The notes under the pieces: model-generated
Database searches by the model: none
What the model was told of the DNA's origin: nothing
The model's input: the letters and a program-made list of their open reading frames with translations, nothing else
Assembly (NCBI GenBank): GCA_964252035.1
Contig: OZ176210.1
Length of the DNA: 64,000 nt
Strand: one strand, 5' to 3'
DNA from: Podarcis erhardii
Lineage: Eukaryota
Shown: piece by piece, positions 1 to 64,000 of the stretch
Layout of the letters: each line of letters starts with the position of its first letter
Numbering within the stretch: the stretch's first letter is position 1
Position numbers and translations under genes: made by a program

Positions 1-2309
1 ACAATATACAATACATTGTTATTGACAAGGATACGTAGAACATTATACAAATACTAAAATATGGTTGGGACCTATGGTTGGGATTCATACATGCACAATC
101 CCATATGGCCCCTGAGAAGCAGTTCCATTCTGTCTAATGCCAGATAGCATCAACAGGGCAACAAACAATATCAACATAGTAACTTGGCTGTCTGTGGCAT
201 AACTAGGACATAGTTGTTATAAATTGGAAATAAGCAACGGTATAATGTAACAAACAACCTTACTATGTGACTATGAAATCTAAAGTGTAGCATGCATCCT
301 TACAGAACATTTTCCAAGGTCTCAATTCATGGTTTCATATCTAACCCATTTGTAATGTTTGGGTTAAACATACTTTAATTTTGTTTATCATTTTGTATAT
401 TTGTAAGCTGGTTTCAATTTCTGCTTGCCAAAAGTGATTGAAAACAAATCCATGGGTGCTCATTTTTCAGTGCTGAACTGTAAATTAATTACATAGAGCC
501 ACCCTTTTGCATTTCTCAAGAATTTCAGCTCAATTTTTGGTTTCCCTGTGCTTAAAAAAGTTCCAAAGTCAGTTTTTCCCTTTTTTATAACTCTGCTCCT
601 ATATCCTCTTATTTCTTTTCTACATTCAGATTAGCTATTTGCTGTTCACGTAGGTACACATATGTAATAGTTATAGTCATGAGAAGTACCATTTCTAATG
701 CGTAGATATCATGTTCAGGGCAGAAAAACAAATATGTACCTAGTAATATGAGAGCGTGCTTTTTGCTGCTCATAACTGTATAAACATTTCTAATTATCTT
801 AATTAGAGTAATAAACAGCATGTAGCAATGTCTAAAATCATCTTATTGATTTGTATACTGTACTAAGTGCCCTGTGCTTTGTAAAACCAGCTTGCTAGAG
901 AATACAGTTTTCTTGTGCTTCTGAATTTGGTTAATTCCTCTAATCATTACATTAGAGTCTGGTATAATGACAAAACATGAACAGATGCCATAGCTGCTTT
1001 AAAATATTGTGAATCAAAGAATAAAGGCATGGGGATATACTGACAGCAATTCCTTTCTTTGTTTTTAGATCCATTTAACAAAATCATGTTGTCTGATAAT
1101 CAACAGCCAGTGGATTTGCTTTCATGGAATGAGTAGTATCGTTATTTTAACTCTAAATGGGTCTGGTTTTGTATCATCCTTATTTACATAGAAGAAGGTA
1201 ATAGCAAAGAAAACTGATCTAATTGTGGATGGGAAACACTGTTCATGCACTATGTCCTTGCCTTGGAAGACTGTCACCAAGACTTTCAAACTTGAGTATT
1301 TATGATGTGTGTGTTAGTTTATGCCTTATTAAAACAACTATATTGTTCTTTCATACTACCTTAGAAAATAGAAAAAAGAATGCAGTACTGTATTGATTAG
1401 AAGATAATGAAAAAACAACAAGCTCAGTAATGGTGTGCAATTTTTAATTTACTGTGTGAAGAGTAATAAATACATGTTTTGTACAATCATGAAAAACTGC
1501 TTTCTATCACAACTGGTGTTGGTGAATTTTATTTTATGTTTTCTTCAGTGTGAAGGTATTTGAATATGAATGGTAGTCTTTTGTTTGCTCTGAGAAGTTT
1601 CTGATTCAGAATGTTAATGGATTTTTTAGCTATTAAGATGTAATTATATACCTGGAGTATTTAAGTATGAAGTTGAAAAATCTCCATGAGCAATCTCAAA
1701 AGAATATTTATAATGCACTACTTGTAAATTGACTGACTTTCTTGTAATTTACCAGAAGTGCTGATATGAGTGCAGCCCTAATGTGAAAAGTACATTAATC
1801 CCTGGAGTTACATTGTATGTATTAAATTATTGCTCTCTTGAGGTATGAGACACGTGAGGCCATTTAGCTTTCAGTCATGCTTGTTACTTAGATTCATAGC
1901 ACAATAATAAGCAATGCCATTCTGAGATGAGAAATTAGGCATGATACATTTCACTTCTTGAAAACGGAAAAGCAATAATACTTTCAACTTTTCTGTAGGT
2001 TTGTAGCAATAAGATCATGTTAGTGCTGTTATATTGTTGAGGCTTCTTATATTCAATTGACATGATATTTCACTCTCTTTCACTTTTTGTTCCCTATTTT
2101 TAATGCAGATGATTTTTCCTTTTAATTTTCTTCACTGAACTCATTCTTCTGCAGATTGCATGGTTGGTATATATCACATGAATAGCAAAATTTAATATCT
2201 ATTCTTTAAATATTTATTATTTAACAATAACCTTCAGTGTGGGCTGGTTCCATTTTTATAGCTCTTGTTTAAATTGACACCTGACAGTTGATTGCTTTCT
2301 TCTTCACAG

Positions 2310-2481
2310 GGTAAAATACAAGTTGTTATGGTTCCATTCGTCATATAAAGAACACATTATTTGATGTAATAGCTGTTTGTGAAAACTGGAAAACGTAGCA
2401 TACTGGCGATTGGGAAGATAATTTAAGAAAAAACAAGGATTACAAAAGAGAAGTGACTGTGGCTGTATAGAAGTCTGGCAT
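2310..2481 (+). other. AOPEP: AOPEP 5'UTR portion of the first coding exon (inferred acceptor at 2308-2309)
   Basis: Branch-like CTGAC at 2281, pyrimidine tract gctttcttcttcacAG, then 172 nt to the ATG at 2482. There is no CpG island upstream, so the promoter and first exon are probably outside the window. Confidence 0.6.
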
Positions 2482-3290
2482 ATGAAGATGGAGCTTGACA
2501 TTACCAAAGATGATTTGCCCTTAATGGCAAATACTAGCCACATGCTGGTAAGGCATTATGTGTTGGATCTGGATGTGGACTTAAAAAGCCATGTAATTGG
2601 TGGCACTATAGTTCTGTTCTTTGACACTGACAGCAGTTGCAGAAAAGGAGACAGTGAACAGGTGGAAGAAGCTTGTCATTCACAGTCAGATGGAACCTGC
2701 TGTATTCAGGCACCTGAAGCCTGCTATGTTCCTGTGCCAAATGCAAGTGCTTGCTCAACTAAAAGTGGATGTAATGATTTTGCTGTCTGTAGTAAAGGTG
2801 AAAATGATACTTCTGATAAAAACGGTAGTCATGGCAACAAGGAACGGGCTTCTGGGATTTCTAGTTCAAAAAACTGCTGTGACATTGAGATTCATGGGAG
2901 TGAAGATTTTTTGCTGGTCCTGGACTGCTGTGATTTATCTGTGTTAAAGGTCGAAGAGGTAGATGTTGCTGTAGTTCCAGGCATTGAGAAATTTACCAGC
3001 TCTGCCAAGTTAATGGATGCTTCCAAAGATCCAAGGGATCTTAGAAATCAGATTGTGCATGAACTTGTGACATTACCTGCAGATTATTGGAAGGATCAGC
3101 TTCAGTTTTACAGACTGTGCAGCCAGGCACCTGCTTGTGGAGAGCTTCTGTTTGTTACTGGCACTTGGAGCTTGGAGATCAGGAAAGCAGGTGTCCAGCT
3201 GCCAAAAGATTTCCCTCATGCCATAAGGATATATTACAAAACAAAGCCAGAAGGAAAATCACTGAGCTGGACTACAGACCAATGTGACGG
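2482..3290 (+). CDS. AOPEP: Aminopeptidase O, coding exon 1 (N-terminal domain; phase-2 end)
   Basis: Translation MKMELDITKDDLPLMANTSHMLVRHYVLDLDVD...DFLLVLDCCDLSVLKVEEVD...DFPHAIRIYYKTKPEG matches the vertebrate AOPEP N-terminus as I recall it. Donor GG|GTATGC at 3291. Confidence 0.96.
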
Positions 3291-4468
3291 GTATGCAACA
3301 GTTTTTGGTGTTCTGCTATACTTGTGTTCTGTGCCGGATGGGGCAGAGTTGAATTATAAATAACAATCATTTTGAGGCTGAATTCAGACAGACCGGTAAC
3401 AAAGCAGGCAGAGTTCAGTGCTCATGAAAGTGTAGCAGGATTATATCACTTTAAGTCTGGAACAAGTGAATGCATTTCTTTGAGTCTAAATATTTAAATC
3501 AGTGAACAATTGATGGGTGCATTTTGGATAAAAGGTATTGGAGAGAAACATATTCTGTAAAGCATTTTCACTTTACTATATATTTTTTTTAATTAGCTAG
3601 AGTTAAGAGTTAATATAACAAATCCTTTTGTAGTGAAGGCAAAATATGTTTTGTTAATAGTAAGTTAAAATGTTCTGGATGTGGTAGCTTTGTAAATTTC
3701 TTTAACGTGAAAAAAAAACTTATTTTAATTTGAATCTGAACATGGCTTAGCAGAAGCCAAACAGCAATTTTATCTTTCTATCCATATATAAACAATATAA
3801 TATGTAATATTAACATATTTAGTAGTACTGAAAGCCTAAAGCTGTAAAAATCTGAAATATTTAAGAATTTAAACAGCTTAAATATATGTAGCATATCATT
3901 TTCCTGGACCACACACCTTGTCTACTTCTCTGTTGTCATTTGGCTCACCTTATCTAATGACAGCTTTTGGGCTCTTGGCTGTTTTGTCAATCTAATGTAG
4001 ATTACAAGAGACAAGCCTTTTATTTGTGTATTTTTTCATCCCTTGACACCTGGGCTATTAAATAAATGTTTGTTTATGTAGAAAAAAATCCTTTATTAAG
4101 AGTGCAACTGGGCAAGCCCGAGGGAAATCTATGACCATATTTTTAAAAGGATACATGCATGTAGGATAAGCACTGGGGGAAGGGCAAGCTTAATCTCCCT
4201 CTCCTGGGGCCATTTTCCTAATTCCTATTCTCCTGAAGCTGCTGTTTGCCCTGGGACAAAACATATAAGCACCTGTATGTTTTGTCCCATGGACAAGCAG
4301 CAACTTCAGAAAAGGATGGGGCAATTTAGCTTGGAAAAATTGTATAAGAAAAAGAGTTAATGCCCCTTTCCTCAGCCGTGATCCAAATTGCTTCCCTGTG
4401 GTTGCCCTTGCCATTTTGAAAACCCATGGAGAGATAACTCATGAGTCCTACTGTCTAGTTTGACTATA

Positions 4469-4686
4469 CAGTAGTACCTCGGGTTATAGACACTTCAGGT
4501 TACAGACTCTGTTAACCCAGAAATAGTACCTCAGGTTAAGAACTTTGCTTCAGGATGAGAACAGAAATTGTGTGGCGGCGGCAGCGGGAGGCCCCATTAG
4601 CTAAAGTGGTACCTCAGGTTAAGAACAGTTTCAGGTTAAGAACGGACCTCCAGAACGAATTAAGTTCTTAACCTGAGGTACCACTG
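4469..4686 (+). mobile_element. Tc1/mariner-superfamily (pogo/Tigger-like) MITE, family A
   Basis: TIRs CAGTAGTACCTCGGGTTA / TAACCTGAGGTACCACTG; TA on both sides; 218 bp. Confidence 0.9.
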
Positions 4687-5307
4687 TAACATGTAAATGA
4701 GCATACTATAGTGGTAACTTCATTTACTGATAAGCTCTATGCTAGGAAGCACTTATCTCTTCTGAGATGTGCTCTGTACTACCCACATATACTTTGTGGC
4801 AAGCTGGGGTTGTCCTGGAATTCTAAGTGGAACAGATAGTTACAGACCTCTGTTATGACTTGCTCGCTTTTTATTAAAAAATCCTATGCTAATATTGTCC
4901 AGTAGTGTTTCTGCAATAACAAGAGAGAAAAGTTTCCTTTCTCCTAGATTGTGCTTGTATTAGTTCTCTGAATTATGCCACAGTACACAGTGAAATAAAC
5001 CGTCCTCAAATCTGTATTTTGCCTATAAAGCTCAGAGTGCAACTTACACATGTGGCTGTGATCACCTATCTGCACACTGTAACTATATTTTCATTGCCTT
5101 CTTTCTGGTTCCTTCCATGTCAGTGGGGGTCAACCACTTTGTCCCTGTCTGAACTGCCAAGCACCTCAAGCTTGGATGTATGGAGGAGACAAGCACTACT
5201 TTGTTCCATTCTCATAGTCCTGTTGCTGGAGTAAGAAATGGTGTATTCTGCCCACTGCTTTTACATCCTCCCTTACCGATTATGAGTTGCTACAGCTAAT
5301 AGTGAAC

Positions 5308-5310
<3 letters not shown>

Positions 5311-5345
<35 letters not shown>

Positions 5346-5366
5346 TGTGTGTCTGTGTCTGTGTGT
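5311..5366 (+). repeat. Compound microsatellite (CT)16 plus imperfect (TG)n
   Basis: Seen directly. Confidence 0.95.
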
Positions 5367-5573
5367 GGCAGAAACTCAGAAAAATCTTTGTAAATAGTGA
5401 TGTGAGTCCCTTGCCTGTTAAGGTGAGTTGCTGTTGCGTGAGAGTGAAACTTTTTACAGTAATGCTTTCAACATAGTTCCAGTTACAGATAGGTAGCCGT
5501 GTTGGTCTGCCATAGTCAAAACAAAACAAATTCCTTCCAGTAGCACCTTAAAGACCAACTAAGTCAGTTCTTG

Positions 5574-5611
5574 GTATGAGCTTTCGTGTGCATGCACACT
5601 TCTTCAGATAC
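5574..5611 (-). ncRNA. Minimal type I hammerhead ribozyme motif (copy 1, antisense arm)
   Basis: Exact reverse complement of 5617-5654. Confidence 0.65.
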
Positions 5612-5616
5612 ACTGT

Positions 5617-5654
5617 GTATCTGAAGAAGTGTGCATGCACACGAAAGCTCATAC
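5617..5654 (+). ncRNA. Minimal type I hammerhead ribozyme motif (copy 2)
   Basis: GTAT-CTGAAGA-A-GTGTG(CATG)CACAC-GAAA-GC-TC-ATAC: conserved core, stem II, palindromic AGCT in place of stem III, stem I GTAT/ATAC; predicted cut after C5650. Confidence 0.75.
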
Positions 5655-5795
5655 CAAGAACTGACTTAGTTGGTCTTTAAGGTGCTACTGGAAGGAATTT
5701 GTTTTGTTTTGACTATGGCAGACCAACACGGCTACCTATCTGTAACTGGAACTATGGAAGGCACCACATTGAGCCGCATGAAATGGAAGTCCATC

Positions 5796-5848
5796 TCAGT
5801 GTATCTGAAGAAGTGTGCATGCACACGAAAGCTCATACCAAGAACTGA
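5796..5848 (+). ncRNA. Minimal type I hammerhead ribozyme motif (copy 3, extended stem I)
   Basis: Same core as copy 2; stem I is GTAT/ATAC, a CAAGA bulge, then TCAGT/ACTGA; predicted cut after C5834. Confidence 0.75.
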
Positions 5849-7565
5849 CTTAGTTGGTCTTTAAGGTGCTACTGGAAGGAATTTGTTTTGCTTTCAACAT
5901 ACATTGTTTTTAAGTTACATCCAATGATTCTTGCCCAGTTGCCCAGTGAATTTCTACATATGCATTGGATTTTTTCTTCTCTCCTCTGCAGCTCTCAATG
6001 CATCCTCAAAGCCCATTCTAAAGGGTCCTCAAATCTTTCAGAGAGGATTTTGGGGGTGCATGGAGAGCTGCAGTGAGGAGGAGAGAAAGACACAGGGTGA
6101 AATTCAGCTTCACACTAAGGAGATCATGCTGTCAGTGAAAGGATTTTTTGACTGCCTGACATAAGAATTTCCTCTCTTCTGCTGCCTGCTGTACTCTGCT
6201 CTGTAGTTTTTCCTGAGCTTCCCAAACAGATTTGGGGATGGTGGGGGGCATACAGGGAAGAAAGTGGGGGAGTCCCATTATGCTACTAGGACTAGTGCAG
6301 CTTAGTTGAATCTGGCCCAAAGTCGTGTGGCAAAAGCACACAAATCCATTTATATGATATTGGATGTCACCTATTGTTTTTACAATAAAGCTCCCACTTA
6401 GGTACCACTAAAGTTATGCATTTTTATTGTTTTGGGAGGCATTGTGGCTGAAAAGTGGTTAAATTAAAACCAACAACCATAAAGGCAACAACATGGTAAA
6501 TTATTTTTAAAGCAGCAATAACAATTAATAATTAATTAATAATTTTACATTTGGATGAGTATATTCGAAACTATTGCTGTGTACACACTCCATGGAATTT
6601 TTCCACTAGGACCTGGGGATGATTCAAAAGTTTGTATATCTGGAGCCACTTTAAGGATTTTCTAGCACAGAGGGTCTGCCAAACTAGAAATTAATGTTGT
6701 ACTGTGTGGGAATGTATTAATATGTGGTCCCTGAAGTGTTGTTTTAAAAAAAGACTAGGCTGATTTTCCTTTGCATTGTAAAGTTTCCTTTGAGTTCTAT
6801 CACTTCATATTTCTGGAAGAAGCTCACATTACTGAATGAACTTCCATTAAATGAAAATACATGCACATAGAAAACTTGCATACCAATAAGGGCTCTTTTA
6901 ATGTGGATTTGCGAGGGCGATCTAGGAAGATACAGAAGTAGCATTGTATATAGCAAAATCATAAAGTTATATCATAACACTTTTTGACTCTGGTAGGATA
7001 AGGGTGAAGTCTGCTGGAGTAAAGCTCATTGATGTGGGTTTTCCAGAAAAAAACCTGAATTAGGGTAATCTGCATAAGTTAATTTGCATGGGAAATTTTT
7101 CATTTTGGCATTGGAACCTTTTCTGAGGGTGATTTAATGCAGCATGTTTATTTTACATGTGTTTAGTAAAAGTTAAAAGCAATGAAACTGCCAAGCTTGC
7201 TTAATATGGCATTTGCGGTTGGCATCCATTCATAATTGCTAATGAATAGGTATTCGCAGAAAAATAAAGCACTGGAAAGTTTTCTGCCCTACATCACTGG
7301 TAAAGTTGGTAAGTTGTTTGACTGTTTGGTTTTTTGGGACCCCCAGCACTGGCAGGAAATGTGCAAAGCAGGGTTTTTGTTTTGGTTTGGTTTGGTTTTG
7401 TTCATCTGTTCCTGGACTGCATTTACTGCTGCTCTCCATACAAGGAGAGGAGAGCTGCAGGATATTCCTTGAAAGACCAACCCCAATTGATTTGCAACCA
7501 CTGGTCTTGAGGCCAAGACTTCTAAGTGGGGTGGGGGAGATAAATTTCTGGGCTGACGTGACTGT

Positions 7566-8420
7566 TATTATTTATTAAATTTATATACTGCCCTTCATCA
7601 CAAGAACCCAGGGCAGTTCACAGAATAAAAACACGGTAAAAACACAAGTAAACAGAAAAAAACCCCAATAACCACCCTTCCCAGAAACACATTTAAAAGG
7701 CTGTAGAATATTAATCAGCCAAAGGCTTGGTTGGAGAGTAACATTTTTGACTGGCGCCTACAAATATAAAATGAAGGTGCCAGGTGAACCTCCCTGGGGT
7801 TCCACAAATGGGAAGCCACTGCAGAAAAGGCCCATGCTTGCGTTGCCACCCTCTGGACCTCACATGGAGGAGGCACATGAAGAAGGGCCTCAGATGATGA
7901 ATGCAGAGTCTGGGACTGTTTGTATGGGCAGAGACTATCCTTGAGGTCCTGAGCCATTTAAGGATTTTTAGGTTAAAACCAGCACTTTGAATTGGGCCTG
8001 GAAACTAATTGGCAGTCAGTGCAGTTGGGCCAGGTTCGGTGTAATATTTTCAAACCGTCTTCCCCAGTGCTGCTGAGTTCTGCACCAGCTGAAGCTTCCA
8101 GACCATCTTCAGAGGCAGCCCTACATATAATGTGTTGCAGTAATCAAACCTAGAGGTCACTAGAGCGTTAGGCTATCCATGTCCAGATAGGGGCACAGCT
8201 GGGCCAAAAGCCAAAGCTGATGGAAGGCACTCCACGCCACTGAGGCCACCTGCGCCTCAAGCTACACCAGATGAGTGAAGAATACTCCCAAGCTACGTAC
8301 CCGCTCCTTCAGAGGAATTGTAACCCCATCAAGAGCAGGCAACCTCCCATCCATTCGGTCTAGGGAACCTCTAACAGTGCCTCAGTTTTATCTGGATTGA
8401 GTTTCAGTTTCTTTTCCATC
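7566..8420 (-). mobile_element. L2-clade LINE 3' fragment
   Basis: Minus ORF 7715-7957 LHSSSEALLHVP...AFSAVASHLWN resembles the L2 ORF2 C-terminus; (TAAA)-type tail at about 7570. Confidence 0.75.
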
Positions 8421-8639
8421 TTTTTGGTTTTTCTGGAGTGTTTGTACTTTGTGTTAGACTAATGAGGCAGATTGGGGATACTGTTGGTGTACTGCCCACT
8501 CTACTGCCCAACCGTCTCCCTACCTGAGCTGACACATATGATATCTGACATTGCATTAAGAGGTCCTAAGACTGTTAATGTCAACCATCACACAGAGGGG
8601 CTGTTTGGGACGTCATGGTCACCTTGACAACCATGGAGC

Positions 8640-8860
8640 TGTCTAAACATGTTATTGGGTCATTTACCCAGGCACTCTGAGGTCCTTCTCTGGATCCCTC
8701 TTCTGAGGGAGACTTGGAGGGTGTTAATAAGGGAGAGGGCCTTTTCAGTTGTTGTCTCCTACCTATGGAATGTCCTACCCAGTGAGGTCTAATGCCTTTG
8801 TTGACATATTTTCAGTGCTGGGTAAATACTTAGCTTTTTTCACAGACTTCTGATGGACTG
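8640..8860 (+). mobile_element. Old L2 3' fragment
   Basis: gagagggccttttcagttg...ctatggaatgtcctaccc is the RAFS...LWN-LP coding motif of L2. Confidence 0.55.
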
Positions 8861-9769
8861 GGATGATTTTGCCCTACTGTTAGTGTGCTGCCAAAGCTTC
8901 TTATGGCTGTTATGAGGTGTGAGTGTAATGAATTGTAGGTGATGTTTGAAAATGTTAATGTTTTATATGATTTTGAAACAAGATGCTGTATATTTATATT
9001 TTTAAAGGTAGGTTGCTTGGAGACCTTTTAGTTAACAAGTGACTTAACAAGTCTAATATTTCTGTTCCATGAATTAACAGTTCATTAAATCACTGCCTAA
9101 TGTAGTGTAGTCTGGTGAATAGGTGGACGTTTCCCACTAGAGTTTGTGAGGATTTAAAAAAGAGAAGAGTGGCATTCTTATGAATATTTTTAGCTCTAGC
9201 GTTAAAGTCTCTCTGTGTGGAAGGATAACAGCATGCGTCAGGTAACAGGTGGTCTGGCTGTGCTTCCTCTCCCTTCAGTGAATATCATGATAAAAGAGTG
9301 GGCCCTGCTGGGCTACTGCAGTAAAAGTCTTGAGAAGACAGAAATAAAAGGTCACTGGGCCGTGCAGCTTCTAACTATTTCATTTAAAATTTTGTACTTA
9401 ATATGCGAAAGTTTGAAAATTTGAATAGACTTTCTGTATCTCTGGAAAGAAGTGTGACCAGAATAAATTAATTAGATTGTAAACTACTCATTTCAGAGAA
9501 TTAACAACATTCTAGCTGTCATGTGTACAAAAACCGAATCCTGTGTCTGGTCTATTAGTCAACCACGCTTCGTTTAATCCAGGCTGGCATGCTGATGAAA
9601 AATCTGAATCCAGACTAGTGCCATACAGGTGGACCTATGCTGATAGAAAGGTGGCAATACTTGCCCCAGTTCAGACCATTCAGGCCAGAGGCTAGGATAG
9701 GGTTAGCCCCCATTCCAAACAACTCCTTGAATACAACCTTTGTCTATTTTCTACATATGTGGGTGGCTT

Positions 9770-10012
9770 CCATTCACTAGTGTGCGGAAAGCAAAGTGCT
9801 GGACTTGGGAAACCATTGTGGACCCAGCCTGCCTTCCCTCACTAATACTGGGTGAGCTGACCCTCAGTGACAGGGATTCTGCAGGAAGCTGCCGTGTCAC
9901 TGTATGTGTGGACTGCCCTGATAGTCACTGTGCTCCCACGCTGGAGAACTGCACTACAGCAGCCAGACCATCCTTTCACACAGCCAGTCAAACCTGCCTT
10001 AATGGCAGGCAT
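9770..10012 (-). mobile_element. L2 endonuclease-region relic
   Basis: Reverse-complement similarity to the L2 EN segment at 48990-49500 (gcagtagt...ctgagacctgg / ggcaggctgggtcc). Confidence 0.45.
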
Positions 10013-10410
10013 TTTCTTGTTATAAAATATTGATCAATTTATGGATATTTCCATAATATCAGTGGCATTGGATCATATATATCTGATATTTGATCAGTTC
10101 GTGGATATTTCTGTACTATGACATGATTCAAAGTAGTGAAAAGGTGTTCTTCTTTTGTAGCAAATATGTCTTGTGTTTCTGTCATGCCTTATGGTTGCCA
10201 AGAAATGAAAGAGCAACCCAGACGTTATTTAAATTGCATTTAAAGATGCATAAAAAAAATATCCAGTGTTTTTATTCTTTCTTCTGAGGACAGAAGGAGA
10301 CGAGATGCACTGTGTGTATTGATACTTTTAATTTCCATTCCTACTGGGAACTCTGTTTTCTGCAGTTTGGTGTACATTACTTTACTCTTATCTTTTTTTC
10401 TTCCCTATAG

Positions 10411-10577
10411 GCCATGTGTTTATACAGCGGGGTCTCCAATAAACAACAGGGCCCTTTTTCCATGCCAAGAACCGCCTGTTGCCATGTCAACATGGCAAGC
10501 TACAGTCCGAGCAGATGCATGCTTTGTTGTTTTAATGAGTGGTGAAAATGTAGCGGAACCAACAGGATCTGAAGAAG
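10411..10577 (+). CDS. AOPEP: Aminopeptidase O, coding exon 2 (167 nt)
   Basis: Acceptor tctttttttcttccctatAG; encodes PCVYTAGSPINNRALFPCQEPPVAMSTWQATVRA...VLMSGEN; donor G|GTACAG at 10578; phases fit both neighbours (2 in, 1 out). Confidence 0.96.
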
Positions 10578-11115
10578 GTACAGCATGTATTTGCCATCTG
10601 AATGTATGCTACAAAATGACATTTAATAAGTGTTTTATATCAGAACAGAGCTTCTGTCCATACAGTAGTCCTTTAAAATTCCCAGGCTCTCCTTTTCAAT
10701 TAACCTTGCTTTGACTCCGCCTCTTTCTGGTGCCAATTGCATTCTACTTTCTTTTACATGTCTCATTCCTTTATTGGTCTGTTTCTTCTGGTTATGCCTT
10801 CATTCCTGGTTAATCCCTTTCTCTCTTTGCAAAGTCTTGGACTTTCAGGAGTTAGTAATTTTGTAGATGTCACAAACGCATTACTATCCTTTTACTTAGC
10901 TGAAGAGACTAATAACAATAATATCTTCATGTATCAGAACAACTCATAAGATATTGAAATCCTGATCTAAAATGTTTGTGACTGTGTTTACTTGTGATAT
11001 TGGAATGATGTTCTTACATTGTGGATGAAATCAGAGTGATATATTAATTAATAATATTCATTAATAATATAGTGATCAGACTATTTATATTATTTCATTT
11101 CATAATTTTTCAGTA

Positions 11116-11409
11116 CAGTGGTGCCTCGCAAGACGAAAAGAATCCGTTCCGTGATTCTCTTCGTCTAGCGGTTTTTTCGTCTTGCGAAGCAAGCCCATTG
11201 ACAGCTTAGCGGATTAGCGCTATTAGCGGCTTATCGGATCAGCTGATAAGCGGCTTAGCGGCTTAGAAAAAGGGGGGAAGGGGAAAAAAGTCAGAAAACT
11301 CGCAAAGCAAGCCCATAGGGAAATTCGTTTTGTGAAGCGCCTCCAAAACAGAAAACCCTTTCGTCTAGCAGTCTGTCTTGCGAGGTGTTCGTCTTGCGGG
11401 GCACCACTG
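11116..11409 (-). mobile_element. Tc1/mariner-superfamily MITE, family B (294 bp)
   Basis: TIRs CAGTGGTGCCTCGCAAGACGAA / TTCGTCTTGCGGGGCACCACTG; TA flanks; repeated subterminal cgcaagacgaa motifs. Strand is relative to the 36044 copy. Confidence 0.9.
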
Positions 11410-11634
11410 TACTGCTTGATTGTAAGAATAAGCCTCAAAGTGGTTTATAGAAAGTATTGGTGTAGAACTGGGGAGATGTAGGTTTGAATCCTCACCACTA
11501 AAGCTCACTGGGTAACTTGGGACACTCATGGTCTTTCAGCCTAACCTACCTAAAAGGGTTACTGCAAGGATAAATTCGGGAAGGAACCATGAAAAAAATG
11601 TGCCAAATAAGTAAATGTGCAAAATATTCTTATA

Positions 11635-11847
11635 CAGTGCTACCTTGGGTTACATACGCTTCAGGTTACATATGCTTCAGGTTACAGACTCCGCTAACCC
11701 AGAAATAGTACCTCGGGTTAAGAACTTTGCTTCAGGATGAGAACAGAAATCGTGCTCGGCAGCAGGAGGCCCGATTAGCTAAAGTGGTGCTTCAGGTTAA
11801 GAACGGACCTCCGGAACGAATTAAGTACTTAACCCGAGGTACCACTG
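11635..11847 (+). mobile_element. MITE family A
   Basis: Same TIRs and interior as 4469-4686; TA flanks; 213 bp. Confidence 0.9.
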
Positions 11848-13516
11848 TAGTGGATACTGCACTGGGCCCGCCTAAAGGCATTTTTTTTGTGTTGGGTTGG
11901 CAGATCTTTGGACTGAAATATATTTTGAAATATATTTTGTTTTAGCAAATCTTTTAGAAATGTGCAAGGCTCATTTCTGCTTTTCCATTTTGGTGTAGGC
12001 ATTGAACCAGTTTGTCTGACTTTAAAATTCAATCCAAATGCCTTGATCATTGCTGCGGGGAGGGGTGATGGTTAGGCTATAGTGGACCAGCTATCTGCTG
12101 GCATCTTTAGGCTTCCACTGGAGTGGGGTAGGGGCTCCAGCAGCTGTGCAGGCACCCAGTACAGCTGTGGAAAGCTCAATGTATGGAACATTACTGCTGA
12201 CAATATTGCCAGTGGTAGCCACCATAGGGCATTAAAACAAAAGTTATGGGTAAAGCCAACCATGGGTCCATCAGATCCTAATCTGCTCTTTCTCCCAGAG
12301 ATGGAATAGCCTGGATCTGGCACAGAAAAAAATCATCACCTGCACCTTCTGTCCTGGTTTTCAACCACTCTACTCTTTCTCACTGCTCCCAGGCCAGATT
12401 TATTGCTTTATTAGTTTTAACCAACTGAAACCCAGATGCATGTTACAAACAGAAATAGGGAGATGCAATCCTCTGTATGTTGCTCGGAAGCTACCTAGAA
12501 GTCTTAGAGTGCAATTTCCTGACTATTAGTTATAGTTTATTTCTGTGCTGATTTTTGACTGAAAATTCTCCAAATATGGCTCCCAAAAGTTAATACAAAT
12601 GCAAATTTCAAACAATTAAATGCAACTTTAAAAAAAAACAGATGGCAATAATATTCTTTAGAAAAGCAAAACTAGAGTTGCAGAGGATTCTAGTTTGCTC
12701 TGCATTTTTGAATGAAGGTTCCTGTTTTGCCCTCCTCAGATTTGTGTATGGATCAAAACATAGATCTGTGGATTAAGTTGCATAATCAACAAAATAAACC
12801 ATGCAAAGATGCCGTACTTATGAGGTAGTCCAAGGGCTGCCCCTTCCTTTTAAGGTTTTTTTTAAATTTTAAACTGCTTAGAACAACTCCGGGGCTGCAT
12901 GGTTAAAAGTCTCATATGATATTGCCCCAGGAAGTGACTGTGTATCATAATGTACAGCCCCTTTCTGTGGAACTGTACTTGGGTAGAGAGGGGAGAAGCA
13001 ATTTGCCAGGAAGGGGCTGTAGATTATGTTGTACATTCACTTCCTGGGAACATTTTAAAAAGAAAAATCTTAGTGCATGGCCATGGAGCTGCTTTACATA
13101 GCTTTGAATGTTGAAGACAAAGGCAAACCTTGGACCATCTCATGAGTACTGTTTGTCTATGTAAAAATGGGATGAAATGGAGCTTCTTTTTTAAACAAAA
13201 TGAGCACAAGATGGGAATACAGTGATTTGACCATTCCTAAACAAAAACAACAGTGCACTCCAAGATGCATATTGTGGGCCTTCTCACAATAACAATTTCT
13301 GCTTGGGCAGAATGTGTCATGTCAGTTTTATAAGATGTATGTGTGGATTTTATTCATTCATTCATTTTATTTGTATGCTACTTTCCCACACAAAAACCAT
13401 GCTCAAAGCGGCTTATTTGCAATAATTTCTAGAAGGCTTTTCAATATACAAAGGACTCAGCTAGATTGGTAAATAAAAAGCGTTTTATATGCGTTTTATA
13501 TGTGATATAACACTGT

Positions 13517-13533
13517 GACACTAGATGGCACTG
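13517..13533 (+). promoter_or_regulatory. Candidate CTCF site
   Basis: GACACTAGATGGCACTG vs consensus CCACYAGRKGGCRCY; one core mismatch. Confidence 0.45.
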
Positions 13534-15320
13534 TGGAGTGCCATCGTTCCCTAGTGGATTTCTCTGTATGAGTTTACAATACATTTAACTGAATCACTTC
13601 TCTGGCATGTCTAGATCTAGCCCATGTGCTTAACTGTTCTTATCCTGATTATACGCATGCTACTCAGAAGTAAATCCCACTAAGTTCATTTTGGACATTT
13701 TCCACATATAGGTGTTTATAACTGGAATCTTAGAACCTTCCTCAAACTCTTTAAGATCTATGGTGACAATGTATGTGAATGATTTCTGTAACTGAAATCA
13801 TGTTTATGAAATGCTACATATTTTAGCAGTTTAACCAATTCTGGCATTATGTTGCTAATAATTTGGTTAAAAAATGTTCTGTGCAAATCAGTGCTAATTT
13901 CAGTGTCAGATTAATATAATATTTTAGTGGATTTTTTTAAAAAAAGAAAATGTAAAATCTTTTTCAATATTATTCTGAAGGCAGGGAGCAACAATCCAAA
14001 CTTAAACCAAAGTCAGCAATATCATTAATTGAAGGGGATGATACATGGCGGGTAAACATATACAAGAACCATTGAATTAAATCAAATCTATTTCAATGTG
14101 TTTTCGATGAGAATAAGTGATGTAAAAGATATTATGATCAATCCTAAAACAATTTAAATTGCAATAATATACTTAGATTGCTATTTTCACATATAGCACT
14201 ATTGTTCCAAATGTATAAATAATGTTGCTTCAAATAATATATTTCTGCATAGCTTGTGAACAGATTGGAATCTTCCACCAGTTATTTACATGCAAAGTTT
14301 TGTTTAAAACATGCTGTAGGAACTGCAGGAAACTTGAGTCACAGTTCAAAGTCTTGCCAGTGTTTCTGCATACCAGTTGGACCATTTCAGTGCCACATGG
14401 AAATTTGCATTGCTTCCATGAATATTTCTTTCATTTCCACCCTAGGTGGTGCTGTGTCCAAGGGAGCCACACAAGGGCATACTATTGAGACAATAGCACC
14501 AAAAATACTAGAGGGAGATGAGAATTTAACATCAAGGGCAGAAAGGCAATGAAAAGAGAAAAGCTGCATCAGGAACAGAGAAGAAGACAATCAAGTTTAG
14601 TTAGTTAATTTTTTGAAAGTTCAGTGAGTTCTTTGAAACAATAAAAGGAAGAATAATAAGAATTAAAATGAGAGATTAATGAGACTGCAAAAGAAAATAG
14701 ACAAATGACTGAATCCTTTGTAGTTACAGGAAATATTGTGCACAATAGGAATACAACACAGGTATGTGAACATAGTTTCAGAATTTCTAGCTGTGGTGAG
14801 GACTACAGCTGCTACAATCCACGAATCCTGTAGAACCTCGATAATAATAAACTATAGCTTGGATCATAGCAAGGCTTCTGTAAATGGAAGGGCTGGGTTC
14901 ACAAGAGGACTTCGTTCATGAAGGGATCGAGATCCAGTGAAGGATCACACTGCTTGAAGGGTAGGGAGAGTGTCAGTTTTTACTGACTTCCCCTTGTGCC
15001 TCTTCTCATGCTGTCCTTCAGACCCCCAATCCTGCAGAGCAAATTTTCCAGTGGCACAGGGGGCTGAAGGGAGAGAGGGAATTAGGAAGGGTTACACCCA
15101 CCCTTTCATTGAGGGGAGAATCACATGAATCAAGGTTTGCTCAGGGCACTCCTACTAGGGTGAACAAACTCACGGTCCCAGTCTCTGTGTCAATAGGAAT
15201 AGTCCTAAATCGTAGTTATCATTTCATAACTTTAAAGTGTTCACAACAGTTCATATGCATTTTCTTAGTAATCCTTACTGAGATGAACATTAACATAATT
15301 AAGCAACAATTATCCCCATA

Positions 15321-15548
15321 CAGTGGTACCTCGGGTTAAGAACTTCATTCGTTCTGGAGGTCCGTTCTTAACCTGAAACTGTTCTTAACCTGAGGTACCA
15401 CTTTAGCTAATGGGGGCTGCCGCACTGCTGCCGTGCGATTTCTGTTCTCATCCTGAAACAAAGTTCTTAACCTAAGATACTGTTTCTGGGTTCTTCTGTA
15501 ACCTGAAGCGTCTGTAACCTGAAGCGTCTGTAACCTGAGGTACCACTG
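15321..15548 (-). mobile_element. MITE family A (opposite orientation)
   Basis: CAGTGGTACCTCGGGTTA...GAGGTACCACTG, TA flanks, interior reverse-complementary to the other copies; 16-bp ctgtaacctgaagcgt internal repeats. Confidence 0.9.
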
Positions 15549-17443
15549 TATTTCAGAAGAAAAATTGACGGTGAGAAATAGTGACTTACCCAAGAGTCAA
15601 ACTCGGCATGATGGGAGAATCCACATTTATTTATCAATTTATATCTAGAATTAGGGGAAGCTGTCTCTTATATGCAGCAAATGTTGTGCACACATGTGAA
15701 TATAGGGACATTTCTCCATTTTACGTCTCTGTCTACTTTGGCCCTAAGGCAGCCTAGTAATTTATATTAGATGAACAATTTGAACCAGGGACTTCCTGGT
15801 TCACAGCTCTGTCTCTAAGCCACAATGATAGAGTAGTGCATAGCAGATGTGGTGGTGGTATGCAGTATGTAAGCAGCTTTTCTCTGGAATCTCTTCTTGA
15901 GGAGAGAGAAAAAGATAAAAAGAGAAACAGCTGTTTTATGAAACTTCACATGTTGCAATTTCACTCCTGATTAATGTTGCTGGCGCTGCCTGCAACCTAG
16001 GTGTTGCATTCTATTTTACTGTTTTCATTACACTGTAGTGCAGGATTGGTAAATATATCCTGTTCTTTTAAAACTGTTTGCAAAGCTATGTACTTAAACC
16101 ACTGTTTAAGTACTAAACCCTCTGTTTGTGTATCCCTATTTTTTGTTTTCTTTATACAGTTTTCTCCCTTGTCATCTTTTTTGTTTGGGATCATTGACTC
16201 TCAGTTTGGATGATTTTTCTTCAATTATTATCTCTCATATAATTTCTGTTTACTATTTGACTTGAAAATTGCCACTGTGGCCACTTCCAGGCAACCCACT
16301 GAGCATTCATCATGATTTGTTTGTATGGAGATTAGATTACACTGGCTATTTAATGAGGGTTTATTCTTATTTGTTTGTGGAGAGGTTAGATGACATTTTT
16401 TTATTCCAATTTCTAGGACATATTCTCATCACATTCCTTATCTCAAGAAGTCAAATCTTTTTGAGAAATGATTTTGTTTTGCTAGACCTCTTAATCAATT
16501 ACAATTGCCAGTAAGTGCTTGAATCCTGCCCCAAAATATTGACAGTCTGGAAGCACCCAGTGTTTATTTTGTAGAATTTGGGGGAAGTATGAATGAGGGA
16601 AGATATGGTAAAGCAAAATGCTTTTAGTCTTGGGACCTGTGTGTTGAAGCTGTTGAAGTTCAGTCGAAACCAATTCACATGTGCACGTATAAGTTGCTTG
16701 CACAATATACTGATTGTGTTTGAAAATCACTGTGTGATTTGAAACCCCTGTCTGTAGTGTTGGTTGGATCTGTGATAGCTGCTTCAGATGTGCAAGTCTT
16801 CATTTGGTATTTCAGTGATCGTGGTCATGCATTTGTGAACTAGGACATCAGGCTTCAAGGACAACAGAGCTGACCTGTCAGCATTCAGAGACTGAGAACT
16901 ACTTTGGTTCCTCCCAGTTTACTGGATCTCAAGATTAAGGAAAAACCCATGCTTCCTTTCATCTGTTATGTACAAAGACAAGTTTCAAAGAGCAATTGGT
17001 TAGCTGGCCAGATCCAGTTCCCCATACCTGAGATAGATGATGCTTGAGAAATAGTTACACCTGATGTTTAAAATTCAACCGTACTATAGAAAGGAAGCTA
17101 TTAGAGAGTTCTTCTTGATTCAGCCCTTACTATCAAATTGAGTGTATTGGATTATTTCTATAGAACCAAAGCTATTAAAATGGAAACAGGTCTGATTGTG
17201 GAGATGTGAACGCTACCGTGACACTTTTGCCTAATATTTTCATGAAGTGAAAGGATAGTAGAAAAAATAACTTCTATGTTATTTATAAAGTATGATCTTT
17301 TAAAAACAGTATGGTTGAATAATAAAATAACAACAAGAAATCTAACCTTCAGGCTTGGTGGGAAGTCGAATCAGAGAACAATGTGTTGGATTTAGCAGCT
17401 CAAGTGCCAATGCAGAGCGTAACTTGTGCTCTTTTTTTCATAG

Positions 17444-17600
17444 GTGTATTAAATTGGTTTTATTATGTGACCATGCCAATGCCAGCATCTACATTCACTA
17501 TTGCTGCAGGATGCTGGGCAGAAGTTAAAAGAAAAACTTGCGCAACTGATGTTCAGAGGAATGATGGGCTCTTTCCACTGTTGTCAAAGGCGGATGTCAG
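17444..17600 (+). CDS. AOPEP: Aminopeptidase O, coding exon 3 (157 nt)
   Basis: Acceptor ctctttttttcatAG; encodes NWFYYVTMPMPASTFTIAAGCW (M1-family MP-x-ST motif); donor AG|GTCGGT at 17601. Confidence 0.94.
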
Positions 17601-20129
17601 GTCGGTGATTACAGATGAAAAATATGTACTTTAGAGAGCATTCCATTTTATTTCTGTTATACAAGAAAATGAGTCATCATAGTCAAGGAACAATAGCAGA
17701 ACATGTTTAATCAAAGCAAAGGGAAACCATATAAGAGAAATTACTCCAATGGGCAAGGATGAGCAAAGGCATGTTACTTACGTTGAAAAAAGAGAGAGCA
17801 TTCTTTGAGTAATAGAATTTGTTTCTACATGGATTCGCTGAAGTATGTGAAAAGTGAACTCCTAAACTATGAACTATTCTTTTGTCTTCATTATAATCCA
17901 TTATAATCTTGTTTTTAAATCACTTAAGTTGCTTTTGTTCAAAACAAAACACTACAGTTAACCTCTGTATGGTTGCAAATGTTCTATTTGCATTCATAAT
18001 ACTAAGGAGGTGCTCCTTAAGTGGGCATCCTTTAGTTCAGTAGCAGTCTACTCTCTGAGACTCTAACTCTGGATTTTTTAAAATTCACAGAGAAGCAGTA
18101 CCATGTCTTTCTACCCATGTTTTCCATCCTTTTTCCAATTCAGTTATGTCTTAAGTATCCTGTTTCTAATAGTTGCTGTTTGTTCACATATTTGTAGTAT
18201 GATAGGCTCACAGACAAACATATTGCAGTTGTGATACATTTGTTTTTAATGTTTTTGAGTCTGTAACAGATCATCAATTTCATGGCAAGATTTTGTTCAA
18301 AGGATTTTGAAATACATTGCTTTTAATATGTTCTGACTGTATACTATTCAAGATTAGAAACATCATTCAGAACATCTTCACGCAATAAGAATTTATTATC
18401 CAATATTCTACAGATGATAAACAGGTTAAGAGTCAGGAGTGAGCTCTGCACTCTTTCCTTTCTCATGTCTGCTTTAGCTATGCCTTACTGTTCTAATTGC
18501 ATCAATGCTGACCAGAATTCCCACCTTAACAACAGCTTTAAATGGATTTGTGAACCCTGGTTAAGATGGTTTATGTTTAGCGTATTCATGTTCTCTTCAG
18601 AGCATGGAGGTACTGGCAATAATAAAGAAGAACCACCCTCCTTTTCTGATAAATGAGCAATTTGAGTGCTGTTAAAGTTGTAAATATGGAAAGGAAAGAT
18701 GTGTAGTTTAAATTCTGTAGCCCTGGAACAGAAGTACATCATAATTTTTACCCATAGGGTAGCTCTTTAAAAAACTAGAAGTTATGTTTGGACTGAAGAA
18801 GAACAATCCTAGAAACAGAAATATGTATCCACATAGTCATTTATTCAGAGCAATGTCCCTTTTGTGATCAAATGAAGGAAGAGGCTAAGAAAAGAAGTGC
18901 AACAGGGATACATATGGATTAACTTTCAGGAGAAGCTTTCTGCTTAGAAGGATATGGAAACAGGGCATTAGCCTGTGATAAGCAGCAAATGAATCAACAT
19001 GAAAGGCATAAACCTAGAAAACACCATCATGGTCAGTTGTGCAACAATTTGCATTGGACTATAAAGTATTAGACATGGTTCTCATGGGATGCCTCAGTCT
19101 CAGATATGCCGTGCATCTGACTGGATTGCCCCAGCCACTCTGGGCGACTTCCAGCAAATTATAAAATCACACTAAAACATCAGCCATTAAAAACTTCCCT
19201 ATAAAGGGCTGCTTTCAGATGTCTTCTAAAAGTCAGATAGTTTCTTATTTCCTTGTCATCTGATGGGAGGGAGTTTCACAGGGCGGGCACCACTATCAAG
19301 AAGGTCCTCTGCCTTGTTCCCTAAAACCTCACTTTTTGCATTAAGGGAACTACTGAAAAGTCCTCAGAGCTGGATCTCAGCTTTTACAAAAGTACGTAAC
19401 TCAAAAGCAATTTATATTCAAGCCTACATTACATTAGTACCTAATGAGCCTGAAGAACTAGGAATTAGGAAGGGAGATATTTTTGTAGTATGTGAAGGAT
19501 GTCATTCCAACTGATTAAAGTAAACATAAGTTTTCTTCTTAGGATCTTTATTTTTTCCGATATATGCCTGATTTTTTTATATATTTTTTTGCTTCATCTA
19601 TTTTTTCTCTTGTATTATTCTTTATTAACTACTTTATACCTGTGTGAGAACCAACATGGATCAGTGGATGGCATTATTACTTGCAGGTCTTCAAATATTT
19701 GAACCCCTTTAATGACACTGAGCATTATTTTATTTTTTTAATCAGTACTAAAACATATTCTCAAGGTTGTGGGATATATAATAGTTGGAAAGTGGCTGTA
19801 CAGCAGAGACCTTCCTACAGACCTGCAGACTCAAGCAAGTCAGCCAAGCCACATGTCACTAGACCAGCTTGATGTGGAAGGGAATATTTCAGCAGAAACC
19901 CTGAATATCAGCAAAATGTTAATCTTTATACTGAATCTTCTTAAGAGCATCATATTTCCATGCCATCCCATTTTCTATCAATAGTTGTGGCAGTCCCATT
20001 TTTTTTCCACCAGAGAAAAGAATTGGTCCTCCTAATGCAGCAGGCCACTTCTGGTTATCCATAGCTGCATTACCTAAGTATGCTCAGAACTTTATTTACT
20101 AGAAATAATATATTATTTTTCAATTTCAG

Positions 20130-20378
20130 GTTGTTAGAACAGACTTGTGGTCATCTGCCATATCCTTGCCGCTTCCAAGATCCTGCTGCCACTTCTCAGG
20201 TGGTCATTCCTCATCGTGTCTTTGCTCCTCAGTGCCTTAAGAAATCCTGCGAAGAGGTTCTACTGCAACTGATTCCTCAGTGTCTCTCAGCTGCTTATAA
20301 TCTCCTGGGTACCCATCCCTTTTCTAGGCTTGATGTCTTGATTGTTCCACCCAACTTTTCCAGTCTTGGAATGGCCAG
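20130..20378 (+). CDS. AOPEP: Aminopeptidase O, coding exon 4 (249 nt)
   Basis: Acceptor tttttcaatttcAG; encodes YPCRFQD...IPHRVFAP...HPFSRLDVLIVPPNFSSLGMA; donor AG|GTATTG at 20379. Confidence 0.96.
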
Positions 20379-21811
20379 GTATTGAGATTTTTCTATTTTT
20401 CCATGCATGTTTATTCATCTGCTAATTCTTCTCGGTATCTACCTTGCTCTGTTGTCCTTACCAGGCAGAAGAGCATTGTTTAAAATCCTATCTATATTTG
20501 TCATACCTGCTGTACTTCAGGAGATGCAAGAACAGTAGTAGTAAATCATAGTTCAGCTGTAGCCATTTGGAAATTAAAAATGTGTTTTTGAAAATTATGA
20601 CTGCGTTAAGATAAAGAGAACCGATGGAGATAGCAAGGACCATGTCTACTACCTTTTGGCTGTTGGAGGCTAATTAATGGCCAGGTAAGATAAAAGGTGG
20701 AATATAAATGTAATAATAGGCATATAAACAATGACTATATCAACTGTTTAACTGCAGTGTAAATTACTATATTTGAAATATCTTCCTTCAACATATGTAT
20801 CAGAAGGAGAGCAATGATAGATACCAATTATTCCACTGGTGTTAACAGTGTGCTGTGCTAGCTGATTTATGGGAACAAATATAAAACATAAGGCCACAAA
20901 TGACACCCTTAAAATATAGGCGTGTAGTCTGGAGGTAGTGAGCCTCTTAAGTGAAAGAGATCCTGTTCTGATTTTGAGCACCCTGGAGGAATCTAGTTAA
21001 TGGATGGTACAAATGATTCACATAGACCATCAGTTATGTTTCTTGGGCTCTGCAGACACAAAAGAGCTATTCAGGGAATTCTGAAAAGGGAGCACAAAAT
21101 AGACCTTCCCATTGGAGCTGTTACGAGGACAGAAAGGATATGTGGAAGCATTGTTTATATACTTACCAAAGAGATTCCGAGATTCTAATACTGGTAGCTG
21201 GTGGCAGTATTGGGTTATTTGAAATGTTATGTCCTAATAAGCACTTGGGTTTTTCCATATTTTGACAGAACTACTAATAGCACTGTATTGTAAACAAGGA
21301 GATTCCCCTTCAGATGATGATTTATATGTTATTTTCATTTATAGACTGCACTGAAAGATCTCGAAGAGGTTTACAATAGATAAATGCATATATATTGTAC
21401 CTAGAAAGTACAATAAAACCATGTCAAATGATTCATAACAAAATACAGAAACAATACCATGTACATAAACATAATATCAAAATAAATAAAGCTACAGCAC
21501 CTGCAAGGCAATAAAATATAAAATTTCAATCAACACAACATACATACGGTCACTTAATCTCACTCAGCACCTATTTCACACAACCACTACAATCATTCAT
21601 TACCTCCATCAACAACTTATACATAAATTACTGACATGTAGCCATGTTACAACCCACATACAAAGGTCCGCTGCTGAGCCTAATCTCTGAAGCACTTATA
21701 AACTCATGCTCCTAATATTAGGAGTGCTAATAAATAATACTCCTCTCATATCTCTCACCTGTGAGGAGCCCATATCTACCAGAGCAAGCTCTTGCTCTGG
21801 TGGGTATAGAA

Positions 21812-22112
21812 CAGGGGTCAGCAATCTTTTTCAGCCGTGGGCCGGTCCACCGTCCCTCGGAACATATATTTTGGGGGGAAAATTATGAATGAATTCCTAC
21901 ACCCCATAAATAACCCAGAGATGCATTTTAAATAAAAGCACACATTCTTCTCATGTAAAAACACCAGGCAGGCCCCACAAATAACCCAGAGATGCATTTT
22001 AAATAAAAAGGACACATTCTACTCATGTAAAAACACACTGATTCCCGGACCATCCGTGGGCCGGATTGAGAAGGCGATTGGGCCGCATTCGGCCCATGGG
22101 CCTTAGGTTGCC
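21812..22112 (+). mobile_element. hAT (Charlie-like) MITE, right end eroded
   Basis: Starts CAGGGGTCAGCAA, ends ...ggccttaggttgcc; left flank gtatagaa fits the NTCTAGAN target preference; internal ~63-bp tandem duplication (21902-21964 / 21973-22035). Confidence 0.65.
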
Positions 22113-22774
22113 TTCTATCCACTCCCAGGTTCCAATTATATAATCATAACATGCACAGTACTGCACAACCTCAGCACCTGATAATCAGCGCTGGTAGCAG
22201 ACACAAACATCAGCTTCTCACTCAAGGTGGCCCCGAAGGTCACCATAAACTCAGATTGTTGGGTTTTTTCATATTTTGGCATTGATCATTGGTTTGACTA
22301 AAGTACAGACTATAGGAACCATGGTAAAATTGACTTATGTCATTACACACTTGGGAAAAGAAGGTTAATGTTCTGAACAGGCAAACCGTTGTTAATGCAT
22401 TTGTTTCCTTTTGGGATAGTAAGACTGTTTAACTACTTGTGGCTCATAGGTCTTTGTATGTAGTATTTGTTCAAGATAATACAGTGCGTGTTCAGATAAA
22501 ATAACAGGTGAATTCCCAGCATGCTGGTAGGATATAGTGCACGTGGGGAGTAATTGCATCAGAAATAAGTTCATGAATGAAACCAAAGCAAAGTAATTAT
22601 GATGGAAGTAAAACCTGATTAAATTTAGAGTAAAGTGCTACATGTGAATGTGTCTTTGTGCAGACGGAAATATTTTTGTGGTTATTCTAATAATTCCAAT
22701 TTTTTAATGTCTTAGTTACATTAAAGTGAAGTGAAAAGAATGGCACTTTCCCATGTTTCTTGTGCTGTTACATA

Positions 22775-23232
22775 CCGTATTTTTCACTCTATAGGACACA
22801 CCTTGTTTTAGAGGGGGAGAACAAGAAAAAATTCTCCCCCTCTCTGCGCAGTGCCCCTTCAGCGAAGCGGCAGGAGAAACAGAGCCCCTTCCATTTCTTC
22901 TCCCGCTTAGCTGAAGGGGCACTGCACCTTAGCTCAACTGGCACCTACCCTTCAGCGAAAGGAACCCGAAGCATCTGGAGGCTTTAGGCAGCTATCTTTG
23001 AAGCCTGGAGAGCGAGAGGGGTCGGTGCGCACTGACCCCTCTCGCTCTCCAGGCTTCAGCGAAAGCAATGCAAAGCCTCCAGAGCGCGGTGGGAGCGCTC
23101 CCACTGTGCTTCGGAGGCTTCGCGTTGCTTTCACTGAAGCCAAGGAGCCTGCATTCGCTCCATAAGACGCACACACATTTCCCCTTAATTTTTGGAGGGG
23201 AAAATGTGTGTTGTATAGAGCGAAAAATACGG
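22775..23232. mobile_element. Tc2-like (TcMar) non-autonomous DNA transposon
   Basis: TIR CCGTATTTTTC(A/G)CTCTATA (19 bp, 1 mismatch), TA flanks; CCGTAT termini are typical of Tc2/Kanga-type elements. Confidence 0.8.
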
Positions 23233-24399
23233 TAAGTGTAAGATGCTTACATATCTGACTACTTTTTGACACCTAAAAGAGTGAGTGTGAGATACACACA
23301 CACACGTATGAAATTTATAACACCATGTTCTTCTGGTTGATGGTGCAAGATATTCTGTACATCTAATTCCTGTCAGTCCTTACTGTAACAATGCAATGAC
23401 ATCAGTTCAGATATGCTCCTGTATTCCAGCGCTCCTTTACTACTTTATGTATTATTTTGATGCAGAAAGGATGCTGCGCTATGTATTTATTTAATCATAT
23501 AGCTGGCCTATCTGCAGTAGTATAAACATAACGCAGCCTGCTGGCACAAAGGATCTGCTGTTCTGAGAATTCTAATTGTACTCCAGCCTGCCAGAGAAGG
23601 AAAGAGCCATAAATTTTCAGTCATTATCTTTAGATTTGGGATATTGTATGTGTGTGTCCATGTACGTCAGCAAGTCTGTTCCTCATTAGCCTTGTAGCTA
23701 CTTCATTTTTAATGCACAAAAGTAGTACCATCTCTTATTTGAGGGGGATGGTTATCTCACATTTCAGAGTAGGAAGAAATGATGGTGCTTCTTCTGCAGA
23801 AGAGCTTAATTAGAGGCTTGAGGTTGTATTTTCCAGCGGCCACCACAGCAGATTCAGCAGCATTTTCTTTCAAGACCTGCCGACGCCTTTTAAAGGAAAA
23901 TCTTCCTTTGAAATCTTACTTATATGTCTTGCATGTATCATCACCTTATGTTTTTAATTTGCTATGGACTTTTATATGGTAAGAGAAACCTGATTACTTA
24001 TTTTTAAAAAATAATTAGAGGCAGCCCCGCCTGCTTCTAGATCTTAAATAGAAACTTAGGGGTGGGTTTTTTGTTTGTTTGACAATGCCTAGGTTAGTAT
24101 TGCCATCATCCAGTGGTTCCTTTCAAGTCAACAGAACAGTGAATTGAAATTCCACAGTTGCTGTTTCCAGCATTAGCCCTGTTCTCTTGCTCTGCATCAC
24201 ACTTCCTATTTTCAGAGGCTCCTCATACCCACTGGTGCCTATCACAAGCAAATGTTTAGATGTGCTCTTTATGAAGCTGGAGGAAAGTGTCACAGTTAAA
24301 AAATAATAGTGTAAACATATTTTCCTTCTCTGAATCCTGAGATTTATTGAGTTTTGAGCTTTGATTGTTTCAGCATCATTTAATTAATTAATTAATTAA

Positions 24400-24605
24400 T
24401 TAACCAACCAACCAACCACCTTTATCTTCCAAGTATCTCAAGGTGGTGTACATGGTTCTTCTCCACCCCATTTCATCCTCACAACAACCCTGTGAGGTTA
24501 GGCTAGGCTAAGAGATGGTCTAAGGTCACTCAGTGAACTTCATGGCTGAATGGGGATTTGAATCCTGGTGTCCCAGGTCCCAGTCCAACACTCTGACCAT
24601 TATGT
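24400..24605 (-). mobile_element. tRNA-derived SINE (Squam3/MIR-like)
   Basis: catcctcacaacaaccctgtgagg...ggatttgaatcctgg...gtccaacactctgacc is the reverse complement of the SINE at 53570. Confidence 0.75.
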
Positions 24606-27600
24606 GTTTTTCTGTAGAGCAGTGATCATTTGAGTTGTAACCAATTGTCTATGTAAGATGCTAAAGCTGTTGCTACATGCTCTGGTTACCTGCAGTGTTT
24701 TCTCTAGATGGGGCAATAGCAGTGCAGCCCTGTAGCAGCTGTTCATGCACTCCTCCTAGTGGTGCAGGAATAAAACTGCTAGCACATTTGCAAAACTAAA
24801 CAGTCCAGTATGGTTTGACTCTCCCACTCCCTTGAAAGCGAGGAGGGAAAAGGAGATCGAAAAAGAGATATACAGTATGCAGTTCTTGTCGAACACAAAC
24901 TGGTGTTTTCCTGGAAAGAGCACCATTGGCTTATCCATGTGGTCTTTCCAGGCTTTAAGGTCCAGTATAGCATTAAATTGATGGCCGGAGTGGGGAGGAG
25001 GGGAGCGTTGACAAGTGTCTGCCAAGTTTTATACATCTCTACATTTAGTAATGGCTAGAAGTAATTAATTAGACATAAGGTAGGAACGTCCCAGAAAGAT
25101 AACAGCAGCTGACTGTCAGTATAATGTAGGGATAAATAGTAAGTACTTTTCTTGAAGTGTTCATTATATATTAGTAGCAAACGAAAAGCTAACATAGGCC
25201 CTTTGTTGTATCAATCATATGAAAATTCAGTCAGTATCTAGTTAGGACATTAACTCCAGTGTATTCCAGATGCTGGCTTAGTTTTTTAAAAGGCTTGCCT
25301 AGAGGCAGGCCTTAGCGTTCTTATTTTGGCTTTATACTGTGTGATTGTTCTTCATCAAACATACAAAAATGGTTTAACGGCCATTAAAACTAGCTTGAGA
25401 TGTTTAGTACTCAGCATATTCTCTGCTGCTCATATAACTGCCTCAAACAGAGGGTGGCTTCAGATATAGAGAAATGGTGACAGAATGCCTGATTAACATG
25501 GCGTTAATTGTTTGTGCTTCCTGAATCAAGTATACTGTTGATGAAGTCAGTTTTCTGAATGCTGGATCTTATGTACTACGCATGCATAAGAGGAGAGTTA
25601 TCAGCAGACTAGGGGGACCCTAGGAAATTAGGAAAATAATCCTAGTTGGGGAGAGTGGTAAAGTCCAATATAGCCTTATGAAGATTAAGCATGTTCGGCT
25701 GCCACAAAACATTGGCCAACTATCGAGGAGAGGAAGAGAAATGGAAAACTTGCTGGGAGAAGAATGGAATGGAGTCCTGAACAGGAGCACTCCACACTTC
25801 GACATTTTGTAGTATACAAATTGAGAACTTGTACATTGCTGCATTGTACATGAACATGGGAAGTATGAAGCAACAGGGAAGATATACTCTTTCATATAAA
25901 AGGCAGGAGAACTAGAGTGATTGGGAAGAATTTTATGGTCTTAAAATTGGGGTTTGGAGTAGAATTTCACTAGGGATGTACCACAGTGTAGAGTGGAATG
26001 AATTTGGGAAATAATTGGGTGGAGTGTGGGGAAGGATGTCCCCTAGATTAGAGGCACAGATGCAGAACCCTCCCTATCTCAAATATTCAGGGTGAGTAAG
26101 GTACACATTAAAAACTTCAGCAAAATAGAATAACATTCCATTGCTTTATAATATAACCATTATAAGTTGTCCAACATCTGATGACCAGTTAAAAACCAGT
26201 CCCAAAGAGGGTGACCTTTTGAAAAGGCTTCAAGCTTGGGACCTGCTTAGGGAGGACCTGTAACTTGCGGTGAGGAAGGCAGCCCCTGAGAATGCATCTT
26301 CTCAAACTTTTGCTATGTGGACCTCATACATAGGGGAAGGGGCACTAGTTAGTGGTTTACATGCTGAAGATCCCAACTTCAGTTTCTGGCATCTCCAGTC
26401 AAGTCTGGGACACACTACTACCTGGAAACCTTGGAGAACTGCTGCTAGGCATTGGGGACCTCTCATATTAATGATAGGATAAAATTGAAATGGCTTTAGG
26501 GTTATTGTTGCGGTCAGCATGTAGATAAGGGTTTTGGTTCCTTCCCTTCCCTTCCCTGTTTTTATTTTTACATAGTATTTCTAGTATCTGCTTATACCAC
26601 ATTTCTTCAGAAATGTGACTACTTTGGGTCTTCAGTTCATGAAGTCTCCACCTACTGCCTGCAAATCTAGCTCATTATCTTTCCATTCTCATGTCAATTC
26701 CTGTTCAGAATCTTTTTGTTTTCTGCTTTAGAAATTCCAGTACATGTTTCAGAAGCTTAAGACTTTGATTTTTTTTTTTAAATAAACTAATATTACATGG
26801 TGGCTCAACTGCATTATGAATACCTTTTAATTAGTGGAATTTCCTTGTTTCCCACTTACATAATCACTCTACTTTTACATAACATATAACTGATACCTAA
26901 TGCTGTATTGTGTGTTTAATATTCATTGGGAGCCGCCCAGAGTCGTTGGGGAAATGCAGCCAGATGGGCAGGGTATAAATAGATGATGATGATGATTATT
27001 ATTATTATTTACTGTTCTAGGACACAATTTTTTAGTCATTTTTTAATTGTGTGTGAATCACAGCTGGTTGGTTGTCGTGGACTTTTATTTGCCAACTGCC
27101 CAATCATTAGCTTGACTCTTTAAACATTCTGCAGGTCATGCATTAAGTCCAGAAGTCCTTTTTTGGGACAGTCACGTTCATGTGGTAAACTGTTTTTAAA
27201 GATTACTATGACAAAGTGATTCAAGGGCTGTCATCATTTACAGTATGTGAAGTGATAAAAGTGATGATTTGAGGCATGCCTATTCATATTATCTGTAGGA
27301 GCATTATGAGAAAATGTTCTACCTCTTAGCTAAACCTAAAGTCAAATTTGCTACCTCTTTGGAAATGGCCCTCCACTCAGTTGTCAATTGGGGATCAAAA
27401 CAAGATTTGGAGTACATCAAACACACAATATTTCCTTACCAGCATGCTGAACCACTTAGCCCATAAATGTGTAACAGATGTGTTTTGAGTCCAAGTCTAT
27501 CATAGGGTGGAACACACAGTAATTACCTTCTGGTGGAGCTAAAAGAAAGATGTAGGAAAAATGAGGCTGTTATGATTGAACTCAAGTTGTGAGATCATTG

Positions 27601-30600
27601 CAGTGATGCTTCTAATTGGATTTCAATTTTTTTATTCAAGTATTTCCAAAACTTCAACTTAAAAAAATATATATTCAAAAACAATAATATAGAGTCCCTG
27701 AAACACATTTGAACTAAATCTAGTTAATGGATAGACCAGAATTTTTTGCAGGTTTTCTCATTTCATAACCCATTATTTTTAAGAGAGAACCTCAGTTTAA
27801 ATTAGAACTTTTTGGACAACTGAAATCTGTGGAAACTGCTAATTATAACCCTGTTAATGTGGATCAGAGAATTGAACAAATAACCCTATTGAATGCCATG
27901 GCAAAATGGAAAAGATCAGTTATTTTCAGTGTGTCTCACTTTCAAACAATTGACTGTCCTTTTAACTGAAAATATTTTTCTTTTCTCCCTCATGTTAAGT
28001 GGGTGGTCATAATTTATAGTCTTACAGGGAGCAGAGAAGATTAAAATATCAACAAAATATGGATTGCACCAAGATCCACATTGCTTGTCAGTCTGCAACT
28101 ACACAGTCTCCCACCTAAAATAATTTCTGTGCGTTGCTTGATAAAGTTGGTGGGAAATGACTACAATTGTTAACCTGGAGATTCCAAGTTCTGGGATTGT
28201 GAACATCTTTCAGGATTTGTTGAAATCTGAATTGGGGTTAGAAAAAAAGTGGACAATGACATGTCTTCTTCATCTCAGACACATATTGTGTCCAGTTCAG
28301 ATAAATCTTGTAGCTCTAGGTATCCTGCGTTTTTCAAAAGTAATTAATCTGTTAAGAAAGATTTATAGACCACTTAATCACAGAACTGTTGAAGCAGTCT
28401 GCAGTACCTAGTTGCTATTCATACCTTTGGATGTTATTGCCTAACCAGGAAAAGCTTCAGCACAAGTAACACTTGGAGTGAGGGGAATACAAAGGTATAA
28501 CTTGCAATCCAGAAAGATGGGTATGCACGTGTCTACTGACCGCCTCACTTCTTGAAGCAGCAGACACTCATTCCATAAACTATTAGATACTGTTTTTGAG
28601 ATTTCCTTAAGATAGGGTGGGGGGGTTGAGAGATAGGACTGCTGTTTGACCAACACAAATCGAAAGGTTTTTTCTTTTGATTTTTGGGTGACATTGTGTA
28701 GTTAAGTATATAGATGCTTAGGACTAAATTCCATTGAATTCAGTGCACCTTCTGAGTCAATTTGCATAGGATTGGGTTGTACTATTTAGTGGTATATATG
28801 TTGCATTAATATCAAATGAACTGTAGAATTATTGCTTTTTAACAGGCATTTCCATTGCCTCTGAGAACCCTTTTGTAGTGTCAAAACATCCTATGAATAT
28901 TACACATACTCTTGGTTACACTTTACTTGATTATTTTCCCTACCATGAGTTCCTTATATCTTCTTTTAAAGGTGTCAAAGCCTTTACTTGTTTAAGGGAG
29001 CATAGTGTAAGATGAACACTACATAGTGGATCTTCATAGTCTAAAGATCTCTTTCAGAACAAGAAATGTTCTTTCTCCCAGCCTGAATTGTAGAAAATGT
29101 GTTCAGATTGTAAATAGGGACCTTTGTGGTGGTACTCTAGAATAATGGTTGTAGTCTATTGCATTTTGAGACTGGAATTATAGTGGTGCCTGCTAGGATC
29201 ATTACAATTAACATTGTACAAGTGTTTTAAATATTTGAATGTTTATTTCAGTCAACATTGATAAATTTGATCATGATTGAAAATCCTATTGAATATACAC
29301 ATATTTTAAAATTGATAGAAACTCATCTCTTTAAAAATATGAAATCTACATTGTGAATTAGTTTATGAATTATTCTAGAATATAGCAGCATGGCTAATAT
29401 GTATATATGTGCAATCTTATGAAGTTCATACTAACACTTTGCTGGTTCTGATCCTTCAAGAGGAACTGTCAATATGTTACTATTCTTTCACCAGCTTTCA
29501 AGAGTAGGACAGTTATTTTAGTCATATTCACACTAGGGGTGTGAATATGGGGTGATCATTACCATCTGGGGTGAATAAACAAAGCTTCTTGTTTAAAAAA
29601 GCATGTGTCACTACAGTAGTAAGATTATCAGCCATGTTGTTGATGGTCCCCCCCCCAAAAAAAAAAACAATGAGGAAAATTTTGGTATATAAGTATGAAG
29701 ATGACAGCTCACACCTTGGCCTTGATCTGAAAAATTAGATTTTTCCTCATAATATTTAGATCTGTATCTCTGTTATTATTTCAATACATTATGGATCTTT
29801 CCAGGTCAGTTTGTACCCTCTTGAGTCCAAATAGAGCAAAAGATGTGAAATGTCTAGCCCCAAACTAGGTAGCACATATTTTTGACTTTTGTAGGGATGG
29901 GGGGTGGAGAAGGTTGTTGTGTGTGAAAACTATGAATTATTGGTAGAGATGAAAGGATCTGCCAATTTTACTTGTGTCAATTTTTAATTTTTCCATTCTT
30001 CACTTCAGTTCTCTACATTTCTGCAGCAATTTGTGACCCCCACCCCAAAAAAAATCACCTTGAAAAATATTTAGCATTTTAGTGCTAGGCCACTTTCTCT
30101 CATATATATATATATTAGCAAACATTGATTGGAGAACTGCATAACAAAATTTTAAAAGTGTGAATTTCAAACAATGACTGTGTTTTGGTTCTCATATTGT
30201 TTCAAAAAGTGTAAATTTGAGATATTCAGCTTTAAATAGTAATTCAGTTGAATTTCTCCCCCATCCCTAACTGATGGCCAGAATGGCTGGTTATTTTCCT
30301 AGGGCACAGGAAAAGCTACCTCATTTATTTGCTCCAGATATTAATGATCACCCCTTCTGGCCAATAAACTATCTATTAAAGCTCAGTTCTCAGGATTTTG
30401 TGGCAGCTGGTTTCTGTATTAGGGGCCATATTCCATGATCCACAAGACAGTCTCTGTGTAGAGGCCAAAATGCCCTGTGCATTATTATCCATGCCATGAA
30501 TCCTTGTTCCCAAATCCAGCAGCTTCATGAAAAACACCTTCCATGTAGTTAGGTTCTTCTGTTTAATTTTTGCTTTCATTCTCAGCAATATATTGCAGCA

Positions 30601-30912
30601 TTCATTTCATGGTTTTTCTCATGGGAACAGTACAGTTTTTAGCCTGTTTCAGTTGGCACTTATCACAGCGGCCAACTAGAAGCTGTGCAAGCACAGAACT
30701 GCTGCTGCTTGTCTTTCATTTTAGTCCCTGTTCTAGTAAGAAACGAAAGGGGGGTGGGGAGAGAGAAGCTAAATTTAAAGTTAGAAGAATACAATTGGAG
30801 CAGCAGCAGATTTCAGGATATGGAAGGAAAGCAGCACTGCCACGTTGTTACTCACAAACAGGTGCATTTTCTATAAGTGGGGTAACAGTTATGCACTTTG
30901 TATGTAGTAAAA

Positions 30913-31239
30913 GGGATGCGGGTGGCGCTGTGGTGTAAACTTGCCAATTGGCAGTTCGAATCCCTGCAACAGGGTGAGTTCCTGTTGTTCAGTCCCTGCT
31001 CCTGCCAACCTAGCAGTTTGAAAGCACGTCAAAGCGCAAGTAGATAAATAGGTACCGCTCCGGTGGGAAGAAACAGCGTTTCTGTGCGCTGCTCTGGTTT
31101 CGCCAGAAGCGGCTTGGTCATGCTGGCCACATGACCTGGAAAAACTGCCGACAAACATCGGCTCCCTCGGCCAGTAAAGTGAAATGATCACTGCAACCCC
31201 AGAGTTGTTCGCGACTGGACTTAACTGTCAGGGGTCCTT
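30913..31239 (+). mobile_element. Sauria SINE (tRNA-derived head, BovB-related tail)
   Basis: gggatgcgggtggcgctgtgg head, B-box-like gttcgaatccc, tail ...caggggtccttt; TSD tatgtagtaaaa(gg) at 30901 and 31240. Confidence 0.85.
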
Positions 31240-31419
31240 TATGTAGTAAAAGGAAATTCTGCAAATATATCAAAATTGAAAATGCACACACACAAACATA
31301 GAAGAGGGACATAGCAGAGGTCTTTATGATAGCAATACTTGAGTTAATAATGATCTGATAAAAACCCTTATGAAGTTGTAACTGTGACCAGAGCAAAGAA
31401 GGCAGCTGATCCATAATTA

Positions 31420-31545
31420 TAGAACAGAACTGTAGTGTTGAAGGGACCCCAAGGGTCATCTGATCCAACCCCATGTAATGCAGGAATCTCAACTACATCA
31501 TACATGACAAATGACCATCGAACCTCTGCTTAAAACCCTCAAAGG
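31420..31545 (-). mobile_element. CR1 LINE 3' fragment
   Basis: atagaacagaactgtagtgttgaagggaccccaagggtcatctgatccaacccc is the reverse complement of a CR1 3' end. Confidence 0.7.
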
Positions 31546-34500
31546 AAGTTGGAATCTAGCAATATTGGAAGGGCCACAGTTTCCCCATCCCTGCTTTGCA
31601 TGATATGATTGAAGTAACAGGCTAAATATGTCCCTTTGAAAGGTTTCCCATCATCAGCCTGCTTGGCTACTCATTTGCCATCAAGTGTTAAATTAATAGA
31701 GAAACAATTTATACTCCTGTTGGTTAAGGCACTACTGTTACTATTTTGAATGCTAATATATGATGTTACAATAACCAAGTATTTGGAAAGCTTCATTCTT
31801 TGGAGGCTAGTAAGATGGTACAGTCTATGCTGTGAAATGTCTATTGCAGATTTCTCATTTGAATGTATTCTTCTTTGGGTTGGGTTATAAAGCAGATAAT
31901 TCTGCAATAAAGTCTTATGTCCTGAGCCAATGATCAGATTCAGAAGTACAATTCAGACATTAATGGAATTCCACAGTTCTGTAATGGCTTCCTTATTAAG
32001 TCCAATGGAGGGAGCCATCTTGGTTATGTCTCTCTCTGGGTTCTGCAAACTAAAAATTACAAAGTTAAAATTATAACGTTTTACATGATGCATGGTGCCA
32101 GCATATCAACTAAATTCTGTTTTGTGTTAAGCATTAGTGATGAAAATACAGACCCACTGGACTGAAGTCAGTGGATTCATTCTTGATTTATATCTCGAGT
32201 AGGAAATGGAAATGAAATGTAGCCAAAGATTTCTTAGCAGGACTGCTAACATATAGGATTTGTTTAAATTGGATGGTTTTAAGCTTTAACCATGTTTATA
32301 TATTGATGTATGTTTATATTCATTAAAGCGTTCACTTCTATCCTGGACTTCAGTGCACACAATGTTAATGTATATTTTCAGGAGTAAGTAAACATTTGAC
32401 ATCCATTAAAAGGATGGTAATGCTTATAACAGTACATCTTTATCAAGAAACAATTTATGGAACATATAGAAAACATTGGTGTGTAAACTTTGTATACCAG
32501 ATGTCTATGTGGACTATATATTTTATTTACGTTTCAGTTTTAAAAGTGTTATTCTATTTCTTTCATATTCATATTGTTTTTGGAACATTTTACTTCCTTT
32601 TCTTTCATGGTTACTTCTTTGGCAGGCTTGAATGTGTTTATGCTAGGTAATAAATGCAGGCTTCCTTTTATTCTGCCAGCCCAATAGCTCCCATTGCAAG
32701 AATCAACAGCCAATGACCTTGTGTCAGTTACTGCTCTGCACTGTCTCTCAGGTGCCAGCCTAAAGTCATTTTCTGTTTTCCTCCATGTTTCTTGAAACAA
32801 CTTGTCAAATTTGTGGAGAGGGGAACAGGAAATCTTTTCATTTCACCTTTCTCTTGTCTAGCACACCCTCTTTTTTGCAAACATACTTGAAGCTAGTGCT
32901 AGTCAGTGTTATTACTTGTGTTGGTCTGTTGCCCTCCACGTCTCAATTTGGTTTTTAGGAAAAATGATGTACTGATCATAGCTCTTTAGCTTGAGATGCG
33001 TACAGTGTTTTCTTATCGCTATCTGATATATTGGTTTCTAATCATGTAGATTTAAAAAAAGAAAAGCATTGCACATAACTGTAATTCAGTGATTATGTAT
33101 ATGTGTATAAAAAGTAATTCAAGCTTCAGATGCTTTTGTGTTGTTGGGTAAGTTGATTATGGAACCTCTGAAAAGGTTTGGTTGGGAGAGATGTTTACAT
33201 AAAATGATACTGAAAGAGATTCAGATATGTTTTGCACTTGGAAGTTATCCTTCTGCATTTGAATTCTGAAATACAAATGGAAAAATACTTATCAAAGTTA
33301 TGGGGGAGAAAAACTTTTGACTTGTGACAGCTGCATTTGTTTATAGATTTCTATCTGTAAAATCCCGGTGTAATTTGATCGCATATGGACAGCTGTTTGA
33401 ATTCTCATATAAAACCATACTCCAAACAGTTTGCCTCCCGCTTGACAAGAATATGATATATGTCAGAGCAAACATTTTTCTTCACAGTAATAATTACTTT
33501 GATAGCAGAAAACAGGCTTGCTAGTCTTATAAGCATTATTTTGTGTTATTATGTTCTGATGTCATTGTAACACTTGGTCCACTTTCTTGTTTGTATTCCA
33601 GCACACTTAGCAATAATTTTAAAAATTAGTTTTAGTGTGGGTCATATTATGATTATAGCCATAGGTATAATCATATAAAGGTAAGTAACCTTCCATAGGG
33701 GTAATAACTGACTGCATTGCTATTTTTGTATTCCCAAAATTCTTCATTCAGTGGAATCCTTTGAATTCCAGTTTTATTTTAGATATATAACAGGTTTATA
33801 GCCCATAAAGTTGCAGGTATCTGTATGTTTAAAAGGTAAATATGAGGGTTACAGTTGGTTCCTAAGTCACAGCAGAATCAGAACATGTGACCTAGAATAA
33901 TGCAGAAACCCCTGGTGATGATAGCAGTTAATACATTCCAGCTGTGTGAGCAGTTTGTAGTGATGAGGCAGGAACAGAAGCAAGTGGCAGGCAGTTGAGA
34001 AAGTATGTCGGTGAGTAGTTCAATCCAACTAAGAGTGGGGAGTTGCTCAGAGTAAACAGCTGGAAAATGTTCTGAGAGCTTATAGTGGAAAGTGAAGCAC
34101 CACTGGTTCCTTGAATCTTTTGGTAGACAGAAATCAAGTTTGCTAGCAGCCAGGGTATTTGAGAGGGTGGAAGTCCCAGGGCCAGCAGAGACCCCCAGAC
34201 TCTGGGCTTTCTTTTTCTTTTAAAGTAAATCTCTAACACTTGTAGAATGGAAGCTTATGAAGCAAAATGTGCCGGGACAGCTTAATTACAGGGTGTGCTT
34301 GGGGGAAGGAAAGGGGAACTCCATTGGGGCTGGTACACTGTCCTTGTGTACAGCTTCCACTGATGGGGCAGGTTAGGTGAAACCCACCCTATATTTTTTA
34401 CTAGATTCAGACAATATACATGGAGCTTCCAGGTTCTTTTGGAAGGAGCTTTCTGGCTCATTTTGAAGAAGTTTTTTTTTTTAATTTTTTCCTTGTAGAA

Positions 34501-35864
34501 AAGTGAGTGTTGCCCAGTGAAATAAATTAGAAATCCAGGATTTTTCTTCAGGTGTAGTGCCTCAATGGTAACAAGAGTGCAGCTTCTGAGAGTTCCTTGC
34601 TACTGCCCTCAGCTTTCTCTCTGCCTTTTCCAACTTGCAACTTCCTCTCCATCATTTCCATTCCCTGATGGAAGAGGGTTATTCCTCAAAAGATTCTCAA
34701 AGATAGGTCTTCACTATATTATCTCATACCATTTAATGCAATTTGTAGATTGCAATATAATTCATTTCCAGATTTGCATTGCATACATTCCTGCGAATGG
34801 ACATCCCACCTTTAATTTCATTAAGTGACCAAATTCTTGTTAAACTTTCATCTAGTGCTGATTTTATCCCCAAAGAAAAAGAATTTGATAAAAAAATTAA
34901 CAGCCTGGAATTTTTTAAATCCCAAAACAGTTGCACAATTTACCTGTAAGAGAGAGGCAGGAGAATTTGTTCTTACTCCTATTTCTTTGTATGCATGTCA
35001 CCAGAGCCAAACATTGATTATCCAACTCAGAATATAATACTGTGCACTGTAATCTTGTTGTAAAGTTAATGATGTAATACTACATTAGAAAAATGGTCAT
35101 TAGATTATGGGCTTTATTTAGTCTGCTAGCAGGTTCTTCGATATTTCTTATTAAATTTTGCCTCAGACATTCAGATAAAAGACAATAAATCCATTTTTGT
35201 ATTATATTTAATTTTTTGAACATTTTATTGTCCAGAAGGGCACGTTATTTTTTTAAAAAAAATATTCAAATATATTGAACTATTTTATCCAGGTACATTA
35301 ATTTTTCACTAAGATCTACCCTGCTCCATGTGTGTTTGTTTGTTTGTTTGTTTGTGTGCATGCATTATAGCAGTTCCTCATAGAGACTAACAAGCTGTTT
35401 GTGCACAGTAGTGTCTCAGATATCCTGTGTCTGGGGAATAGGTGGTTGGTCTTGAAATGTAAATGTTTTTGGTGTTTTGTGAATATTTGTTCATGTCACA
35501 ATATCACAATAAAACATATTGTTAGCTACAGAACTGGGAACAGGTAGTTGGGGCTAGAAAGTACAGACTGCACTGCTCACATGAAAAATTAACAGTTACT
35601 AATGAAATGCAGCCTCCCTTTGAGAACAGAACCCAGATAATCAAATTATTTTTGGGAGACACAACTTCTCAATGGACAGGAACACCTATATCTTTATTAA
35701 ACATTCTAAAGCTGGAGAATTAAGAATCTGCAAAATGAACCACATCAGTAAAATTTGATTCATCCCATTCACATGATCTTATGACAATTTACTTTCACTC
35801 AGATCAATGGAAATGTGTTGACTTAACTAATAAGGTATTGTAGTGTGATTGATTTTGGCCTGCT

Positions 35865-36545
35865 TAGCATAGTTTGGATAGCTTTAAAGGGAGATTAGAT
35901 ACATCAATGGAGGGTAAGGCTATAACTGCCAGTAGCCATGATGGCTATATTGTCAAAGGCAATATGTCTCTGATTGCCAGTTGCTTCACAAGTGGAGACA
36001 GTTCTGTTGTGCTCAGTTCCTGCTTTCAGGCTTCCCATAGGTACAGTGGTGCCCCGCAAGACGAATGCCTCGCAAGACGGAAAACCCGCTAGACGAAAGG
36101 GTTTTCCGTTTTGGAGGTGCTTCGCAAAACGAATTTCCTATGGGCTTGCTTCACAAGACGAAAATGTCTTGTGAGTTCCTGCGGTTTTTTTTTCCTTTTC
36201 CCCACCTTTTTCTAAGCCGCTAAGCCACTTATCAGCTGATCTGCTAAGCCGCCTAGCCGCTTATCAGCTGATCCGCTAAACCGCTAAGCCGCTTATCAGC
36301 TGATCCGCTAAGCCGCTTAACAGCTGATCTGCTAAGCCGCTTATCAGCTGATCCGCTAAGCCGCTTATCAGCTGATCCGCTAAGCCGCTAATGGGCTTGC
36401 TTCGCAAGACGAAAAAACCGCAAGACGAAGAGACTCGCGGAACGGATTCTTTTCGTCTTGCGAGGCACCACTGTATATGGTTGGCCCCTGTGAAGACAGG
36501 ATGCTAGAAGAGCCATTGGCCGTATCCAGCAGCTCTTCTTATGTT
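35865..36545 (+). mobile_element. CR1-tailed SINE/LINE-end relic interrupted by a family B MITE
   Basis: ttggatagctttaaagggagattagat...cttcccatagg-[MITE]-tatggttggcccctgtgaagacaggatgct...cttatgttcttat; related copy at about 42850-43070. Confidence 0.6.
36044..36473 (+). mobile_element. MITE family B (430 bp) with internal 24-bp minisatellite
   Basis: Same TIRs, TA flanks; six taagccgcttatcagctgatccgc-type units at about 36212-36390; inserted in a SINE. Confidence 0.9.
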
Positions 36546-37669
36546 CTTATTGCCTTTATAAAGTTTACAAATTCAATTTGGGGTGTGCATAGCTAGTTTG
36601 GTGTGTATTGCTATGTCTGTCACCCAGGCAACAACTGGAGAAAACTCGTCAGACTTCCCTGAAAGGTGTCAGGAAGAAATTCTATCTTTCCTTTTCTAAG
36701 TAATGGAAATAATCCTTTATTAGCATGAGGAATAGAAACAGAATAAATTTCCCTGATTGGCTTTTTTCCCTGCATGCCTTCTAGTAATCTATAAGGATTT
36801 GTAATGTAGTGTTTCGTTCTTCAGTGCTGAAACATTTAGGATTTTAAAAGAAGTTGATCCAGTAAATCGTACACTCTTCGATGCTCATTCAGGTCTGGCT
36901 GGAGTGTCCAGAGACTATTCATCTATTCTATAACAAATTTGGATGTCTTGAAATGGCTTGAACAAGGAGTTTAGGCTATAATCCTGTAGCCATTTTCCTG
37001 CATATACGCCCCATTAAATTAATTTGGACTTATTTTTTAGTAGGTGTGTAGATGAGTGCACCAACAGATTCAGAGACTTTCTATCAGATACCCTTTTGGT
37101 TAGAAGAAAGTCTATCCTATTCCTTACGATTTTTGTACAAAATATATTTTGTACATTTATTGTGCCCTCAAAGAAGAAATAGTGCAAAACATGCTGGGCC
37201 TGAAATAAATCTTTAATTGAGTGCACAGAGAGGTTTTTTCCCACCTTTTTCTCATTACAGGAATCGGGAATATCCATTTGGGGTGGTGCTACAGTAACAC
37301 CTGTTTAGGGAGAATCCTATTTATTTGGAGGCTGTTGTGGGCTAAGGGGTGGCAGGTAGCACCATTAGGGCTATAGCTGGATGGAAGGTGAATACCAACT
37401 TGAGTATCCCCTGTTGTTCTGTTCTCATGTCTCACTACAGAGTATCATTCACCTACAAAGCACTCTTGATCTCATAATTTTCAGGCTTTGTGACGCATGC
37501 GCACAATTCTTAATAGTGGGTGATTGTAGTATTCACATTTAGAATAAATCTGCCACAAACCCCAAGCAATGTCAAACACATCTTGATATTTTTAACCCCC
37601 TTTTACTCATTTGAGTGATCACTTGATTTAAAATTATAAATTAGCACTCATTGTTATTGCTAGTATCTA

Positions 37670-37917
37670 CTGTGGTACCTCGTGTTACATACTGTCCCCC
37701 TTATGAATGCTTCATATGAATGTTACTCGCTCCGCTAACCCGGAAGTAGATGCCTCTTGTTGCAAACTTTGCCTCGGGATGTGAGAGGAAGTCGTGCTCC
37801 GGCGGCGCGGCAGCAGCGGGAGGCGCCATTAGCGAAAGCACGCCTCATGTTACGAGCAGTTTCTGGTTGTGAACGGACCTCCGGAACGGATAAAGTTTGT
37901 AACCGGAAGTGTCACTA
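37670..37917 (+). mobile_element. Diverged MITE related to family A
   Basis: Degenerate ends (ctgtggtacctcgtgttac...); shared interior motifs ctccgctaaccc, ggcagcagcgggaggc and gaacggacctccggaacg. Confidence 0.7.
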
Positions 37918-38179
37918 TAGTTGTCAAGCCATTGTTCCAATGCACTTTGCCACTCCAATATTTTTTGTAGGTACCACTTGTTCCCTCTTACACCCAACGT
38001 GGGTGGTGGCCATATTTGGGGGACACCTTAGGTATAGAGAAGGATATTGGTTTGTAATTTAAAATAAAAACTCAAGAATTAGCAGCTTCTAGAACCTGTT
38101 TATGTTTAGGGTGTCAGCTGGTGCAGTGTGAGGTATGAAGGATAATGGAAAGGGAGAGAGAAAGTTGGTTGCTTTGATA

Positions 38180-38472
38180 CCAGGCTTGCTTGTTGAGCAC
38201 ACTGCTTTATGGAAGTGAGCCGTGGGCAACTTACAACCACCAGGAGCAATCCCTCCACATTCTCTGCATCAGGAGTATTTTGGGTATCACATTCACATTC
38301 CTGTCTGAGCTATGTCTATGCTGCCTTGGCCATGTCCACAAATGGAAGATGGCAGGATCTCCAAGGACATATTTTATGGGGAGCTCGCTTCAGGCACCAG
38401 GCCCGTTTGCAGAAAATATGTCTGCAAACGTGATATGAAGGCTGGCAACATCAACTCTGCCATGTGGGAATA
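38180..38472 (+). mobile_element. Degenerate RTE-clade LINE 3' ORF fragment (continues after the MITE at about 38701)
   Basis: Frameshifted LLYGSEPW...CIRSILGI and MEDGRISKDIFYGEL...KYVCKRDMK, typical of the RTE ORF C-terminus. Confidence 0.75.
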
Positions 38473-38698
38473 CAGTGGTACCTTGGGTTTCATACGCTTC
38501 AGGTTAGAGACTCCGCTAACCCAGAAATAGTACTTCGGGTTAAGAACTTTGCTTCAGGATGAGAACAGAAATCGTGCTTCAGCAGTGCGGTGGCAGCGGG
38601 AGGCCCCATTAGCTACAGTGGTGCTTCAGGTTAAGAACAGTTTCAGGTTAAGAACGGACCTCCAGAACGAATTAAATACTTAACCCGAGGTACCACTG
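38473..38698 (+). mobile_element. MITE family A inserted in an RTE LINE relic
   Basis: TIRs and TA flanks; the host reads tgggaa-TA-ccttgcagac when the MITE is removed. Confidence 0.9.
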
Positions 38699-40593
38699 TA
38701 CCTTGCAGACCTCGCCCCCGAAACATGCTCCTTTTGAAGCTGAGGACACATTGCAATGTTTTGTTGCAGATTTCTAAACCAGTTGCAATGATGCCACATT
38801 TTTTTGTAGAGGCCATTGAAACAGGTGAGCTTTGCCCACAACAATTCTAATGAGTAAGTTGATCTTATGTAGTCATAAGGTTAATCACTTCAGTGGATCT
38901 GGAGTAATTGGGAGATTCATACCTTAGTAAGTGTCCCAAACCTCTCTGGAAATGCATGCATTCTTCAGTATGCCTAGAGAGTGACTCTACTGAAGAAGAA
39001 GAAAATCCTTACAAGAAGTTGTTACCTACAATACACAGGATGACACTTTAGTCTTGCATCATATGGTAAGCCAGATTTTCAATGTACAGTTGATGATGGA
39101 CCTTTCATTTATGAGATCATTTAACCTTATTTCCCTTCTAGTTTAATAAAGGAGGCTATTCCAAATGAATTTATGGCTCTGTATTTCTGAAAATCATGCA
39201 GTAAATATTTTTTAAAGACCTCAGTTGTTTAACTTATGTGTGGCTATTAACCCCCACACAATTTTGTTCAGAAAAAAATTGTTTTCTGGCCTTAGTTGCT
39301 CCACAGCACTGTTTAGAATTGCATAATCTGTGGGTTGCCGTAAAGTTGTTACAAATTGGAGGGCTGATATAATATGAAATGAGGCACCTCGCCTGAATGT
39401 TGCTTTTGTTTCCTCTTCAACAAATTAGCATGTTGACATTTGTCACTGATGGATTTTATTATTTGCTGAAAGGGTTTTAGGGGAGTTTGACAGCATGAAT
39501 GGTTTGTCCTACAGACTTTGAGAATCGATAAAGGCATCTTTGTTCTTTGTGCAAAACACACAACAGATATCTTATTGACTGACACGCATAAAAAGGAAGG
39601 CTTGTATAGCTGTTGCACAAAATAAGCTAAGAAAATAATTTTGAAGTCATTGCTTATTCTGTGTTCTCTCTCCCTATGTGTCTTTCTTTTTGTTAACATG
39701 TATCTCATTAATCAAAATAATGAGAATTGGTGGATGCTCAGTTGGTAAATGGAAGACATCCTATTTTATACCCTGAGCAGTATGCATACGGTTTGCGGAA
39801 GCTGATAAAAGCAAAACACAAACAGCATTCAATAGTATGACTGGTTTATTATGAAAACTATCTTTACCAATGGAGATCTAAGATAGGTGTTCTAAAACTT
39901 GTAGAATGTCTAAGGCAAAGATATAACAAACTAACTGTGTGGATGTAGAGAATCTTTGTACCGTATGTTAAGATGGAGTTAGACAACATTTGAGTCATGC
40001 TGCTTTGTTGCTTGTTTCTTGCAGAAGAAAAGGGGAAGACAGTTTATTAGTTCCTGATGTCTTCATTGCTTGAAACTGTGCAGAATATTCAGTAAGACTA
40101 TGCAGATATTGCATGCAAATCAGGCAGTTTGAAGACTTCATAATTCTATTTACTTATTGAAATGTTCTGTGGCATGGAAAGTTTAACTGGATATGATGTG
40201 ATCTAGTAAAGGAAAACTATACATCTCCTTTCTTGGTAAACAGAAATTACTGCCTGGTTCTCAAGACATACTAACTGAAGTGTATAAGTTTAGGTGCTGG
40301 TAATGCTTTTCTTCATTGCCCCAACCCCAATTTTCTGCTAGAAAAACCCATTGCAAAGCAGTTGAATTTTTTTTTTTTAATTGCTTATAACACAGAAAGC
40401 AATTCTTTTTTCTTGGTTTGTGTGACTAGGCACTGAATTTTTAACAATATTTTTAAACATAACATGGGTTAGCACAAAAGGTATCCGGTAATTTAAAATT
40501 TTCCTGAATACATTTGATGTATCCCTTCAATCAGATTTCATGTCCTTTATTTCTTTTATGTCATCTTACTAGCTAGCTTGACAGAAGTAGATT

Positions 40594-40701
40594 CAGGTAG
40601 GTAGCTGTGTTGGTCTGATGTAGTCGGAAAAAAAAAAAATGTCCAGTAGCACCTTAGAGACCAACTAAGTTTGTTCTGAGTATAAGAAGTGTGCATGCAC
40701 A
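40594..40701 (-). mobile_element. Degenerate Penelope-like pseudo-LTR fragment related to 5476-5888
   Basis: Shares ggtagctgtgttggtctg, ccagtagcaccttagagaccaactaagt and aagaagtgtgcatgcaca with the 5.5-kb element; the hammerhead core is broken. Confidence 0.7.
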
Positions 40702-40961
40702 TGATTTTTTTAATTTTATTTTGACAGAAGTAGACTTCACAGTTAATAAAGGTCCACTGAATCTCCCCCCTGCCCCTTTTTAAATGGCTATTCAAAGCTA
40801 CATGATTTTCCTTCTGGCCTGAAGAAATGGCATCGTCTTCTTTTTATTCTCAACTTGGATAGATTCTCCCTCTCTGCTCCCTTAGATTTCTGCCTGATCT
40901 GTTTTAAGAGCTTTCCCAACATATATCAGTAATATTAACATCCATGTATGGTCAACCAGTA

Positions 40962-41306
40962 CAGTGGTGCCTCGCAAGACGAAAAGAATCCGTTCCGCGA
41001 TTCTCTTCGTCTAGTGGTTTTTTCGTCTTGCGAAGCAAGCCCATTGACAGCTTAGCGGATTAGCGCTATTAGCGGTCTAGCGGCTTTTAGCGATCAGCTG
41101 TTAAGCGGCTTATCAGCGGAACAGCTGATAAGCGGCTTAGGAAAGGGGGGGGAGCGGAAAAAAACCGCGGGAACTCGCAAGATTTTTTCGTCTTGCGAAG
41201 CAACCCCATAGAGAAATTTGTTTAGCGAAGCGCCTCCAAAACGGAAAACCCTTTCGTCTAGCGGGTTTCCCGTCTTGCGAGGCGTTCGTCTTGCGGGGCA
41301 CCACTG
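40962..41306 (-). mobile_element. MITE family B (345 bp)
   Basis: Same TIRs and TA flanks; same orientation as the 11116 copy. Confidence 0.9.
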
Positions 41307-42149
41307 TACTATTATTCTCAAGCAGATCCTGAGAGCTTTCCTAATGTCACCCCATCAGACTTCCATCTGATGCTCTTTACACCACACCAGCTCTCTCACA
41401 AGCTTTACACAAGCCAGATTTAAAAGTTGATTCTGCTTTATTAATTTTGGTAAAGGGACCAGTACTATCAAAATAATCGCAACAAAATAATAACAATAAT
41501 AACAAACAAAATAATAACAACTCTTAATGCAGCCATGGTATGTTTCCATTGTTTATCTACCTCCCCTCTTGGGGAAAGGGGTTGGCCATAATTTAAGAGG
41601 TTAGCCCTCATGAAAGTCAGTCCAGAGCTTCCAGCAATAGCTATGATGGAAAGCTGCAAAGCACAAAATCCATCTGGAGACAAATAATAACATTCATCAG
41701 TGACAAATGTGACAAATGTCAGACTGAAACAAAAAACCCTGTTAGGGATTATTTATCATGTTTATCAATTTAGTAAAAGTACTTGGAGGCTTACAAGGAC
41801 AATGTACATTTTGATCAAAAGGCTTTAGATTGGGTTGTTGTATGTTTGTAGTTATACCATAAATAGGAGCAATGGCAAAGATACTCCCCTTCCCTTAATC
41901 AAAAGACAGGGCTTCTATTCACCTTTAGAACAGGATCAGAGAAGTGGCAGATGTCCTTTCTGGTTAATTACTTCAGTGTCTTTTACCATATTAAACTGAA
42001 ACAACCCATTTAAGTTGTGTAAGCCTCCTATGCAATAAAGGGCAGTAGTTCGGTGGTAGGGCAAACACTTTAAATGCAGTTGGTCCCAGGTGGGGCTGTG
42101 AAATACTCCTCCTGAAATCTTGAAGTGAAATGACTTACTGCAGTCATTA

Positions 42150-42395
42150 CTTTCTCTCTCTCTCTCTTAAATTTATATTTTATTAAGGATTTTCTTGTTT
42201 TACAGAAGTAAGTGTAATGCCTCGTATTTTTTCCATGTAACATTTTTACAAATCCGTTTCATTTGTTGAGACATTAGGGGGAAAAGAAAAGAAAAAAAAA
42301 GAAAAAAGGGGGGGAGGGAGGGAAGATGGGTGGGGGTGGGGTCAGGTGGCGATGTTTCTATTATGCTTAATATATGTAGAGTTTGGTGGATTAAT
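42150..42395 (-). mobile_element. L1-like 3'UTR fragment
   Basis: Reverse strand reads as a pyrimidine-rich 3'UTR ending in AATAAA; G-tracts on the + strand. Confidence 0.5.
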
Positions 42396-43236
42396 GGGCT
42401 GACACTATATAAAGTAGGCTCCTAAGTGATGCAGCAGCAGTCCTTGTGAATTGAACCCATGAAAAGACATATTAATTGTATGAACTAAGAAGCCCCAGTG
42501 CACTTTGGTATTAAATTAACTGGTTGCTACTGTAATTCCCAGTGCCACCATAGAAATACAGGGAAGAGTAAAACTCTTTTTGGTAACCACAGAGTGGTTG
42601 GAAGGTCATTTCAGATTCCTGTGTAACTGGGAGAATGCCTAAGGGCATTGACTCTGTCCTCTACCCCTCTGTAGTATGAACAAGGTTTCCTCGTGAAACT
42701 GCTGGAGTAAACTACTCCCCAGGTGACCTTGTCTACATGATACTACATATATCAAATAATTCAGATCCTAGGCATAACAATGTGAAGGAAGTAGATTAAT
42801 TCTAATGCACTTCTATCCACAGCGAGCCTCTACGTAGTCAGTAACTTATACTTTAAGCTTGGCCAGGCAATGTAGTGTGTAACCAGGAATGTGTGTGCGC
42901 CTCTAAATACCAGTTGCTGGGAATCACAAGTGGAGAGGGTGCTGCTACAGTCAGAACCATTTTGTGGGCTTCCTGTAGGCATCTGGCTGAGCTCTGTGAG
43001 AACAGGATCCTGGACTAGATGGGCCTTTGGCCTGATCCAGCAGGGCTTTTCTTATGTTATTGTATGAGTTTGATGGGAAGAGGCAAGTAATGTACCTGGA
43101 GCAACCTCTGACCCTGTTCAACACCAGGAAATCAGCCATAGTAGGAATGCATAGTGCATACTGCTCTTTGTTAGCCTTTTTTTGCTGGTAGAAAACTAGG
43201 GCAGGCTGCACAGCATTGCCTGTGTAGACTGAATAT

Positions 43237-43312
43237 CAGATGTGCTGAAATAAATAGATAAGTGATAAGCTGGTCCTGAAGCTGACAAGCGATAAGAGGA
43301 AAATGGTTATCT
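43237..43312. promoter_or_regulatory. Candidate GATA/E-box/ETS enhancer cluster
   Basis: CAGATG, CTG-N9-GATA (43245-43260), four GATA cores and AGGAA within 76 bp of apparently non-repetitive DNA. Confidence 0.35.
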
Positions 43313-44254
43313 GTATTCTCAAGGGAGGGAATTGTAATGTGCAGAATCCGTAGAGACTGCTTTCAAAACAAAAATAGGTTTGTCTGTAGTCTCTTGCCGA
43401 CTGGAATCGAAGTCCGGACTTAAAAGGCTTAGAGCTAAAATTTCAAAGACATCTGTGGGCTTTACCCACATGACTTCCTTTAACTTTGAAGTGAGTCATA
43501 TGCCTAAAATCACGGTTTTGTGAATTTACTTTTTAATTCAGTACACTGAATTACTCTTCATTGTTTGGGAAAAAAGTTCCCTGTTGCTATCTAAATGTAG
43601 TGTATTAAATAAATGGGTTAGCTGGACATTTCAGCAATGTATTCACAGTTACAAAATGTTCTCATACAGAGTCTTTCCCATATTATTTCACTGTATGCTT
43701 ATGGGTGAAGTAGAGATTCTAGACCACATTGGTAACTGTGAATAAATAGAAAGGTTTGCTGTGGCACAGAGTACATTGGTGTTGCTTTGCTCATATAACA
43801 TTAAGTTTACAGTTCTCAATCATTTGAGTTCAGTGGGCTTCTTGGGGAGGAAGAACGGGATGTGAATTCAATCGATTAATCAGTACATACATACATACAT
43901 ACATACTCCTAGGTATATATAGGATTACAACCTAATTCACCCATATTGAATCCAACTTGTTTTGAAGGAAGGCAAACTTGAAAAAGACCAAATGTGCCAT
44001 AAAATGTATTTAGGTTCATTTGTGTATTATCATGGAGCTTTCAGAGTGTTTTCAGAGCATCTAATGAAGGTCAAGAAGAAAGGCTGGGAGTCCACAGTGA
44101 GGTTTTGTTTGTGTTTGTTTGTCTATTATATTTCCAGACTACTCTTTATCCAAAAGATCACAGAGTGGTTTATACGGTAATAGCCATATGGAAATAACAA
44201 TAAAAGAGTCATAAGATAATTAACTTAATTAATACAATCAGCTACTTAAAAATT

Positions 44255-45184
44255 GATTTTCTAGATCTGTTTCAATTGGGGTTTAGGCCTGGTTTTGGCA
44301 CAGAAACTGCTTTGGTCACCCTGTACAATGTCATTTGTTGGGAAAGAGAAAGGGGAAATGTGTCCCTGTTAATTTTCCTTGACCTCTCAGCAGCTTTTGA
44401 TGCCATTGAACATGGTATCCTTCTGGACTGCCTTAGTGGGTGGGTAGCAGTGCTGTGTGGTGGTTCTAGTCCTACTTGGGTGGTTGTTCCTGGAGGATAT
44501 TGCTTGGGGAGTGTTTTTCAACCCTGTGAAGCCTTCAATGTCAGGTTCCGCAGGGTATGATTCTATCCCCTATGCAGTTTAACATCTACATGAAACTGCT
44601 GGGTGGGATTATCCAGAGGTTTGGAGTATGTTGTCAGCAATATGCTGACGACATAGCTCTTTACATCTGCAGGTGAGGCAGTGGATGTGCAGGACCGTTG
44701 TCTTGCCTTGATAATGGACGAGATGAGAGCCAACAAACTGAAGCTTAATTCAGATAAGTCTGAAGCACTATTAGTGCATGGTTCCTTAGACCAGATGGCT
44801 GGGAGGTTGCCTGCTCTTGATGGGGTTACACTCCCTCTGAAGGGAGTACATAGCTTGGGGGGTATTCCTGGATCCTCTGCTGTAGCTTGAGGCTCAGGTG
44901 GCCTCAGTGGCGTGAAGTGCTTTCCATCAGCTTGGGCTGGTGGCTTTATCTGGACAGGGCTTTATCTGGACAGGGCTTTATCTGGACAGGGATAACCTAG
45001 CTACTGTTGTCTATGCTCAGGTAACCTCTAGGTTAGATTACTGCATGGTGCTATACGTTGGCTTGTCTCTGATGACGGTGAAAGAGCAGATTATTGGTTT
45101 GCTTTTGTTTTTATTATGTATTCTGTGTTTTTTATATTGTGATTCTATGTTGTGAACCACCCTGAGATCTACAGGTATAGGACG

Positions 45185-45228
<44 letters not shown>
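44255..45228 (+). mobile_element. L2-clade LINE, 5'-truncated, RT domain to (TAA)n tail
   Basis: GFRPGFGTETALV...LIFLDLSAAFD, tatgctgacgac (YADD), MRANKLKLNSDKSE; frameshifted and internally deleted; (TAA)n at 45189-45225. Confidence 0.88.
45189..45225 (+). repeat. (TAA)n microsatellite, L2 tail
   Basis: Seen directly; a similar tract is at 49886-49910. Confidence 0.9.
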
Positions 45229-45229
<1 letters not shown>

Positions 45230-45340
45230 AATTACAACTGTGCAGCAAAAAGAGCATTTCTGTTCGCCTGGTCTCATCAAACAAGTAAGATCAATATCCT
45301 CCCAAAGGTTATGGGGCCATGTTAATGTACCATTAATTTA

Positions 45341-45618
45341 CAGTGGTGCCCCGCAAGACAAATGCCTCGCAAGACAAAAAAACCCACTAGACGAAAGGGT
45401 TTTCCGTTTTTCGAGGTGCTTCGCAAGACGAATTTCCCTATGGACTTGCTTCACAAGACGAAAACGTCTTGCGAGTCTTGCGAGTTTTTCCCCTTCCCCC
45501 CTTTTTCTAAGCCGCTAATAGCCGCTAAGCCGCTAATAGGAATGCTTCGCAAGACGAAAAAACCGCTAGACGAAAAGACTGGCGGAACGGATTATTTTTG
45601 TCTTGCGAGGCACCACTG
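45341..45618 (+). mobile_element. MITE family B (278 bp)
   Basis: Same TIRs and TA flanks. Confidence 0.9.
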
Positions 45619-46791
45619 TAAGTGTAACAGTGAAGCAGAGGTTTAAATAATGTTACATTGAAATCAGCAGAACAGACAAATGTTTAACTTTTATCCAATA
45701 TGTACATGTCTATCTGTAGGATAGTTCCAGATTAAAACCACTCTTCCCAGCTAGTATTTGTTTTGCAAACAGTAATTAATTTGCTATGGCACAGTCAATT
45801 GCAAATCCATTTTGGGGTAGAAAACTACAATAATGAAGTTGTTCCATGAACATGGCCAATTCCTGTAGCAAAACAGTTTTGACCCTGCAACAGATCAATG
45901 ATTTTTTGCATATGCAAGTTCCATTTACACAGAATGTGATCTGAATCTACTATTACACAGTGTTAAAACTCTTCCTACCTCACCAACCTTCATGATAGCA
46001 GCTTTTTCTCATTTGCTCCTGGGGATGTGCTTCCTTTGAGGGGTCACTACATTCAGTGCTCCAGAACTATGTTGACTCTTATGCATATAATGCAGAAAAC
46101 ATTACCTTCTGGTACTCTAAAAAGACTAAATAATATGAGCCTTGTGCTTTGTATATGCCAATTGATAGCTATCTAATTTATAAAGGGATGTCTTTATTTC
46201 ATTAATAATATGTAACTTGTTTGGATTCAGTCACTTTTAATTGATAAAAATGTATTTGTTTGCACAGAGTCATTTTCGTTGTGTGACAAGTATGATTACC
46301 TCAGTGTGTTAAAATTCACTGTTGTGAATTTTATCCCTAATCATACCTGTTTTGGTTTTAAGAACATGAATCAAGTATGTTAGGAAAACCTTTTGTCCTT
46401 GTGTGCAGTCTCTCTGTTTTTTTTGTTTTTTACCAAAGAGCTTCATTAAACTTTAAGCAAATACACTAAATTAAGCTAACGTGTCTATGATGTTTTTGTT
46501 GATTAAGTAGTACATGAGAATGATCTAATGTTTCCCCCCCTGTGGCTAATTTTCAAATTGGCACCTGTTACTCTCATTAGTCTTGAAGCCGAGCTGTATA
46601 GACTTGCTGACAGAGAGCTGAGTCTCATGCTGGTTAAACCATGGTTTGGATTTCAGTTGCTCTTTAAGAGTTTGTTAAGGAAATCTAAGAAGTTGCATCT
46701 TTAGATCTTCAATAAATAAGAAAGATTTGAGCTTGGTGGAAGAAAGTATATCTGTGCATTTACATTTGTGGTGGTGGTAGGAGTGGTTCCT

Positions 46792-47902
46792 CAAACTCAT
46801 GCTGGTAGCTTCAAGAACACCATCCAACCATCTCATCCTCTGTCGTCCCCTTCTCCTTGTGCCCTCCATCTTTCCCAGCATCAGGGTCTTTTCCAGGGAG
46901 TCTTCTCTTCTCATGAGGTAGCCAAAGTATTGGAGCCTCAGCTTCACGATCTGTCCTTCCAGTGAGCACTCAGGGCTGATTTCCTTAAGAATGGAGAATT
47001 CTGATCTTCTTGCAGTCCATGGGACTCTCAAGAGTCTCCTCCAGCACCATAATTCAAAAGCATCAATTCTTCGGCAATCAGCCTTCTTTATGGTCCAGCT
47101 CTCACTTCCATACATCACTACTGGGAAAACCATAGCTTTTACTATACGGACCTTTGTTGGCAAGGTGATGTCTCTACTTTTTAAGATGCTGTCTAGGTTT
47201 GTCATTGCTTTTCTCCCAAGAAGCAGGCATCTTTTAATTTCGTGACTGCTGTCACCATCTGCAGTGATCATGGAGCCCAAGAAAGAAAAATCTCTTACTG
47301 CCTCCATTTCTTCCCCTTCTATTTGCCAGGAGGTGATGGGACCAGTGGCAATGATCTTCGTTTTTTTGATGTTGAGCTTCAGACCATATTTTGCGCTCTC
47401 CTCTTTCACCCTCAATAAAAGGTTCTTTAATTCCTCCTCACTTTCTGCCATCAAGGTTGTGTCATCTGCATATCTGAGGTTGATGATATTTCTTCCGGCA
47501 ATCTTAATTCCGGCTTGGGATTCACCCAGCCCAGCCTTTCGCATGATGAATTCTGCATATAAGTTAAATAAGCAGGGAGACAATATACAGCCTCGTCGTA
47601 CTCCTTTCCCAATTTTGAACCAATCAGTTGTTCCATATCCAGTTCTAACTGTAGCTTCTTGTCCCACATAGAGATTTCTCAAGAGACAGATGAGGTGATC
47701 AGGCACTCCCATTTCTTTAAGAACTTGCCATAGTTTGCTGTGGTCGACACAGTCAAAGGCTTTTGCATAGTCAATGAAGCAGAAGTAGATGTAGAAGCAT
47801 GAGTTTGATCAAACTGCGGGAGGCAGTGGAGGACAGAGGTGCCTGGCGTGCTCTGGTCCATGGGGTCACGAAGAGTCGGACACGACTAAACAACAACAAC
47901 AA
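46792..47902. mobile_element. RTE-BovB LINE, 5'-truncated and 5'-inverted
   Basis: 13-bp TSD aggagtggttcct at 46779-46791 and 47903-47915. Minus-strand RT segment 46792-47791 (YAKAFD...GVRRGCILSP...LRYADD...VMYGSESW). Plus-strand 3' end 47792-47902 with a (CAA)n tail. Confidence 0.95.
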
Positions 47903-48989
47903 AGGAGTGGTTCCTGTGTATTCTATGAAATGGTTTGGTCTTGTGGATCAAAATTAATACATATGATGGACTTGGAGGATTCTCATCTCATTTTATATCT
48001 TAGCTAAAAAAAGAGAATCACACTGAGAGTCAGTTCTCAGGTTCTCTTGTAATATATTCTGTTGGGTGAGATTTCATTAGATTGCCTTTTCAACTGAATG
48101 ATGTGAAAAATAAACATTAGATTTGATCACTATAATGCCCCTTTTATTGAAAAATGTACCCAAGAGTGCACATGTAGAAAACAAGCTATTAATTTGTTTT
48201 CTATAGGGGTATTGGGAGCCACTCCAACTTTCTGGGAGGGATTGCTAATTTTTTGTTAACTGGGTGCGGTTTTCAGTCCTTTTTACCCCACCCATGAACC
48301 TGTTCTAGCCTGCTTTTGAAGTTGCCTGCAACTTGGGTTCATGCTGTGTTATAAATTGAAAGCATAGCACCCTGAGGCTCTCCATAATATAGGAAGACTT
48401 GGTCAAATTGTAATCTTTCTTTCTTTTGACTTCAACCAGAGAAACAAGTTAATTTTCCCTAACTGTTACTCATTATATTCACAACTTCATTGTTAAAAGC
48501 AAGTTTCAGTTTGATGCATAAAAGAACTTTGGGAGAGGACAGCTCCAAAAACCATCAAGAAAACACATTTATCAAGTCACATTTGCTTGGTGAATCTGCC
48601 TAACTGCAGCAAAATACAAGAAGTTTCAATGGTATTCTCCCATGAAAACCTGGCAATTCCACAGTGTGAATGAGTGTCAGTGAAAACACTTAAAGAGCAC
48701 TGCTGGGATTTGAGATTATATAAATTAGGTTGAGATAATTCAGTTACATAATTTTAATCCACTAAAGATATTGTGTCTGACACAAAATTAGGTGTATGGT
48801 AGTCTGCCCAAGCACAACCACACTACCAGTGTTGTGGAAGAAGTCTGGAATTGGTTAATGTTACAACAAGAAGCATCAACTGAGTAAACTACATCAGTCC
48901 ACCGCTATAAGGCTATATAAATCAAAATCCCAGCACCACCCTGTGGAGAAGTTTCACAAGTGTCTTGGCTACTGCTTTTTTGCCATGTG

Positions 48990-49669
48990 CGAGGCCTTAG
49001 CTTCATATAACTTGCTTACCAAATGCCAGGCAAGTCAAACCTGGAGGCCGATCTGCTCTGCTTCACTGAGACCTGGGTGGATGCGCAGGGTGAAGTTGGT
49101 CTCACCTAGCTGTGCCAACCTGGGTGCAACATCAGGGCAGACTTGAGGGTCAGGGAGGGGGAGTTGCTGTAGTCTATAGAGATTCCATCTGTCTCAACAG
49201 GCTATCTGTCCAGTTGAGGCGGGGGGATCTAGAGTTTGTGTTCCTGGCACTGAGCAACTGGGACAGATTAGGGATTCTGCTTCTTTACCACCCACCTTGT
49301 TGTGCAGCAGTCACGGTGCCTGAGCTGGTTTTGGTGTTGAAAATCCCAGACTGCTGGTGGTGGGGGAACTTCAACATCCATGCCAAGGAAACTGGTTCTT
49401 GGGTGGTTCAGGACTTCATTTCTGCCATGACACACTGGACCTTGTTTTCTCAACTAGGCAGTAAGTGGGGGATTTGAAAGTGAGGGGTAGTGAAATCAGT
49501 CCCTTATCATGGCCAGATTCCTTTCGGCAGATTAACATTAACTTTTAAATGTGTTTGCGGAGGGGGTTATTGATTTGCTTTGGTTTTTAATTTATTATGT
49601 ATTTTGTGTTCTCATTTTGTATTTTTATGTTGTGAACCACCCTGTGATCTTCAGATGAAGGGTGGTATA
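48990..49669 (+). mobile_element. L2-clade LINE relic (endonuclease region joined to 3' tail)
   Basis: ctgagacctgg (ETW), GVAVVYR and GNFNIHA endonuclease motifs; tail tgtgaaccaccctgtgatcttcagatgaagggtggtata. Confidence 0.7.
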
Positions 49670-49885
49670 CAGTGGTACCTCGGGTTACAGACGCTTCAGG
49701 TTACAGACGCTTTAGGTTACAGGCTCCGCTAACCCAGAAATAGTACCTCAGGTTAAGAACTTTGCTTCAGGATAAGAACAGAAATTGCACGACCATTAGC
49801 TAAAGTGGTACCTCAGGTTAAGAACAGTTTCAGGTTAAGAACGGACCTCCGGAACGAATTAAGTTCTTAACCCAAGGTACGACTG
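49670..49885 (+). mobile_element. MITE family A inserted in an L2 3' tail
   Basis: TIRs and TA flanks; sits between gaagggtggtata and a (TAA)n tail. Confidence 0.9.
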
Positions 49886-50796
49886 TAATAATAATAATAA
49901 TAATAATAATAGCAGCAGCAGCAGCATTGAATACTAGGGAATCTGTCTGCTGTTCTTATGGTGTTCTGCGTTGCCCACACTGATGTGTTGTGGGTATTTG
50001 TAGGGAAATTGTTATGGTGCCCAAGATCTGTGGCCAGGGAAACCATACTTATGATGTGAATATTTTTGTGAAGTGCTAAACACGTGCACTGTTCTCTCCA
50101 CGCAAATGGCAAGCTTTGAAAATCAATTCAGCGTTCATGTGGTATACAGAAAATCCAACACATGTGGATCTCATCTTAGGTTGGGGGTGGGGAATCACCT
50201 TGTGACAGAATGGTAGCTGCAGGACAACCACAATTCCCCTGGTTGGAGGAGGGGTTGGCACATGACACAGTCCCTAACTGCCCCTTTCTCAGCCTGCCCC
50301 ACCCCACTTCCCACTCCTTCACCAGAGCTACTGTGATTGGCACCAGCCCTGCTCTCCCCAGCTCCTCTCTTCCCAGACAGATCTTATGTCCTTTGAGAAA
50401 CAAAAAGAACCCCAAATTTAAAAGCACACAAGTTAAAAATCTGTTACAATTAATTCAAAACATTTTAAACAATTAGGGCAATAATAACAGCAAATAACTC
50501 CCCCCCAAAACAACCCTACCCTAAACTATGCCCCAACCCAAGAGTCAGTTGAGCAGCCTCAGCAGACCCACCTTTCCAGGCTAGGTGGAAAAGGCCAACA
50601 AGGCAGTGAACAGGCGTTCCAGGGCTCATAGCCAATATTGTCTCTGGCCTCTTCAAAAACCTCAGCTTTTTGTAGCTGGAGTCAGTCAGGGCCCTCCCCT
50701 CCCAGGCCAGGTAGAAAAGGTCTGCAAAGCGCAATAGAGTAAACATACACTGTATCTATAATCAGTGTCAAAAAGTAAATAAAAAAAGTGGCATCC

Positions 50797-50985
50797 GCCC
50801 TGTGGAATGCTCTCCCATCAGATGTCAAGGAAATAAACAACTATCTGACTTTTAGAAGACATCTGAAGGCAGCCCTGTTTAGGGAAGTTTTTAATGTTTG
50901 ATTCTATTTTTTATATTCTGTTGGGAGCCTCCCAGAGTGGCTGGGAAAACCCAGCCAGATGGACAGGGTATAAATAAATTACTAC
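50797..50985 (+). mobile_element. L2 3' end fragment
   Basis: ctgtggaatgctctccc...agacatctgaaggcagccctgttt...gggagcctcccagagtggctggg...gggtataaataaat; the same tail occurs at about 26900-27005. Confidence 0.7.
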
Positions 50986-51471
50986 TACTACACTCCTGCT
51001 GCAGTTATTTTAAAAGGCAACTTAACTTCACAGGGTTTCCTAATATATTTCTGTTTTACATGCTAACTATATTTAAAACCAAGCATTTGAGATTTCTTTT
51101 ACGTAGTATTTTTTTCTTAATTTCAAAGTATGTATTAAATTATTTGTATGGTGATGTGAACTCCCAGGCTGGAGCAGAGACTTGATGTTTATATGTATAC
51201 TGCCCTGAGACCTCTGGGTATAGGGCGGTATATAAATTCAATAACAAGGAGGAGGAGGTTGAAAAGTGGTGTTAGGATGGTCAGACTTAGCAAGAAGCAA
51301 ACTTTTTTTAAAAAAAGTCATAATGAAAAGGAGTGATAATAAAATATAATGGATAGAATACAATGGGGTTTGATCTCCTGATCAAACACATTCATCAAAG
51401 TATCTGGAAAAGGTAACTCTGGGTGATTCCTTTTGCTCTGTGCCCCCTCCTCATCTGTGCAAGAGAGTTAG

Positions 51472-51972
51472 AGATGCAAGTAATGGACTACATGGAATTG
51501 GCGGAAATGACTGGCAGAATCCGAGACCAGGGAGAAGAGTTGATGGAAGAAGATTGGAAGAAATTTAAAATCTATCTACAGAAACACTGTAAAATTATCA
51601 AATATTAATGACGTTGGAATGCAACAAAGTGCTTCTAGTAATTAGGCAAAACAAGAATATGTAAGAATGGATTGATATTAGACGAAAATTTGAAGTTATA
51701 ATAGACAATTAAGGGTAAACAAAGAGGGTATGGATTTGCTGAACAAATTACTAAATGGAATACAAAAAAGGGAGGTGTGAGGAAGTCATGAAAATAAGTA
51801 AATGAGTGGTAAGATATTAGAAAGAGGGATTTATTTATTTTTTAATTGTGTGTATATTTTTTTCTTTTTCCTTTTTATGTTGTGTTTGGTTTTTGTATTT
51901 TTTGTGTTTCCTTTTACTGTTTTGTAACCTTTTTCTTGCTGAAAACTTAATAAATATTATTTTTTTAAAAAA
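51472..51972 (+). mobile_element. L1-clade LINE 3' end, 5'-truncated
   Basis: 19-bp TSD atctgtgcaagagagttag at 51453-51471 and 51973-51991; ORF2 C-terminus MDYMELAEMTG...EDWKKFKIYL; T-rich 3'UTR, AATAAA and an A tail. Confidence 0.85.
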
Positions 51973-53569
51973 ATCTGTGCAAGAGAGTTAGGGGGGTGCT
52001 TGGGAAAGAAGAATTATCCCAAACTCCCTTTCCTGCTTCCGCTGATGGATGTGTTCCATCAGTGAAGCAACACCAACTGGATTCTATCTAGTATACATAA
52101 CTAAACATAAAAAGCAATGAAGAAAAGGAAGCCCACATGGACTGCAGCTAAAAATATGCATGCACATGAACCCCTCAAAATCAAAAGCTCTACTGAGGCA
52201 GCAAAGTTTGTTATGTGGGTCTTTTGTGTCCTGAGTGTGAAATCGCACCAGGCCATTCAGGATCCTTGCCAAAGAACAATTGGCGCTGGAAGTAATATAG
52301 AACTAATATGTCCAGCTCTTTAGACAATTTGTGTCAAAGTTAACAATTACCTTCTGCTGCCTTGTAGTGACACCTAATTCAGAAGTGTCTTTGATAAGTG
52401 GCTGAGGATATTGGGCTGGAGAGGCAGCCTACATGCCTTTGGTGAGAGAAATAAAGAGGAACTTTTGAGGCTTGAGTGGGAATAAAGCCCAAGTAATCCT
52501 TTCCAAACCCCAGAGGAAGTGCTTTAAAATGAAATTCTGTTCCTGCTGACCTGCTTGCAGTGCAGTTCACATATGTTTATGTACATGCGTGCAATCTTGT
52601 TTCTTTCGCCTTCTCATAAGAGGGACATTTTCCAGTATGTGACCTTTCTATTACTTAAGTGAGTGAATCAAAAATAGGTACTTGAAAACATAATCTCTGC
52701 CTTATTTCTTCATATAAATACAACAGATGCTTAAAATGCAAACCCCTTCTGTGTGTCTGTTTATAAGGCCTGAAGTTACTTTTGTTTTATTTCAGCCAAA
52801 TGGCCAAAAGGCTGCCAGCAGTATGTCTGGAATGTTATTTACTTGGTACATTTCTAGGCTCTTTCTTTGTAGCATTGCATACACCACAGCTAGGGGTCAT
52901 TTACTTAAAAATGACCAATGCAGTACCCCCAAGCTGCACAGTTATTCTTCTCAATGGGGGCTTTGTAATAAAAGGGAGTGTCTCATTATGTACTGTAGCT
53001 TCTGTGCTCCCCCCCCCCCACTGCCTTTTTCGTTCTTAATAATTTGATTTGGTTTGGGTGGAGGTTTGGGGAGGTGCTGTTTATTCTTGCTCTTTGTTCT
53101 TTCTGACTCTCTTTCTTTGCTAGGGCTTCAGTGTCTTGTGGTATCTTTTGTGATACTAGCTGACATAACTCCATTTGACCTGCTTTTCTGAATTTTCATT
53201 TTAAGACGCTTACTTATAAATGTGCAAGTGTGTTTTTCCTCCAGCAGAAACCACTCTTTTAAAAACACGGCTCTGCAGACAGATCCAGACAGATAAACTT
53301 CTTTCAAGAGAAGTGTGGGTGTTCATACATTTTTGAGGGAAGGGTTGGGCTGCATAATAGAGGTTCTTTGGAACATGGATTAGTACATCTTGAAACTGTC
53401 TTCAGGCCATATCTGCACTTTACACACATGGGAAGAAGACTTTACCTTTTCAGTTATGGCATAATCAAGGTGTGGCCCTTGATATGCCATGCCCCCTTTA
53501 GCTATATTGTTTTTGAGCTGACCTGTGCAGTGGGTTACATCAAACTAGAGGGACAGCTTTGTAAAACGT

Positions 53570-54230
53570 AAGAGCCAGGATGGTTAGAGTGTTGGACTAG
53601 GATCTGGGAGACCAGGTGTCACAGTCCAGTCTATGGGTGATCGAAGTCCCCGGCTGGGGACGTCAGGACCGGGGGCAGGATGGCGGGGTGGGAGCAGGAA
53701 CGAGAGTCCAGAAGCCAGGGGTCCGAGGGTCAGGAAGCAAGGAGTCACGAAGTCGAAGGTCTGAGGGACGAGAAGCAGGGAGTCAGGAAGCCGAGGTCCG
53801 AGGATCAGGAAGCAAGAAGCCAAATGCAGCAAGGCAGGAAACGTGTTGCTGTGGCAAAGAAATGCTGACCTTATATCCCTTCCCGGCTCTTGCCACCAGG
53901 TGCAGTGAGTTACCAAGTGGCCTCACCTGTGCGGCCATGCCTTGCCTCTCCAGAACAAACTTAGGAAGGCCCCAGTCCTGCGAAGCCCTACTGGTCACAG
54001 GGCCTGGCTGCTGCATGCACTCCTGACACCAGGGTTCAATCCCCCTTCAGCCATGAAGCCTACTGGGTGACCTTGGGCCAGTCACTGCCTCTCTCAGCCT
54101 AACCTACCTCACAGGTTTGCTGTAGGAATTAAATGGGGGGGGTGGGGAGAACAATGTATGCCTCCTAGAACTCTTTGGACAAAAAGGTGGGGGGGAATGC
54201 AATAAAATAAATAATAAAACATAGCTAGGT
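53570..54230 (+). mobile_element. tRNA-derived SINE (Squam3/MIR-like) split by a solo LTR
   Basis: ggttagagtgttggactaggatctgggagacca-[insert]-gggttcaatcccc...cagcctaacctacctcacagg; related copies at about 11455-11600 (+), 24400-24605 (-), 54490-54620 (-) and 62520-62660 (-). Confidence 0.75.
53617..54028 (-). mobile_element. Solo LTR (Gypsy/ERV-type), 412 bp
   Basis: TGTCA...TGACA termini; 5-bp TSD ccagg at 53612-53616 and 54029-54033; TATA-like gggatataagg on the minus strand near 53870. Confidence 0.8.
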
Positions 54231-55775
54231 GAAGAAGCAGCTACTTGATGTAAGATGCCACTCAGTAAGTTACATTTGAGAAGCAGAAACCATGTGTCCT
54301 GTGTTATCGGAATTCCTTTAGTTAAAATGTCATAATGGCAGGGCATATGACTTCCATTTTGACTGCTGAATGTGTTTAGCTGTATTCAGGAAGGTGGCCG
54401 TCATGCTGCCTGACTACCAGTGGAGAAGAAGTTGAGAAAAACTTCGGGATGGGAATAAAACTTACAAAAGAACACCATGTCATACACAAGCTTATGAAAT
54501 TTTATTCTCGTAACAACCTTTTGAGGCAGTGTAGGTAAGAGATAGTGGCTTCTACCACCCTGTGACCTTAACTGATGTGCAGGTGTTTTAACCCAGATCT
54601 TCCTGGCCCATGTCCATCACTCTTCAGATTTTTACTTCACGTGTTCTCCCAGATTGCAAGACAATAAAATTTTATCAATAAGCAATCAATGGATCAAATA
54701 CATATAATGTGGGAGGGGAGGTTATTGGTTTATTTTTGTTTTATTATGTATTTTGTATTCTCATTTTTGTATGTGAACCAACTTGTGATCTTGGGATAGA
54801 AGGCTGTATACAAATTTAATAAATGATAACAATAATGCAACCATATATCAGTATATCATAGAAGCAATAAAATTACATGTTTCCTTCAAATTTTCTTGTA
54901 AGCTTGTCAAAAAAGAAGAAGCTTTTATAGTTGTTTCACTATAGCTCAGCAAAGATGTGCTCTGTATGTTCTTGTGGTAACCTAGTGATTAATTTCCTGC
55001 TCTGCGTCTGTTAGGATGTTGGGGAAGGAGTTTATTAAGTGAACTCTTGTGCAAAGCTTGTGTTAGCTTTGTACTATGAAACTTCCTTGTAGTTTCAGTC
55101 CAATTTGCAGTTGTTCTTCACGGGGAAGTGCAATCCAGAGTTTTGGGGCCACTTCGGAAAAGAACCTGCTCTGTCTTGCAGCTGGGAGAACACAAGACAG
55201 ATTAAGGTCAACCTTACTTTATGAAATATTTTGGCTTATCTCCAGCCCTGACTTGTGAATTGAAGAATTATAGCACTCTGCTAGTCCTGGTTTTGTATTG
55301 AAAATTTTGCTGGTGTGGTTTCAGTCAAGAACTGCATTTTCAATCATTTTCATGTGAGCAAAGAAGATCTGCCATGCGTGCAACTTTAATGAAATAATCC
55401 CATTGTAGAATAAATGTACTAATTAAAATAAGCAAGAGTTATATAACATTGACTAGGTGGTGTTTGGAAATAACATCCTGGGTAGGAACAACCTATAAAT
55501 AATGCAACAAATTTTAGTTGTTTTTTCCTGAAGATTTATCTGCCCTTTACACCCCAAATCCTGCAAATTTTGTAAATAATTCCAGAAGTGCACTCACCAT
55601 TCAGTTGTCTTCGAGGGAAATGTTACACCAGCAATTTGGTCCTGCTTTTAAGTGTTGCATTTAATTAGTAAGATTTTAAAAGAATCTGAAATGTATTTCA
55701 GGGCGTGAAAAAAGTCCATGGTTTACAAATTCCAGCTAGCTATATTATTTATTCAACTCCATATAATGCCTTGTA

Positions 55776-56897
55776 CAGTGGTGCCCCGCAAGACGAATGC
55801 CTCGCTAAACGAAAAACCCGCAAGACGAAAGGGTTTTCCGATTTTTTAGCGGCTTCACAAGACGAATTTCCCTATGGGCTTGCTTCGCAAGATGAAAGCC
55901 CATAGGGAAATCTCCGGGGACAGCGGGGAAGCGCAGCACGCCTTCTCCTTTGTTCCCGGACCTGTCCTGAAGGCTTGCGGTGGGAGGAGGGTTTTTCCTC
56001 CCCACCGCCAACATTCAGAAGGCTGTTCTGAAGGCTGGCGGTGGGAGGAAAAGCCCTTCTCCCCCGCCAGCCTTCAGAAGAGTTCCCCGCAGGGCTCTCC
56101 AAGCTGCGGATAGCAGCCTGCTGCCCCTATCTGCAGCTTGGAGAGCCCTGCGGGGAAGTCCTGCAGGGCTCCCCAAGCTGCAGATGTTTGCCCCGCGCGA
56201 GGGGCGCTCTGCTTCAGCAGCCCTGCAGGAACTCTTCTGAAGGCTGGCGGCGGGAGAAGGGCTTTTCTTCCCACCGCCAGCCTTCAGAAGAGTTCCCCGC
56301 AGGGCTCTCCAAGCTGCGGATAGCAGCCTGCTGCCCCTATCCGCAGCTTGGAGAGCCCTGCCTGGAAGTCCTGCAGGGCTCCCCAAGCTGCGATTGTCTG
56401 CCCCGCGCGAGGGGCGCTCTGAAGCAGAGCGCCCCTCGCGCGGGGCAGCAGGCTGCTATCCGCAGCTTGGAGAGCCCTGCGGGGAAGTCCTGCAGGGCTC
56501 CCCAAGCTGCAGATGTCTGCCCCGCGCGAGGGGCGCTCTGCTTCAGAGCGTCCCTCCCACCGGGCAGCAGGCTGCTATCCGCAGCCTAGGCAGCCCTGCA
56601 GGAACTCTTCTGAAGGCTGGCGGTGGGAGAAGGGCTTTTCTTCCCACTGCCAGCCTTCAGAAGGCTGTTCTGAAGGCTGGCGGTGGGGAGAAAAGTCCTC
56701 CTCCCCCCCCCCCGCCAGCCTTCAGAAGAGGTCCGGGGACAGACTGTCCCCGGACCTGGTCTGAAGGCGGTCTCCCTAGGAACGCATTAATTGATTTTCA
56801 ATGCATTCCTATGGGAAACCGTGCTTCGCAAGACAAAAAACTCGCAAGAAGAAAAAACTTGTGGAACGAATTAATTTCGTCTTGCGAGGCACCACTG
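55776..56897 (+). mobile_element. Long family-B-type non-autonomous DNA transposon (1122 bp) with GC-rich palindromic interior
   Basis: Family B TIRs and subterminal motifs at both ends, TA flanks; interior made of repeated hairpin modules, including a 210-bp direct-repeat period (56087 vs 56297). Confidence 0.88.
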
Positions 56898-58010
56898 TAT
56901 TAGATATTGGAAAGTGGCAAAGCAATGACTTCATTAGGCTACACAACTAAAGTGGCATGTTTAACAAAAATCCTCTGTGTTCACATACACATAACTGATC
57001 AGCCATCTTAGTAGGTCCTGATAGAAGCTGAAATGGGGAAGACTTGTTCATTGTTATTGGAACTGAGTTTTTTAAGAGAAGAAAAAAGTCACAGATGCAA
57101 CAATAAATGATATTAACTTAGTTGTAGGCAACCTTTCTGTATTTCAACTGCCATTTCCACGGTCCTCCTCAGATATTTTGCAGAATTGCCTATGACGTTT
57201 CTTTGGGTATCCAAAGTCTTAATCCCCCAAACCTGTATCATGCAAAAGGAGGCATTGGGTGGTTTATAGAAATGGCCATATTAATTTCATCATTCATTCA
57301 TTTTTCCTGTGGTGCTTTGCTATAGCTGCTCCCCTGCCCCAATTTCTGTAACATGTTAGAACAAAATCCATGTGCACTCAGGAGTTGACTCCTACTCTTG
57401 CATGTAGAATGCTGTACAGATCTAAGAACCCCCTCATCGACAACTGACAACAGACACCCCCTCAACACCAATGCCTATTTTAGCTTCATTAGGTGCTCAC
57501 TTTCCCACACTTTTTGTCCTAAAAGCTTAGAGTTTTCAACATTTACAATGTTCCCTTTTGAACGAGAGCCTTTCTCTCTCTTTTTTCTCTCTCTTTGTTT
57601 TCCCTGGTCGCTTTGATCATTTAGCCGAAAATACCTATGGTCTGTATTCACACCTGCCCTTCTTTTATTATCTTGGCTTAGGCATAAATGCTTCCACTGA
57701 AATAAATCAGCCTTGTAATTTGAAAAATATAAAACTTTGGTTTAAGTTACTTATTACAGGTAATAGCTGTTTGATGGTTGAATGTGAAACAAATGCTTGG
57801 CAGAATATTTAACTTGAATCTCTGCCAGAAAACAATAAAGTGCAACCTAATTCCTAAAAATGTCTGAGCTATAAACTAACTGTCATGACATAGCATGCAT
57901 ACAGTAATAACAGGCTGACAAGGCTAATAAAGTCTACATATTGCTATAGCCAGGCAATGCATGCTGTAACAGGTTCATAATGTATTTTGTCCTTCATTCA
58001 TATTATGCAG

Positions 58011-58200
58011 CCCACACATCATCTTCATGTCACAGAGCACATTATCTGGAGGGAGCCATCTCTGTGGAACACGCCTGTGCCATGAAATTGCTCATGCCTG
58101 GTTTGGCTTGGCTATTGGTGCACGTGACTGGACTGAAGAGTGGCTAAGTGAAGGATTTGCCACTCACCTAGAAGATACATTTTGGTCAGCCGCACAACAG
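58011..58200 (+). CDS. AOPEP: Aminopeptidase O, coding exon 5 (190 nt), zinc-binding HEXXH-X18-E motif
   Basis: Acceptor ...tattatgcAG; encodes (S)PHIIFMSQSTLSGGSHLCGTRLCHEIAHAWFGLAIGARDWTEEWLSEGFATHLED; HEIAH at 58081-58095, third ligand Glu at 58150-58152; donor CAG|GTATGG. Confidence 0.97.
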
Positions 58201-59828
58201 GTATGGCTCGAATAGTCGTTTTCATAATGTAGAAATAAGGATAACCTTCAGTTTACACATTTACAAAAAGAGCAAATAGACTCCCTGTTTAAGGATATAA
58301 GTATTGCTATACTGGATCAGAACAAACATTTATCTAGTCCAGCACTGTGACTATTTCTGACAGCAGCTGTCCAGACCCCAGGGAATTTCACTAATAGGGT
58401 AGTAAGGATAACCTTATGCCCTTGGAATCTAGTAAACAGAGGTATACTGCTTCTGAGCAGAAGGAATCTGTTTGCAACTGTCTTAGGTAATGTCTTATCT
58501 AATCTCCTTAAATTTATCATGCCCTTGGCCATGAGCTTGGCTTGATTAACTTCCATATGCAGAGAAATCTGTTAGATGGAACTGTAATTGGTGGTACCTG
58601 AAATAATTTGCAACACTATCAGATGTTTCTGTTCTCCCTTTTATCTCTAATGCATTGGTAATGTTGTTGTCATGCACTAATTTGGCTATGTAGATGCATC
58701 CTGGCAGGTGAAGTATAAATAAAGGTGTGAAAACATTCTTTATCATAAGTAGAAAATCAGTTGTTCACTGATGAACTGGTAAATTGGTATATAATTCATT
58801 CTTCAAGACAACACTGTAATTATTCTTGTGGGTTGTGGGACAGGTATGTTATCAAAGAGAAGGCAGAAAGATTTGGGGCAAAAAAATATTCTGACTTTCA
58901 AGGTTGTGACTAGCAGTATTATTATACTGAAATAATATGTCAGCTGTCTTAACTGAATATTCAGTTAATTTTTTCCAGTCTGGTGTTCATATTCTTTAAC
59001 ATGTTATGTAGGAGTAGGAGAACAACACTTCATAGTGTGGGAACATGTATGGCTGCCCTATACTGACAGACCATTGATCTGCCTAGCTCCTTGTTAACGG
59101 TGCAGGCCTGTGCAGGCAAGGACTCCAATGTTTAACTCAGTATTTAATCAATTTATTTGATTGATTGATTGATTAAAATATGTTATCATTAAAAATGTCT
59201 CACAGATTCATTGGACAGATTTTTCTTTAGACGGTGATTTCTAATACAAGAATATATGAGGTATGAAAATATAAGAGCAAGAACGCATTCCCCCTTCTTC
59301 CATTGCACATCATTGCACACGCAGGGTGTTTGCCTCTTTTAAGATGAGGCCTATGATGACCTGTGTGAATAATATAAAATCAAATAATTGGTGCTTCTCA
59401 CTTCAGCACTTATTTTCAAATTGAATTGGTTACTTAATGGATTAAATATCATAAGAATTAATTGACTAAGACGTCTTTAGCCAAATAACAGCTCCACTGA
59501 GAACCTTTTTTTGCACTCTGTTCAATGCTGGTGTAATTATGCTTTAAAGCTTTAGGTCATGGCCACCATCTTGCAGAAAAAAAACACAAATGGCAAAAAA
59601 CCCAGTGCCCAGTTCCACTGTTATATGCCTTTGACCTAGTGGTTCAACTCCCTCATTTGAGCCGTATGCCCCCATGCCATATAGAAGGTGAAGGGACCCT
59701 CTGAAGTAGCACCCACAGAAGTTCAAGGGGCTGGCACCGCAAGCAAATAATGTATTGATCCATGCTTAGAAGTGCTTTCCATTGCACACATACCATATAG
59801 TTCCTCTCTTCTACACAGAGTATGGATA

Positions 59829-59900
59829 AGGCCATAGCTCAGTGATAGAACAACCGCTTTGCATGCAGAAGGTCTCTGGTTCAACCCCTGGTGTATTTAA
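59829..59900 (+). mobile_element. tRNA-like SINE head
   Basis: ggccatagctcagtgatagaac...ttgcatgcagaaggtctctggttcaacccctgg: A and B boxes present, acceptor stem not formed. Confidence 0.55.
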
Positions 59901-60161
59901 TTGGGACTGGAATTGGTCCTTTAATTGCGCACCCTATGCTACCTGAAATTGTCTATGTTGGGGTCAGGAGATTTCCCAAAACAAAATATATAGTAATAAT
60001 CATTTGTATTGGTCATGGTAGTAGGAGATAGGTTAGGAGCCTGCTCTTGCCTCCTCTAAAGGATGACAGGGCTTTCTCTAAGCTGATGTGATTTCCATTA
60101 AAAACTACTGAGAAATTGAAGAAGCCTCTAACAATAAACTGAATATTTGTGTCCCAAGTAG

Positions 60162-60268
60162 CTGTCAGCTGATGAAGCAAAAGAGCAGCAAGATCTGAAA
60201 GCTGTACTGCGCTGGCAACGCCTTAGAGATGAGGTGCAGAATTCTGAAGGAGATCTGCAAGTGTTAAG
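60162..60268 (+). CDS. AOPEP: Aminopeptidase O, coding exon 6 (107 nt)
   Basis: Not in the supplied ORF track; read by hand as LSADEAKEQQDLKAVLRWQRLRDEVQNSEGDLQVLR, which resembles the AOPEP segment after the zinc exon as I recall it. Acceptor TAG at 60159-60161, donor AG|GTACAG at 60269; phase 0 in, 2 out. Confidence 0.92.
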
Positions 60269-61449
60269 GTACAGAAAAGGCTGCTCACTTACTGTTTCGT
60301 CTCTCCTTATCACATTTTCCCTCTCTAAAAGAAGGATATTGGAGTGTTCTGATTAAATTATTACATCTTCCAAAGGGTTTGTAAAGCAAATATTTAGAAT
60401 ATTTGTGTACCACAGTTTCATTAAAAAAAAATCACAGAGGTTTACAACACTTAAAATACAATACAAAAATTAAAACAGCTCACTATTACGGAAAAAGTTT
60501 TTCTTAAATTGTCTGCATAATCCTGGTGGCAAATAGAAGTATACAGCAAAGGTTAGAAAATTAGAACAGAAGGCGTCTGCTTAGCCCCGAATGGAAGAAG
60601 ACTCCACAGGAGTAGGCCAATAACACAGAAGGCTGGGTTAAGTGTTGCTGTCAGATGAACCTCACCAGCTGAAATGTAGAAAGAGAAGACTGGACAAAAT
60701 CAAATGAGTTGAGGTTGGAGAGAGGATAAGGAAAAACAACTTAGGTTGCAATCCTATGCACAGTCCCGAGAGTAAGCTTTACTGAATTCAGTGGAATGTA
60801 CTTCTGATTCAACATGCATAGGGTTGCACTTGACTTTTTAAAAATGAGGAGGAAGTCTTAAATATTGATTCCACTAAAAAATATTTTCTCAGAAATTACT
60901 GCTCAGTGGAACATATCCAAAGAAATGGTTGAGGGGCTAAGTTCTATGAAGTTGAAGGCACTGGGTATATTTAGGCTGAAGAAGATAAAATAAAAAATAA
61001 TTAAATAAGCTGTTTACTGAAGAAGAGATAATGTGATAGCCATTTTCAAATTTGTTTTAAGGCTGTCAGATAAGGGAGCAAATTTGTTTCTGCTTATCTC
61101 AGAGCAAGAGTGGGGCAGCCTGAAACCCAATAATTGCCTGCAGATTCCACCTCAGAGGGTGGGGAGCTCAGAGGTAGAAGTCAAGGTGGGTAGAAGTGGA
61201 ATGGGAGCAACCAAAACAGATGGACGAGAAAGTGGTACTCGTGATTAGTTCTCACTTCTGATATTTTCCTCCCGTGGCAACCTGCTGGTTGGATAGTAGG
61301 AGAAGTGGGTGATTCTGTCTGTTTCAGTGTCCAGCCTCACCCACTGCTGGCTTCAGCCCCACCCATCACTGGCATGGTGACAGGTTGCTCTGAAGGAATG
61401 GAGCCCTTGACAAAAAAAGAGAGAAAGGTTCCCCACCCCTGCCCTAGAG

Positions 61450-61640
61450 AATAGGACATGAACCCACAGGTTAAACTCAAAGGAGATTTCAGCTAAACAT
61501 TAGGGAGAACTTCCTGATACTGTGAGTTGACAGTGGGACAGACTGCCTCGGAAGGTGGTGAACTGTCCCTCTTTAGAGGTTTTCAAGCAGTCGCTGGATG
61601 GTTACCTCTGAGAAATGCTGCAGTAGCTAGAGCTAGGTGG
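61450..61640 (+). mobile_element. CR1 LINE ORF2 3' fragment
   Basis: ggagatttcagctaaacattagggagaacttcctga...ctctttagaggttttcaagcag...ctggatgg is the CR1 terminal coding motif. Confidence 0.7.
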
Positions 61641-64000
61641 CTTTTGAGGTCAACTCTTTGAAATTGATCCACTTAATCATAGACTCAGTCTATCTTTTGC
61701 AACCTGAAATTTGGCTTGTCTGGCTGCAGAGCAATCTGCTTACCACATCATATTAGGCTACACCATCCCATAGACTTGTGGGTGTAGAAAACGTAAGCAT
61801 GGGGCGGATTAATTTAAACCATGTTTCAGTGAGAAAATTCTTCTTTGTTTTAATCATGATTTTCATTATTTTTGTTTAATTTTCCTTTTTTATATGTGAA
61901 TTTCATTCATTGGCTCTAAGCATACTAAAATATGTTGAATTGATTATTTTACAATTAAATACAGCCTTTAAGCTAGATTTTATACTATGTTTACAGACAA
62001 CGTATTAAGTATAAACTCCAATGTATAAAGTTGTATGGCGAAAAGTTGAGTTGACTGTTAGCTTTCAGTTTTGTTGTTTCATAAAATGTCTCCAACCCAC
62101 CAATAATTATGCATGGAATTTGGTGAGACTTGTTTATAGTGTTATCCATGTATTTATGTGTAATCCTATGCACAGGATTGCAGCTTGAATCTAATCCAGG
62201 GACCTGGGCGGGGTGGGGGGGACTATGTGCAGAGCACAGCATCTTATTTTTTTAAACAGTATTCCCTTATGCTGCGCTGTATGTTAATTTCTAAAGTATC
62301 CCAGTCTGAAAAAAAGTTTGTAATGCAGTTCAGGGGACTCACCTGATTGTTGTAACCCCGGCCTCATGCAACAAGCTAAACACTACACATAGAGTACTGA
62401 CCCTAATACAGAATATTTTCCTGGCTGATACAGACCCAGTAGGCAACACCATGTGCACTTGAACTTTTTCTTATTTTCTTATTTAGCTTTTATCCTGCTA
62501 TTTTCCCCAAAGATTTTAAGACAGTTTGCATGGTTGCCCCCTCATCCCACTTTTGTATTTATAAAATCCCATGTTGGGCAGGTTAGTCCAAGAGATAGTG
62601 GCTCGCCCAATATCATCAAGTAAGCTTTGTGGCTTATTAGAGATTTGAATAAACATGTGCCTGGAAAAGTAGCTGCTCCTGGAATAAATGTAATTCTAAA
62701 AGCCTTCCACCGGTGGCCCGGCCAAGTGTCCATCTTCTGAGCCTTCCCTCTACATCAAGTTCTCACATTACTATAGTTGTGGTATAAGCTATTTTCATTA
62801 ATATTTATTCGTGTTATTGTATATATGCTAAATCAGACAAGTCATACGTTTGCAAGTGTGTAGCTTGACAATAGGTGCAGATAGAGGAAACAGCCTTATC
62901 GCTAGCTGCAGCCAACACAGCTGCTGATTGCCAGGATGGCTGGTTTTTTTGTGTATTTTGTTTTGTTCCATTTTTTTAAAAATGTGAACATGGCTTGCTC
63001 TGATAGGAGGCTTATCTAGACATTAGCTTTCCTACTTCAATTGCTAAGGTATCACATGGGTTTTATAGTGCATTAATTTTACAACAGAGACTGTTTAAAA
63101 AACCTATCTTAAAAGTATATAATAAAATTATATTTAACCAGCAACATATCAGAGCAGCTAACAATAGTTTAAAAACACACTAAAACTACATAAAAATAGT
63201 AGAGCCATAAATATAAAACATGGGAAGTTAATATTCCAACAGGTTAAAATAACAAATGCAATTTTTTAAAAATCTAAGAGGTGTGTACAAATGAAAAGGT
63301 ATGTCTTGGTGCCACAAAGGCACTAGAATCTGCCATGCCAGACTCCCTGGGGATACATCTGAAAATGAGAAGCCATCACTGTAAAGACTCTATCTTGGCT
63401 CACCAACAGCTTCATCTCTGAAGGGAGAGGGACTTGAAAAAGGTATTCAGATGAAGATCTTAATACGAGGGGGAAGGACATGGATTACTGGGGCCAAGCT
63501 ATCTCTCCATCACTCCAGCCTCATTTGATTCCTGCCACTTCGACATTTACGGTATACACAAGGCTGGAGCTAAAAGAGTTGCTGAGCTGTGAGTCTGATA
63601 TTTAAGGGGAGTTACAACCTTATCTAGAACAGGCTGAGTACCTCCTACCAACAATAATCTTGTCGGGATTATGTTGTAGTTTATTGGCCCTTATCCACTC
63701 TATTACCGATCCCAGATACTCATTTAGTACTTCTTCTCACCCCAGATCTCCATATGACCTCAGTCAACACTTTCATGTAGATGCACTAAAGCACGCCACA
63801 GTATAAACACCAGCTTTTGTTGGCCATAACCTGGGAAAAATAGCTAGTGCAAGCATCCCTTAGCTACTTACTCTGTTACAACAGGCTCTACCTGAGAGAA
63901 GAAGGTTGCCCCTTTTCCCCCTCCCAATCCTGTGATTTAAACTAAAGAGGTCAGGCACTAGTAAGCAATAGTTTTCTGACACAAATTTGGAAACTGGACA

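What the first reader, a model, noticed from the sequence alone, without database searches (positions are those of the whole stretch)
5476..5888. Retrozyme-like Penelope derivative: tandem hammerhead ribozymes bracketing a 184-nt non-coding unit
Seen: a TSD-bounded 413-bp insertion with no ORF. Its direct part is a perfect 1.5-mer of a 184-nt unit, and each repeat carries a complete hammerhead core (CUGAAGA, an extra A, stem II GUGUG/CACAC, GAAA, CUC cleavage triplet, stem I). Stem III is reduced to a palindromic AGCU. Established: Penelope-like elements carry minimal type I hammerheads that work as dimers through such a palindrome, and non-LTR retrozymes (short tandem hammerhead units) produce small circular RNAs in several animal groups. 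Inference: the two sense copies could pair as a dimeric ribozyme, cut after 5650 and 5834, and release a 184-nt RNA (5651-5834) with 5'-OH and 2',3'-cyclic phosphate ends that an RtcB-type ligase could circularise. That would be a lizard retrozyme/circRNA family moved by a Penelope RT. I do not know whether this family is already described.
Basis: partly seen in the sequence, partly recalled or inferred. Interest (0 to 1): 0.88.

Follow-up and report, generated by a model that had tools for sequence, protein, structure and literature searches.

The report
Composite Penelope insertion, twin hammerhead motifs
A young 413-base insertion is a fold-back plus partial-tandem copy of the end-piece of a hugely abundant lizard Penelope-like retrotransposon; its hammerhead ribozyme motifs are real but typical of that class, and nothing found here shows that it makes a 184-base circular RNA.

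Summary
A 413-bp insertion (5476-5888) lies between perfect 13-bp target-site duplications. It has no ORF over 64 aa. Two identical minimal type I hammerhead motifs lie 184 nt apart on the + strand, with predicted cuts after 5650 and 5834.

It carries a third motif on the - strand and makes a 285-bp palindrome.

Reads from two related species show that the hammerhead-to-3'-end module (about 135-150 nt) is enormously abundant. The 46-nt linker that creates the 184-nt period reaches only 0.4-3 % of the module's depth in DNA and is essentially absent from RNA. RNA depth is flat across the cut site, and no read ends pile up there.

In a + strand transcript of the whole insertion, hammerhead 1 is locked in a 138-bp duplex.

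The layout (inverted 5' copy, partial tandem, "tail", minimal hammerhead) is the published hallmark of Penelope-like element insertions. Reptile non-LTR retrozymes derived from such elements were reported in a 2026 preprint.

This scan has already met similar composites elsewhere in this genome, noted there with spacings of 127, 177 and 202 nt.

Verdict: an ordinary, dead-on-arrival by-product of Penelope integration. The circular-RNA reading is unsupported.

The parts
5463..5475 (.). Left target-site duplication, TGCTTTCAACATA
   Evidence: Perfect 13-nt direct repeat with 5889-5901. The whole 13-mer can pair with the template just past the left arm's start (5753-5763). P about 0.0008 for random window 13-mers.
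5476..5613 (-). Module copy in - strand sense (hammerhead to 3' end). It carries hammerhead 3 (helix I to helix I at 5611-5574, predicted cut after the C at 5578). Its 3' end abuts the left duplication.
   Evidence: 100 % complementary to 5615-5752. Descriptor hit on the - strand. It ends 1-5 nt beyond the family's usual 3' ends, 5746-5751.
5614..5614 (.). Single-base centre of the 285-bp palindrome. It lies 2-3 nt upstream of the base where most family copies begin.
   Evidence: loose ends 'before 5801', the equivalent of 5617.
5615..5752 (+). Sense module copy 1 with hammerhead 1. Helix I 5617-5620 / 5651-5654, core 5621-5627, extra A 5628, stem II 5629-5642, GAAA 5643-5646, AGCU 5646-5649, predicted cut after C5650.
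   Evidence: Fully paired with 5476-5613 in the minimum-energy fold of the insertion (-296 kcal/mol).
5753..5798 (+). 46-nt linker, probably the element's optional 'tail' or continuation past the first reverse-transcription start. It joins to the 5' end of the next module copy and creates the 184-nt period.
   Evidence: Depth is 38-84 thousand (run X1) and 16-37 thousand (run X5), against 2.5-4.4 million for the module and 22-47 for single-copy flank. Depth falls from left to right. RNA gives 0-1 reads. Most family copies carry a different, TATA-containing block before 5796.
5799..5888 (+). Partial sense module copy 2 with hammerhead 2 (5801-5838, predicted cut after C5834). It is cut short in the T-rich tract.
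   Evidence: 100 % identical to 5615-5704. Descriptor hit. The junction shares TG(C/T)TTT with the target.
5889..5901 (.). Right target-site duplication, TGCTTTCAACATA
   Evidence: A 1734-nt contig of run X1 crosses 5867-5980 without a difference. A contig of the related organism C (run X5) matches only from 5889 onward, at 92 %.

Best explanation
This is one recent, dead-on-arrival integration product of a very abundant Penelope-like retrotransposon (PLE). It is built only from the element's terminal module: the hammerhead motif at or near the transcript's 5' end, running to the internal reverse-transcription start site.

Likely course (inferred):
1. The element's endonuclease made a 13-bp staggered cut.
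2. Both freed 3' ends annealed to short element RNAs and primed reverse transcription.
3. The left end started at the usual start site and copied one module to the RNA's 5' end (5476-5613).
4. The right end started by microhomology inside the T-rich tract and copied to an RNA 5' end (5888 back to about 5797).
5. Synthesis then switched to a second RNA carrying the 'tail' and copied that to its 5' end (5798 back to 5615).
6. The two products were joined head to head at 5614.

A snap-back of one cDNA is the alternative route to the palindrome.

The hammerhead motifs are passengers of the template. They were not cut before copying. The locus has no promoter block of its own. It is probably transcribed only passively within the host gene region, where it folds into a long hairpin. 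I infer no function for the 184-nt interval.
For: Shown:
- Perfect duplications and 100 % identical arms and repeats indicate one young event.
- The module is a hyper-abundant repeat in two species. Summed contig depth is 1-4 million, against 22-47 for the flank. Copies mostly begin at G5801 or continue upstream into another, TATA-containing block. They mostly end at 5746-5751.
- The left arm ends at the equivalent of 5752, and the palindrome centre sits 2-3 nt before the common 5' end.
- The linker is 30-200 times rarer than the module and absent from RNA.
- Both junctions show target/template complementarity. Joint P is about 1e-4, judged post hoc.
- A related species' contig matches only from the first base of the right duplication, which is consistent with an empty site there.
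- A second, older mini-copy with a 14-bp duplication lies at 40592-40720.

From the literature:
- PLE insertions are typically 5'-truncated partial tandems with an adjacent inverted 5'-truncated copy and a 30-40-bp 'tail', and hammerheads sit in the pLTR (PMC8557442).
- The Anolis element PAc cuts and extends both target strands and starts reverse transcription internally, 111-118 nt after the start of stem II. Here that distance is 117-122 nt (5629 to 5746-5751).
- PAc uses uncleaved RNA, and no RNA-seq ends are seen at its hammerhead site (PMC11167929).
Against: - Twin priming versus snap-back cannot be separated from one locus.
- PMC11167929 reports in vitro initiation without homology to the cut DNA, whereas this locus shows microhomology at both ends.
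- The autonomous partner (RT/GIY-YIG ORF) was not found in the window. The origin of the linker as 'tail' therefore rests on the depth gradient and on an unquantified by-eye resemblance to the start of Poseidon_Ac.
- A 98-nt contig of organism C (run X5) also carries the linker-to-hammerhead junction (5755-5826), so that junction recurs at least once elsewhere.
- The RNA data come from a related species that probably lacks this insertion. The libraries are ordinary fragmented ones, which do not capture ends well.
Confidence: 0.8

Rival explanations
1. One reading: a retrozyme-like non-autonomous unit. The two sense hammerheads pair through AGCU as a dimer and cut after 5650 and 5834. The 184-nt RNA is then circularised by an RtcB-type ligase and copied by a Penelope reverse transcriptase.
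For: - Two intact identical motifs lie 184 nt apart.
- The minimal PLE hammerheads are published as dimer-dependent (PMC4209133; PMC6765202).
- The family shows no variant at 10 % or more in 5801-5841, against 12 variable sites in the other 94 covered module positions. P is about 0.01-0.04.
- PLE-derived non-LTR retrozymes averaging 176 bp are reported in reptiles (10.64898/2026.07.22.740005).
- One contig in a related species repeats the linker-to-hammerhead junction.
- The Anolis PLE hammerhead does cleave when its protein is present (PMC11167929).
Against: - The linker needed for the 184-nt unit has 0.4-3 % of module depth in DNA and 0-1 RNA reads against 300-400.
- There is no pile-up of RNA ends and no depth dip at 5834/5835.
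- Hammerhead 1 is inside a 138-bp perfect duplex in the + strand transcript.
- There is no TATA block upstream of either sense motif.
- Genomic copies do not begin at the cut site but 34 nt upstream of it.
- Other composites noted in this genome have spacings of 127, 177 and 202 nt (unchecked notes), which fits variable junctions better than one unit.
- Retrozymes as defined in PMC7229834 carry canonical hammerheads with loop-loop contacts in multimeric arrays, not minimal ones in a 1.5-mer.
Confidence: 0.08
2. The insertion matters as a 285-bp perfect hairpin. Intronic or read-through RNA folds into long double-stranded RNA that is diced into small RNAs against the Penelope family, or is edited, or the palindrome acts as a fragile site in DNA.
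For: - 138-bp perfect stem, minimum energy -296 kcal/mol.
- Many microRNA precursor models score on it simply because it is a hairpin, all below their thresholds.
- Family RNA is present from both strands.
- A probable M1-peptidase exon lies on the + strand 4.5 kb downstream.
Against: - No small-RNA data were examined.
- Every Rfam hit is under its gathering score.
- Only two RNA-specific A>G sites were seen, rather than hyper-editing.
- The insertion is young and probably lineage-specific, so there is no sign of selection.
Confidence: 0.05
3. Assembly artefact: the palindrome and partial tandem were created by a chimeric or fold-back read.
For: Perfect palindromes with a 1-nt centre are a known artefact type. 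The best DNA holder may be the sample the window was assembled from.
Against: - Perfect 13-bp duplications flank the whole structure.
- A short-read contig crosses the right junction without a difference.
- The same layout is the documented norm for PLEs (PMC8557442).
Confidence: 0.03

Closest known systems
Penelope-like element insertions (Penelope/Poseidon clade; PAc / Poseidon_Ac of Anolis carolinensis)
   Same: - Duplication-flanked, 5'-truncated copy with an adjacent inverted 5'-truncated copy, a partial tandem and a 'tail' (PMC8557442).
- A minimal hammerhead sits just downstream of a TATA block.
- Reverse transcription starts internally about 115-120 nt after the start of stem II. Both target strands are extended, and uncleaved RNA is the template (PMC11167929).
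   Different: - No RT/GIY-YIG ORF here, only the terminal module.
- The stem sequences of the hammerhead differ from Poseidon_Ac (by eye against File S1; no alignment was run).
- No ORF starts in stem II; stops occur in all three frames within 50 nt.
- Microhomology is seen at both junctions here, but was not seen in vitro for PAc.
Minimal PLE hammerhead (min-HHR; Cervera & de la Pena 2014; Lunse, Weinberg & Breaker 2017)
   Same: [quoted passage not shown]
   Different: Activity is untested. Stem II (14 nt) is itself a perfect palindrome, so two copies can also pair stem II to stem II, as in the minimum-energy fold of 5615-5888.
Metazoan non-LTR retrozymes (PMC7229834; vertebrate survey 10.64898/2026.07.22.740005)
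   Same: Short, AT-rich, non-coding tandem unit with one type I hammerhead per unit, long duplications, and PLE-related origin. The unit length (184 nt) is close to the reptile mean of 176 bp.
   Different: Only 1.5 units, fused to an inverted copy. The hammerhead is minimal rather than canonical. The unit is not the family's common form. No circular or unit-length RNA was seen.
Twin-priming inversions of LINE-1
   Same: Both ends of a staggered break prime cDNA synthesis by microhomology, giving an inverted 5' part and a direct 3' part inside one pair of duplications.
   Different: A different retroelement class. Here both arms reach the RNA's 5' end, giving a perfect palindrome, and one arm adds a template switch.

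Membership tests
Minimal PLE hammerhead (min-HHR, PMC4209133) | Catalytic core CUGANGA ... GAAA ... U-H, with a G10.1-C11.1 pair closing stem II | tested here: met
   Three identical hits, each with a 5-bp stem II and a 4-nt loop; sequence.
Minimal PLE hammerhead (min-HHR, PMC4209133) | [quoted passage not shown] | tested here: met
   Extra A at 5628 and 5812. AGCU at 5646-5649 and 5830-5833.
Minimal PLE hammerhead (min-HHR, PMC4209133) | More than chance, and conserved within the family | tested here: met
   0 descriptor hits in 300 random 64-kb sequences. No variant at 10 % or more in 5801-5841, against 12 variable sites elsewhere in the module.
Minimal PLE hammerhead (min-HHR, PMC4209133) | Self-cleavage, as a dimer or with protein assistance | not testable with these tools
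   Indirect only. There are no RNA ends at the site, and the genomic copies were made from uncleaved RNA.
Rfam Hammerhead_1 (RF00163) and the hammerhead clan | Covariance-model match | tested here: not met
   No hammerhead family listed at E<=10 on 5300-6100 or on 5770-5880, and none at gathering score in the window.
Penelope-like element insertion | Duplication-flanked insertion with an inverted 5'-truncated copy, a partial tandem and a tail extension | tested here: met
   compared with the description in PMC8557442.
Penelope-like element insertion | Belongs to a dispersed repeat family with fixed internal reverse-transcription start sites | tested here: met
   Module depth is about 1e5 times the single-copy flank. 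Ends cluster at 5746-5751 with unrelated flanks beyond.
Penelope-like element insertion | RT plus GIY-YIG ORF of the same family (autonomous partner) | tested here: inconclusive
   None lies in or next to the insertion. The only RVT_1 ORF in the window (46675-47712) is not adjacent to a module and shows no GIY-YIG match. The rest of the genome could not be searched.
Non-LTR retrozyme (PMC7229834) | Tandem array (dimer to multimer) of a constant unit, each with a hammerhead, as the family's usual genomic form | tested here: not met
   1.49 units only. TRF reports no array. The linker has 0.4-3 % of module depth.
Non-LTR retrozyme (PMC7229834) | Canonical type I hammerhead with loop 1-loop 2 contacts | tested here: not met
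   Minimal variant with a 4-bp helix I and no helix III hairpin.
Non-LTR retrozyme (PMC7229834) | Unit-length linear and circular RNA in vivo | tested here: inconclusive
   Two RNA-seq runs of a related species give 0-1 reads on the linker, no end pile-up and no informative back-joint. There were no circular-RNA libraries and no RNA from the source species.

The most novel reading that the evidence does not exclude
Partial tandems of Penelope mini-copies joined tail-to-5'-end, like this one, are the genomic source of the 'non-LTR retrozymes' reported in reptiles. With help from the element's own protein, intervals bracketed by two minimal hammerheads (here 5651-5834) would be excised and circularised in vivo, giving amniotes a ribozyme-made circular RNA class. 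A second, smaller possibility is that Penelope integration in vivo uses base pairing of both cut target strands with the template RNA, which the in vitro system did not show.
Probability: 0.08. Interest if true: 0.55.

Novelty: new member of a known kind. Interest (0 to 1): 0.15.

Why it matters
Little in itself. It is one of a very large number of copies of a known kind of element, and the idea that such units are Penelope-derived retrozymes is already in print.

It has two modest uses.
- It is a clean, unmutated record of one Penelope integration event. It shows both strands primed, microhomology at both junctions, a template switch at an RNA 5' end, and hammerheads copied uncleaved. This complements the in vitro work on the Anolis element.
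- It is a caution for retrozyme surveys. Tandem hammerhead 'units' of about 130-200 nt in reptile genomes can be by-products of Penelope integration rather than circular-RNA genes.

Tried and rejected
- **Rfam.** The search gave only sub-threshold microRNA models, which score on any perfect hairpin, and no hammerhead. I do not take this as evidence against the motif, because these minimal variants lack helix III.
- **'Goes back 182-187' joints in read laying.** They looked like circle or tandem junctions. They are trivial: the laid stretch began at 5700, so ordinary module continuity (5888 is the equivalent of 5704, followed by 5705) appears as a back-jump.
- **Dimer energetics.** Helix III between the two motifs crosses helix I, so nearest-neighbour folding cannot score it. 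I dropped this.
- **The RVT_1 ORF at 46675-47712 as the autonomous partner.** There is no module beside it.
- **RNA-only A>G at 5852 and 5863 as editing of the hairpin.** Only two sites are affected, and a few genomic contigs carry G there, so an expressed variant copy is more likely.
- **Alignment of the module and linker to the Poseidon_Ac consensus** (supplement of PMC11167929). I compared by eye only and draw no conclusion from it.
- **PDB search of the exon-like ORF.** No hits.
- **Supplement of the 2026 preprint.** The held file is an oligo order form and gives no species list.
- **Organism names.** They are coded in the reads tools.
Full report
**What is there**

The stretch 5476-5888 (413 bp) lies between two perfect copies of TGCTTTCAACATA, at 5463-5475 and 5889-5901. 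It has four parts.

- **Antisense arm, 5476-5613.** It is 100 % complementary to 5615-5752. The inverted repeat as found is 142 nt, because it runs 4 nt into the flank. A single base, 5614, sits at the centre.
- **Sense module, 5615-5752.**
- **A 46-nt linker, 5753-5798.**
- **A second, partial sense module, 5799-5888.** It is identical to 5615-5704.

In fact a third of the insertion is a mirror copy, and the whole forms a 285-bp perfect palindrome. No ORF longer than 64 aa overlaps it. TRF reports no tandem array.

**The hammerhead motifs**

I wrote a descriptor from the features that Cervera & de la Pena list for minimal PLE hammerheads (PMC4209133). These features are:

- CUGANGA;
- an optional extra base before stem II;
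- a G-C-closed stem II;
- GAAA;
- a palindromic insert instead of helix III;
- U-H;
- a helix I of at least 4 bp.

The descriptor finds exactly three hits in the 64-kb window, all in this insertion. Predicted cuts are after 5650 and 5834 on the + strand and after the C at 5578 on the - strand. It finds none in 300 randomised windows.

Rfam's hammerhead models do not match, even at E<=10 on a 111-nt slice. The many microRNA models listed score only because the region is a perfect hairpin, and all are below threshold.

**What the family looks like**

I laid contigs of two DNA runs and raw reads of two RNA runs on 5700-5980. The DNA runs were X1, the best holder, and X5, from a related organism C. 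The RNA runs were X23 and X24, both from organism C.

| Region | X1 summed contig depth | X5 summed contig depth | RNA reads (X23, X24) |
|---|---|---|---|
| Module | 2.8-3.7 million | 2.5-4.4 million | 300-400 |
| Linker, 5760-5789 | 38-84 thousand | 16-37 thousand | 0-1 |
| Single-copy flank | 21.6 | 47.1 | not covered |

- **Abundance.** The module is one of the most abundant repeats of these genomes. The tool warns that summed depth is not a copy number.
- **3' ends.** Most copies stop at 5746-5748 or 5751, followed by unrelated flanks.
- **5' ends.** Most copies start at G5801, again with unrelated flanks. Others continue upstream into a different, well-conserved block that contains a TATA motif about 33 nt before G5801.
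- **Linker.** Its depth is 0.4-3 % of the module's, and it falls from left to right across the linker.

The 184-nt period is therefore not the family's unit. The common unit is the module of about 135-150 nt.

The declining depth fits the optional 30-40-bp 'tail' described for PLEs (PMC8557442, PMC11167929). It could also be the continuation of longer copies past the first reverse-transcription start. One 98-nt contig of organism C repeats the linker-to-hammerhead junction, so that junction is not unique to this locus.

**Tests that bear on self-cleavage and circles**

- **RNA ends.** RNA depth is flat across 5834/5835, at 389, 384 and 356 in successive 10-nt bins of run X23. The tool found no place where molecules begin or end in excess.
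- **Upstream read-through.** About half of the RNA reads at the 5' edge of the motif run upstream into the TATA block. They are read-through transcripts rather than processed units.
- **Strands.** Both strands are represented about equally.
- **Back-joints.** The 'goes back about 184' joints are an artefact of where I started the reference. They only show module continuity.
- **Genomic copies.** They begin 34 nt upstream of the cut site, not at it. All three module copies of this locus were copied straight across the site. The templates were therefore uncleaved.
- **Folding.** A + strand RNA of the whole insertion folds at -296 kcal/mol, with hammerhead 1 entirely inside a 138-bp duplex. In the sense part alone, the two palindromic stem II segments pair with each other.
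- **Promoter.** Neither sense motif at this locus is preceded by the TATA block.

One result favours a working ribozyme in the family. No variant at 10 % or more occurs in 5801-5841, whereas 12 variable sites lie in the other 94 covered module positions. P is about 0.01-0.04, and subfamily structure is not excluded.

**How it probably arose**

The published picture of PLE insertions has four features: strong 5' truncation, partial tandems forming pLTRs, an adjacent inverted 5'-truncated copy, and a tail at either end (PMC8557442).

For the Anolis element PAc, the purified protein cuts and extends both target strands. It starts reverse transcription internally, 111-118 nt after the start of hammerhead stem II, with a second start one 'tail' further on. 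It uses uncleaved RNA. Its hammerhead cleaves only with protein present, and no RNA-seq ends map to the site (PMC11167929).

This locus has the same geometry. Stem II starts at 5629 and the usual ends are at 5746-5751, which is 117-122 nt later.

I therefore read the locus as one event.

1. The left target end primed at the usual site and copied one short RNA to its 5' end.
2. The right target end primed inside the T-rich tract.
3. That synthesis reached an RNA 5' end near 5797-5799.
4. It then switched to a tail-bearing RNA and copied that to its 5' end.
5. The two products were joined at 5614.

A snap-back of a single cDNA is the alternative for the palindrome. The arm ends within a few bases of the canonical start site, which favours separate priming.

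The whole 13-nt duplication can pair with the template just beyond the left arm's start: 4 bp, a 2-nt bulge, then 7 bp. The right junction shares TG(C/T)TTT with the module. With random 13-mers from the window as targets, these matches occur at 0.0008 and 0.011, and jointly at 1e-4.

This is post hoc and rests on one locus. The older mini-copy at 40592-40720 shows no such match. PAc did not need homology in vitro. It is a lead, not a finding.

**Age and setting**

The arms, the repeat and the duplications are all perfect. A contig of organism C matches the right flank at 92 % but only from 5889, the first base of the duplication. This is consistent with an empty site there. I could not confirm it, because the left flank was outside the laid stretch.

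An exon-like ORF with an M1-peptidase N-terminal signature lies on the + strand at 10319-10714. The support is weak: Pfam E=5e-4, below the cut-off, and an Atlas score of 0.93. If so, the + strand of the insertion is transcribed passively, as a hairpin-forming intron segment.

**Comparison with what is known, and novelty**

- **Minimal PLE hammerhead class.** Every sequence feature is met. Activity is untested.
- **Layout.** It is a textbook PLE composite.
- **Non-LTR retrozymes as defined in PMC7229834.** The locus fails three criteria: canonical hammerheads, constant multimeric arrays and abundant circles.
- **The broader 2026 survey.** It finds PLE-derived tandem hammerhead units in 4 of 5 reptiles with a mean consensus of 176 bp (10.64898/2026.07.22.740005). 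Its pipeline starts from TRF-detected tandem repeats, and TRF reports none here, so this 1.5-mer would probably not be picked up, although the unit is of the size it reports.

Either way the concept is published. This scan has already examined similar composites in the same genome, recorded with spacings of 127, 177 and 202 nt, and reached similar verdicts. I treated those notes as leads. I tested two of their claims independently: the fixed 5' end and the TATA spacing.

I rate this a new member of a known kind, of low interest. The circular-RNA reading for this locus gets about 8 %.

**Limits**

- Organism names are coded, so 'lizard' is not verified here.
- The RNA is from a related species and from ordinary libraries.
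- The rest of the genome could not be searched for the autonomous partner or for the distribution of periods.
- The Poseidon_Ac consensus could only be compared by eye.

Noticed in passing
window 40578-40734 (- strand): An older mini-copy of the same module, about 79 % identical, at 40592-40720. It is flanked by a perfect 14-bp duplication TCTACTTCTGTCAA. It ends at the family's usual 3' site. Its 5' end is a short rearranged piece of stem II, and no CUGANGA core is left.
   Followed up: partly
window 5463-5475 / 5753-5763 and 5889-5894 / 5705-5710: Target/template complementarity at both junctions of the insertion. Random window 13-mers match as well at P=0.0008 (left) and 0.011 (right), and jointly at 1e-4. 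This hints at annealing-primed initiation on both target strands, unlike the in vitro report for the Anolis element.
   Followed up: partly
window 5852 and 5863 (family-wide, runs X23/X24): A>G in 23-38 % of RNA reads of one read orientation, but under 0.2 % of DNA depth in the same species. This is either A-to-I editing of sense module RNA or one strongly expressed variant copy. Only two sites are affected, so the latter seems more likely.
   Followed up: no
window 5796 upstream (family consensus, not this locus): In most longer family copies, and in about half of the RNA reads, the hammerhead is preceded by a conserved TATA-containing block. The TATA lies about 33 nt before the base where most short copies begin. 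This fits a pLTR promoter firing just in front of the ribozyme. The block is absent at this locus.
   Followed up: partly
window 46675-47712 (- strand): A 345-aa ORF with the C-terminal half of a reverse-transcriptase domain (RVT_1, E=4e-16). It shows no GIY-YIG match and has no hammerhead module nearby. It is probably a LINE fragment.
   Followed up: partly
window 5971-6088: An imperfect inverted repeat (52-nt arms, 75 % complementary, 14-nt spacer), 80 nt downstream of the insertion. It also draws sub-threshold plant and animal microRNA models. Its nature is unknown; it may be a small foldback element.
   Followed up: no
window 5307-5368: A (CT)18 microsatellite followed by a GT-rich run, about 100 nt upstream of the insertion site. 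Some PLE clades are reported to favour microsatellites (PMC8557442).
   Followed up: no
window 10319-10714 (+ strand): An exon-like ORF with a weak Peptidase_M1 N-terminal signature (Pfam E=5e-4, below the cut-off; Atlas feature score 0.93).
   Followed up: partly

Follow-up and report, generated by a model that had tools for sequence, protein, structure and literature searches.

Twin priming of mammalian L1 elements was reportedly described by Ostertag and Kazazian in 2001. BovB, an element of the RTE clade, is noted for horizontal transfer. To our knowledge, L1 and R2 are the source of nearly everything known about how the second strand is cut and used when LINEs integrate, and we know of no retrotransposition assay data on the second-strand step for the RTE clade.

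In twin-primed mammalian L1 copies, a target-site duplication (TSD) of 10–20 nt surrounds an inverted upstream segment that is followed by a sense 3′ segment with its tail (PMC2912911, PMC2837659); the breakpoints abut in element coordinates, and the inverted piece carries no 3′ end. An internal deletion is usually described, and variants with an 'unusually short non-inverted portion' have been recorded (PMC2837659). Microhomology at the 5′ junction is found in 95% of 5′-inverted L1 copies (mostly 2–5 nt), although it lies outside the structural definition of 5′ inversion (PMC2912911). When several LINEs were compared, human L1 in human cells was the only one to give 5′ inversions apart from one insert of Nimb-2_DR, an I-clade element, and ZfL2-1 gave none; 5′ inversion was argued to depend on a long overhang as well as on the LINE species and the host (PMC4245944). 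The Nimb-2_DR insert, obtained in chicken DT40 cells, shows that 5′ inversion is possible outside L1. In the lizard Podarcis muralis, the copies of Bov-B_PMu are described as truncated or full-length only, inversion being unmentioned; they end in (CAA)2–6, and the target signature, termed Tn-TA, consists of a T-run about ten nucleotides upstream and a TSD that begins with A (PMC13295347). Composite retro-insertions with one TSD are further represented by LINE–snRNA chimeras (U6–L1, and U6–RTE-like in Anolis; PMC4476161).

The locus studied here occupies positions 46779–47915 of the window, i.e., of the whole 64,000-nt stretch of contig OZ176210.1 of Podarcis erhardii that was analysed. The window contains 0 N bases or gaps. 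The following features were delimited (evidence in brackets):

46765–46778, plus strand: target-site context upstream of the first-strand nick (sequence read; signature according to PMC13295347)
46779–46791, no strand: 5′ TSD copy, AGGAGTGGTTCCT (repeat pair D5 and shuffles)
46792–47792, minus strand: inverted BovB ORF2 segment, from the RT domain to near the C terminus (ORF, Pfam, protein and DNA alignments)
46792–46803, minus strand: shared 12-nt stretch, copy 1, codons S-M-S-L (inverted-repeat pair I2, Varanus alignment)
47793–47795, no strand: inversion-joint filler AGA, 2–3 nt (element alignments)
47796–47902, plus strand: sense BovB 3′ end, the last ~32 ORF2 codons (SMSLIKLREAVEDRGAWRALVHGVTKSRTRLN...) and tail (sequence, protein and DNA alignment)
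47796–47807, plus strand: shared 12-nt stretch, copy 2 (inverted-repeat pair I2, Varanus alignment)
47802–47815, no strand: perfect 14-nt palindrome, AGTTTGATCAAACT (palindrome search of the insert)
47903–47915, no strand: 3′ TSD copy (repeat pair D5 and shuffles)

The outer boundaries were set by a repeat search, in which a perfect direct repeat (13/13 nt) was found at 46779–46791 and 47903–47915, enclosing an insert of 1111 bp. In 5000 shuffles of both 40-nt junction regions the longest common word was at most 10 nt, as compared with the 13 nt observed. Two of the repeat's bases can be assigned either way: the last T of the 5′ copy could be base 1 of the inverted cDNA (a 1-nt microhomology), and the first A of the 3′ copy is ambiguous with the (CAA)n tail. 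The whole composite is flanked by one TSD, as expected of twin priming. Upstream of the presumed nick the sequence has TTT at positions –14 to –12 and a T at –1, followed by A at +1, which opens the TSD; the Tn-TA signature of the Bov-B endonuclease is thus present on the sense-tail side of the target, with an approximate fit.

Judged by its sequence, the element is BovB (RTE clade) and not L1: the ORF2 reverse transcriptase is closest to known BovB elements, and the sense piece aligns with the 3′ end of a Varanus BovB copy, including the characteristic (CAA)n tail. Only the last ~1.1 kb of the element is represented, so the copy is truncated and therefore lacks the N-terminal apurinic/apyrimidinic-type endonuclease domain. 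The antisense piece (1001 bp) is a single open frame of 334 codons with zero stops and matches RVT_1 (Pfam) at E 1.3e-24. It shares 92–95% identity with Podarcis muralis BovB ORF2 protein fragments (best matches), ~80% with Bos and Varanus BovB proteins, and 81.5% at the nucleotide level across 985 bp of the Varanus BovB copy. The latter served as reference DNA for the alignment; exact look-up of the Podarcis protein gave no lacertid DNA, and no further BovB copies, sought as an internal reference, were found within the 64,000-nt window. A reading of the sense piece as a Sauria SINE tail was rejected, as the piece encodes the ORF2 C terminus and ends in (CAA)n rather than (ACCTTT)n. Neither a viral-contig scan nor an Rfam search over the whole window gave a match; tandem repeats near the insertion site and the results of a bacterial promoter/terminator scan have no bearing on the BovB locus.

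The inverted frame terminates in ...LEATSMSL, adjoining the 5′ TSD, and the sense 3′ segment with its tail ((CAA)4, 47891–47902) adjoins the 3′ TSD. Intact Podarcis proteins continue unbroken over the breakpoint (...LEATSM(N/S)L(I/T)KLREAVEDR...), and on the uninterrupted Varanus BovB (L001:12580–13720) the inverted piece covers columns 29–1028 and the sense piece runs from column 1017 to the tail. On the evidence of these proteins and of this alignment, the two pieces abut in the element with an overlap of 12–13 nt: the inverted segment derives from the element sequence directly upstream of the sense segment, and the overlap is present twice. The overlap takes the form of an inverted repeat, which extends from 12 to 13 nt (46791–46803 and 47796–47808) if the last TSD base is counted, because this T could also be element sequence. 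Copy 1 of the shared stretch marks the start of top-strand synthesis on the element RNA, and copy 2 marks the stop of first-strand cDNA synthesis. The inverted piece possesses no 3′ UTR, tail or TSD of its own and stops ~95 nt before the 3′ end of the element, so it is no ordinary target-primed insertion in its own right.

The initial annotation of this locus, which had been made from the sequence alone, described a single TSD around the composite, about 1000 bp of antisense RT and a 12-mer at 46792–46803 (reverse) and again at 47796–47807, and all three are borne out by the data above. Its sense 3′ end with (CAA)n is likewise present, whereas the length given (111 bp) has to be corrected to 107 bp; similarly, extra bases do occur at the inversion joint, numbering 2–3 (AGA) rather than about 4.

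At the inversion joint microhomology is absent and filler is found instead; AGA matches the element upstream of neither the start of the inverted piece nor that of the sense piece. At the internal start, the presumed top-strand primer can pair with the RNA over only 1 nt, and the same 1.1 kb offers 22 sites with at least 3 contiguous pairs to that primer. Apart from this 1 nt, microhomology was found neither between overhang and RNA nor between the two cDNA ends. The case for annealing of the second primer is weaker as a result; the case for priming from both ends is not. The palindrome AGTTTGATCAAACT is the sole one with arms of at least 5 in the 1111-bp insert, and in element coordinates the inverted segment starts exactly at its centre (47808/47809). 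The RNA of the 3′ end folds with unremarkable stability (z –0.2), and its best fold does not contain the palindrome as a hairpin.

Set beside the described systems, the locus shares with twin-primed L1 the arrangement of TSD, inverted upstream segment, sense 3′ segment and tail, the abutting breakpoints and the missing 3′ end of the inverted piece, and its sense part of only 107 nt recalls the L1 variants with a very short non-inverted portion. The structural features of twin priming (one TSD, the tail side, abutting pieces, no second 3′ end) are all in place, which supports the reading of the initial annotation, and its statement that 5′ inversion is uncommon outside L1 agrees with PMC4245944. 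Unlike L1, BovB is an RTE-clade element with a single ORF and a microsatellite-like (CAA)n tail; this copy shows microhomology of no more than 1 nt at the 5′ junction, 2–3 filler bases at the inversion joint and a 12–13-nt duplication in place of the usual internal deletion, and, in contrast to typical L1, its internal start lies exactly at the centre of the sole palindrome of the insert. Filler at 5′-side joints is usual in non-L1 LINEs, and the 13-nt TSD falls inside the 10–20-nt range associated with 5′ inversion (PMC4245944). The Nimb-2_DR insert is likewise a 5′ inversion outside L1, and the TSDs of that element peak near 12 bp; it arose de novo, however, in an experiment with a zebrafish element in heterologous cells, whereas the BovB copy is a natural genomic one in its own host. 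Ordinary 5′-truncated Bov-B_PMu copies (PMC13295347) belong to the same family and have in common with it the (CAA)n tail, the Tn-TA signature and a TSD that opens with A, but they are described as truncated or full-length only. The LINE–snRNA chimeras (PMC4476161) resemble it as composite insertions within one TSD and as products of RTE-like machinery in a lizard; their parts, however, have the same orientation and stem from different RNAs, while both parts here are BovB, in opposite orientation and with abutting coordinates.

A survey for flipped BovB covered 80 BovB-bearing metagenome loci, most of which were short, near-identical ruminant-type contigs resembling collapsed repeats. No complete second 5′-inverted BovB example was found among them. 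Three opposite-strand pairs (L014, L033, L039) were rejected as fold-back or duplication chimeras and a fourth (L044) as nested insertions; in L037, a head-to-head pair is interrupted by the contig end. For some BovB contigs the source assembly is labelled as a human gut or food metagenome; these were not taken as human DNA because BovB is a ruminant and squamate element.

Several other origins of the composite were weighed: insertion of two adjacent copies, inversion at a later time, a switch of template to antisense RNA, and misassembly. All of them fit worse than twin priming. Nested or neighbouring BovB fragments are common, as in the metagenome contig L044, so that two adjacent independent insertions might be considered; the separate TSDs that the initial annotation had named as the mark of such an origin were not seen, one perfect TSD flanking both pieces, and the two parts of opposite orientation are not separate target-primed insertions because the antisense piece has no 3′ end, tail or TSD of its own. 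The retrotransposed transcript of an already inverted master copy might also be considered, and RNAs with a BovB 3′ end, Sauria SINEs among them, are indeed mobilised by the BovB machinery (PMC13295347), but this would only shift the inversion event to another locus and require a transcript starting exactly at the old TSD boundary. Taken together, these two origins are extremely improbable. An inversion after insertion, in which the 5′ 1 kb of a 5′-truncated 1.1-kb sense BovB was flipped during repair of a staggered cut, would account for the 12-nt inverted duplication. Staggered-break inversions leave short inverted duplications at their ends, and a 13-nt inverted repeat is present at the ends here. 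One breakpoint would nevertheless have had to hit the boundary between TSD and element within ~1 nt (a chance of ~2 in 1100) and to leave the TSD untouched, and recombination between 13-nt inverted repeats is itself very unlikely; that variant was rejected, as the original insertion would also have had to contain an odd inverted filler of 16 nt. A later inversion is thus scarcely to be credited.

An assembly or sequencing artefact, i.e., a 1-kb block flipped within a plain BovB copy, has in its favour that repeats are a known assembly hazard, with ~52,000 BovB copies in Podarcis muralis (PMC13295347), and that an exact ORF look-up matched no second assembly: the 345-aa ORF crossing the 5′ junction returned no record. 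One would not expect such an error to stop precisely at the edge of the TSD, to add 2–3 non-element bases at the joint, to duplicate 12 nt or to preserve a 334-codon frame, and the window is gap-free; the chance of an artefact is accordingly very small. Somewhat better placed, although still very unlikely, is a template switch or dual priming, in which the reverse transcriptase jumped after ~107 nt to the 3′ end of an antisense BovB transcript, adding 2–3 bases, or a second BovB RNA was copied from the top strand. The filler at the joint and the near-absence of pairing between primer and RNA are consistent with it, U6 chimeras arise by template switching in RTE-like LINEs of Anolis (PMC4476161), and dual priming on two RNAs has been proposed for L1 (PMC2837659). 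A jump to an unrelated antisense transcript leaves unexplained, however, why the breakpoints coincide within 12–13 nt (~25 positions in an element of 3.2–3.5 kb), and top-strand priming on two RNAs gives the same sequence as twin priming and is better seen as one form of it than as a competing explanation. Priming by a cDNA folded back on itself at the palindrome was rejected: it predicts an inverted duplicate of the 3′ end and not inverted upstream sequence.

The composite is probably the product of a single BovB retrotransposition primed from both ends of the staggered target break, a 5′ inversion of the twin-priming type, the mechanism being read from the footprint at one locus. The exact fit of the TSD copies to both outer ends of the composite speaks for twin priming; the 1-nt pairing between primer and RNA, and an inversion joint with filler in place of microhomology, speak against it. 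Under twin priming, the BovB endonuclease would nick the bottom strand at T|A, and reverse transcription of the BovB RNA would start from the nick 3′-OH at the (CAA)n tail and proceed for only ~107 nt. The top strand would be cut 13 nt downstream with first-strand synthesis still unfinished, and its 3′ end (...GGTTCCT) would act as second primer; the template could be the same RNA, another copy of it or a broken one, the footprint being equally compatible with one RNA or two. This second synthesis, supported by no more than 1 base pair, would begin ~95 nt from the RNA 3′ end and copy ~1 kb of upstream ORF2. By strand displacement or by earlier arrival, the first cDNA would pass the second start by 12–13 nt, and the short duplication would exist because of this overrun. 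Finally, the two cDNA 3′ ends would be joined with 2–3 extra nucleotides and the gaps filled. The resulting BovB copy is dead on arrival, and it is young enough still to have its 334-codon frame and its perfect TSD.

A further reading, itself unlikely, is that BovB may begin top-strand synthesis without annealing, the enzyme loading instead at a structured site or at an internal end of the RNA, comparable to the end-to-end template jumps of the R2 type. If this were true, the start at the palindrome centre, the 12–13-nt overlap and the near-absent pairing would be mechanistic rather than due to chance, and the overlap could correspond approximately to the RNA–DNA hybrid shielded from RNase H by the stalled first enzyme.

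No link between twin priming and BovB was found in the literature; an earlier report of RTE-clade inversion may be contained in older studies of L1/LINE inversions. The finding is a modest one, a known mechanism in a new clade at one locus. For repeat annotation, its consequence is that flipped copies are split into two opposite-strand fragments, which inflates copy counts. For BovB itself, a twin-primed footprint implies that top-strand cleavage, 13 nt downstream, took place with first-strand synthesis still in progress and that the BovB enzyme can prime from the top-strand end, apparently with almost no base pairing. If other inverted copies of BovB and of Sauria SINEs in this genome were to repeat the palindrome-centred start, the short overlap and the near-absent pairing, second-strand cleavage in the RTE clade would precede completion of the first strand, and the rules of 5′ inversion in this clade would differ from those of L1.

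The composite insertion has the geometry that the initial annotation had assigned to it (target-site duplication (TSD), antisense reverse transcriptase, sense 3′ end with (CAA)n, TSD), as confirmed by repeats, reading frame, the Pfam RVT_1 match, and alignment. Its parts are as follows (window positions):

46779-46791 and 47903-47915: TSD AGGAGTGGTTCCT, 13 nt, a perfect direct repeat (family D5)
46792-47793, minus strand: inverted BovB ORF2 piece, 334 codons in a single stop-free frame
46792-46803 (reverse) and 47796-47807: 12-mer overlap of the two pieces, from alignment A1 (both pieces against a Varanus BovB copy)
between 47792 and 47796: filler AGA, 2-3 nt, fitting neither piece
47796-47902, plus strand: sense BovB 3′ end, encoding SMSLIKLREAVEDRGAWRALVHGVTKSRTRLN..., then (CAA)4 at 47891-47902
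47802-47815: palindrome AGTTTGATCAAACT, perfect, 14 nt with a GATC core, the sole palindrome of the insert with arms of at least 5

The antisense frame matched RVT_1 with an E value of 1.3e-24 (profile positions 69-202 of 205), and its closest relatives in a protein word search were ORF2 fragments of Podarcis muralis (92-95% identity), followed by the BovB proteins of Bos and Varanus komodoensis (approximately 80% identity). By these identities the host is a lacertid lizard or a near relative of that group. On these matches the element is classed as a BovB of the RTE clade, in keeping with its earlier designation as a non-L1 LINE. Judged by the frame, which is intact over 1 kb, and by the perfect TSD, the inserted copy is fairly young. 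Two further matches of the antisense frame (P0020 and P0037) are BovB ORF2 fragments filed under the bacterial names Mycoplasmopsis arginini and Mycolicibacterium malmesburyense; these records most likely represent contamination by host or bovine-derived DNA.

Breakpoints were mapped by alignment of both pieces to an uninterrupted Varanus komodoensis BovB copy (L001), used in place of the consensus that the initial annotation had proposed for this check. The inverted piece occupied alignment columns 29-1028 and the sense piece column 1017 to the tail; the pieces adjoin, with an overlap of 12-13 nt. The shared 12-mer was present as described, and counted as an inverted repeat (I2) it amounts to 13 nt, because the final T of the TSD may equally count as part of the element. 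Where the pieces meet head to head, the inverted piece shows element homology up to 47792 and the sense piece from 47796 onwards. Extra bases had rightly been placed at this joint, but they number 2-3 nt (AGA) rather than about 4; likewise, the sense part with its (CAA)n was correctly recognised, but is 107 bp long rather than 111 bp. Intact Podarcis proteins end in ...RWLDGVLEATSM(N/S)L(I/T)KLREAVEDR...HGVTKSRTRLND, the C-terminal residues of the inverted piece are ...WLDGVLEATSMSL, and the codons S-M-S-L are common to both pieces. The two pieces are thus immediate neighbours in the intact element, with four codons in common. At 47880-47902 the ORF2 frame enters the (CAA)n tail (...TRLNNNN), whereas Podarcis proteins have a stop after ...TRLND; the extreme end of this BovB copy thus differs slightly from that of these relatives.

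The AGGAGTGGTTCCT pair, which encloses 1111 bp, is the sole perfect direct repeat of 13-nt size in the region, and the longest word common to the two 40-nt junction regions was at most 10 in all 5000 shuffles (observed: 13). Within the 64-kb window, which contains no N, the flanks of the composite are unique, and nothing resembling the 1111-bp insert was found in the remainder. The pre-insertion target has A at +1 and T at -1, preceded by TTT at -14 to -12. According to Nakatsuka and Ohshima (PMC13295347), Bov-B TSDs begin with A, mostly after T, with three T approximately one helical turn upstream, and the 3′ repeat of the Podarcis Bov-B family is (CAA)2-6. Since the (CAA)4 tail fits this signature and the target bases fit it approximately, the sense-tail end resembles an ordinary site of BovB first-strand nicking and priming.

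The composite probably arose by an event of the twin-priming type, as the initial annotation had proposed, following the model set out for L1 (PMC2912911, PMC2837659). As reconstructed from the footprint, a bottom-strand nick would allow first-strand synthesis to begin on the RNA tail; a downstream top-strand cut would precede the completion of this synthesis, and the top-strand 3′ end would serve as primer for another cDNA, begun inside the RNA, the ends of the two cDNAs then being joined. Such a course accounts jointly for four observations: a single TSD surrounds both pieces; the inverted piece is without 3′ end or tail; its base adjoining the 5′ TSD is the one closest to the 3′ end of the element; and this base lies at most 12-13 nt from the start of the sense piece. 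Two independent BovB insertions side by side, named by the initial annotation as contrary to it, fail as an explanation: target priming requires each copy to bear a 3′ end and a TSD of its own, both of which the antisense piece lacks.

The orientation would be accounted for if the enzyme had jumped to an antisense transcript unrelated to the first RNA, and Anolis RTE-like elements make U6 chimeras via template switching (PMC4476161), but the abutting breakpoints would be left unexplained. An inversion later than the insertion is very improbable, as one of its breaks must coincide exactly with the TSD boundary. The chance of misassembly is just as slight: an assembly error is unlikely to stop at the TSD, insert filler, duplicate 12 nt, and preserve the frame. 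Exact look-up of the ORF returned no second assembly of the locus. Retrotransposition of a transcript from an already flipped master copy, likewise very improbable, only relocates the event and would require other copies with the same joint.

As a probable product of twin priming, the composite differs from a typical L1 inversion. Among 5′-inverted L1 copies of human and chimpanzee, only 4.6% are without 5′-junction microhomology and approximately 70% have 2-5 nt (PMC2912911), whereas here, at the used site, pairing between the RNA and the 13-nt overhang is limited to a single base; the same 1.1 kb holds 22 sites with at least three contiguous overhang-RNA pairs. The inversion joint carries filler without microhomology, and a short duplication is present, whereas L1 cases are usually described with an internal deletion (PMC2837659). 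The centre of AGTTTGATCAAACT falls at the exact element position at which the inverted piece starts (an approximately 3-in-1100 coincidence, reckoned post hoc). This palindrome is not conserved in Varanus and Bos BovB and only partly so in Podarcis, where some copies have a variant, and the best RNA fold (z -0.2) contains no hairpin at it; it is thus not a family feature and may be of chance origin. Taken together, the near-absent pairing, filler, duplication, and palindrome would allow an annealing-independent start, such as loading onto a broken RNA end, which at this one locus is considered rather unlikely. Elsewhere in the window, at 5586-5826, three copies of another 14-nt palindrome, GTGTGCATGCACAC, fall within 240 bp, pointing to a repeated element or a short array of repeats.

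Yamaguchi et al. (PMC4245944) recorded 5′ inversions only for human L1 in human cells and for a single insert of Nimb-2_DR in DT40 cells, with zero for ZfL2-1, and tied inversion to overhangs of 10-20 nt, a range that includes the 13-nt TSD of the composite. Full-text searches for twin priming in BovB, in the RTE clade, or in lizards and snakes turned up only papers that cite L1 work for other reasons; an earlier RTE-clade record may exist. Inversion goes unmentioned in the 2026 survey (PMC13295347) of the insertion signatures of Bov-B in reptiles.

Recurrence was surveyed in 80 BovB-bearing metagenome contigs, mainly short and of near-identical ruminant type, which were taken for ruminant DNA; none was human-looking. 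Where BovB pieces lay on opposite strands, they proved to be chimeras (by fold-back or duplication), nested insertions, or one head-to-head pair (L037:1-1701, Ga0126362_10000915), in which antisense BovB (reference 606-1251) abuts a sense 3′ piece (reference 2467-3536) without a gap. The geometry of this contig would suit a further twin-primed BovB, from a different host, but the contig ends inside the antisense piece and so does not show the far breakpoint or the TSD. Short inverted BovB duplicates at contig ends (L014:1-197, L033:1508-1932, and L039:1-67) have the appearance of chimeras formed by fold-back when a high-copy repeat was assembled, and not of insertions.

The composite, a single locus, cleanly exemplifies an insertion outcome that is already known, here in a LINE clade for which no account of it was retrieved. 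Its interest would be higher if a genome-wide count were to show that BovB and its SINE invert regularly, and by non-L1 rules.
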